A stretch of DNA of 38,373 nt, from positions 1 through 38,373 of IMG/VR virus record IMGVR_UViG_3300027819_000003, one strand, 5' to 3'. Shown piece after piece: positions 1 through 38,373 of the stretch (positions within the stretch are counted from its first letter, which is position 1; each line of letters opens with the position of its first letter). The DNA is from a virus (Duplodnaviria > Caudoviricetes). The position numbers and the translations under genes were made by a program. The notes under the pieces were generated by a model. It saw nothing but the letters and a program-made list of their open reading frames with translations, was not told the origin of the DNA and made no database searches.

Positions 1-97
1 AGCAAATGTATACAATCCTCTTCGTGCGGCATTAGGGTAGCCTCTGGATTAGCACCACGATAACCAGCAGCATCAGTCAGCCTACAGCAATCTACGC
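1..97. repeat. Terminal direct repeat, left copy (circular contig overlap)
   Basis: 1-97 is identical to 38277-38373. Confidence 0.97.
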
Positions 98-278
98 AAT
101 AGCCCATGCCGTTGTAGGTGGCCCAGTTAGGCTCTACCTCTTGGAGCATATCCAACAGCACTGCACGCTCGGCTAGGAACTTGTACACATCTCTGGCTAC
201 CAGATAGTCAATACTGGCAAATAGGTCTGTTATCCCCTGTACTTCGTCCTCAGTCAGTATCTTGTCTGCGTCCATCAT
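1..278 (-). CDS. Hypothetical 105-aa protein spanning the circular junction (5' part; ends at 38237)
   Basis: Manual translation MMDADKILTEDEVQ...CVDCCR...KAGRSK* is open across the join; upstream AAGGAGG RBS; stop overlaps the GTG of the next gene. Confidence 0.7.
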   Translation of the reverse strand, partial: MMDADKILTEDEVQGITDLFASIDYLVARDVYKFLAERAVLLDMLQEVEPNWATYNGMGYCVDCCRLTDAAGYRGANPEATLMPHEEDCIHL

Positions 279-366
279 TCCCCTCCTTCCAACTCTTTAG
301 TATCGCCAAAAACCGCCCTCTGGGTCTGACCCTCTAGGGCCTGTGAGTATATTTCTTCCAGCCTGT

Positions 367-744
367 TCATACATCCATCTCCATTATCTCCATCTCTACC
401 CGTGGCGCCTTGGCGTCTATAAACCGCTTCCAATGGCCGGCAGCGATACGGCCATCTCCACGTGGTCCGAACACGGCATCAAAGAGGCACTTAAAAGTAT
501 TCTGCACGTCGGCCTGGCTGTTGGCTAAATAGACATCCATCTTCACGATGTACTCTACGTTATCCTTGCGCCTGAAGCCTTGAGCTTGTGCTTCGGCCTC
601 AATGATAGAAAGCATGGACTTATACGCCTGTGTGTTGTATAACACTGGTCTACCATCTTTATGGAGACCCGCACTATACTTGTTGTTATCCGATATGGGT
701 AGGCTCAATTGTAGGTGATAGACAGTCATCTTGTGTGCCACCAA
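367..744 (-). CDS. RusA-like Holliday junction resolvase
   Basis: ADVQNTFKCLFDAV...D motif resembles RusA DxDNxxKxxxD; C-terminal PRVEMEI; size fits. Confidence 0.7.
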   Translation of the reverse strand: MVAHKMTVYHLQLSLPISDNNKYSAGLHKDGRPVLYNTQAYKSMLSIIEAEAQAQGFRRKDNVEYIVKMDVYLANSQADVQNTFKCLFDAVFGPRGDGRIAAGHWKRFIDAKAPRVEMEIMEMDV

Positions 745-947
745 TTAAAAGCACGCCGCAGGAAGTACGAGCGTACCAGGCTCACGACCGTGAACACGGC
801 TCCTATCGCAAGGTTATCGCTCACGCTGGCCTCTATTTCGAACAGCGGAAATGTCACGACCTGCGTGAGGATGGCTATCCAGTAGCCGATAGCTATGTTA
901 ATGATCGCCTCTAGCAGGCTGTGTTTTCGTGTCTGGCCTATTCTCAT
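726..947 (-). CDS. Small conserved phage membrane protein (DUF7220-like)
   Basis: QTRKHSLLEAIINIAIGY...SLVRSYFLRRAFN pattern; two hydrophobic segments. Confidence 0.75.
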   Translation of the reverse strand: MRIGQTRKHSLLEAIINIAIGYWIAILTQVVTFPLFEIEASVSDNLAIGAVFTVVSLVRSYFLRRAFNWWHTR

Positions 948-1882
948 ATCAACCTCTGCTGTCCTGCGTATTTACAATGCGGCGAGTAGAACAACGCTTC
1001 GCGGAAGCGGTTCTTGTTGCCCTTCGCTCCGTAGCCGCGGACCGCCTTCCACGTCTCAACCTTCCATCCGCGCTCCAGCAGCCACTCATGCTCCTCATAG
1101 TAGCCCGCGAGAACTATCCGGTATGACGGCCTGTCGCCGCGTTCTACGCACCACTTCGCCACGTCCTGCGCCACCGTCAAGCTCTCCTGGTGATAGAGCG
1201 TAGGATCGCGGTCTTCCACCCCATAAGGTGGATCGAAGAACATGCCGACATCACCTACAGTATCCTGCCAGTCGCCTCCGCAGACCCGCGTCCAGTCGCC
1301 CGCCACAACGCGGGCGTACCGCAGTCGCTCCGAGAGACGACGGAACCACTCGTAGATGTTGGTGTTGTACGGCTCCTGCACGCCGGTCCCGCCGCTGCCA
1401 ATGTGCGGGATCTGCCCCAGGGCGTGCACGCCCATCCCGCCGTGGCCAACGTGCGGGATGGGCCCCAGGCTGGTGAGTCCTGACCCTATCCAACACGATG
1501 CGGCCCATATCCAGTAGCCCGCGAGCTTGGCGTCATAATATGTCTCATCGGCCATGAGATGATCTGATAACGCCTCGCCCTCGGCTATGAGCCTCCGCTT
1601 CCGGGCGCTGAGATCGAAGTGGTTCACCGGCCAGTCGCACCACTTTGCCACCTCGTCAGGGTCGGCCTGCAGCGCCCGCCAAACGTTGGCGACGTAGCCG
1701 TCTGCGTCCACCACTGTCTCTATATGCTCACCCTGGACGTAGTGAGGCCGCGCTAGGAGTACCGCGCCGGAGCCGAAGAACGGCTCTATGTATGTTTTGG
1801 GCTGGCCCAGTGCCTGCCACACCTTGTGTGCGATGGTGGCTTTTCCTCCAAAATATGGCATGGGAGCCTTGAGATCACTCAT
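944..1882 (-). CDS. DNA adenine methyltransferase (Dam/D12 class)
   Basis: PYFGGK, YIEPFFGSGAV (SAM binding) and catalytic DPPY; start MSDLK follows GAGGGAG. Confidence 0.92.
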   Translation of the reverse strand: MSDLKAPMPYFGGKATIAHKVWQALGQPKTYIEPFFGSGAVLLARPHYVQGEHIETVVDADGYVANVWRALQADPDEVAKWCDWPVNHFDLSARKRRLIAEGEALSDHLMADETYYDAKLAGYWIWAASCWIGSGLTSLGPIPHVGHGGMGVHALGQIPHIGSGGTGVQEPYNTNIYEWFRRLSERLRYARVVAGDWTRVCGGDWQDTVGDVGMFFDPPYGVEDRDPTLYHQESLTVAQDVAKWCVERGDRPSYRIVLAGYYEEHEWLLERGWKVETWKAVRGYGAKGNKNRFREALFYSPHCKYAGQQRLI

Positions 1883-2489
1883 ACCATACTCCCTCATCTG
1901 CGTTGGGAAACTGCCGCACGCTCGCCTCCTGCTTACGCTTCCGGTAATTCGCCCGCCGAAGATCTAGCACGTGCTGCCGGTATACGGGATCAGTCTTATA
2001 CCTGAGCCTGTACCTCTCTCGATCGCGCTCCCTGATCTTCGCTCTGTTTTTGGCCTGCCACTTCTTAACCGCCCTGTTCTGTATCGCCAAATACTGCTCG
2101 CGGTGATCTCTCTGCCATCGGCGAGTGGCGGCATGTTGTTTGGCCTTTTTACCCTCTACGTGGTGGTAATAATAGCGGTGTCTGCAATTGCCATCCGCGA
2201 ACTGTAGCTTGGGATAGACCACTTCATTGCCGCATCCGCACAGGCAAGGATGGGGAGCCATGCGACAAGCCTCACACCGCTGACCTGCGGGTGTTGCTGT
2301 GCCACAGACACGGCACACTGCTTTCCGTGTTTGAGCGTGTCCCTCCCGCTGGGCGCTCTGGTAGTCCGGGTGCTTGTTGGCGATCTGCCGCACCCTCTCC
2401 CTGGTGATACCCAACTGAGCGCCGATACTCTCCAGCGTCATCCCTGACCGCATCTGCTCTATGATACCTGGTACTCGTGCATCCATCAT
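1875..2489 (-). CDS. Sigma70 region-4-like HTH protein with Cys clusters and basic tail
   Basis: TLESIGAQLGITRERVRQI; CRVC, CEAC, CLCGCG; start overlaps the upstream stop. Confidence 0.75.
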   Translation of the reverse strand: MMDARVPGIIEQMRSGMTLESIGAQLGITRERVRQIANKHPDYQSAQREGHAQTRKAVCRVCGTATPAGQRCEACRMAPHPCLCGCGNEVVYPKLQFADGNCRHRYYYHHVEGKKAKQHAATRRWQRDHREQYLAIQNRAVKKWQAKNRAKIRERDRERYRLRYKTDPVYRQHVLDLRRANYRKRKQEASVRQFPNADEGVWYE

Positions 2490-2746
2490 CTCGCCTCCTG
2501 TCGTTGCTTCTTGATCGCCACGCAGTCCGGGCAGTCGCCCTGGAATATGTGTGCTATCCCCGTGAGTATCCCGCAGATGGAGCACTGGGGGTGATCGTGT
2601 AGCGGCTTACCGTCGATCTCGCAGTCACCCTTGAGCGATCTCCACTTGCGGCGGCCAGCGCACGATAAGCACAAGTGGAGGCCGGCGTTAACCTTGTGGA
2701 CTTCGCGATGGTCTCCGCACTGTGGGCAGTCTCGGTAGTAGATCAT
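2486..2746 (-). CDS. Zn-finger hypothetical protein
   Basis: Four CxxC motifs; ATGA coupling. Confidence 0.65.
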   Translation of the reverse strand: MIYYRDCPQCGDHREVHKVNAGLHLCLSCAGRRKWRSLKGDCEIDGKPLHDHPQCSICGILTGIAHIFQGDCPDCVAIKKQRQEAR

Positions 2747-3180
2747 TCGCTCACCGCCTTCGAGCACGACCACGGACGCCAGGAGTACGCTCGCCACAGC
2801 CTGATAGACCACAATATCCTGTCGCGCTCAACATATATTGATAGACCCGCCATCTCCATCGGCTGTTGGTGGTACGTCGGCATAACCTGTAACTGACCAA
2901 GCTCTCCAAGCAGTCCGACAGCGTTGGTGTCGTAACGGCTCTCACACCAGGCGACGGGTAGAAAGTCGTGCCCGAAGTCACCGGGCGCTATGATACGCTC
3001 GTTGACGGTGGAGCCGACGACCGCGTAGCCGAAGTCCTCTACTAGCTGCTCATAGCTGATGGACGTGCCGGACTCGACGAAATCGGCGTCGGGTCCGAAG
3101 GCGAACGCTCGGCCAGTCTGACAACTCAGTACGATGATGAGCAGCGCGAGTGGCGTGAGTAATAGTACAAGTCCCTTCAT
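2743..3180 (-). CDS. Secreted or membrane-anchored lytic transglycosylase (SLT/lysozyme-like)
   Basis: N-terminal hydrophobic signal; VAWCESRYDTNAVG, GQLQV, WRPWSC motifs. Confidence 0.8.
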   Translation of the reverse strand: MKGLVLLLTPLALLIIVLSCQTGRAFAFGPDADFVESGTSISYEQLVEDFGYAVVGSTVNERIIAPGDFGHDFLPVAWCESRYDTNAVGLLGELGQLQVMPTYHQQPMEMAGLSIYVERDRILWSIRLWRAYSWRPWSCSKAVSE

Positions 3181-3368
3181 CGGCTCACCTTTTGCCATCC
3201 CACTTTCTCCTTCTGCTCGATCTCCCAGAGCGCCTTGTACGGGTGACTCTTGACGTAGTGCTGGTACAGAGCGAGTGTTGATGTATGCTCAAAGCCCAGC
3301 GCCAGCAGCAGGCCGCACTCCGCGCAGGGTATTGTTGCCCTCCAATCAGGTCTGTATGTCGCTGTCAC
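3177..3368 (-). CDS. Small C2H2-like Zn-finger protein
   Basis: CAEC...HYVKSH; GTG start after GGAGG, coupled to neighbours. Confidence 0.55.
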   Translation of the reverse strand: MTATYRPDWRATIPCAECGLLLALGFEHTSTLALYQHYVKSHPYKALWEIEQKEKVGWQKVSR

Positions 3369-3451
3369 CGGCTCACCTCCGTCAAAAACAGGCAGTACAG
3401 CAGCCAGAGTACCGCTATCCATAGAACTGTGTACACCACGCCTGTGTTCAT
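3365..3451 (-). CDS. Single-TM peptide (28 aa)
   Basis: MNTGVVYTVLWIAVLWLLYCLFLTEVSR; overlapping start and stop on both sides. Confidence 0.55.
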   Translation of the reverse strand: MNTGVVYTVLWIAVLWLLYCLFLTEVSR

Positions 3452-3636
3452 CGATCCCCCTTTAAGAATGCCTGCCAGCAGACTGCATATACCACTCCCA
3501 AGGGGCCTCCTATAGCTATGCCTAGAGCGAACAACGCACCTACAGGACTGACATCCGTGGGCACATTCATCAACACAAGCCATAGCACAAATAAGATAAC
3601 TATCATGCCTAGCAGGAGAACGTCCCGGATGGTCAT
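3448..3636 (-). CDS. Two-TM membrane protein
   Basis: Two hydrophobic helices; ATGA coupling. Confidence 0.65.
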   Translation of the reverse strand: MTIRDVLLLGMIVILFVLWLVLMNVPTDVSPVGALFALGIAIGGPLGVVYAVCWQAFLKGDR

Positions 3637-3983
3637 TGCTGTGCTCGCTGTCCTGGTGACGGCTCGCACAGCTCAAACTCAACAGCGTAGCACCGTCGGC
3701 CTTCTGCTATCGTGTCACGCTTGCCGATAATCTTATTGATATAGGCCATGAAATAGGCCCAGGACTCAAAGCCCTCCGCCTGTGCTTCGGCTTCCGTCAT
3801 GTGGTCTAGCGGTTGCTCCCACACCCTCAGAATACGGATACGGAGGTCAGTCTTGTGATAGTAGCTGGTCTTGACTTGGTGGACTGACCCTGCCTTCACT
3901 CTGGGGCGACGCCAGAAACGGCGGGTCTGGGTTTTGTTGCCAGATCGGATAAGGTCAACCATCTCAGTCTTAAACAGGATCAC
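3633..3983 (-). CDS. ASCH domain protein
   Basis: ILFK...IRSGNKTQTRR and EAEAQAEGF motifs; GTG start after AAGGAG. Confidence 0.85.
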   Translation of the reverse strand: MILFKTEMVDLIRSGNKTQTRRFWRRPRVKAGSVHQVKTSYYHKTDLRIRILRVWEQPLDHMTEAEAQAEGFESWAYFMAYINKIIGKRDTIAEGRRCYAVEFELCEPSPGQRAQQ

Positions 3984-4013
3984 CTTGCGTCTCCTTCTGC
4001 GTCTATACTTCCG

Positions 4014-4089
4014 CCACACCCTCCCAGTGACCTCGGACTGGTGGCAACCGACCAAAGCGCCCATATCCGAGGTCACTGGGAGGGTGTGG
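4014..4089. repeat. Perfect 24-bp inverted repeat with 28-nt spacer (intergenic)
   Basis: CCACACCCTCCCAGTGACCTCGGA (4014-4037) and its reverse complement (4066-4089). Confidence 0.95.
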
Positions 4090-4106
4090 ATAGCCTTGCC
4101 TATACG

Positions 4107-4328
4107 TTATAACAAGTTTAGCTGACGTCCCTCTCCCTCTAGGTCTATGACCACTTCCAGCCCCTGGAACGCGGCGAGCCTGGCTGCCATCCTCACCGCT
4201 TGCTCGGCGGTATAGGTAAGCGTAAGGGTCAGGTGGGGACTCTCGTATGCCTCGCCGCCCTCATCCTTGATCTTCTTCGTGCTTAACGCCACCTTGTTTA
4301 CGATAGCTGGAAACCTGTAAGTATCCAT
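4107..4328 (-). CDS. Hypothetical protein
   Basis: MDTYRF start after AGGAGG; ends QLNLL. Confidence 0.65.
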   Translation of the reverse strand: MDTYRFPAIVNKVALSTKKIKDEGGEAYESPHLTLTLTYTAEQAVRMAARLAAFQGLEVVIDLEGEGRQLNLL

Positions 4329-4531
4329 TACTCTTCCTCCTTTTTCGTATAATACGGGCAGTCCTCGCCCGTTCTTGTGACTGGTGCATCCACGGCGCCC
4401 CAACAATGGCCCTCTTCTGGCTTATGTATAAGGCCAACCACAGAGATGCCCACGACTACTCGCGGAGGACGCCACCACTTGCAGTTGTGGCACAGCCGCT
4501 CTGTGGCTTGCTGTAGGGTCTCTGTGGTCAT
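4328..4531 (-). CDS. Cys-rich hypothetical protein
   Basis: CHNCKWW...HC...CPYY; coupled. Confidence 0.6.
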   Translation of the reverse strand: MTTETLQQATERLCHNCKWWRPPRVVVGISVVGLIHKPEEGHCWGAVDAPVTRTGEDCPYYTKKEEE

Positions 4532-4719
4532 ACGATCACCGCCATAATCTTACAGGATGGAGACTGTCGGTACACTGTCATGTCCTCAGTAAAGATGCAA
4601 AAGCATTTCGGGCACTCGCCTAAACGTACAGTTACCATAGACGGGACTGCTACAACGGGCCTGTCCAGCTGCGTATTGCAGTGCCAGCAGTACGATCTCC
4701 ATCCTGTAACTTTCGCCAT
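4528..4719 (-). CDS. Zn-ribbon hypothetical protein
   Basis: CWHC and CPKC; coupled. Confidence 0.6.
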   Translation of the reverse strand: MAKVTGWRSYCWHCNTQLDRPVVAVPSMVTVRLGECPKCFCIFTEDMTVYRQSPSCKIMAVIV

Positions 4720-4725
4720 GCGATT

Positions 4726-6039
4726 CTACCCTCCCGTTAGCCTCGCCTTATTGCGGTTGTACGCTGCTACCAGGTCGCTCTTGGCCTTGCCTTGCTTGAC
4801 CTCGCCTGGCACGTCGTTCCAGTGCTGGTTCAGCTCTTCCAGTGTAGCCGCTCCGTCGAAGGCCGCTACCCAGTCGCTAGCTACGGGTGCTTGTGGCGTT
4901 GCAGGCTCCGCGGCGTTTTCATTCTCTGGTACGAGCGTGGCCTGGTGCGGCTCACCATCAAGCGCGCTGTCGGACGGCGTGTCATCGTGCGGTACTTCGC
5001 GGGCTGTGCCTTCGATAGTACCCTCCGGCAGTTCAATCAACTCGCTATCCACCAACTCGCCGGTTTCTACGTCCACCACTCGCACCGAACGGGTCTCCGC
5101 TAGTTCTAGTCCATCCATCTCTTCTGGAAAGCCCTTCCGCCAGGCATGGGACTCGGCTCGGACCGCAAGCATGTTGAAGGGTCGTTCTTCATATTCCGGC
5201 TTGATTACTCTCGATTTCGTGTTAGTCCTATAGTCTGTCTTGGTTTCGTAAGCGAACTCTTCCCACCTGACTGTGGCCGTGAATGGGACTCGTTGACCCT
5301 GGACAATACGATAGACGGTTGCCCTACACCACTCAGGGTACTTACCATCAAGCAGTGCAGGGCTGTATACTGGGTCGTCAACACCTGCTGCTTCTCGCGT
5401 CTTGGCTGCTGTCGCTCTATACCCATCAATGCCGGTGATAATTGCCATGTCCTTTTCGTCGGCATAGCCCCACGATTTATCCGGCTTTTGCTCACGTCTC
5501 CGGAAGAAGACGGGGTATATCTGCTTCCTTATGGGGTCTAGCCCGCTCCGGATAGCCACGGCCATGAAGTAAAGAAACTGCTCGTCCGTGGCGTCCCTGG
5601 CTATCTGCTTCCGTATAATATTCAGCTGGTCAGGATTGTATACCTCTCCTGCCGCTTTGACTCGTTGTAGTGCCTGTTGTGTCATTGCCTTTTCCTCCTG
5701 TTTTAGTCCGGGCCACATCTCGCGGCCGATTCGAATAACGGCTCCGTTGCTGCCAATTTCATAGTCCCATCGCTCAGGGTCTTTTCTCCGCATCACACGG
5801 AGTGAGTTTGTAAATATTAAATCCTCCAAGCTGAATAGCCGCTCGCCCTGCCGCCATCGCTGTAGGTACTCGCAGAACTGTGACTTGGCGACACTCAAGG
5901 GGTGCTCTTTGTTGCGGCTACACTCGACGGTGTAGGCTCTGGTGTCCATCGCCATGCGTACAACAACACGGCTTCGGGCGCAGTCAGCCTCGGCACAGTA
6001 CGCCTTGCGAGCGAGCTTTTCAGCGGCGAGATAGTTCAC
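4726..6039 (-). CDS. bet: Bet/RecT-family ssDNA annealing recombinase; core start likely 5685, with in-frame 118-aa N-terminal extension
   Basis: ATDEQFLYFMAVAIRSGLDPIRKQIY, IITGIDGYR, RPFNMLAVRAESHAWRKGFPEEM; RBS before both GTG 6039 and ATG 5685. Confidence 0.88.
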   Translation of the reverse strand: MNYLAAEKLARKAYCAEADCARSRVVVRMAMDTRAYTVECSRNKEHPLSVAKSQFCEYLQRWRQGERLFSLEDLIFTNSLRVMRRKDPERWDYEIGSNGAVIRIGREMWPGLKQEEKAMTQQALQRVKAAGEVYNPDQLNIIRKQIARDATDEQFLYFMAVAIRSGLDPIRKQIYPVFFRRREQKPDKSWGYADEKDMAIITGIDGYRATAAKTREAAGVDDPVYSPALLDGKYPEWCRATVYRIVQGQRVPFTATVRWEEFAYETKTDYRTNTKSRVIKPEYEERPFNMLAVRAESHAWRKGFPEEMDGLELAETRSVRVVDVETGELVDSELIELPEGTIEGTAREVPHDDTPSDSALDGEPHQATLVPENENAAEPATPQAPVASDWVAAFDGAATLEELNQHWNDVPGEVKQGKAKSDLVAAYNRNKARLTGG

Positions 6040-6214
6040 AGCGCCTCCACCATTTCTTTTTCTCTGCGGCAAAACATTTTAGACATAGCCAGGGATGCTC
6101 TATTGTCTTGCCTCTATAGACTATGCTGTCTGTCAGTTTGTACGGAGCGAGTTCCGAGGCTAACTTGCCGCATCGGTCACACTGCCCGCCGACCATCGTT
6201 ATCCTCGTGCTCAC
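6020..6214 (-). CDS. Zn-finger hypothetical protein
   Basis: CDRC and CLKC; GTG after AAGGAG. Confidence 0.6.
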   Translation of the reverse strand: MSTRITMVGGQCDRCGKLASELAPYKLTDSIVYRGKTIEHPWLCLKCFAAEKKKWWRRCELSRR

Positions 6215-6495
6215 GCTTGCTCCTTCACTGCATCCAGCAGCCCGAGAATATGTAGCGCTGCCAGCCATCCGACGAGCTTACCGCCAGCAAAGCCTGTGTC
6301 ATATTCTCTGCGTCTATACAGGGCATCCCTAGACCGCAGCCTCGCCATCATCTCATCACTCGCCACAGGCCCCGCGGCAATGATGGCGTCGGCTAGGCCG
6401 GCGCTATGGGACATTAGCTGATCTGTATAATCTCCCTTTCCCCCATTCCAGCTAAAGTAGTCGTTGATAATCTCTATCAGCTTGTCTCTGGTCAT
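6211..6495 (-). CDS. Hypothetical protein
   Basis: Coupled ORF in leftward operon. Confidence 0.65.
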   Translation of the reverse strand: MTRDKLIEIINDYFSWNGGKGDYTDQLMSHSAGLADAIIAAGPVASDEMMARLRSRDALYRRREYDTGFAGGKLVGWLAALHILGLLDAVKEQA

Positions 6496-6707
6496 TGCTC
6501 CACCTCTGTCAGAGTGACACCGCTGGCCTCGACGGTTATAGCCGCTTTCTTGGCGTATATGCTAAGGGCCTCGGCTATCATGTCCTCGAACTCTCTCCGT
6601 ATAAGAAAGTTGCTCATAGGAGCGTCGGGGTCATCCTCCCATCCCGTCTCAAGCTCTAGGTACACCGTACCTGTGATCTTGACCTTCTTCAATGTCAACG
6701 GGTTCAT
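6492..6707 (-). CDS. Hypothetical protein
   Basis: Coupled ORF; AGGAGG RBS. Confidence 0.65.
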   Translation of the reverse strand: MNPLTLKKVKITGTVYLELETGWEDDPDAPMSNFLIRREFEDMIAEALSIYAKKAAITVEASGVTLTEVEQ

Positions 6708-6931
6708 TCCAGCGCCTCCTTGACCTGATTGTACAGCCCGGGCTCAAGGCCTGTGAGTAACAGCAGGTCTAGCGCCAGGTCAGCCGCATCCTGCAACGTG
6801 AAGTCCCAGTCTGCTATCACTCTGCTGGGCGCATCGAAAGATCGAAACTCTAGGCACAACATCCGGCTGCTGTAGCGGTCCGCTGTACGAGCAGCAAAAT
6901 ATCCCTCGCGCGGCGCGCTTTGCATTTCCAT
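6704..6931 (-). CDS. Hypothetical protein
   Basis: MEMQSAP start after AAGGAG. Confidence 0.6.
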   Translation of the reverse strand: MEMQSAPREGYFAARTADRYSSRMLCLEFRSFDAPSRVIADWDFTLQDAADLALDLLLLTGLEPGLYNQVKEALE

Positions 6932-7035
6932 TACCTGTTCTCCTTTTGCCATAGCCAGACCATAATTATCAGTATCCAGCCGATGGCGAGCAGGCTCCAT
7001 AGTGGCGATACTTCCAGCGGGTGATACCACATCAT
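6931..7035 (-). CDS. Single-TM peptide (34 aa, not in ORF track)
   Basis: MMWYHPLEVSPLWSLLAIGWILIIMVWLWQKENR*; fills the gap exactly with overlapping start and stop. Confidence 0.6.
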   Translation of the reverse strand: MMWYHPLEVSPLWSLLAIGWILIIMVWLWQKENR

Positions 7036-7277
7036 GATTGCTCCTTCCTCAGCAGGTCCCACGAGTACCACTCACCGTCCAGTCTGTACTGCCGCTTGGT
7101 GGACAGCTCAAACATGTGACTCACGCCAGGATAGCCACAGCAGACCAGCATCCAGACGTTGCCTCGACCTCCAACCCATCGGTGGTCCGTGACCGTCCGG
7201 GCGTCACACAGCGGGCAGAGAAACACCGTGTGGCGATGGTATTCGTACTCGCAGGGCTGTGTTATCGTTGTGGTCAT
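7032..7277 (-). CDS. Cys/His-containing hypothetical protein
   Basis: CPLC; ATGA coupling. Confidence 0.6.
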   Translation of the reverse strand: MTTTITQPCEYEYHRHTVFLCPLCDARTVTDHRWVGGRGNVWMLVCCGYPGVSHMFELSTKRQYRLDGEWYSWDLLRKEQS

Positions 7278-7456
7278 GATAGCCCGCCATAGCCATCGCC
7301 ATAGCCATCGCCATAGCCAGAGCCAGAGCCATCGCCATAGCCATCGCCATAGCCAGAGCCAGAGCCATCGCCATCGCCATCGCCATCGCCATCGCCATAG
7401 CCATAGCCAGAGCCATAGCCAGAGCCATCTAGTGTTAGTGTTAGGATATATTCCAT
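7274..7456 (-). CDS. Gly-rich (G-Y/D/S)n repeat protein
   Basis: GSGYGSGYGYGDGDG...; start after GGAGG; coupled to neighbours. Confidence 0.75.
   Translation of the reverse strand: MEYILTLTLDGSGYGSGYGYGDGDGDGDGDGSGSGYGDGYGDGSGSGYGDGYGDGYGGLS
7286..7429. repeat. Hexamer tandem array, 24 units of GCCATA/GCCATC/GCCAGA
   Basis: Directly visible. Confidence 0.95.
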
Positions 7457-7713
7457 TTGGACGCCTCCGTGTCCAGGATGCTGATTAACGCTCTCGCGCT
7501 AACGCGCACCGTTCCAACGGTGTCTACTTTGGTCTTTGCGGTCGGGCCTTCCAGCGCCAGTTGCCCTAGCCCTCGCTCTGTGCCCCAATATCTGATATTG
7601 CGAGCATTGGTGATGACGCACCAGTCGCCGTCGTGCTCAATATCGCCAACGTAGACAAACCCCCTGTCTAGCACCGCTATGCCGAATCCCTTTAAGACTG
7701 TTTTCTGTTCCAT
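7441..7713 (-). CDS. DUF6948-like small beta protein, typically paired with Gly-rich repeat ORFs
   Basis: AVLDRGFVYVG...NARNIRYWGTERGLGQLALEGP. Confidence 0.7.
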   Translation of the reverse strand: MEQKTVLKGFGIAVLDRGFVYVGDIEHDGDWCVITNARNIRYWGTERGLGQLALEGPTAKTKVDTVGTVRVSARALISILDTEASKWNIS

Positions 7714-7783
7714 TAGTCCCTCCATCGCTAGTTTTCACGGCCCGCTTCGCCCGGAGTTCCCGGCTCCACGAACCGTCAACGTC

Positions 7784-7812
7784 ATACTAGCACATGGTCG
7801 TGAGGCTGTCAA
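7784..7812 (-). promoter_or_regulatory. Sigma70-type promoter for leftward early operon
   Basis: TTGACA-17-TAGTAT with extended TG. Confidence 0.8.
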
Positions 7813-7851
7813 GCATTTTTTTAAGCTAAATGGCTAAGCTGGAAAAATATC

Positions 7852-7880
7852 TTGACGTGAGCTTACAGGATAGGTATTAT
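7852..7880 (+). promoter_or_regulatory. Sigma70-type promoter for HTH regulator (leaderless mRNA)
   Basis: TTGACG-17-TATTAT; ATG at 7887. Confidence 0.75.
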
Positions 7881-7886
7881 AGGTAC

Positions 7887-8105
7887 ATGATGACTACACA
7901 TACCGCGCAAAAACCACTAAAAGAATATTTGTTGGCCTGGCGCAAGGGTAACCGGTTGAGCCTCCGTGAGGCGGGCCGAAAGTTTGGCGTCTCACACCAG
8001 AGGTATGTTCACTGGGAGAGCGGGAATAATTTGCCGCAGGGCGCCTATCTCCAAAAGGTGATGGTGGAGCTACGCCTGCGGATTGAGGAGATTGATTTTG
8101 GATAG
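7887..8105 (+). CDS. XRE/Cro-CI-like HTH regulator
   Basis: LSLREAGRKFGVSHQRYVHWESGNNLP. Confidence 0.88.
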   Translation: MMTTHTAQKPLKEYLLAWRKGNRLSLREAGRKFGVSHQRYVHWESGNNLPQGAYLQKVMVELRLRIEEIDFG

Positions 8106-8940
8106 AGCAGGGGATCAATCGCGTGAGGCGAAACATCTCTGGCCGGTAATCGAGCCGCGATCGGGTGTTGTTGGTTTCTATCGAGACTATAAAGAGCCCT
8201 TAGTGGCGCTGCCGGATGGCGGGTTTGGGTATGAGGGTGTCTTGCTCTACGATGAGTGGGCCGAAAAGGTCCAGTGTCATATTTGCGGGCAGTGGAAGCG
8301 AGGCTTGGGGGTACATGTATGGACTAAGCACCGTCTACGTGCCGCCAGTTACAAGGACCTGTACGGGCTGAACCAGAGCACGGCGCTAGTAGGCGAGTCA
8401 ACCCGGGAACATCTGATAGCAAATGGTCTGCGCAATATCCACCTGTTGACACCGGAGGCCAATAAACGCGGCTTGCTCGCTGCGAGGAAAGCTGTCAGCG
8501 CGAGTAGACGAACAGGACGCTCCACAGTGGAGGCGCAAAACAAGAAGGGGATTTGCGCGGCACAAATCCTGGTATGGCTACAGGAGCACCCCGATGCTAA
8601 GCGCGATACAGCCGATCAGAGTATAGCTTCGGCGGCCATCCGCACATTTGGGAGTTGGAGTAAAGCGCGACACATGGCAGGTCTAGCTGCGCGTAACGTA
8701 AACTGGCAGGAGAAATTCGACAAAGCCCTGGGGATCGCATCTCTCAGGGCCTTTGCTGTTAGGTACGATCGACCCCCAACTCGGTCAGATGCGGACCGAG
8801 GGCTAGTTGTTTACGCCGGTCACCGGTACGAAACAGCCTTTGGGACATGGCGCAATGCCTTAGCGGCGGCAGGCTTACAGACTACTAAGCAAGGAGTAGC
8901 AGTATTATGCAGGAGTATGAACAATGACAAAAGGATATAG
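8098..8940 (+). CDS. MucR/Ros-like Zn-finger protein with two homing-endonuclease-associated repeats
   Basis: CHICG...HVWTKH...YKDLYGL; FGSWSKARHMAGL and FGTWRNALAAAGL; TTG start chosen after GAGGAG (start uncertain). Confidence 0.72.
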   Translation: MDRAGDQSREAKHLWPVIEPRSGVVGFYRDYKEPLVALPDGGFGYEGVLLYDEWAEKVQCHICGQWKRGLGVHVWTKHRLRAASYKDLYGLNQSTALVGESTREHLIANGLRNIHLLTPEANKRGLLAARKAVSASRRTGRSTVEAQNKKGICAAQILVWLQEHPDAKRDTADQSIASAAIRTFGSWSKARHMAGLAARNVNWQEKFDKALGIASLRAFAVRYDRPPTRSDADRGLVVYAGHRYETAFGTWRNALAAAGLQTTKQGVAVLCRSMNNDKRI

Positions 8941-9706
8941 CAGCTTACTTATTGATGAGTACCCGCTTATGGTTCTGCCGAGACTGGCCAAAGAGATAGG
9001 ACTGAATGAGGCTATATTCCTACAACAGATTCATTATTGGCTCCAACGTTCCGAGAATATCAGAGATGGCCGACCATGGGTATATAACAGCTACGAAGCG
9101 TGGCATAAGCAATTCCCCTTCTGGTCTGTCCCTACAATAAAAAGGATTGTTTTAGCACTGGAAGAGACAGGCATCTTGATTACCGGCAATTATAACGTTC
9201 TGGTGATTGATAAAACCAAGTGGTATACGATTGACTATGACGCTCTGGCGATCGTCGAAAATCGTCTATCGTTGGATCATATTGATACGCTGGCGGGATC
9301 AGAACGATCCAACGATAGTATCAATATGATCCCATCTACATATACAGAGACTACAACAGAGACTACAACAGAGACTACACGGGGCGCACCGCCAAAAAAG
9401 CCTGGCCCTATATTGAAAGTTTCAGAAGAATATACGGCCACGCTGATCGCAGAGTACATAGATGTTTGGACTGAGACCGTTATCAGGCAGAGGATAGCGG
9501 AAGCAGAAAACTATTACCAACCGCTTATAGCCAAGGGGAAATACAAGGACATCAATCTGTGTGTGAGAAGCTGGCTCAGGAGAGATGCTGAAAGGCCCAA
9601 CACTAAAGCGCAGGTACCGCGTGTCACAGTCAATAGCGGCGTTGATACATATTATAAGGGCAAGTATGGACAAATCCTGAAACAGAGACAGGAAGCCAGC
9701 ACATGA
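8924..9706 (+). CDS. Phage replication initiator (N-terminal wHTH)
   Basis: LLIDEYPLMVLPRLAKEIGLNEAIFLQQIHYWL...WVYNSYEAW...DKTKWYTIDY; ETTTETT linker. Confidence 0.85.
   Translation: MTKGYSSLLIDEYPLMVLPRLAKEIGLNEAIFLQQIHYWLQRSENIRDGRPWVYNSYEAWHKQFPFWSVPTIKRIVLALEETGILITGNYNVLVIDKTKWYTIDYDALAIVENRLSLDHIDTLAGSERSNDSINMIPSTYTETTTETTTETTRGAPPKKPGPILKVSEEYTATLIAEYIDVWTETVIRQRIAEAENYYQPLIAKGKYKDINLCVRSWLRRDAERPNTKAQVPRVTVNSGVDTYYKGKYGQILKQRQEAST
9250..9335. promoter_or_regulatory. Putative replication origin: three degenerate iterons at 22-bp period
   Basis: GGATCATATTGATAC (9274), GGATCAGAACGATCC (9296), GTATCAATATGATCC (9318) inside the initiator linker. Confidence 0.6.
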
Positions 9707-9909
9707 ATGTCATCTTACAGCGCGCTAAGAGAAACACTGTCACAGGACACCGAGAAACCACCGGCATGATTTGTATGATGCTGGATGAGAAATGGACTCA
9801 ATGCAGACGATTGATAGCCGCTGAAGATGAACGGACAGAGCGACGCCCGACGGAGCCTATATGCCGTGAGATTTGGGACGTAGACCACCCGCCCAGGCCA
9901 CTGGACTAA
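9703..9909 (+). CDS. Hypothetical protein
   Basis: ATGA coupling with the initiator gene. Confidence 0.55.
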   Translation: MNVILQRAKRNTVTGHRETTGMICMMLDEKWTQCRRLIAAEDERTERRPTEPICREIWDVDHPPRPLD

Positions 9910-9912
9910 CGC

Positions 9913-9936
9913 AAAAGGCCGGCGGTGAGGCCGGCC
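9913..9936 (-). terminator. Intrinsic terminator between convergent operons
   Basis: GGCCGGC stem, 6-nt loop, TTTT on minus strand. Confidence 0.7.
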
Positions 9937-9961
9937 CCTGTGTGCGTATTACTGGCTATGG

Positions 9962-10192
9962 CTAGGTAGCTGCTGGCGTATAGGCGTCCCATGTTTGAGC
10001 CTCAGCCCAGGTCAAGTCGTCTCCGTCGTCAAAATCACAGTCGTACTCGCGCCCTACCAGCGCAGCGGCCTCGGTGTAATGCAGCGGTCCGGCCACTCCC
10101 AGGATGTACTCGCCATCCCCATCATTGGCCCAGGCCAGCGCGTATACCTCCCCGGTCGGGTTGTGTGTTGCTAATTTGTATCCTGTGCTCAT
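9962..10192 (-). CDS. Small acidic hypothetical protein
   Basis: AAGGGAG RBS; D/E-rich. Confidence 0.7.
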   Translation of the reverse strand: MSTGYKLATHNPTGEVYALAWANDGDGEYILGVAGPLHYTEAAALVGREYDCDFDDGDDLTWAEAQTWDAYTPAAT

Positions 10193-10233
10193 GTTCGTCT
10201 CCCTTATCGTTTATTTCCTTGTCGGGGGTCTGT

Positions 10234-10593
10234 CTATCGTAGGACCTTTATCGCCTGGCTACGTATGCCCAAAAACAGTGCGGCTTCCTTGGCGGCTTCA
10301 CGGTGAGCGTTGCGTTTTGTCACTGACAATATTTCGTCTACCTCTGCACCCTTGTCGTCGTGGGTGAGCACCCACCCTCTGCTCCACCTCTCCGTGCGGC
10401 CTCCCGGTCGATCGTCATACCATATCGTAGGTGCCGGCGGCATCTTCGTTGCTTGACCCATCCCCTTCTCTTCCAGGCCGCAAACATAGCAGAGTCCGGT
10501 ACCCGCAGAATCTATCCAGGTAGGTATTCCGCAGCCGGTGCAGTCTATTAAGTCTCCGCTTTCGTGGCTGTATGCCGTTGTCTCCGTTGTCAT
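10234..10593 (-). CDS. Zn-finger hypothetical protein
   Basis: CTGC and CYVC; GAGGGAG RBS. Confidence 0.65.
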   Translation of the reverse strand: MTTETTAYSHESGDLIDCTGCGIPTWIDSAGTGLCYVCGLEEKGMGQATKMPPAPTIWYDDRPGGRTERWSRGWVLTHDDKGAEVDEILSVTKRNAHREAAKEAALFLGIRSQAIKVLR

Positions 10594-10618
10594 CTTCGTT
10601 TCTCCCTCGTTATTCTAT

Positions 10619-10729
10619 CTATTTCTTGGCTGTCGGACTGTCGAGCCGGGTCTTACATCGTGGACACGCTTTCGGCTCCGGCTTGCGGCTGGTCCACTCG
10701 TAGCCGCACTTGTGGCAGGTTGCTTTCAT
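10619..10729 (-). CDS. 36-aa Zn-ribbon microprotein (not in ORF track)
   Basis: MKATCHKCGYEWTSRKPEPKACPRCKTRLDSPTAKK*; GGAGG RBS, ATGA coupling. Confidence 0.8.
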   Translation of the reverse strand: MKATCHKCGYEWTSRKPEPKACPRCKTRLDSPTAKK

Positions 10730-10950
10730 TCAGCTACCTCCTCCTTTTGGCACTTCGCAATAATTGCCTCATACGTGAGGAAAATACTGTCCTGCATCTC
10801 GAAATATCTCTCACCTATCCGACAAAAGATGGCCGTGATATTTCCGTATGTCCTTTCACTGAGCATGAATGATTCAGTGTCTAACTCTGGATTCCAGCGG
10901 TCTACGCTCTCTCTGCCCTCCCAACGGATAGGCGGTAGTACTTCCAGCAT
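10726..10950 (-). CDS. Hypothetical protein
   Basis: Coupled to downstream ORF; overlaps upstream ORF by 77 nt. Confidence 0.5.
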   Translation of the reverse strand: MLEVLPPIRWEGRESVDRWNPELDTESFMLSERTYGNITAIFCRIGERYFEMQDSIFLTYEAIIAKCQKEEVAE

Positions 10951-11179
10951 CTCCGAGATGCCTACCGCAGAGTAGGACTTGTCCTACTGCTATAAATGTT
11001 CCTCGCCTCTTGCAAAATTCACACCTGGGCATTGCCGCTAATTGTGCTTTTCTATCTTCTTGTTGCTTCCTGGCGTTTGCGTTCCAGCAGGGAGTACACC
11101 AGGTCTCAACGTGCTTGTCAGGGAAATATACATCCTGGATTATTGTTGTAGGCTGTTCACACCTTGCGCAATTTGTCAT
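10874..11179 (-). CDS. Double Zn-finger hypothetical protein
   Basis: CARC, CTPC, CEFC, CGRH. Confidence 0.65.
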   Translation of the reverse strand: MTNCARCEQPTTIIQDVYFPDKHVETWCTPCWNANARKQQEDRKAQLAAMPRCEFCKRRGTFIAVGQVLLCGRHLGDAGSTTAYPLGGQRERRPLESRVRH

Positions 11180-11180
11180 T

Positions 11181-11483
11181 TTAGCCGACCTTCTTAGTTA
11201 TTGGCTGTACTTGGTGGCGACAGAATACCGGCGAGTTGTGAAATATCTTGGCGGTAGTGCCATCTTCTTTATCCTCAGTCCTGACGACCGGAATCTTGAT
11301 GGCCTTCTCTCCCTTCTTGACTGCGTATCCCTGAGCTATCCATCTGCCGAAGGTGAAAATATCTTTGTAAGGCTCACATCCACAGCTTAGGGCGCTTTTC
11401 AGATGTGATGCATTGGCTACGCTGTACCGGCTGAAACTCTTGGCCTCAGTCTCAGTCATCTTAACTTTTGTCGCTGTTGTCAT
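11181..11483 (-). CDS. ArdC-like N-terminal ssDNA-binding domain protein
   Basis: TFGRWIAQGYAVKKGEKAIKI...PVFCRHQV. Confidence 0.8.
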   Translation of the reverse strand: MTTATKVKMTETEAKSFSRYSVANASHLKSALSCGCEPYKDIFTFGRWIAQGYAVKKGEKAIKIPVVRTEDKEDGTTAKIFHNSPVFCRHQVQPITKKVG

Positions 11484-11519
11484 CGGTCGGTTCCTCTCCT
11501 TGTTTTAATCTCTACCTGT

Positions 11520-11548
11520 ATACTACTACTACTATCACGCTGTGTCCA
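11520..11548 (-). promoter_or_regulatory. Promoter for ArdC-led leftward cassette
   Basis: TGGACA-17-TAGTAT. Confidence 0.65.
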
Positions 11549-11555
11549 TAGGGTA

Positions 11556-11572
11556 AAGTATTGCAAATACTT
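11556..11572. promoter_or_regulatory. Palindromic operator candidate
   Basis: AAGTATT-GCA-AATACTT between divergent promoters. Confidence 0.45.
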
Positions 11573-11600
11573 CGTTTAGTGCTAACTATCCAGCGGCTTC

Positions 11601-11629
11601 TTGACGTGCAGGCGCAGGCTTATTATTAT
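11601..11629 (+). promoter_or_regulatory. Promoter for packaging and morphogenesis operon
   Basis: TTGACG-17-TATTAT, same boxes as the promoter at 7852. Confidence 0.65.
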
Positions 11630-11648
11630 TAGTCCATTAGGAGATACT

Positions 11649-12218
11649 ATGTCCGACGGTCTCACGCCCAAACAACGGCTTTTTGTCACTGAGTATTTGA
11701 TAGACCTCAACGCTACTCAGGCTTATATCCGCGCTGGGTACCTCGTCAAGTCCGACAATGTGGCCGCTGTGAAGGGCTTGGAGCTGGTAAGAAATGGTAA
11801 GGTGGCCGCTGAGATCGACAAAGCCCTCAAAGCCCGCGAGTCTCGCACTCTCATCACCGCCGACAGAGTGCTAACAGAGCTTGCGCGATTAGGCTTTTCT
11901 GACATGCGGGATTATGCGATGTGGGGGCCTCACGGCGTCACCCTCAAGCATTCCGACGAATTGACCGAAGCCCAGGCCAGAGCCGTGATCCAGGTCTCCG
12001 AGCACCGCACCGTTAAGACCACGTTTAGCAAAGAGGGCGACGTTGTGGGTGAGACCGTACAGAGCAATGTCACTTTCAAGCTGGCTGACAAAGAGGGGTC
12101 GCTTGATAAGCTGGCCCGGCATTTGGGCATGTATCTCAAGGAAGGTACGGGCGGCGATGTCAATATCTATGGCCCGGTGCAGTTTGTGTTCGACAAGCCC
12201 GTATTCGACGCTATTTGA
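11649..12218 (+). CDS. terS: Terminase small subunit
   Basis: LTPKQRLFVTEYLIDLNATQAYIRAGY...ITADRVLTELARLGFSD...KLADKEGSLDKLARHLGM. Confidence 0.95.
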   Translation: MSDGLTPKQRLFVTEYLIDLNATQAYIRAGYLVKSDNVAAVKGLELVRNGKVAAEIDKALKARESRTLITADRVLTELARLGFSDMRDYAMWGPHGVTLKHSDELTEAQARAVIQVSEHRTVKTTFSKEGDVVGETVQSNVTFKLADKEGSLDKLARHLGMYLKEGTGGDVNIYGPVQFVFDKPVFDAI

Positions 12219-12268
12219 CAATAACATAGGCCCCTGAGAGCCAAAATTAGGCGGGTATTTGGAGCAAC

Positions 12269-13741
12269 GTGACTACTACTACCCTTGACAGGCCAGCCAG
12301 GCCGCCACGCTTCGTATGGGAGGCGACGGACAAGCAGAAAGCGTTCCTCGCCCGTACTGAGGACGAGGTCATGTTCGGCGGCGCTAAATACGGAGCCAAG
12401 ACGGATGCACTCTTAGCATGGTGCATCAGCCGCCGGCAGAAGTACGCCAAGAGTCGAGGGTTGTTCATCCGGCGAGAACTGGCAGAGGTCGTCAAGCAGG
12501 GTGCGGCGTGGGACAGGATACAGGAGTTCTGCGGCCCCGACTGTCGATATAACCAGACCGACCACCTTGTCTACTTTCCAAACGGCTCAGTCCAAGAGTT
12601 CGGACACTGCCAGAACGAGAACGACAAGTATAAGTACCAGGGAGCGCAGTATGACGACATCTGTTTCGACCAGCTCGAACAGTTTACAGAGTCACAATAT
12701 ACCTTCATTTGTGCGGCTGGTCGTGTCCCTGCATCCAGAGACGTCAGAGATAACGATGGCAACCGTATTAAGGCTAGAATCAGGTCGTCGGCCAACCCCG
12801 GCGATACCGGCCACGGATGGGTTAAAAAGACCTTTATCGACGTAGCGCCTCCCTCAACACCGTACACAACACAAGCTGTCATAACTCCACCTGATGGCGA
12901 GCCTATAACGGTACAGCGTACCAGGGTATTCATTCCCTCACTGATCTTTGACAATCCTCACGCCTCTCCTGAGTATCTGGCCGTCCTGGACGCTATGCCA
13001 GAGCCTTACCGTTCAGCCTACCTATACGGCCTATGGGACATCTTTATCGGCCAAGCATTTCAGGACTTTAAGCCAGTCAAGGATGGCAAGCCCTACCACG
13101 TCATACCCACATTCGAGATACCGCAATTATGGCGCAGAGCCGAGGGCCACGACTGGGGCTTTGCAGCACTCATGTATCACTGTTGGGGAGCGGCTGACCC
13201 CGAAGGCGGCCTCATCATCTACCGGGAGCTTGCAGGTCGAGGCTGGAATAATACAGAGATAGCTCAGAGAGTGCTCGAGTCGAGGGGCGCGGACCAGATT
13301 GGTGTCACATACGCCGGGCACGACATCTTCAACGACCGCCAGGCGGCGATGAACCAGGACACCGTTAACCGCATGGCCGAGGCCGGCCAGCTTACCAACA
13401 AGATTGTTGACGACTATAAGACAGCCGGCTTGCTAACCTGCCAGATGGCTACAACTGATAGATTGTCAGGGAAGATGAGGTTCCATGAGCTATTCAAAGA
13501 ACGGCCCGATGGTGTACCCTTGATGCGAATAATGGACTGTTGCCCTATACTGATAGAGACATTATCGCAGATACAGCTCGATCCCAAGCGCTCAGAGGAT
13601 GTTATAACCGACTATCCTGCTGACGCGGTGCTTCGGGATGATCCTTACGATGGAGCTAGGTATCTACTTATGGGCATGATAGGGATCACAAAGCCGCAGG
13701 AGCCGGAGCAACCCAACACTGGATGGGGATGGTATAGATAG
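12269..13741 (+). CDS. terL: Terminase large subunit
   Basis: Walker A-like GGAKYGAKT, YQGAQYDDICFDQ, SANPG coupling motif, nuclease HDWGF and DDPYDGARY. Confidence 0.95.
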   Translation: MTTTTLDRPARPPRFVWEATDKQKAFLARTEDEVMFGGAKYGAKTDALLAWCISRRQKYAKSRGLFIRRELAEVVKQGAAWDRIQEFCGPDCRYNQTDHLVYFPNGSVQEFGHCQNENDKYKYQGAQYDDICFDQLEQFTESQYTFICAAGRVPASRDVRDNDGNRIKARIRSSANPGDTGHGWVKKTFIDVAPPSTPYTTQAVITPPDGEPITVQRTRVFIPSLIFDNPHASPEYLAVLDAMPEPYRSAYLYGLWDIFIGQAFQDFKPVKDGKPYHVIPTFEIPQLWRRAEGHDWGFAALMYHCWGAADPEGGLIIYRELAGRGWNNTEIAQRVLESRGADQIGVTYAGHDIFNDRQAAMNQDTVNRMAEAGQLTNKIVDDYKTAGLLTCQMATTDRLSGKMRFHELFKERPDGVPLMRIMDCCPILIETLSQIQLDPKRSEDVITDYPADAVLRDDPYDGARYLLMGMIGITKPQEPEQPNTGWGWYR

Positions 13742-13840
13742 ATGGCAAGTGTTATCGCGCAGATATGGATTAAAACCATACGGGCCTGTGCGCAAGCCGG
13801 GTGCCAAGCTTGCAGGCAAATATTGGAGGACTATGGATAG
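13742..13840 (+). CDS. 32-aa Cys-containing microprotein
   Basis: MASVIAQIWIKTIRACAQAGCQACRQILEDYG* fills the terL-portal gap. Confidence 0.4.
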   Translation: MASVIAQIWIKTIRACAQAGCQACRQILEDYG

Positions 13841-15755
13841 GCCAAGCCGTGACTATATCGAGGGCCTGCTAACGTGGACCGGCGGCGGCTTTGACAAAGC
13901 ACCGTACACGTCCGCCACAGGAGCCACGCAGACCGCCACGGCCGGCGGCGCGTGGGGCATCTTCCGCGAGCGAGTGGCCCGCGAGATGAAGTTCAACCGC
14001 TTGGAGTTCGACGATGAGGTAAAGGGCGACGGCGGCAACATCAAGTATTTCCCCAACGACTTTCGCATACTCCTAACGGCAACTGGACCCTCAAAGGTAC
14101 GTGCCGCCTATAACCAGGTCTTTGTGGCCGACCCGCAGGTCAAGGTCGAGATACCGGAGGGATACCGCACTGACAGCACGAGAGAGGCCGCAGAAGACCC
14201 TTTGACGAACTACCTGCTGGCCTGTGTGCAGAGCGACGAACGGCAGGGTGACAGCGCGCCGCTCGTGCTGATGAAGATGAACTGCATCGCCTACGGTCTT
14301 GGAGCTATCCAAACCACATGGAAGCGCAACGCATATCCAAAGGAGCCTGTGAGGAAGAAGGGCGAGAGTCAGTCCGATTGGGACGAGAGGAAGAAGCAGT
14401 GGCACGCCATCTGCACCGAGACCGACCCCTTCGAGACGAAATCACTCCATCCTCTCTCGGTAGCGTACGATAGAGCGCACAAACCGCCGCGGTGGGCGCT
14501 CACGGTCGAGACAACGACGCCCTGGGATGCGGCCGAGGACTATCCGTATTGGGCCGAGCACAGAGCTTATGACCGCGCTCATGCAGTGCCCGACAACAGC
14601 AACACCTTGTTGACCAAAGTCTGGTTCTGGTCTAACGAATGGTGTGCCTGCTACATAGACGGCGAGCCTGCGATAGGTCCCGGCTCTAGCAGCGGCGAGT
14701 ACAAGGCCGACGAGAACGGCGTGGCCAAGAATCCCTACGGATTCATACCGATAGACTTCGCGCCCGGCGGGCACGGCGACCAGGACCCCGACAACCGACC
14801 GGAGTACGAGCTTGTTGGCATATACAAGAACATGCTTGACCTGCTGCTGGCCGAGGCCTCATGCTTCACACTCGAGGAGATATACCGGCAACAGGCATCG
14901 TACGGCAACAAGAAAATAGTCACAGCGTCAGACCAGGGCACGGCAGACCGCATTGAGCGAGCGCTCGTGGGCGGGCCTAACCAGGTGGTGAAAATTCTAC
15001 AGGGCAAGGCCACCGTGCAACAGCTAGAGCAGGGACAACTACCGCAGGTCCTGACAGACCAGAGGGAGCGACTGAAGCAGGACATAGACACCGCCTCGGT
15101 GCATGACATAGCGACCGGCGCCGGAAGCCCAACAGAGGCCGCACGGAGAACGGCGCTTCGTCTTGTACAGACTGACAAGCAGGTGGCGCAAGCGGCCACC
15201 AACATCGAGCAGGCGATGGAAAGCAACCTACGCAAGCGCCTACTGATGATCAAGAACGTCTACAAGAAGTCCGTTGGTCGCAATGTCGCGCCACGAGGAC
15301 AGAGGGCTTCGTACGTCTCGCTGAAGCCTGAAGATATTCCGTCCGTGTTCACCGTCACGGTATCGCTCATTGGAGACACCGACGAGCAGAAGCAGCAGAA
15401 GCAGGACGCGGGCAACGCTAGGCTGGGTATATCGCTGGACATGGACACATACTGGCGAGACTACGCCGACGAGAAGCATCCGGACAAGATCAGACAGGGG
15501 CTACTGAACGACCTGGCGTTTGAGAACGTGATAAAGCCTGCGTATATTCAAGCGCTCAACGGTGAATTCCCGAAGATACTGGCAGAGGTGGCAGCGGAAG
15601 AGGGTATAATATACACGAATGAGGAATTACAGGCGAACCTACCGCCGCCGCAACCGCAGGTAGACCCGATGACAGGGCAGCCCATACAGCCTGTGGCGCC
15701 ACCGCAGAACGGAGCGCAGCCTGTGGGTGGGCCTCCAATGCGAGTTATGGGATAA
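13833..15755 (+). CDS. Portal (head-tail connector), podovirus type
   Basis: ~640 aa directly after terL; NPYGFIP motif; P/Q-rich C-terminus; ATG after GGAGG. Confidence 0.8.
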   Translation: MDRPSRDYIEGLLTWTGGGFDKAPYTSATGATQTATAGGAWGIFRERVAREMKFNRLEFDDEVKGDGGNIKYFPNDFRILLTATGPSKVRAAYNQVFVADPQVKVEIPEGYRTDSTREAAEDPLTNYLLACVQSDERQGDSAPLVLMKMNCIAYGLGAIQTTWKRNAYPKEPVRKKGESQSDWDERKKQWHAICTETDPFETKSLHPLSVAYDRAHKPPRWALTVETTTPWDAAEDYPYWAEHRAYDRAHAVPDNSNTLLTKVWFWSNEWCACYIDGEPAIGPGSSSGEYKADENGVAKNPYGFIPIDFAPGGHGDQDPDNRPEYELVGIYKNMLDLLLAEASCFTLEEIYRQQASYGNKKIVTASDQGTADRIERALVGGPNQVVKILQGKATVQQLEQGQLPQVLTDQRERLKQDIDTASVHDIATGAGSPTEAARRTALRLVQTDKQVAQAATNIEQAMESNLRKRLLMIKNVYKKSVGRNVAPRGQRASYVSLKPEDIPSVFTVTVSLIGDTDEQKQQKQDAGNARLGISLDMDTYWRDYADEKHPDKIRQGLLNDLAFENVIKPAYIQALNGEFPKILAEVAAEEGIIYTNEELQANLPPPQPQVDPMTGQPIQPVAPPQNGAQPVGGPPMRVMG

Positions 15756-15772
15756 GGAGCACGGGAGCCACT

Positions 15773-15976
15773 ATGAGAACCTTAGCAGAGATCGCTGAAA
15801 TGCTTGCGGCCTGCGATGCAGAGATGCTCCCGAGGCCTACTAGGCTTAGGATAAGCCATTCTGATGCTGTCGCATTAACTGAGGATTTGAGCATACCACG
15901 TGAGTGGGCACATGAACGACCCTTGCAAACAGGCGACCGGTGCATGGGTATACTCATCGAGGTAGTAGATGACTGA
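15773..15976 (+). CDS. Hypothetical protein
   Basis: GGGAG RBS; in operon. Confidence 0.55.
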   Translation: MRTLAEIAEMLAACDAEMLPRPTRLRISHSDAVALTEDLSIPREWAHERPLQTGDRCMGILIEVVDD

Positions 15977-16223
15977 CATCGCAGACCTGATACAGGGCGC
16001 GCTGGCAACCGACAGAGCGCGGCTGAAGGACATGGTTCGCAAGCTCGCCAAAGAGCAGCCGGACGTGTTCAGGCGCGGCGTTCAGGCTTGGCTCACGCCG
16101 GTCGACCCGAAGGCCGAACGTAAGGCGCTGAGAGAGCTAGCAGACCCTGAGGTCTTTATGGACGCAGTCACTGCGTTGGAGAAGGAAACGAGCGCGCAGG
16201 AAGTGGATGAGATACTACGATGA
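15969..16223 (+). CDS. Hypothetical helical protein
   Basis: GAGG RBS; in operon. Confidence 0.65.
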   Translation: MTDIADLIQGALATDRARLKDMVRKLAKEQPDVFRRGVQAWLTPVDPKAERKALRELADPEVFMDAVTALEKETSAQEVDEILR

Positions 16224-16709
16224 CTAGCGGGAATATCTCCCACGGGCACGGCCCTTACTTACCATATCTCGCACATTATCGTGATTAGTGCCTAGAAACA
16301 GATGCTCGGGTCTAACACATGGAGGATTATCGCACCTGTGGCAGACAAACAGACCGTCAGGGATATGGCCATAGTGGAGAAGCCAGGATACGCGTGGAGC
16401 CATCAAATACTGAGGCTGTGTATGTGGAGCATTTTTAATATGTCCATAGCCTTTTTGGGCTTTACTGCCAGTCCATACCCAACAATCACCAGGCTCATCA
16501 GAAACAAGCACATATTTCCAAAGCCTAGTCTCAAGGGATTGAATAGGATGATTGTTACTATAATGCCCGCGCCTCGCATGACCCCTAATAAAACGCATAG
16601 GGACACCTCTTACGCGGTTAAGACTTCGGTCAGTACGGGTAGGGATCGTGGTGGGCTTCTTACAGCCGCATTCACAGAGGCCGTAAGAGGTGCTAAACTG
16701 AAGTTGCAT
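16224..16709 (-). CDS. HNH homing endonuclease 1
   Basis: CWVWTG...GYG...VCHRCDNPPCVRPEHLFLGTNHDNVRDM; N-terminal CECGC...RFIRGH. Confidence 0.95.
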   Translation of the reverse strand: MQLQFSTSYGLCECGCKKPTTIPTRTDRSLNRVRGVPMRFIRGHARRGHYSNNHPIQSLETRLWKYVLVSDEPGDCWVWTGSKAQKGYGHIKNAPHTQPQYLMAPRVSWLLHYGHIPDGLFVCHRCDNPPCVRPEHLFLGTNHDNVRDMVSKGRARGRYSR

Positions 16710-16790
16710 GGAAGGTGTACTCCTTTCGTGCCACCCCTCAGGACGTTAGTAGCGTCGCTGAGGCTATTTGTATTTGTAGGTATTATACCA
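16710..16790 (-). promoter_or_regulatory. Extended -10 promoter plus structured RNA leader of HNH1
   Basis: TGgTATAAT; CCUCAG-C-GACG-CUACUAA-CGUC-CUGAGG hairpin; GUGGCAC; AAAGGAG. Confidence 0.75.
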
Positions 16791-18175
16791 TGACGAAGTT
16801 TCGCGTACTATCTGGCGGATTGCCATATAGAAATCAGGTTGGGGTTAGTCAGCGCTATGGAAACCCCGATGCTAGATATTCTAAGGGATATAATCAGGGT
16901 GAAGATTATCCCTTTGCAGAAGGTACTCCTATACCCTTTGAATATAGTGGCAGAGTTATAGATGTTGGGAATCATCCGCAATGGGGTACATACGTCACAG
17001 TTCGTGATGATAATGGATATAGTCAGCAGTACAGCCATTTATCGGAAGTCAACGTAAGCGTAGGGGATCGAGTCGAGGAAGGCCAGACAGGCATTAAGTC
17101 TGGCAGCACGGGGTGGGTAACAGGCCCTCATCTCGATTACACAGTTAGAGACCCCGACGGCAACGACATTGACCCTCAGAGCTACGAGGGAGAGGACGAT
17201 GACGATATGCAGCAGATTATTCCAGGTGACACAGGTGACGCCGATAGAGGGTATAGCGGCTTACCGGACGAAGAGCCGGAGGTTATACCAGGCAGCGGCG
17301 GCATTGTTGGCATACCCGTTACAGCGCCGGACGGCACGATACTGGGCTGGAACGTTGTGGAGACGGAGGCCGTGCCCGAAGCGGGACTTCCGGCCAAATA
17401 CAAGTTCATCCCGGCACCAAAGGCCACAGCCGGCTCCCAGCCACGTTCGGCCTCGGCGCTTGCCAAGCTGGATGATAGCCATACTAGAGAGGTGGATGCT
17501 CATGAATATGAGTACCGGCAGGGCCGCGATGCCATAAACGATGAGCGATACAAGGAAGAGAGAGACTACAACAGAGCGATAGATGAAGGCCGCTATGCCG
17601 ATGCTCAGGCTATCAAAGAGCGCATCACGGCATTACAGGAAAAACAGCAGCAATTAGATGAGGACTTCAGGCGCTTTAAGACCACGCTCGATGAACAGTA
17701 CCGCAGGGATACGCTGAAGCTACAGGCTGAGTTAGGCTATGCCTACTCTCGCCGCCAGGATGTGTCTCTGGGGTTACAGCGGCAGAATCAAGCCTTCAAC
17801 CAGGAACAGACGCAGATAGAGAACGCCAGAGCCACGGCCAGCAGGCCAAGCTCATATCTGGAATACGCCTTTACAACGGCTGGCGTGAAGCCGCCGCCGG
17901 GTACCAGACTGGCAGATGTTATGGCACGGATAAAGCCCACGCCGGGAGTAGAGGACTATCTCAACCAGCAGTTCGGACAGCCTGCACCAGGGGCCACCAC
18001 AGGCCCACCAGCCAATGTTGTTGGCGGGAATGGCCCATCACTAGGGCCGAGCGCAGGACCTAGCCTGGGGCCGTCTCTAGGGCCTTCTGCAGGACCTTCG
18101 TTAGGCCCGCCGGCGCAGTATGACGAAGCATCTATTATCCAGGAGTTAGAGCAGATACGCCGAGGAGGTGTGTAA
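16790..18175 (+). CDS. Putative internal virion protein with N-terminal degenerate M23/LytM domain, coiled coil and GPS(L/A) repeats
   Basis: YSHLSEVNVSVGDRVEEGQ...SGSTGWVTGPHLDY; start uncertain. Confidence 0.8.
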   Translation: MTKFRVLSGGLPYRNQVGVSQRYGNPDARYSKGYNQGEDYPFAEGTPIPFEYSGRVIDVGNHPQWGTYVTVRDDNGYSQQYSHLSEVNVSVGDRVEEGQTGIKSGSTGWVTGPHLDYTVRDPDGNDIDPQSYEGEDDDDMQQIIPGDTGDADRGYSGLPDEEPEVIPGSGGIVGIPVTAPDGTILGWNVVETEAVPEAGLPAKYKFIPAPKATAGSQPRSASALAKLDDSHTREVDAHEYEYRQGRDAINDERYKEERDYNRAIDEGRYADAQAIKERITALQEKQQQLDEDFRRFKTTLDEQYRRDTLKLQAELGYAYSRRQDVSLGLQRQNQAFNQEQTQIENARATASRPSSYLEYAFTTAGVKPPPGTRLADVMARIKPTPGVEDYLNQQFGQPAPGATTGPPANVVGGNGPSLGPSAGPSLGPSLGPSAGPSLGPPAQYDEASIIQELEQIRRGGV

Positions 18176-19035
18176 TGCCGCCAGTGGTTAGTGGAGGGTT
18201 TGCATATTACAGCGACCCCGCAGAGTTCAAAGCAGCGTTCGACGCATATCAGGGAGGCGGCCCATACCCTGCGTATAAACCCGCAGCGCCTACCGCTCCA
18301 TCCGCGAATGATATTCTGCTGGGCGCAGCGCAGCCAGGTATGATAGCGCCCGGATTCACCGGAGCCGGTAAGCCTGTAACCGACACCGGCGCATACGATG
18401 ATAATTACTACAGGCCACCATCCTCGACCGTGAGCGTGCAACCCGTTGGTAAGTCTAGCGGCGGCAGGTACGGCGATGCGCCACAGTTCGGAGGCAGGCC
18501 CATCTCCGCGCAGGTCGGCGAGCGTCCTTTCTGGATGAACTACAGCAATGACGAGTTGATGAAGCTCTCGCCGCAGGCCCTTGCATCTCTGCCGCCTGAA
18601 GCCTTTGCCACGATGCCTAACGACGTATTCGTGAATAACCCCGGACTCCTGCAGAAACTGACACCTGAACAGATACAGGCCAGAGGGTTCGGGCTGGACT
18701 TCCAATATCAGCAGGGCATAGGAGAGTACAGACCGCAGGAAGGTGGCATACCGACCTACCAGCAGCTACAGGGAAGCGGAGTCGTACCGCCGAGGGTACA
18801 GACCGCGCTGGCTCCCATGCAGCCGGGGCAACGGGGAGTCTCGCCATACGCCGTGAGCTACGAAAGCGCGGGTATCCGCAGACCATCATCGCAAACATAC
18901 GGAGCGATGAACCCAACTGACCGAGAGGCGACAATGGCAACATTCCAGGGCGTGGGACTAGAGCCTGCCGATGTGCTTGGAGACATCAACCGCAGTCAGG
19001 GATCGCAGATGCGGAGTGTCACGAGAGTGGGGTAA
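18175..19035 (+). CDS. Putative internal virion/ejection protein
   Basis: P/G/Q-rich; coupled (TAATG); position. Confidence 0.6.
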   Translation: MPPVVSGGFAYYSDPAEFKAAFDAYQGGGPYPAYKPAAPTAPSANDILLGAAQPGMIAPGFTGAGKPVTDTGAYDDNYYRPPSSTVSVQPVGKSSGGRYGDAPQFGGRPISAQVGERPFWMNYSNDELMKLSPQALASLPPEAFATMPNDVFVNNPGLLQKLTPEQIQARGFGLDFQYQQGIGEYRPQEGGIPTYQQLQGSGVVPPRVQTALAPMQPGQRGVSPYAVSYESAGIRRPSSQTYGAMNPTDREATMATFQGVGLEPADVLGDINRSQGSQMRSVTRVG

Positions 19036-19036
19036 T

Positions 19037-19327
19037 GTGCATATACCGAAGCACGTAGTCATTGGAGGGATGACCTACCAAGTGGAAAGTGTGCCCACTT
19101 TAGCGGGGGAGGATGGCCGTATGCTCTTTGGGCAGTGCGTCAATAGCCAAAATCTTATACAAATCCACGGGGGGATAGCGCCGGATGCGCAAGAGCATAC
19201 CTTCTTCCATGAGCTTTTACACGCCATTGTCAATGTGTACGAGTTGAAAAACGACACAGAGGAATTGGTGGTCACGCGATTCGCCACAGTTCTGTATGAT
19301 ACCCTCAAGAGAAATGGTATTATCTGA
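19037..19327 (+). CDS. Small HExxH zincin-like metallopeptidase
   Basis: HTFFHELLHAI followed by EELVV. Confidence 0.8.
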   Translation: MHIPKHVVIGGMTYQVESVPTLAGEDGRMLFGQCVNSQNLIQIHGGIAPDAQEHTFFHELLHAIVNVYELKNDTEELVVTRFATVLYDTLKRNGII

Positions 19328-22300
19328 TGCCCATAGCCCGACAGGTAGGTCCTTCAGTCAGGCCACGCAACTGGCAATACATCCCGGAGACGGGCACATT
19401 TCTCGATCTCGATACGGGTGAGGAAGTGGAGGCCAGCGGCAGTCCTGTAGCCACGCCCACAATCGAGGTAACAGACTTCGAGCCGGGAACACCTGCGGAG
19501 ATGGACCCCATGACATCCTTCACGCCGGGGACTGATCCTGCACGTTACGATGAGATGGAGCCTGTTCCCGATGAGAGTGCACTGGAGCCGTTCATCATGC
19601 CATCACGGGCGCCACAGACGCCCTTTGAGCCACCGGAGACTGGACTAGACCGCTTCCTTACGGGAGCGCCGCAGCCTAGCAATCTTGTAAACGACTTTCT
19701 CACAGACTCACCAGGGACTACCAGGCGCCCTGTCTATTCGCAGGACGTCTTTCTCGACAGCAGACAGCCCGCTCTATCCGATCTCATTAAGCAGGGAGGT
19801 GGTTCTAATGCGCTTATCCAGCCTGCACAGGTGGGCGAGGAAGAAGTACCCGCGAAGTCCAGACTAGAGCGTGCCGGCGATATTGCCATGACTCTGTTGG
19901 AGAACCCCCTAGCCGAGGCCGTCGGCACGACACCCGCGCTACAGACCGGACGCAGTCTTGTGCGTGGTGCGAAAGCATTAGGCGAAATAGCGGAAGAAGC
20001 GCCGGACGTAGCACGCAGGCTGGCGAGAGAGGAAGCGGGCGAGTTATCGCTTGGGGATATTGACGACGAAATAAACCGTCTATACCGGCAGATGGACAGA
20101 CTACAGAATGAGGGCGCTCCCGAAGAACAGATAGACGCACTCCTAGACCAGATGGCGGCGCTCGATAAGGTCAAGGACGACCTGGGATATACCAGATCAT
20201 TAGTGCCGGAGCAGATGCAGGCGGAGGACATTCAGCAGGAGATTCTCGGCTTAGAAGATACTCTCAAGAACAGCAAGGTGGCAAAGCACAAGAACCTAAT
20301 AGCTAAGACGGGTGAGTATGTTGTGCCGCCGACTCCCATAGAGCCAAAGCCCGATGGCAATGGGTTTCAGTATAGCGTGACCAAGAGCCTGGACGAAGCT
20401 GGCGTATTCCCCCCAAACACAGTTGAAGTGCCGAGATACTATGCCGAGCAGCGCAACCTCCAAGACCTTTATGATACACAGAGAGCGGTTATAGCGGCTG
20501 AGGGCGACGTTACGCAGTCCGTGAGGCGTCTTACCGACGTGGCCCGTTGGGGCGAGGAAGAAGCGGCTCAATCGGCCATTGTCATGAAACAGCTTGCCGT
20601 TGACGGCGACGTTGCCATGATGCAGATGTTTGCTGAGGTTATGGATCAGCAGGGACTTATGATGGGCCGAGGCGTGCAGGCGTGGGCTGCTATCAAGAAG
20701 CTGTCGCCGGAAGGTATCGTTAGCACCATCGACAAGGTGGTTGATAAAGCAGTCACAGCGAAGGGCGAAAAGAAGATTAGCAAGCAGGTCGAAAAGGTCC
20801 AGGAGGACGTACTGACTCGACAGGCCAAAGAGAACAAGAAGACAGAGCTTGCGAAGGTTGACGCCGTGCGCAAGGTGAGCAAGACTGCTGAAGCCGCAGT
20901 CCGGAAGATGATAGTCAACAAGAAGCCCGTCACGCTCAAGACCTTTGCGGATTCCCTCATGGCGATGATAGGCGACGAGGGCGGCGCTGTAAGACTCAGC
21001 CAGGGCGTTGATATACCTCAGGACGTTCTGGAATCATTCGCCAAGCGAGCGCAGGATATAGCGGGCATGGAAGCGGGTGATGCCAGACTAGCGGCTAAGG
21101 AAGCTCTGAAACGCGAGCTTGAGAGCTTCGGCGTGGAGTATGCAGCGGCGGCAGAGGCTAAGAACCTAGCCGCAACCGAAGCTGCCAGAGCGGCAGCGCT
21201 GGCACGCAATAGAGCTAATGCTATCTACCGACAGCAAGTAAAGGGCGAGCTAGCGGCTGATGTGAACGCCACCAACCGGTCGGCTATGCTGTCGATGGCC
21301 GAGAATAAAGCCAAGCTCAAGGCCGAGGCCAGAGAAGCAGCTAAGACCGCAGCGGAGAGCGAGAAGGCTTTACAGACATATAGAGCGCGAACCGCTGAGG
21401 AATACCGTAGAGCGCGAACCGCCGAGACAAAAGCCACACTCAAGGCCATGAGACAGGCTGAGGAAGACGCATTGGCGGCAGACGCCAAGATAGCTCGCAC
21501 TCAAGCCAACGACCTGGCGAAACAGGAAAGAGCGGCAGCTAGGCAGACCGCTAAGGAGTATAGAGCAAGGCTTAAAGAAGCTGAAGAGGCCGAACTAAAG
21601 AGGCTTGCGCCCATAGTCAAAGAGGAAAAGCAGCGCCTTGCGGACGTGAGCTATCTAACCGACAAAGAGGCCAGGATAGCTAAGGAGCGCATCATCTCCG
21701 CTGAACGCGAGGCGATTACAAAGGCCAGAACGTTCAGCCGCTTAGGCGACAAGGTCACAACCATAGAGCTTGCAGAGAGCTTTATAGACCGCGCTAAGGC
21801 GTTGAGCCAGCTTGTCGAGGGCACACCTGAGCATTACATAGCGTCACGAGCCATCATGCACGATATAGCCAGCCTGTTCCCCGCTTCCAAGTGGGATACC
21901 GCGCTGGGCATACTCAATATTCCGAGGGCGCTCAAAACGTCCTTTGACTTTTCAATGCCCTTAAGGCAGGGTATGCTGGCAATCGGCAGTCCCGCATGGC
22001 GCAACGCCTGGGGGCCGATGTTCAAAGCGGCGTGGTCTGAGCAAGACTTCATCCGCATGGATGCAGTTATTCACACCAGGCCACTGGCGAAACGGTCAGA
22101 CGATGCTGGGCTATTTATGTCAGAGCTAGACGGAGCATTGAACAAGCATGAGGGCGACTTTGCCAAGAACGCTTTGGGCGTACTCACAAGACCGTCCGAG
22201 CGCAACGCCACGATGTTCCTGAATAAGCTCAGGTCGGATATGTACGATGGCATGGTGAATCAGATAGAGGGATGGGGCGCAAAGCTCACGCCGCAGGATG

Positions 22301-23862
22301 ATAAGGATATAGCTCAGTACATCAACTGGGTTACCGGACGTGGCAGTCTTGGCGATATAGACCGCTCGCGTTTGGGCAACACGATTATGAATAATACTTT
22401 CTTTGCAGCCCGTAACTGGGCGTCCAGGCTACAGGCGCCGATGGCGGCGGGTAAGGCGTTTGCAAGCCTAGCGCCTGGCTCCCAGAAGCTGCCATTTGCC
22501 TACAGCAGGCCCGTTGCAGTAGCGATTGCAACCGAGTGGTCTAAGAGCATAGCTCTTATTAGCTCTATGCTGGCAATGGCCAAGCTGTCGAGTTTCGATG
22601 TGGAGATGGATCCGCGCAGCAGTGAATGGGGCAAGATAAAAGGCCCCGGCGGTATCCATATAGACCTGTTAGGCGGCGAGGCGCAAAACGTACGCTATCT
22701 GGCGCAGATAGCTTTGGGGCAGTCCAAGAGCGCAGCGGGCAATATTACCAACATAGATAGGACAGAGATGTTGGGCAGGCTCATTCGCTCCAAGCTGGCC
22801 CCGATTGCGGGTACGGGATGGAACCTATGGTCCGGCAGTGACTTCATGGGCAAGCCCAATACACCGATGGGAGTGACGGAAAGCCTGCTGGCCCCGATGA
22901 TTCTGTCCGAGCTAAAGCCTGCTTATGACGGAGCGGGCTATGTGGGAGTGGGCGCGACCGCGGCCATGTCAAACTTTGGTATAGGCGTCAACGTCTATAA
23001 GTCCACCAGAGATGTACAGGATGAGCAGTCCAACAAGCTCTTTGCAGGCAAGAACTATGACGACCTTGACCAGAGCCAGAAGAACGCTGTGGACGCCACG
23101 CCTGAGGTCTCGACGGCCTTTGCAGAGATAGACAAGTCTTATGTCATGTCTCAGGGCGATGCAACAAGCGCCGCAAGTGACTTCTACAAGTCGGGGAAGG
23201 CTACGCTTGAGGCTGAGTTTGCAGGCCGATTCCCTTACCTAGAAGGCAAGGATAAGCTGGAGGCGGTGCAAGAGCTTCTAACCCGTAACAGGCAGAACGG
23301 GCAAACCACATGGGGAAGTGCGTTGCTGGCAGAACGTGACAAGAAGCCGTTTACCGACATGAAGGACATACTAGCAGACTTATATTTGAGTACGCAGCCT
23401 AAGATGGTCGAGGGCGAGCCTGACTTCGAGACTCAGCGGATTGAGAGAGAGAAGATATTGCAGGACGCCAGGCAGAGGGGCATTGACACAAACTATATTA
23501 CCGGTACCGGCGAAGGGACGTTCCGCAAGAAGCAATGGAGCGATCCGGTCGTCGCAAGGGTGATGGACGAATACTACGCAGCGCAGGTGACACTGAAGCC
23601 GTATTGGGAAGTGGGCGACAAATGGCTAGAGCGTTTCCCTGCTGCCAAGCCTGCAATCTCACAGATAACAGACTTGAAAGAGGGAGACCCTGAGCGCAAG
23701 AAGCTGGAAACGAAGTATGGGGGCTTCTGGGATGCATATCGCGCAGCGGTTAAAAGGGACAGGGCGCGGTTGCGTATCGCCAACAAGGCAGTGCAGGAGG
23801 CAGGGCAAGCCTTTGGTTACGTCGGGCCTATCACGCAGTCTGTCAGGGAGAGTGCACGATGA
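19327..23862 (+). CDS. Large internal virion (DNA-ejection/polyvalent-type) protein, 1511 aa
   Basis: Acidic Pro-rich N-terminus, Ala/Glu/Lys/Arg coiled coil, C-terminal DFSMPLRQG and DPRSSEWGKIK segments. Confidence 0.7.
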   Translation: MPIARQVGPSVRPRNWQYIPETGTFLDLDTGEEVEASGSPVATPTIEVTDFEPGTPAEMDPMTSFTPGTDPARYDEMEPVPDESALEPFIMPSRAPQTPFEPPETGLDRFLTGAPQPSNLVNDFLTDSPGTTRRPVYSQDVFLDSRQPALSDLIKQGGGSNALIQPAQVGEEEVPAKSRLERAGDIAMTLLENPLAEAVGTTPALQTGRSLVRGAKALGEIAEEAPDVARRLAREEAGELSLGDIDDEINRLYRQMDRLQNEGAPEEQIDALLDQMAALDKVKDDLGYTRSLVPEQMQAEDIQQEILGLEDTLKNSKVAKHKNLIAKTGEYVVPPTPIEPKPDGNGFQYSVTKSLDEAGVFPPNTVEVPRYYAEQRNLQDLYDTQRAVIAAEGDVTQSVRRLTDVARWGEEEAAQSAIVMKQLAVDGDVAMMQMFAEVMDQQGLMMGRGVQAWAAIKKLSPEGIVSTIDKVVDKAVTAKGEKKISKQVEKVQEDVLTRQAKENKKTELAKVDAVRKVSKTAEAAVRKMIVNKKPVTLKTFADSLMAMIGDEGGAVRLSQGVDIPQDVLESFAKRAQDIAGMEAGDARLAAKEALKRELESFGVEYAAAAEAKNLAATEAARAAALARNRANAIYRQQVKGELAADVNATNRSAMLSMAENKAKLKAEAREAAKTAAESEKALQTYRARTAEEYRRARTAETKATLKAMRQAEEDALAADAKIARTQANDLAKQERAAARQTAKEYRARLKEAEEAELKRLAPIVKEEKQRLADVSYLTDKEARIAKERIISAEREAITKARTFSRLGDKVTTIELAESFIDRAKALSQLVEGTPEHYIASRAIMHDIASLFPASKWDTALGILNIPRALKTSFDFSMPLRQGMLAIGSPAWRNAWGPMFKAAWSEQDFIRMDAVIHTRPLAKRSDDAGLFMSELDGALNKHEGDFAKNALGVLTRPSERNATMFLNKLRSDMYDGMVNQIEGWGAKLTPQDDKDIAQYINWVTGRGSLGDIDRSRLGNTIMNNTFFAARNWASRLQAPMAAGKAFASLAPGSQKLPFAYSRPVAVAIATEWSKSIALISSMLAMAKLSSFDVEMDPRSSEWGKIKGPGGIHIDLLGGEAQNVRYLAQIALGQSKSAAGNITNIDRTEMLGRLIRSKLAPIAGTGWNLWSGSDFMGKPNTPMGVTESLLAPMILSELKPAYDGAGYVGVGATAAMSNFGIGVNVYKSTRDVQDEQSNKLFAGKNYDDLDQSQKNAVDATPEVSTAFAEIDKSYVMSQGDATSAASDFYKSGKATLEAEFAGRFPYLEGKDKLEAVQELLTRNRQNGQTTWGSALLAERDKKPFTDMKDILADLYLSTQPKMVEGEPDFETQRIEREKILQDARQRGIDTNYITGTGEGTFRKKQWSDPVVARVMDEYYAAQVTLKPYWEVGDKWLERFPAAKPAISQITDLKEGDPERKKLETKYGGFWDAYRAAVKRDRARLRIANKAVQEAGQAFGYVGPITQSVRESAR

Positions 23863-24050
23863 TAAGCATTCCATGCGCTTGTTGCTCACTATCTGCCTTC
23901 AAGGTTATTGGAGACTGTATCCAGGTCACGGTGAGGCATAACGGGGCATACCACACAAGTGTTGTGTCTCTAACTGAGATTCAAGACAAGATAAACAAAG
24001 CTGCTATGCAGTCTCTTCTTGACAGTAGGGAGAGGGTTATTGTAACGTAA
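23859..24050 (+). CDS. Hypothetical protein
   Basis: ATGA coupling. Confidence 0.5.
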   Translation: MISIPCACCSLSAFKVIGDCIQVTVRHNGAYHTSVVSLTEIQDKINKAAMQSLLDSRERVIVT

Positions 24051-24060
24051 TCTTAACGGT

Positions 24061-24168
24061 GGGAGTCTTGGCTGAGAGGACTAAGGCTGATACTAGATAG
24101 AAGGGTTGGCTGGCGCTAGAGAGCCTATAGCCGAGTTCCATCCGTTCGAATCGGATAGACGCCCACCA
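24061..24168 (+). ncRNA. tRNA-like RNA lacking a canonical anticodon arm
   Basis: Acceptor GGGAGTCT/AGACGCCC plus ACCA; D arm GCT-GAGAGGACTAA-GGC; T arm ATCCG-TTCGAAT-CGGAT. Confidence 0.75.
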
Positions 24169-24201
24169 AACACAACTAAATAGCAATGGTGCCGTAAGTG
24201 T

Positions 24202-24250
24202 GCCGACCTTTGCGTGTTCTTAGAACGCCGACAAAGGTCGGCTTTTTTGT
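24202..24250 (+). terminator. Intrinsic terminator or attenuator upstream of scaffold gene
   Basis: 11-bp stem GCCGACCTTTG/CAAAGGTCGGC followed by TTTTTTGT. Confidence 0.75.
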
Positions 24251-24286
24251 TGCCCAGCAATACACCCTTTAGGAGATAAAGGAGAA

Positions 24287-25003
24287 ATGGTTACAGAGAA
24301 CACAATCCAGGATGGAGTCGAAACTACACCTGAGGCCGCGCCCGATCCGGTGCTCACAGAGCTTAAGGCTATTCGTGAGAACCAGACCAAGTTAGACAAC
24401 CGTCTTGGCTATTTACAGCGCAAGATAGACAACACGCCGCAGGGGCAGAGCATTGACCCGGCCCTTTCCCGCCAGGTGGCGGAGATTCAGCGAGACCTGG
24501 CCGAACAACGGCTGTCGAGCATGACCGATGACGAGCAGATCGCCTATTACAAAAAGCAGGCGGAGGAAGCGTCCAAGAACACTCCGCCGGCGGCGATCCC
24601 TCTTTCGGACGGTAGGCTGAAGGCCATAGTCGATGACTTTTATCAGGCAGAAGTCGTGGATATCATCAACGACTATTGCCAGGATGCAGGGATTGACCTC
24701 ACGCCGGCGATGAAGAGCTATCTGGATAACCAGATACCGCTGGATATCAACCGGTATACAGGACAGCCTGATCCTACCAGCTACCTCAAGGCGGCACAGA
24801 AGTACCTGAGAGACCAGCAGAAGGCCAAGACTGAGGCGGCCACGAAGACAACCCCAGCGGAAGAGGCGGGAGCCACGCTGGGAGACGGTACGAGGTCATC
24901 CGGAGGCAGAGGCAAGGGAATGACCTGGGCACAGGCGCAGAAGATCAAGAGCGTCAATGACCTTACTGACGAAGAGTACTTCGCGATTATAAAACAGAGT
25001 TAA
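24287..25003 (+). CDS. Capsid scaffolding protein
   Basis: Acidic, coiled coil, immediately before the major capsid gene; AAGGAG RBS. Confidence 0.7.
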   Translation: MVTENTIQDGVETTPEAAPDPVLTELKAIRENQTKLDNRLGYLQRKIDNTPQGQSIDPALSRQVAEIQRDLAEQRLSSMTDDEQIAYYKKQAEEASKNTPPAAIPLSDGRLKAIVDDFYQAEVVDIINDYCQDAGIDLTPAMKSYLDNQIPLDINRYTGQPDPTSYLKAAQKYLRDQQKAKTEAATKTTPAEEAGATLGDGTRSSGGRGKGMTWAQAQKIKSVNDLTDEEYFAIIKQS

Positions 25004-25035
25004 AGCACACTCCCAAGTAAAGGAGTATCAAGTCT

Positions 25036-25953
25036 ATGAGTATAACCAATTTCAATCCAACAATCTGGAGCAAGGCCCTGCTAGCCAACTTGAACAAGGT
25101 CCATGTGCACGCTGATGTGCTGAACAGGGATTACGAGGGCGAGATTAAGGAAGCAGGCGACACAGTTAAGATATCCTCAATCGGACGCATCACCGTCAAG
25201 GCTTATACCCGTAACGCAGGACTGGGAGGCACCGCGGCCAGCCCGACCATTACAGGCATTGAGCGCCCGGAGATACTACAGGGTTCCTCGCAGTTCCTCA
25301 CCATCTCAGAAGGCGATTACTTCAACTTCGCGATTGATGATGTGGACGCGAGACAACAGAAGCCGAAGCTGGTGAACGAGGCCATGAGCGAGGCGGCCTA
25401 CAGCATGGCCGATGCCATTGACCTGTTCGTCAACTCCACGCTTCAGACAGGCGTCGCAGGCACAGCCGATGGCAATGGCAACCGTCTGACAGCACGGACT
25501 ATCGGCACAGGCGCAGGCGATGATGACGCCTATGAGACCCTTGTGGACCTGCGGACCAAGCTCAAGGAGAACGACGTGACCGGCTCCCTGTGGGTCATAG
25601 TCCCGCCCTGGTTCTACGGCGCACTTCAGAAGGACGACAGGTTCGTCAACTACGGCACCGGCGAGAACAGGGATACGCTTGCAAACGGCAACATTGGCCG
25701 CGCGGCAGGGTTCGAGGTAAAGGAGAGCAACAACCTCTCCGGCGCAACATCCGGCACCCTGGCCGTTGCAGGCGGCGTATATACCATACTGGCCGGAGTC
25801 AAAATGGCCGCTACGTTTGCACAGCAGATAGAGAAGGTGGAGGCGTTCAGGCCGGAGGATGGCTTCAACGACGCCGTGAAGGGCTTGAATTTGTACGGCT
25901 GCAAGGTGACCCGCCCGTACGCGCTCGCCAGTGTCGCCGTGACGAAAGCCTAA
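25036..25953 (+). CDS. Major capsid protein (P22/T7-like coat)
   Basis: NFNPTIWSKALL...NRDYEGEIKEAGDTVKI...FAIDDVD...GFEVKESNNL...DAVKGLNLYGCKVTRP. Confidence 0.93.
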   Translation: MSITNFNPTIWSKALLANLNKVHVHADVLNRDYEGEIKEAGDTVKISSIGRITVKAYTRNAGLGGTAASPTITGIERPEILQGSSQFLTISEGDYFNFAIDDVDARQQKPKLVNEAMSEAAYSMADAIDLFVNSTLQTGVAGTADGNGNRLTARTIGTGAGDDDAYETLVDLRTKLKENDVTGSLWVIVPPWFYGALQKDDRFVNYGTGENRDTLANGNIGRAAGFEVKESNNLSGATSGTLAVAGGVYTILAGVKMAATFAQQIEKVEAFRPEDGFNDAVKGLNLYGCKVTRPYALASVAVTKA

Positions 25954-25988
25954 ACTGCCGTAGTAGCCTAAAAGGAGAGAAATAAAGC

Positions 25989-26387
25989 ATGGCAACCACA
26001 GCTATTACCACGGAACTTTTAACACTCAACACCCGGAGCGCAGACCTGCCCTTCATAGCGGGTGGCGGATCTGCCAACGCCATTGTTGCCACTGCGGCTG
26101 CCGATGGCTGGATAGTCAGTCCTCCATCCGGCCAGCAGTTCGACGAGCGGCTGGTGTTCATACTAGGATCCGACGGGTCCGGCGGCACGGTGACATTCAA
26201 GGCGGGAGACCGCTATCCGGCGCAGCGTGCAGACCTGGGAGACCTCATAATCACGCTTGCCGCCGATGACGGCCGAGTGGTGTTCGTAGAGACCAGCAGG
26301 TTTATGCAGAACGACGGCACCATCAACGTCATACCGTCCACCACAGGCCTTGTAATAACGGCGGTCATGGTGCCAAAAGGCGCGTAA
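25989..26387 (+). CDS. Putative head decoration or minor capsid protein
   Basis: Beta-rich 132 aa directly after the major capsid gene. Confidence 0.6.
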   Translation: MATTAITTELLTLNTRSADLPFIAGGGSANAIVATAAADGWIVSPPSGQQFDERLVFILGSDGSGGTVTFKAGDRYPAQRADLGDLIITLAADDGRVVFVETSRFMQNDGTINVIPSTTGLVITAVMVPKGA

Positions 26388-26440
26388 CAGTAAACGGCGG
26401 AATGCCGGCCGCGTAAGCGGCATCTCGGAAGGAGATAAAT

Positions 26441-27202
26441 ATGCCAAAGAAATTCTACTTACCAATGACACGCAAGCACGTAACCTCGGGTTCGCGCTGG
26501 GCGCATGAGATCGGTACAGACTACTGGCTCATGGTGCCCGGCACGCTCGATATATTCGCAGCAGCGTCCACCGCGACAGGCGACGAGCTTGCCGAGAATG
26601 GCTGGGTCTCAACCTCCCTGGTTCTTACGGCTGGCTCTGGCGCAGACTTCGGCTCTTCATCGGACAAGGGGACACCGCCCCATGCACTGACCAATGCCAG
26701 CGCCGACCTCTTGGAATCGCCCGCCATCTTTGGCGACTATGTGCACATGAGAGCCGCCGCTGACATTGCAGGTATGGCATCACTGCCCCGGTTCCTCATC
26801 GCCCGCTTCTGGGGTAACATGACAGTCAGCTCTGCCGATGAGCCACGTTCAGGCTGGGGATTCATCGAGGACGGCGGCAGCGCCGCAACCGAAGCAGATC
26901 AAGCCGCGTGGATATCTTCGGACGGCTCGAACTTCCAGATCGGAGCAAATGCGGGGACGCCGGATAACTTTGCGACGGATGACACCGACACATGGCATGA
27001 GTTCGCTATAGTGATGGCGGTAACGGAGCAACGCGCATACGCCTTCATTGATCCGACCTGGCGTTTTGGCTCGCCGCCCATAGGCTCATCTGACGGGTCT
27101 GTGGCGATTGTGGCGGATGAAGCGCCCTATAGCTTCGGCTTCCATGCGCTGACAACCAACAGGCCTGCGTTGGGGCTGACACATATTTACTACGAATGGT
27201 AG
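26441..27202 (+). CDS. Putative virion structural protein (beta-sandwich-like)
   Basis: Strong RBS, composition, position. Confidence 0.6.
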   Translation: MPKKFYLPMTRKHVTSGSRWAHEIGTDYWLMVPGTLDIFAAASTATGDELAENGWVSTSLVLTAGSGADFGSSSDKGTPPHALTNASADLLESPAIFGDYVHMRAAADIAGMASLPRFLIARFWGNMTVSSADEPRSGWGFIEDGGSAATEADQAAWISSDGSNFQIGANAGTPDNFATDDTDTWHEFAIVMAVTEQRAYAFIDPTWRFGSPPIGSSDGSVAIVADEAPYSFGFHALTTNRPALGLTHIYYEW

Positions 27203-27238
27203 TGTTCTAGCTGGTAGCAAAGTAAAAGGAGTAACGAA

Positions 27239-27883
27239 ATGTCCGTAGCGACCATGATAAGAGCAATCGTGCGAGGCTCCTCTGAGGAGGGCAACGCAGA
27301 GATAGATAAGGCGAGGCAGGTCCTGGTCTCGCAGGGATACCCCGCGCTGACTGAGCTTACCCGCAGAGGCAAGGGCTATCAGGCGATGACCACAGCGGCC
27401 GGCGCTGCCCTGGTAGTTAGACCATCGACCGTGGCGCTTGCCACACTGCATAATCTGGCAACCAGCCCGTTTCACCTGGTGATCTACAGGGTGTTTGCCT
27501 TCAACCTAGTGTCTACGGCGGCCGAGGCCCGTGCCGGCATCTGGCTTTGCTCGCATCCCGTGGGGCAGACTGCGCCGACCAACGACATTACCGTGAGAAA
27601 CAGCACATCAGGGAAAGCCGCCGGCGATGGCGGACATACCATCCTGGATGCAGGCGCCACCGTTGCGGATGATGGCTGGTTCCCCTGGGGCGACGGCAAG
27701 TTTGACGTTGAGCCAACCGGCGTGTTGCCCGGCGCTGTCAGCAGTCCCATAATCAACGGCGCTATCATTGTGCCGCCTGGTGCAGGGCTATCCGGCACCG
27801 TAGTATCCTCGGTGGCAGGCAACACCTACACCTTCGGATTCCACTGGTTCGCAGTGCCCAACTCGGAGATGTCCATAGATTAA
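27239..27883 (+). CDS. Putative virion structural protein
   Basis: Strong RBS; A/G/T/V-rich. Confidence 0.6.
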   Translation: MSVATMIRAIVRGSSEEGNAEIDKARQVLVSQGYPALTELTRRGKGYQAMTTAAGAALVVRPSTVALATLHNLATSPFHLVIYRVFAFNLVSTAAEARAGIWLCSHPVGQTAPTNDITVRNSTSGKAAGDGGHTILDAGATVADDGWFPWGDGKFDVEPTGVLPGAVSSPIINGAIIVPPGAGLSGTVVSSVAGNTYTFGFHWFAVPNSEMSID

Positions 27884-27918
27884 AAGGTCTAATTTCTTAG
27901 GGAAGGAGGCCCTAATCT

Positions 27919-28944
27919 ATGGCTATACTGTTTAATGCGCTACAGACGGTCACGGCCGATTCTGGCAAGCTGGACGTTGGCGGACATCCGTTCAACGCGT
28001 TCAGCTTTGTCACGTCCGGCTTCAGCGGCAGTCTGCAAATACAGGGCCAGTTCAATAACGATGCCACATGGAGACGCGTCCGGTATTGGACATTTAACCC
28101 TGCGACATTGGAGCAAACGGGGCCTCATGATGGCCCCATAGTTCCTCCTGCTACGGGCGAGATGCACTACTACACCTTTAGCGCTCTGCGGTCTTTGCGC
28201 GTCAGCAAGACGCAGGGCGGCGGCACCATTGTAGTAGACCACTTCCATCCTCCGATTGAGGAGTCGCTGCTTGTCCTCAATGGTGGCGGTAGTAGCGCGG
28301 CGACATCCACAGAAGTCACACAGAGCACACCTGAGAGTCTACAGGTACAGGCACATCTGACCTGGGGCGGCGAAGATGTGGACGAACTGCATAGGGTGCC
28401 TGTAGATACCAATATGGAGGATAACCTGCGGGCCATCGCTGCCCGGCTTCTGGCGTCCGGCACCACTACCAGCAAGGCGGAGAAGGCGCTGGCAGCGGCC
28501 GGAGACTATGCCGCCAATGATGTTCTGAGCGAAAGCGCTACATCCGGCGTAGGCCGAAGCTGGTACTTCCCCAACTGTGCACTCGAACCGGGGCGCAGCT
28601 TCCTGATTATGGGCATTAGGGCGCGCATCACCGAGGATAGCGTTACCTTCCGCCCGCAGGTCAACTTCTTCCGGCAGAACCCTACCGCATCCGAGCTTGA
28701 CGATAACGCAGCCTATAATATGGTGGCAGCGGATAACAGGGGAAAGTCTCTGGGGCCATATACATTGCCTGCGTTCAGCGACATCGGGGCCGAAACTCTG
28801 TCGGTGGACAATGATATCCGTATGATGATAACGCCCGCGGGCAACGAGATGGGCGTCTATGCCATTGTCAAGACTCTGGACGCGGAGGCCAACGAGACTG
28901 CGGGGATGGTGCTGGAAATAGAGCTTGAAGTTATACAGTTTTGA
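27919..28944 (+). CDS. Putative virion structural protein (two domains)
   Basis: AAGGAGG RBS; GGGSSAATST linker. Confidence 0.6.
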   Translation: MAILFNALQTVTADSGKLDVGGHPFNAFSFVTSGFSGSLQIQGQFNNDATWRRVRYWTFNPATLEQTGPHDGPIVPPATGEMHYYTFSALRSLRVSKTQGGGTIVVDHFHPPIEESLLVLNGGGSSAATSTEVTQSTPESLQVQAHLTWGGEDVDELHRVPVDTNMEDNLRAIAARLLASGTTTSKAEKALAAAGDYAANDVLSESATSGVGRSWYFPNCALEPGRSFLIMGIRARITEDSVTFRPQVNFFRQNPTASELDDNAAYNMVAADNRGKSLGPYTLPAFSDIGAETLSVDNDIRMMITPAGNEMGVYAIVKTLDAEANETAGMVLEIELEVIQF

Positions 28945-28952
28945 GGTGAGCA

Positions 28953-29192
28953 ATGGCCGAGACACGAGCTACAAGAGACGCACGTATAGCCAGGCTTGAA
29001 GGCATGGGGGTACGAACACGCTTTGCACTCAGGGCCGTCAACGAGCGAGCGCTTACTGATGATGACATCGCCTGGAACGCGAAGCTAGGACGCCCTCCAC
29101 ACTGGAAAGAGACTTTGGACTTGCCGAAGGAGGCTGAACGGCGCGCAGAGTTTACGCGACTGCATCCACCGGCTCCGTCGGTGATAGTCTGA
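28953..29192 (+). CDS. Hypothetical basic protein
   Basis: GAGGTG RBS; coupled. Confidence 0.6.
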   Translation: MAETRATRDARIARLEGMGVRTRFALRAVNERALTDDDIAWNAKLGRPPHWKETLDLPKEAERRAEFTRLHPPAPSVIV

Positions 29193-29953
29193 TGGTCAAG
29201 CTGCTACGCAGCGGGATATTCGACCCGCCTCCATATCCACGACGCCTAAAGCGGGATCTGTCTGCCCTCTGGCCGCTGGATGAAGCATCCGGTAATAGGC
29301 GTGATGTCAGTGGCAACGCCAATACTCTGACGGACAATTTTACCGTTACGCAGGCAGATGGGCCGAGCATCTATATCCCGAAGGCGGCGCAGTTTACTAG
29401 GGCTAACACTGAGTATCTAACCGTAGCCGATAATACTTTTGTGTCGATGGGGGCGGGCGTCCGAATGAGTATGTCGGCCTTTGTCTATGCGGATAGTCTG
29501 CCTGCTGGCGATATGAGTATCATGGGTCGTTGGGATGCAATAGCACTACAAAACCAGCGCTCCTGTGCGTTGTATTGGACGAATACCACTAACCGCTTTG
29601 TGTTTATTGTATCTCCTGATGGGACAAACACCTCGGAAATATCCGTGTCTGCTGCTACCTTTGGAGCTGTGAGTGCGACAACCTGGTACCTCGTGGCCTG
29701 TGGGTATGACGGTGCACGCATATACATCTCCGTCAACAACGGGCCTGCTGATAGTGTAGCGTACAGCGCAGATTTATTTGATGCTAGCCATGCCTTTGCT
29801 ATTGGCGCTCTTGTGAATAATGCCAGTAGTACAGCGTATTGGGATGGCCGTATAGCTCAACCCACTCTACACAAGCGGGTAGTGACAGCACAAGAAAACA
29901 CCTGGCGCTACAACAATAGACAAGGCCGCTCACTAGCACAGTTACGCTTCTAA
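29192..29953 (+). CDS. LamG/ConA-like lectin domain protein (candidate receptor binding)
   Basis: WPLDEASG...TWYLVACGYDGARIYISVNN...FAIGA...YWDGRI. Confidence 0.85.
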   Translation: MVKLLRSGIFDPPPYPRRLKRDLSALWPLDEASGNRRDVSGNANTLTDNFTVTQADGPSIYIPKAAQFTRANTEYLTVADNTFVSMGAGVRMSMSAFVYADSLPAGDMSIMGRWDAIALQNQRSCALYWTNTTNRFVFIVSPDGTNTSEISVSAATFGAVSATTWYLVACGYDGARIYISVNNGPADSVAYSADLFDASHAFAIGALVNNASSTAYWDGRIAQPTLHKRVVTAQENTWRYNNRQGRSLAQLRF

Positions 29954-29965
29954 AAAAGGATAACT

Positions 29966-30565
29966 ATGGGTGAACTAGAAGTAAGGACCCGCTGGAATTA
30001 TGTAGGCCCTGATTGCTGGTCTATGCCGGGCGATGGGCATCTGTACAGTGACCCTGACTGCGAAAGCTCCGCCCTGACCTACAAGACCAGAATCGAGAAC
30101 TACCAGAAGTCCGATATCCTCCTACAGGCTACCGTCTTGGCATACGGCAGCGTGCTGGATATCAACGGGCAGGAGCGCTATTACAGCGGCTTTGGGCTTG
30201 TGGCTGAAGATGATCCTGCTATGTCGTACGCCATGATACAGCTAACGCGCAATGTCGCACCCGCTCCCTACGGCGTTCACGCTGTTACGCTCACGGTCAA
30301 TGGCGTCGGCTATAAGCTGATGGATGCCGTACCGAGAACCGTCTATACGTTGAAGCTCCGGTATCTCGGTCGCACCAATACGCTCTTGGCGTACGTGAAC
30401 GGAGCGCTGAAGAAGACAATGAGTTGGGTGCCAACAATGGCACCATATCTTGAGGTTATCAACGTAGCTGTGGAGGCTGGACAGGTAGGGCCAGAGCGGG
30501 CATATTGCGACATAGGCAGCCTGATCCACAACGTGAGCGAGTATAACACCGAGGCATGGACGTAG
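29966..30565 (+). CDS. Beta-sandwich-like hypothetical virion protein
   Basis: YTLKLRY...LLAYVNG; AAAGGA RBS. Confidence 0.6.
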   Translation: MGELEVRTRWNYVGPDCWSMPGDGHLYSDPDCESSALTYKTRIENYQKSDILLQATVLAYGSVLDINGQERYYSGFGLVAEDDPAMSYAMIQLTRNVAPAPYGVHAVTLTVNGVGYKLMDAVPRTVYTLKLRYLGRTNTLLAYVNGALKKTMSWVPTMAPYLEVINVAVEAGQVGPERAYCDIGSLIHNVSEYNTEAWT

Positions 30566-30566
30566 T

Positions 30567-30812
30567 GTGGCCGACAATGACCGTGAAATCAGGCAAATAC
30601 TTGGAAACCAGCACTGGATCAAGTCTGCGTTGGCCGAGCTATTAGAGAACAACGCCGCCATTATCTCCAACCAGCAGACGCAGATAACCACGCTGGCGTC
30701 TATCCTATCGGCGTTGGAAGCCATACGAGACCAACACTCGACCGCCAAAGAGATACAGGTCGCGCTGGATGAGATAAATAGGAATATCGGTTGGATGCTA
30801 GATAAGATGTAA
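30567..30812 (+). CDS. Coiled-coil hypothetical protein
   Basis: Heptad pattern; in operon. Confidence 0.6.
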   Translation: MADNDREIRQILGNQHWIKSALAELLENNAAIISNQQTQITTLASILSALEAIRDQHSTAKEIQVALDEINRNIGWMLDKM

Positions 30813-30823
30813 AGGAGAGCCTG

Positions 30824-30934
30824 ATGCCCAAAGCAAGACCTATGCCAATGAAGCACAGTACGCACAAGATGCCAAACGGGAAGACCATGTCGGATAAGGA
30901 TATGGGCAAGCACAAGGGAGGCAAGAAGAAGTGA
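30824..30934 (+). CDS. 36-aa basic Met/Lys/His-rich microprotein (not in ORF track)
   Basis: MPKARPMPMKHSTHKMPNGKTMSDKDMGKHKGGKKK*; AAGGAG RBS; GTGA coupling. Confidence 0.7.
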   Translation: MPKARPMPMKHSTHKMPNGKTMSDKDMGKHKGGKKK

Positions 30935-31122
30935 AGAAAACAATCACCATAATTCTTAGCGACACGGGGGAGGTCCTTGTCAACGGCCCTATCCAGGAGA
31001 AGGGCGTGTGTTTGATGAAGCTGGAACCGGCGAAGGATGCTATTCTAGAGCATCACCGCAAGGCCGCGGCCAGCCCCATCATGCCCGCAACGATCCTGCC
31101 GATGAGCAAGAACGGTAAGTAG
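30931..31122 (+). CDS. Hypothetical protein
   Basis: GGAGG RBS; coupled. Confidence 0.6.
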   Translation: MKKTITIILSDTGEVLVNGPIQEKGVCLMKLEPAKDAILEHHRKAAASPIMPATILPMSKNGK

Positions 31123-32018
31123 TGGCACTTGACAAGCGGGAGGTACGCCAAGCTGTAGCGCCCACCGTTGGAGACCTGGGCGTGACAGGCTATATCACCA
31201 CGACTGCGGCGGGCAACGCCAACGGCCTGACGTTCGTCACAAGCCAGTTCTATGGCTATGGTGCTGATCATCTCCGCAATCTGTGGATTCTGCCGACCTC
31301 CGGCACACAGGAAGGCAAGTACCGCGAGATAGACGACTTCGACGGCACGACGCCGGCCAGCTCGTCTACAAGCACCATCAAGGGGACTGCATGGAGCGCG
31401 GCGCTTGCATCCGGCGTGACTGGCGAGCTATACCGCTACGACCCAGCCCTGTACACGATAGCGATAAACAACGCTATAAAGTCCGCTTACCAGTGGATTT
31501 TCAACCCTGCGCTGGATAGCTCCATCACACTAACGGCTCAGGACTTCCGGTATACGCTGCCGACAGGCATAACACCCCAGATGGTGAAGCGCGTGATGAC
31601 CGAAGGCAATTCTCCCTATGACTCACAGCCCTACTATAACCGCGAGGATTATGTGTTCAGCCCTGACAATACCGAGATATGGTTCAATATGAGGTACGTC
31701 AAGAACGAGGTCGACTTCACGACCGGGAAGAAATTATACATCTATGCTCAGAAGTACCTCACCGAACTGGACGCGGACACCAACCTCACTATTGTGACAG
31801 ACAGCACCGACAAGATAGAGCTTACCAAGACGACCGACCACTGGCGTCTTTTCCTCATGTTCTGCACGGCCGAGATGTTTACGTTGTTGGCAGGGATAGC
31901 GAGCAACCCAGACCGCTCAACTCACTCCAAGCAGCGGGATGAGTCCTGGGACCTGGCGCTGAAGCAGGCTCCGCTACTGGCAATGCCCGCCATGCCGACC
32001 GCGTACAGTTGGAGCTAG
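31122..32018 (+). CDS. Putative head-tail adaptor
   Basis: AINNAIKSAY...SITLTAQDFRYTLP pattern; position before nozzle-sized gene. Confidence 0.6.
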   Translation: MALDKREVRQAVAPTVGDLGVTGYITTTAAGNANGLTFVTSQFYGYGADHLRNLWILPTSGTQEGKYREIDDFDGTTPASSSTSTIKGTAWSAALASGVTGELYRYDPALYTIAINNAIKSAYQWIFNPALDSSITLTAQDFRYTLPTGITPQMVKRVMTEGNSPYDSQPYYNREDYVFSPDNTEIWFNMRYVKNEVDFTTGKKLYIYAQKYLTELDADTNLTIVTDSTDKIELTKTTDHWRLFLMFCTAEMFTLLAGIASNPDRSTHSKQRDESWDLALKQAPLLAMPAMPTAYSWS

Positions 32019-32019
32019 C

Positions 32020-34173
32020 ATGGTACAGCCGCAGCGAGCTTGGGACTTCACCTTAGCCTCCGGTGGCACCACCCTCAATATCATGGTGGCGAGAGGCGAA
32101 AACAACGAGCCTCTATTCAGTGTCACATCCGCACCCACGCTGCAAGACCAGGTGGATACCCGCGAAGAGGTGACGTATTCCTCCGTGCCTCCGAGCCAGG
32201 GCAAGACACAGGCCATAGTTGACGTGAGTAAGGGCGCAGGGCACCGAGACTGGAAGCCGGGCGGATATGCGTTTGCCGAGTCTATAGAGACTGAGGACGG
32301 CATTATCAGGCCGGGGCCGCTCCTGGCGCAGACCACACTCTCAGGCGGCGGCGCGCTGGATGGCACGATAGTCGCCAATACTCTACACAGTGACGGCATA
32401 ACGTATATAGCCGCAGGACGGAAGGTATACCGCTGGAACTCCACGAACCAGAACTGGGAGGAACCATCCGCGCAGCCTGACGCGACGGCAACGCTTACCG
32501 ACCTGCTGAGCTTCAGCGCCAAGCTCTATGCCTTCTTTGGTGCCACTCGCAACATGCGGTATTCAGCCGATAACGGCGCAACCTGGGCTGATGTGCCTGG
32601 CTTTACCGCAGCCGGCGATTCGAAGGCACGGACAGGCTGTATCAGAGAGCAACGGACAACGCGCCCACGCCTGCTGGTGGTGGTAGACCCCGACCTGAGC
32701 TTTGAGGCAGAAGACCCTGTGACTCTTACCTCGTGGGATACAGGCAGCCGCATTGGGCAGGAGTCCACCGCCATCGATGGGTTTACCAGCGTCACGGTAG
32801 CGCCGGACGGGGCCTTGCTGTTCGGGAAGAAGATGGGCTGGCGCACGATGGACGCATTCGGCAACGTAGACCCTCTCTTTGCGGCGACGTGGCTATCCAC
32901 AGGCCAGGGCAAAGCCAACTTCTACAGGCCGGTTGTAGGCCCGCGACGTAATCTTTACACCATAGTCCACGACTACGATATCATAGAGTATGACAACGGA
33001 AGGCCGTCGCCCGGCTTCGGCCCAGCCCGTTTTGGGAAGGGTGTAAGCGAGATGGAGAAGGCGTTGGTCGGACTGGCGGGAGATGGTCAGGACAGGATTT
33101 ACGTAGCGCTCGCCGGCTCCGAGGGCTACGTCATGAAGGGTACGTATCTGGACGCCGATGGATCAGACCGCGGACAGTGGCGTTACCACGGCGCATATTG
33201 CAAGGTAGGAGTCGCATTGACGTACCTCTGGATGGCGACAGACCCGAACGATAACCAGCTTTACCTCTGGATGGCCCCGTCTGCAACGCCCTTCAGACCT
33301 TATAGAGCGCTTATTCCGAGGGAGAATCTGGATATCGACACCAACGCTCGGTTTGTCTCATCGGCCAATATCCGCTTTGGGTACCACGATAACGGCTTCG
33401 CACATGATACAAAAGTGGGGCTACAGGCGATGCCGGTGACACGCAATCTCCTACCAGGGACACGCTCGGTCGAGCTACAGTTCAGGACGGATGACGCTAC
33501 ATCTTTCACGTCGATAGGCTCGTACACTGACAGCCCGGAGCCTAGCAATACGGTTGATACCTATTATCCGGCGGGCACTACAGGCAAGAAGATAGAGCTT
33601 AAGGCTATCATCACCAACTCATCGAGTACAGGACAGGCCATTATTGACAGAATCGTGGCAAGACATCTGACAAGGCATCTCCGCACCAACATTATTACAG
33701 CCACCATACTGGCGAATAGGGGGCAGCTTACCCGCATGGGCGCCAGGTCAGACGTTTCAGGCTCAGGGCTTAGAGATGCGCTGGACGATATGATGAAAGC
33801 ATCCGTGCCTCCGCTGCTCACGGATGATGACGCCCGTACGTGGACGGTGGATATTCAGGATATCGACGAGGTGAAGCTGAAGAAGGGCGACTATGCCTTT
33901 AAAGTCACGATGCTCGAAATACCCACGATCCAGTCAATCGCCAGTTCAGTGGCAGGGGTAAGCCACAGCCACAAGACGGATAGTTTCACGGGAGATGGCA
34001 TCGCTGCTACAGTGACACTGACCAGCCAGCCCATAGGGCCTGTATTCGTCACGAAGAATGACACGTATATGGTAGAGGGAGTGACCGAGGACTTTACCCG
34101 CTCCGGCACTACTATCACATTTGCGGTAGTACCGGCCAGCGGCGCTGATATCAGAGTACATTATCCCTATTAG
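32020..34173 (+). CDS. Putative tail nozzle or DNA-stabilisation protein
   Basis: 717 aa; beta-propeller-like segments with Asp-box YSADNGATW. Confidence 0.65.
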   Translation: MVQPQRAWDFTLASGGTTLNIMVARGENNEPLFSVTSAPTLQDQVDTREEVTYSSVPPSQGKTQAIVDVSKGAGHRDWKPGGYAFAESIETEDGIIRPGPLLAQTTLSGGGALDGTIVANTLHSDGITYIAAGRKVYRWNSTNQNWEEPSAQPDATATLTDLLSFSAKLYAFFGATRNMRYSADNGATWADVPGFTAAGDSKARTGCIREQRTTRPRLLVVVDPDLSFEAEDPVTLTSWDTGSRIGQESTAIDGFTSVTVAPDGALLFGKKMGWRTMDAFGNVDPLFAATWLSTGQGKANFYRPVVGPRRNLYTIVHDYDIIEYDNGRPSPGFGPARFGKGVSEMEKALVGLAGDGQDRIYVALAGSEGYVMKGTYLDADGSDRGQWRYHGAYCKVGVALTYLWMATDPNDNQLYLWMAPSATPFRPYRALIPRENLDIDTNARFVSSANIRFGYHDNGFAHDTKVGLQAMPVTRNLLPGTRSVELQFRTDDATSFTSIGSYTDSPEPSNTVDTYYPAGTTGKKIELKAIITNSSSTGQAIIDRIVARHLTRHLRTNIITATILANRGQLTRMGARSDVSGSGLRDALDDMMKASVPPLLTDDDARTWTVDIQDIDEVKLKKGDYAFKVTMLEIPTIQSIASSVAGVSHSHKTDSFTGDGIAATVTLTSQPIGPVFVTKNDTYMVEGVTEDFTRSGTTITFAVVPASGADIRVHYPY

Positions 34174-34181
34174 GTAAGTCT

Positions 34182-34949
34182 ATGGGCACTCGGCATATAC
34201 ACGTAATGGAGATAAAGAGCGGCTGGCCTGACAAGACCTGGGTACTGGGGCACAGACCGGACGGCGAAGAGATGATCATGGTGCGAGACGGCTCGCCTGC
34301 GCCCCTACACCGTGATGAGGACTGGGGCTTTGTGGGTAACGTTCTTACGATGACACACCAGCCTACCGATGGCGTAAAGCACTTCCTGTATTACAGCCAC
34401 AGCGGGATATTCTCCACAGCACCTATTTCCGACCCCCTGGTTACAGTGACCAGCCCTCAGTATCTATATCCGAGAGAGAACGGGGCAACCGCTCAGTGGC
34501 AGACAGGCAGCCCAGCGGATATAGATGATACGCAGCCTATATCCAGTCACGATGGTGATACGACGTACATGGAGAATACGGCAGCCAACGGCGGCGATGA
34601 CAGAGTGCATCTGTTTAAGAAAAGACCCTTTCTGCCGATACCCGCAGGTCAAACAATAACGAATGTTATTCTGAGGGCGGCAGGCAGAAGAGTCTCCGGC
34701 GCATCGTCTACGGCTAGAACACGGCTCAGAATAAGCGGCACTACGACCACCAACTCCACGCTGTTTACGATGATCTCGCCGGGCACTACATACCAGACTG
34801 GATCTGTGACCTTTACCACGAACCCTGTGACGGGCAACGCATGGACGCCCGAAGAGGTGGAAGAGATGGAGATAGGTGCTATCATAGACGCAGACGGTGC
34901 GGGCGTCCATAGGATCACGGCATTGTTTTTAGAGGTCAATTATGCGTAA
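34182..34949 (+). CDS. Putative tail-associated protein
   Basis: T/G-rich beta domain, TTNPVTGNAWT...LFLEVNY. Confidence 0.6.
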   Translation: MGTRHIHVMEIKSGWPDKTWVLGHRPDGEEMIMVRDGSPAPLHRDEDWGFVGNVLTMTHQPTDGVKHFLYYSHSGIFSTAPISDPLVTVTSPQYLYPRENGATAQWQTGSPADIDDTQPISSHDGDTTYMENTAANGGDDRVHLFKKRPFLPIPAGQTITNVILRAAGRRVSGASSTARTRLRISGTTTTNSTLFTMISPGTTYQTGSVTFTTNPVTGNAWTPEEVEEMEIGAIIDADGAGVHRITALFLEVNYA

Positions 34950-34963
34950 GGAACCTACGTTTA

Positions 34964-35126
34964 ATGTCTGACCCCGTAGTGGTCGCGCAAGCACAACGCC
35001 CGACGACAACGGCACTGGCGGATCGTACCACATAGCCACGACGCCAAACGGTACAGAGACGCACTGCTGTCTCTACTCACAGCGCTGTCCACGCTGGGAC
35101 TGGTGATGGACAAAACTACCGCATAA
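34964..35126 (+). pseudogene. Possible frameshifted small gene
   Basis: MSDPVVV... stops at 35035; +1 frame IVPHSHDAKRYRDALLSLLTALSTLGLVMDKTTA* has no start of its own. Confidence 0.4.
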
Positions 35127-35138
35127 GGGAGACTACCA

Positions 35139-35564
35139 ATGGAGCCGGTACTAGCACTACTGACCATGATAGGGTCAACGATAGCGTGGTTCCTGGGGCG
35201 GCGGATGATGTTGCTCGACCAGCGGGTGAAACTCTTAGCCGTGGCCAACACCGAGGCCGACACGCTGGAACATCTACTGATGGACCTGCGGGAGTGCCAC
35301 GAGATGGGACGGACAATGCTGGCCACGCAGCGCAAGATGGAGGTCGATATCGACGATCTGTTAAGGGCACAGCAGCGGGATAAGGACACACACCAGCGGA
35401 TGATGAGCGACATGCAAAGCCATATCCAGGTAGTCGAGAAGCAGTACGAGGCCACGCTTGGAGAACTGTATACCACGAAGCGAGAATTGATGATCGCCTG
35501 TGAGCGGTTTAGGAATTCCGAAGAGTGGCGCATCGAGCACGAGAAGCAACATAACGGAGGATAG
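35139..35564 (+). CDS. N-terminal TM plus coiled-coil protein (lysis-associated)
   Basis: One TM then a heptad-rich region; AAGGGAG RBS. Confidence 0.7.
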   Translation: MEPVLALLTMIGSTIAWFLGRRMMLLDQRVKLLAVANTEADTLEHLLMDLRECHEMGRTMLATQRKMEVDIDDLLRAQQRDKDTHQRMMSDMQSHIQVVEKQYEATLGELYTTKRELMIACERFRNSEEWRIEHEKQHNGG

Positions 35565-35603
35565 GATGAACGCTAGCGTAAATACCTGGTTAGGGTTAAT
35601 ATT

Positions 35604-35750
35604 TGGCCTATGTACTGTAAAGATATTAAGCAGTGGTGCGATGAGTTAGGCAATCCCAAGTTGCCGGAGCAAGGCAAGAGTGAGCATCACGCACTAGCAG
35701 ATGCCAAGTGGAATAAAGAGGCGTGGGAGTTCTTATCTACCTATAAGGAG
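35604..35750 (+). pseudogene. C-terminal fragment of a DEDDh 3'-5' exoribonuclease (Rv2179c-like)
   Basis: WPMYCKDIKQWCDELGNPKLPEQGKSEHHALADAKWNKEAWEFL carries the ExoIII HxALxDA motif; ExoI and ExoII are absent. Confidence 0.75.
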
Positions 35751-35755
35751 AGTAT

Positions 35756-35956
35756 ATGCCGAGGCAATTCTACCAAAGCCTTGCCCAATTCCTGATAACG
35801 TTCTTCACGGGTCTCCTAATATACCAGCACCCGCCGGCCGACCTCTCGCAGCTTTTGGAGTACGCTTGGCAACCAATGTTGCAGGGAGTGGTTGCAGCAC
35901 TCGGTATATGGGGCGCTTCCAAGATGTCGGCGGGAGGCAAGGAGCCAAAGGTATAA
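35756..35956 (+). CDS. Putative holin
   Basis: 66 aa, two TMs, charged C-terminus, precedes the lysin; AAGGAG RBS. Confidence 0.7.
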   Translation: MPRQFYQSLAQFLITFFTGLLIYQHPPADLSQLLEYAWQPMLQGVVAALGIWGASKMSAGGKEPKV

Positions 35957-35989
35957 ATGGGCAGTCATTGCACGATAGAGGAGGGGAAC

Positions 35990-36946
35990 ATGAAGCTCTC
36001 CACTCACTCTCAAGGCAACAGCGGATGGCCGGCCTTCAACGTGTTGGATGTGCTGGCGAGCCGTGCCGAATACGCCAAGTGGATAGACCCGCCGGCCGCG
36101 GCCGCTCGCAAGGTGCGAGACCTGGGGATAAGGCTTATTGTGAGGCATTATGGTGCGTGGGATAATGACTGGTCTCTGTTCGATCCTGCCGCCTTTGTGG
36201 CAGACTGCCAATCGCAGGAATGGTGGACCTACGCATGGGCCATAGAAAGCCCCAACGAGCCTCATCCTGGCGATACTCTACAGCTCTCCAACCTGGTTAT
36301 CAGACTGGCGAATGAGGGCAAGCAGTGTATCGTCGGCAACTGGGGCACAGGATGGGACGGCGTCTGGGTGCCCGGAGCTAAATACTACGGGTGCCACGAA
36401 TACGGCCGCGCAACACTGCTGGATAGCACCCCCTGGCACGCTCTACGTTACCGTTCGTGGTTCCCCTCAGTGTTGGCTAACCAGCCGGATGCACAGCTTT
36501 TCATTACTGAGTGCGGCGTGACACAGGCGCTGGACGGTGGACCTGACATTGGGTACAGAGCAAACGGCACCACGCCCGCAGAGTATTGGGCCACGTCTCT
36601 CTTGCCTTACAACCGTGAGCTTGAGAAGGACACCTACGTACGCAAGGCTTTTGTCTACCAGTTCGGAGCCAACACTGACTGGGAGACGTTCGAGTGTGCA
36701 GGGACCGAGATAGAACAGTTATTGATAGCCTCGTATAAGGAGGGACTCGCAATGGGGCCAGACTTAAAAGACACATATTCAGCAGAGTTCACCGCATGGT
36801 GGAACGCTGGCGGCTGGCGCAACTTCGCGAGCTTCTTGGTGGCAACGGGAAGCATCGACGCCACGCAGGGCGAGATACGAACGCTGGTCAAAGACCGGCT
36901 AGAGTCCAGCGTCAAAGAAGCCGTTATATTTATGGATGCGCTCTAG
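35990..36946 (+). CDS. Putative endolysin, clan GH-A-like glycoside hydrolase
   Basis: ESPNEP acid/base, CHEYG, LFITECG nucleophile; follows the holin. Confidence 0.72.
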   Translation: MKLSTHSQGNSGWPAFNVLDVLASRAEYAKWIDPPAAAARKVRDLGIRLIVRHYGAWDNDWSLFDPAAFVADCQSQEWWTYAWAIESPNEPHPGDTLQLSNLVIRLANEGKQCIVGNWGTGWDGVWVPGAKYYGCHEYGRATLLDSTPWHALRYRSWFPSVLANQPDAQLFITECGVTQALDGGPDIGYRANGTTPAEYWATSLLPYNRELEKDTYVRKAFVYQFGANTDWETFECAGTEIEQLLIASYKEGLAMGPDLKDTYSAEFTAWWNAGGWRNFASFLVATGSIDATQGEIRTLVKDRLESSVKEAVIFMDAL

Positions 36947-37406
36947 AGCGCGCACGGCCTACCATACGATGTTTTTCAGTCGCGTCTCTGACATTCTCGC
37001 GTTGAGTAGCCAAAAATAAATGAGATGGCCGAACGCATGGAGGATTATCACAGCGGTGACAGACACACAGACCTGGAGGAATTGGGCCAAAATGTATCTC
37101 CCAGGATATGCGATGGGCCTTGCCTCTGTCCAATTTACCGTAACCGTCGGGAGTGCATGAATGAGTCCATATCCAGCACTCTCCCAAAGCAGCTATGTGC
37201 GAAGGGATGGGGCCGTCTTTGTTGACCTTAGCCCAAAAACGTTGGACAAGAGGCAGAGCTTGGAGCTTTCCGCTATGACCATGTATAAAACGCAGGGGTT
37301 GACCTTTGATACGCCCATGCTTTCTGACAGTCGCAGAGGCAAGCTTGGTAACCTGGCCACAGCCGCACTGACAAAGACCGAGGGGAATGGTAGACTGAGG
37401 TTGCAT
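36930..37406 (-). CDS. HNH homing endonuclease 2 (paralog of HNH1)
   Basis: CQCGCG...RFIHGH; RFWAKV...CWIW...AHRISW...VCHRCDNPPCVRPSHLFLATQRENVRD. Confidence 0.95.
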   Translation of the reverse strand: MQPQSTIPLGLCQCGCGQVTKLASATVRKHGRIKGQPLRFIHGHSGKLQALPLVQRFWAKVNKDGPIPSHIAALGECWIWTHSCTPDGYGKLDRGKAHRISWEIHFGPIPPGLCVCHRCDNPPCVRPSHLFLATQRENVRDATEKHRMVGRARSRAHP

Positions 37407-37640
37407 GGAAAGCTAACTCCTTTCTGTGCCACGCTCTGGGCGGTTACAGCCGCGCCAGGGCTTTTGTTATTTAGAACTATTATAACACAAAGAGGTGAGA
37501 CCATGAACAAAGCAATAATGGAGCATGCCCTAAATACTGCATGGGGAATAGCAGAATTGCTAGAAGCATTGAAATCAGAATATGCTCAACAGCTTAAAGA
37601 CGCTGTCATAGCCATTAAGTCTGAGACCTTAGACTCACTC
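36944..37640 (-). mobile_element. Free-standing HNH cassette 2 interrupting the lysin locus
   Basis: Antisense HNH with own promoter and leader plus an AT-rich 48-codon ORF; boundaries inferred. Confidence 0.6.
37407..37487 (-). promoter_or_regulatory. Extended -10 promoter plus structured RNA leader of HNH2
   Basis: TGtTATAAT; CCCUGG-C-GCGG-CUGUAA-CCGC-CCAGAG hairpin; GUGGCAC; AAAGGAG. Confidence 0.75.
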
Positions 37641-37649
37641 CCTTTATAA
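37503..37649 (+). CDS. 48-aa helical ORF ending at a slippery site
   Basis: AGAGGTG RBS; ends CTC CCT TTA TAA. Confidence 0.7.
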   Translation: MNKAIMEHALNTAWGIAELLEALKSEYAQQLKDAVIAIKSETLDSLPL

Positions 37650-37690
37650 GCCGGCCATCGTTCCTGCGCCCGGTCGATGAGCGCTGGCCT
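37640..37690 (+). other. Putative programmed -1 ribosomal frameshift signal
   Basis: C_CCT_TTA heptamer in frame, followed by the stop and a GC-rich hairpin; -1 frame is the M23 frame. Confidence 0.7.
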
Positions 37691-38086
37691 GTGAACAACG
37701 ATAACCTCTTTGGCACACCCGATCCCATCTATACCGAGCTTGGATATTTGGGCCACCCAGGGTGTGACTTCCTGGCGCCGCAGGGCACACCGGTACGGGC
37801 GAGCGCCGACGGTATTTGCACAACTGCCCGGGCTGTCGGCACCGCCGGCCTAATGATACGCTTGGAGCATGAGGCCTACGGTTATGCTACCAGGTATCTC
37901 CATCTCAGTGGCGTTCTAGTTGGTGAGGGGATGCACGTCAAGCGAGGGCAGACCATAGGGCTTACGGGCAACACGGGACTGTCTACGGGGCCCCACCTGC
38001 ATTTCGATGTCTATGACTACAGGGAGTCGGTGCTGAACGGATACGGGCAGAGGGTAGACCCGCTGCCACTATTGGAGGCGATATGA
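37640..38086 (+). CDS. M23 family peptidase (lysis); frame open from 37625, annotated GTG at 37691
   Basis: HPGCD, YLHL, TGNTGLSTGPHLHF, VDPLP with intact Zn ligands. Confidence 0.92.
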   Translation, partial: PFISRPSFLRPVDERWPVNNDNLFGTPDPIYTELGYLGHPGCDFLAPQGTPVRASADGICTTARAVGTAGLMIRLEHEAYGYATRYLHLSGVLVGEGMHVKRGQTIGLTGNTGLSTGPHLHFDVYDYRESVLNGYGQRVDPLPLLEAI

Positions 38087-38240
38087 GCAACATTCTTGGC
38101 GTCATGCTGCTGGAAGATAATAGATATCCCAATAGCGTAAAGCCATCTCTGCCTGATAGCATACTATCCCAGTCCTCTTTATTGGCCCAATGCTGATCCA
38201 GAATAACCTCTTTGTGTATTACGAGCTTGATGGGAATCAC
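37983..38240 (-). CDS. Hypothetical protein, last of the leftward operon
   Basis: GTG after AAGGAG, coupled; 3' end overlaps the M23 gene, so possibly truncated. Confidence 0.4.
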   Translation of the reverse strand: MIPIKLVIHKEVILDQHWANKEDWDSMLSGRDGFTLLGYLLSSSSMTPRMLLISPPIVAAGLPSARIRSAPTPCSHRHRNAGGAP

Positions 38241-38276
38241 TTACTCCTTCCAGCCTTCTGCAAAACCTGTGCTATC

Positions 38277-38373
38277 AGCAAATGTATACAATCCTCTTCG
38301 TGCGGCATTAGGGTAGCCTCTGGATTAGCACCACGATAACCAGCAGCATCAGTCAGCCTACAGCAATCTACGC
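38277..38373. repeat. Terminal direct repeat, right copy
   Basis: Identical to 1-97. Confidence 0.97.

Follow-up and report, generated by a model that had tools for sequence, protein, structure and literature searches.

A conserved two-hairpin module heading phage HNH endonuclease genes and other mobile genes: a candidate cis-antisense RNA

Two HNH endonuclease genes of one phage genome begin with the same structured leader, which raises the question of what the structure does and on which strand it acts. The window analysed here is a whole IMG/VR virus record of 38,373 bases; it has direct terminal repeats at its ends (97 nt, positions 1-97 and 38277-38373) and represents a complete phage genome, either circular or terminally redundant. 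On the plus strand, domain calls identify terminase-like, capsid and M23 peptidase genes. Copy 1 of the HNH gene is inserted against plus-strand structural genes, and copy 2 against plus-strand genes, adjoining an M23 peptidase gene. The two HNH_3 proteins are 51% identical, and several named relatives of their N-terminal CxCGC domain are found in Chloroflexota records. M23 peptidase genes (plus strand, 16790-18175 and 37691-38086) lie directly downstream of each HNH cassette, and this neighbourhood is possibly a shared target or tolerated site for both.

Each HNH gene is headed by a module of approximately 110 bp. The initial annotation had described a single layout for both leaders, and all of its elements could be read on the minus strand at the following positions.

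16224..16709, minus strand: HNH_3 endonuclease gene copy 1, 161 aa, N-terminal CxCGC domain, predicted target
16782..16790, minus strand: copy 1 extended -10 element TGgTATAAT (TG 16790-16789, TATAAT 16787-16782), predicted HNH promoter
16763-16758, 16757 and 16756-16753, minus strand: copy 1 bulged hairpin 5' arm, CCTCAG, bulged C and GACG
Minus strand, next: copy 1 hairpin loop CTACTAA, then CGTC, then CTGAGG at 16741-16736
16734-16728 and 16727-16720, minus strand: copy 1 downstream words GTGGCAC and GAAAGGAG, then 10 nt and the ATG at 16709
36930..37406, minus strand: HNH_3 endonuclease gene copy 2, 158 aa, N-terminal CxCGC domain, predicted target
37479..37487, minus strand: copy 2 extended -10 element TGtTATAAT (TG 37487-37486, TATAAT 37484-37479), predicted HNH promoter
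37460-37455 and 37454, minus strand: copy 2 bulged hairpin 5' arm, CCCTGG and bulged C, then GCGG
Minus strand, next: copy 2 hairpin loop CTGTAA, then CCGC, then CCAGAG at 37439-37434
37432-37426 and 37424-37417, minus strand: copy 2 downstream words GTGGCAC and GAAAGGAG, then 10 nt and the ATG at 37406

An A-rich tract lies between the TATAAT and the bulged hairpin of copy 1 on the minus strand. The start codon of the neighbouring M23 gene (ATG 16790-16792, plus strand) overlaps the copy 1 HNH promoter at the promoter's first T. A covariance model built from 35 leaders, including both window copies, recovered these two and, below E 0.9, nothing further in the window. Used as a pattern in IMG/VR, GTGGCAC...GAAAGGAG...ATG gave 10 matches, none with the hairpin or an HNH gene, so these words are not a family signature. 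Elsewhere in the window, the ORF at 8083-8940 encodes an HNH-associated repeat (PF18780) and a weak ROS/MUCR domain, and has no module upstream. A perfect 24-bp inverted repeat with a 28-nt loop (4014-4089), in the region of the 5' end of the minus-strand ORF 3633-4076, lies outside the module and gave only a sub-threshold miRNA-type Rfam match. An array of 6/12-nt repeats (7262-7451) lies inside the minus-strand ORF 7204-7428 and would encode a Gly-rich low-complexity peptide.

Homologous leaders were collected by two routes. Scans with HNH and CxCGC alignments yielded 80, 23, 80, 80 and 30 loci; a 10-sequence N-terminal alignment was used for searching, a 21-sequence alignment being too loose. 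From these loci came 178 different starts of CxCGC genes, of which the window contributed three. Set A (n=38) consists of 36 homologous leaders picked by eye and the two window copies, and control set C (n=116) of the remaining, motif-negative CxCGC genes, leaving out set A duplicates, seven ambiguous leaders and genes without an in-frame start. The second route was an HNH-independent pattern scan of IMG/VR, with the outer stem fixed and two inner pairs left free, which gave 120 loci and 107 distinct matches from 41 of the 64 parts of the collection. Removal of 10 matches without leader context and 3 without a usable start left set B (n=94), chosen regardless of coding sequence. Copies within the sets are partly non-independent.

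The 35-leader covariance model found leaders outside its training set, always on the strand of the gene. Across 58 aligned copies of the 11-pair helix, 90.1% of cells were paired and 144 cells were changed on both sides; slid controls paired at 31-52%, and none of 500 shuffles reached the observed values, by a statistic that leaves the relatedness of the copies uncorrected and uses an alignment fitted to the structure. Among the 107 distinct pattern matches, the free inner-stem positions were Watson-Crick in 198 of 214 cases. The initial annotation had held that the stems covary, and had proposed a covariance model from homologous leaders as a check; such a model was built, and the aligned copies bore out the covariation. 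Judged by its sequences, the leader is a real conserved, covarying structured RNA module, beyond chance. The bulged C is kept in 47 of the 58 copies and the loop-closing G-C in 56. The hairpin loop occurs in both orientations (C..A 38, T..G 13), and a YUNR loop was present on either strand in 42 of 58 copies and on neither in 16, counts that stand without a chance control.

The strand on which this structure folds best is not that of the mRNA. Copy 1 folds at -30.8 kcal/mol (z -4.55) on the plus strand versus -21.5 (z -2.46) on the mRNA strand, and copy 2 at -32.1 kcal/mol (z -3.90) versus -24.0 (z -1.71), a gain of 8-9 kcal/mol for the plus strand in both. The second small stem, previously described as covering the RBS, is indeed present in both copies, but on the mRNA strand it pairs only weakly; the opposite strand forms it strongly, and there its patchy pairing becomes an unbroken 10-pair helix with two G-U. 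Similarly, the 'one mismatch' reported for copy 2 is correct as read on the mRNA strand, but does not hold as a mismatch on the plus strand, since it is a U-G pair there. The RBS hairpin folded better antisense in 83 of 94 set B leaders and in 33 of 38 set A leaders; when set B was de-replicated at 70% identity, this held for 74 of 85. Set C showed the opposite trend, with the sense strand folding better in 74 of 116. The set B fold from hairpin to start codon averaged -11.2 antisense versus -7.6 sense, with shuffles at -6.4 on both strands, and the mean z was -2.3 antisense versus -0.65 on the mRNA strand.

The mismatches were similarly one-sided. Beside Watson-Crick helices on the mRNA strand we counted 123 A·C, where 42 were expected from shuffles, and 28 G·U, where 28 were expected; in the bulged hairpin the counts were 31 A·C versus 5 G·U. 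As an A·C on one strand is a G·U on the other, this pattern places the selection of the structure on the antisense strand. Exceptions exist: 11 of the 94 set B matches fold better on the mRNA strand, and the copy in Streptomyces phage Kromp scored -33.4 sense versus -31.0 antisense.

A promoter-like box facing the gene accompanies the antisense fold. An antisense TAnnnT within ATG+3..+22 was found in 37 of 38 set A, 84 of 94 set B and 24 of 116 set C leaders (shuffle means 6.7, 13.2 and 22.9, respectively), and an antisense -10 at offsets +7 or +10 in 32 of 38, 55 of 94 and 4 of 116. Beyond the two window copies, the antisense -35 is weak. The sense extended -10 was strong in 32 of 38 set A leaders, 23 of 93 set B leaders and 11 of 114 controls; given its low frequency in set B, it is less well conserved than the antisense box. 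Where the upstream gene runs in the same direction, 19 of 23 leaders retain the antisense -10, and the box is therefore more than an outward promoter. A promoter scan called 3 sigma-70-type sites per 2 kb, with 1.6-1.8 expected, so that the promoter signal lies in the shared register and not in the site count. By consensus match, an opposing promoter is thus predicted to be conserved at the 5' end of the target. The predicted antisense features of the window are the following.

16671..16699, plus strand: copy 1 predicted antisense promoter, inside HNH codons 4-13 (-35 TTCACA 16671-16676, 17 bp, TG at 16691, -10 TAAACT 16694-16699)
16705..16776, plus strand: copy 1 predicted ~72-nt antisense RNA, ends inferred, complementary to leader, RBS and AUG
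16706..16731, plus strand: copy 1 stem-loop I, 10 pairs, two of them G-U, spanning anti-AUG and anti-RBS
16736..16763, plus strand: copy 1 stem-loop II, the bulged hairpin, 6 bp, bulge, 4 bp, loop UUAGUAG
16764..16776, plus strand: copy 1 U-rich tail, imperfect, opposite the A-rich tract
37368..37396, plus strand: copy 2 predicted antisense promoter, register identical to copy 1 (-35 CTGACA 37368-37373, 17 bp, TG at 37388, -10 TAGACT 37391-37396)
37402..37474, plus strand: copy 2 predicted ~73-nt antisense RNA, ends inferred
37403..37429, plus strand: copy 2 stem-loop I, 10 pairs, two of them G-U
37433..37461, plus strand: copy 2 stem-loop II, followed by a U-rich tail at 37462-37474

The bases of copy 1 stem-loop I also form the weaker RBS stem on the mRNA strand. 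Stem-loop II is predicted to serve as both recognition loop and terminator stem. The length of the antisense RNA, by a rough rule, is 57-73 nt in set B, compared with 72-73 nt in the window.

We consider it probable that the module encodes a cis-antisense RNA that acts as a brake on the translation of mobile genes. The two facing promoter boxes would produce the HNH mRNA and an antisense RNA of ~70 nt with two hairpins, which would start at the AUG and end at the bulged hairpin and U-rich tail. By pairing with the nearly co-extensive leader, RBS and AUG, this RNA would block ribosome loading. Pairing may begin loop to loop at the bulged hairpin and spread over the RBS and AUG, and convergent transcription could add interference. 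The proposed recognition loop would be a pyrimidine-U-N-purine U-turn on either strand, with the bulge four pairs below the loop. Such U-turn (YUNR) recognition loops were reportedly described by Franch in 1999 in antisense or target RNAs, and in CopA/CopT a bulge near the loop aids strand exchange. With differing stems and loops, each copy would mainly answer to its own RNA, leaving the two cassettes independently controlled. The brake would hold down genes for DNA cutting, integration or replication as long as their element is resident or present in many copies; in a newly entered cell, where the antisense RNA has yet to accumulate, it would permit a surge of expression. The genes headed by the module (nucleases, integrases, Rep, excisionases and Cas1) are typical targets of antisense control.

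Termination is the weakest step of this model: the U-tail is imperfect, and a terminator scan called a canonical terminator in neither window copy. A GC-rich stem is present, yet at least 5 U in 8 nt of tail were found in only 23 of 48 copies, and in copy 1 late plus-strand transcription must pass the hairpin into the M23 gene. For this reason the main rival, although an unlikely one, is an outward promoter: the plus-strand promoter in the HNH start would drive the host-phage genes that lie downstream and make up for the polar effect of an insertion in backward orientation, and the hairpins would stabilise or attenuate that transcript without silencing the HNH mRNA. The imperfect tail fits such a role, as does copy 1, where the U-tail is directly followed by the M23 RBS and ATG; moreover, a crude ORF rule placed the upstream ORF opposite in 30 of 34 scored module-bearing HNH genes of set A versus 35 of 99 controls. 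However, the 19 of 23 co-directional loci that keep the antisense -10 offer it nothing to drive, and stem-loop I always spans the RBS and AUG of the target. The two roles may coexist. A cis-only mRNA attenuator of the T4 or IS200 type, in which the second hairpin hides the RBS and AUG while the bulged one stabilises the 5' end, seems less probable still. In its favour, the mRNA strand does form a stem across the RBS and AUG, 32 of 38 set A leaders carry a strong sense extended -10, and RBS-sequestering hairpins are established for T4 endonucleases (PMC2988022), but neither the three-fold A·C excess without a G·U excess nor the antisense -10 box is explained by attenuation. By analogy with IS200, cis attenuation may instead form a second layer.

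The initial annotation had favoured a cis-acting element tied to the HNH protein, that is, a pseudoknotted switch, a self-processing RNA or a binding site for the CxCGC domain, which we now regard as very improbable. Its proposed loop-GUGGC pseudoknot exists as complementarity in both window copies, but across 93 copies permuted partners pair equally well: the longest loop/downstream helix was 3.34 versus 3.28 permuted (p 0.16, 93 distinct pairs), or 3.52 versus 3.48 with the closing G (p 0.34), with p 0.10-0.13 for Watson-Crick pairs only and 0.14-0.54 antisense. The conserved bulged C and loop-closing G-C could mark a ligand or protein site, but no curated Rfam riboswitch or self-cleaving ribozyme model matched and no conserved pseudoknot was found. 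The supposed link to CxCGC was also unsupported, as the module stands on only ~1/5 to 1/4 of CxCGC genes, 116 of which lack it, and specificity for HNH was lost with its occurrence before HNH genes without CxCGC and before unrelated genes. The antisense-selected fold and the antisense -10 favour an antisense RNA over a switch or self-processing RNA. To a DNA-level hairpin, acting as a single-stranded DNA recognition or recombination site that aids cassette movement, we give the least credence. The module is always beside mobile genes and its loop occurs in both orientations (C..A 38, T..G 13), but its spacing to the RBS, AUG and two promoter boxes is fixed, its wobble bias is one-sided, and the loci have neither a common transposase nor a matching second end.

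The range of genes headed by the module is broad, and upheld the earlier proposal that it travels with mobile genes. Of the first 80 pattern loci, ORFs of at least 40 aa were present at 63, and one of these, with a mis-picked start, was dropped. Pfam assignments for the remaining 62 downstream proteins comprised 15 HNH_3, 7 HNH, 3 EndoVII, 3 GIY-YIG-like, 3 serine recombinases, 2 tyrosine integrases, 3 Rep and 2 HTH_36, and 24 were without a family. In genomes sampled by phylum, the model matched at least 7 of 151 genomes in the phylum of G001 and at least 18 of 151 in that of G005, counts that are lower bounds, with 25 candidates scored per genome. Read from their translations, these copies head integrase-, recombinase- and excisionase-like genes; the 20 proteins scanned from 24 genome matches gave 4 Cas1, 2 integrase-like, 3 HTH_17, 1 LuxR, 1 SWIM and 1 DUF4352, none HNH, and 8 without assignment. 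Cultured soil phages also carry the module: Kromp, a phage of Streptomyces lividans, at gene 32 (about MH744420.1:26351-26433), and EvePickles, a phage of Arthrobacter globiformis, at gene 43. The named module loci come from Chloroflexota and Actinomycetota records and soil phages, and one strict pattern by itself recovers about 200 IMG/VR stretches. A blastn search of plasmids with the leader returned one 30-nt chance match.

Several individual loci deserve mention. The four Cas1 genes headed by the module (L440, L442, L458 and L463, in genomes G272 and G285) lie in ~3-kb loci with no other cas gene evident, several beside a co-directional ORF of ~400 aa, and are possibly mobile solo Cas1 genes. 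Rolling-circle-type Rep genes (PF23343) are headed by the module at L379, L395 and L396, and the start of a Rep gene is the classic setting of countertranscript copy-number control. At L223, two copies of the module (352-455 and 1283-1388) lie within 1 kb on the same strand and precede different ORFs. By eye, L195 carries a close homologue of copy 2, inserted backwards beside a look-alike of the window gene at 1875-2585, a place different from that of either window copy. A search of IMG/VR for relatives of the portal-like protein (13749-15755) found none, and no empty insertion site was found for comparison.

We speculate, tentatively and as a reading that we consider doubtful, that the module belongs to an uncatalogued family of antisense 'heads' swapped among mobile genes (HNH, GIY-YIG, EndoVII, tyrosine and serine integrases, Rep, excisionases and solo Cas1) throughout the mobile elements of Actinomycetota, Chloroflexota and the phages that infect them. 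A host RNA chaperone shared by them would recognise the invariant bulged-C/G-C core, and elements of one loop group would silence one another in trans. If so, the freely covarying stem and loop would define incompatibility-like specificity groups, and matching loops would confer superinfection or homing immunity.

Homing endonucleases are throttled by cis hairpins, and transposases and plasmid Reps by antisense RNAs; one portable antisense module serving free-standing nucleases, integrases, Reps and Cas1 would join both kinds of control, and would account for the backward insertion of toxic genes, together with their own control elements, into phage operons. On the antisense-brake model, the odd N-termini of many of the headed proteins (H/D-T-T, Q-S-T) would be a by-product of the embedded promoter, and the module could offer natural orthogonal antisense pairs for GC-rich hosts.

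How does the module compare with systems already described? The initial annotation had likened it to the regulated endonuclease genes of T4, a comparison that fits loosely, as a hairpin over the RBS of a homing endonuclease. The T4 late promoter is located inside the hairpin. RBS-sequestering hairpins are established for I-TevI/II/III, segB and mobE of T4/Aeh1, and are cis-acting and relieved by the hairpin-associated late promoter (PMC2988022). The module would share with them the tight control of a toxic nuclease, but the likeness ends at cis action and the late-promoter switch: its sense promoter lies upstream of both hairpins, its fold is better antisense and its opposing promoter is conserved. 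A T4-type regulatory hairpin was rejected for the module on the weak mRNA-strand stem (mean z -0.65) and the promoter upstream of both stems.

The earlier statement that no named RNA family could be assigned stood up to an Rfam check: the whole window, each leader alone, and 13 + 20 homologous loci gave nothing above gathering at the module. A published description was likewise not found in the literature at the level of titles and abstract openings. The top match on copy 2 was ctRNA_pGA1 (RF00236), aligned over the whole model, on the plus strand, to the predicted span (37403-37477); at 13.6 bits (E 1.6, gathering 45) the score is at chance level, a further Rfam run gave no match, and membership was rejected. 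In Corynebacterium plasmid pGA1, the ctRNA and the start of rep overlap (PMC9592669). RepX, or R1162 RNA (RF00043, gathering 55 bits), was also rejected, as its model matched neither the window leaders nor 33 homologous loci; reciprocally, our covariance model R1 gave RepX 6.6 bits in the wrong orientation. RepX is ~75 nt long, with two stem-loops, and extends over both the RBS and the start codon of the target gene (PMC8136791). The module shares with it (locus L439) the two stem-loops, the ~75 nt and the position over RBS and AUG, but the RepX target is IncQ repA, unlike the targets of the module.

Structured RNA candidates from IMG/VR lying no more than 25 bp from HNH, NUMOD4, GIY-YIG and integrase genes were reported by Fremin et al. 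2023 (PMC10690425). The six HNH-linked candidates that were looked up come from human-gut Firmicutes phages or aquatic, mostly marine, phages, sources unlike the Chloroflexota and Actinomycetota records and soil phages of the named module loci. The Fremin 2023 and Weinberg 2017 collections may hold the module as an unnamed candidate.

Closer parallels are found among insertion sequences, where IS10 RNA-OUT/RNA-IN and IS200 art200/tnpA repression begins by loop pairing (PMC4513863). Like RNA-OUT and art200, the module would specify in cis a structured RNA that is antisense to the start of a mobility gene and covers the RBS and first codons, and the IS200 mRNA also has an SD-sequestering stem, as does the mRNA strand of the module. 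It differs from the IS10 and IS200 RNAs in its sequence, its bulged 6+4 bp hairpin and its lack of an Rfam match; it is also not tied to one transposase, heading nucleases, integrases, Rep, excisionase and Cas1 genes in phages and in integrated elements instead. Antisense control itself is thus of a known type, while the module that would exert it is widespread and without an Rfam match. By analogy, the module most likely acts like RNA-OUT, art200, RepX and the plasmid ctRNAs, and stands outside their Rfam families.
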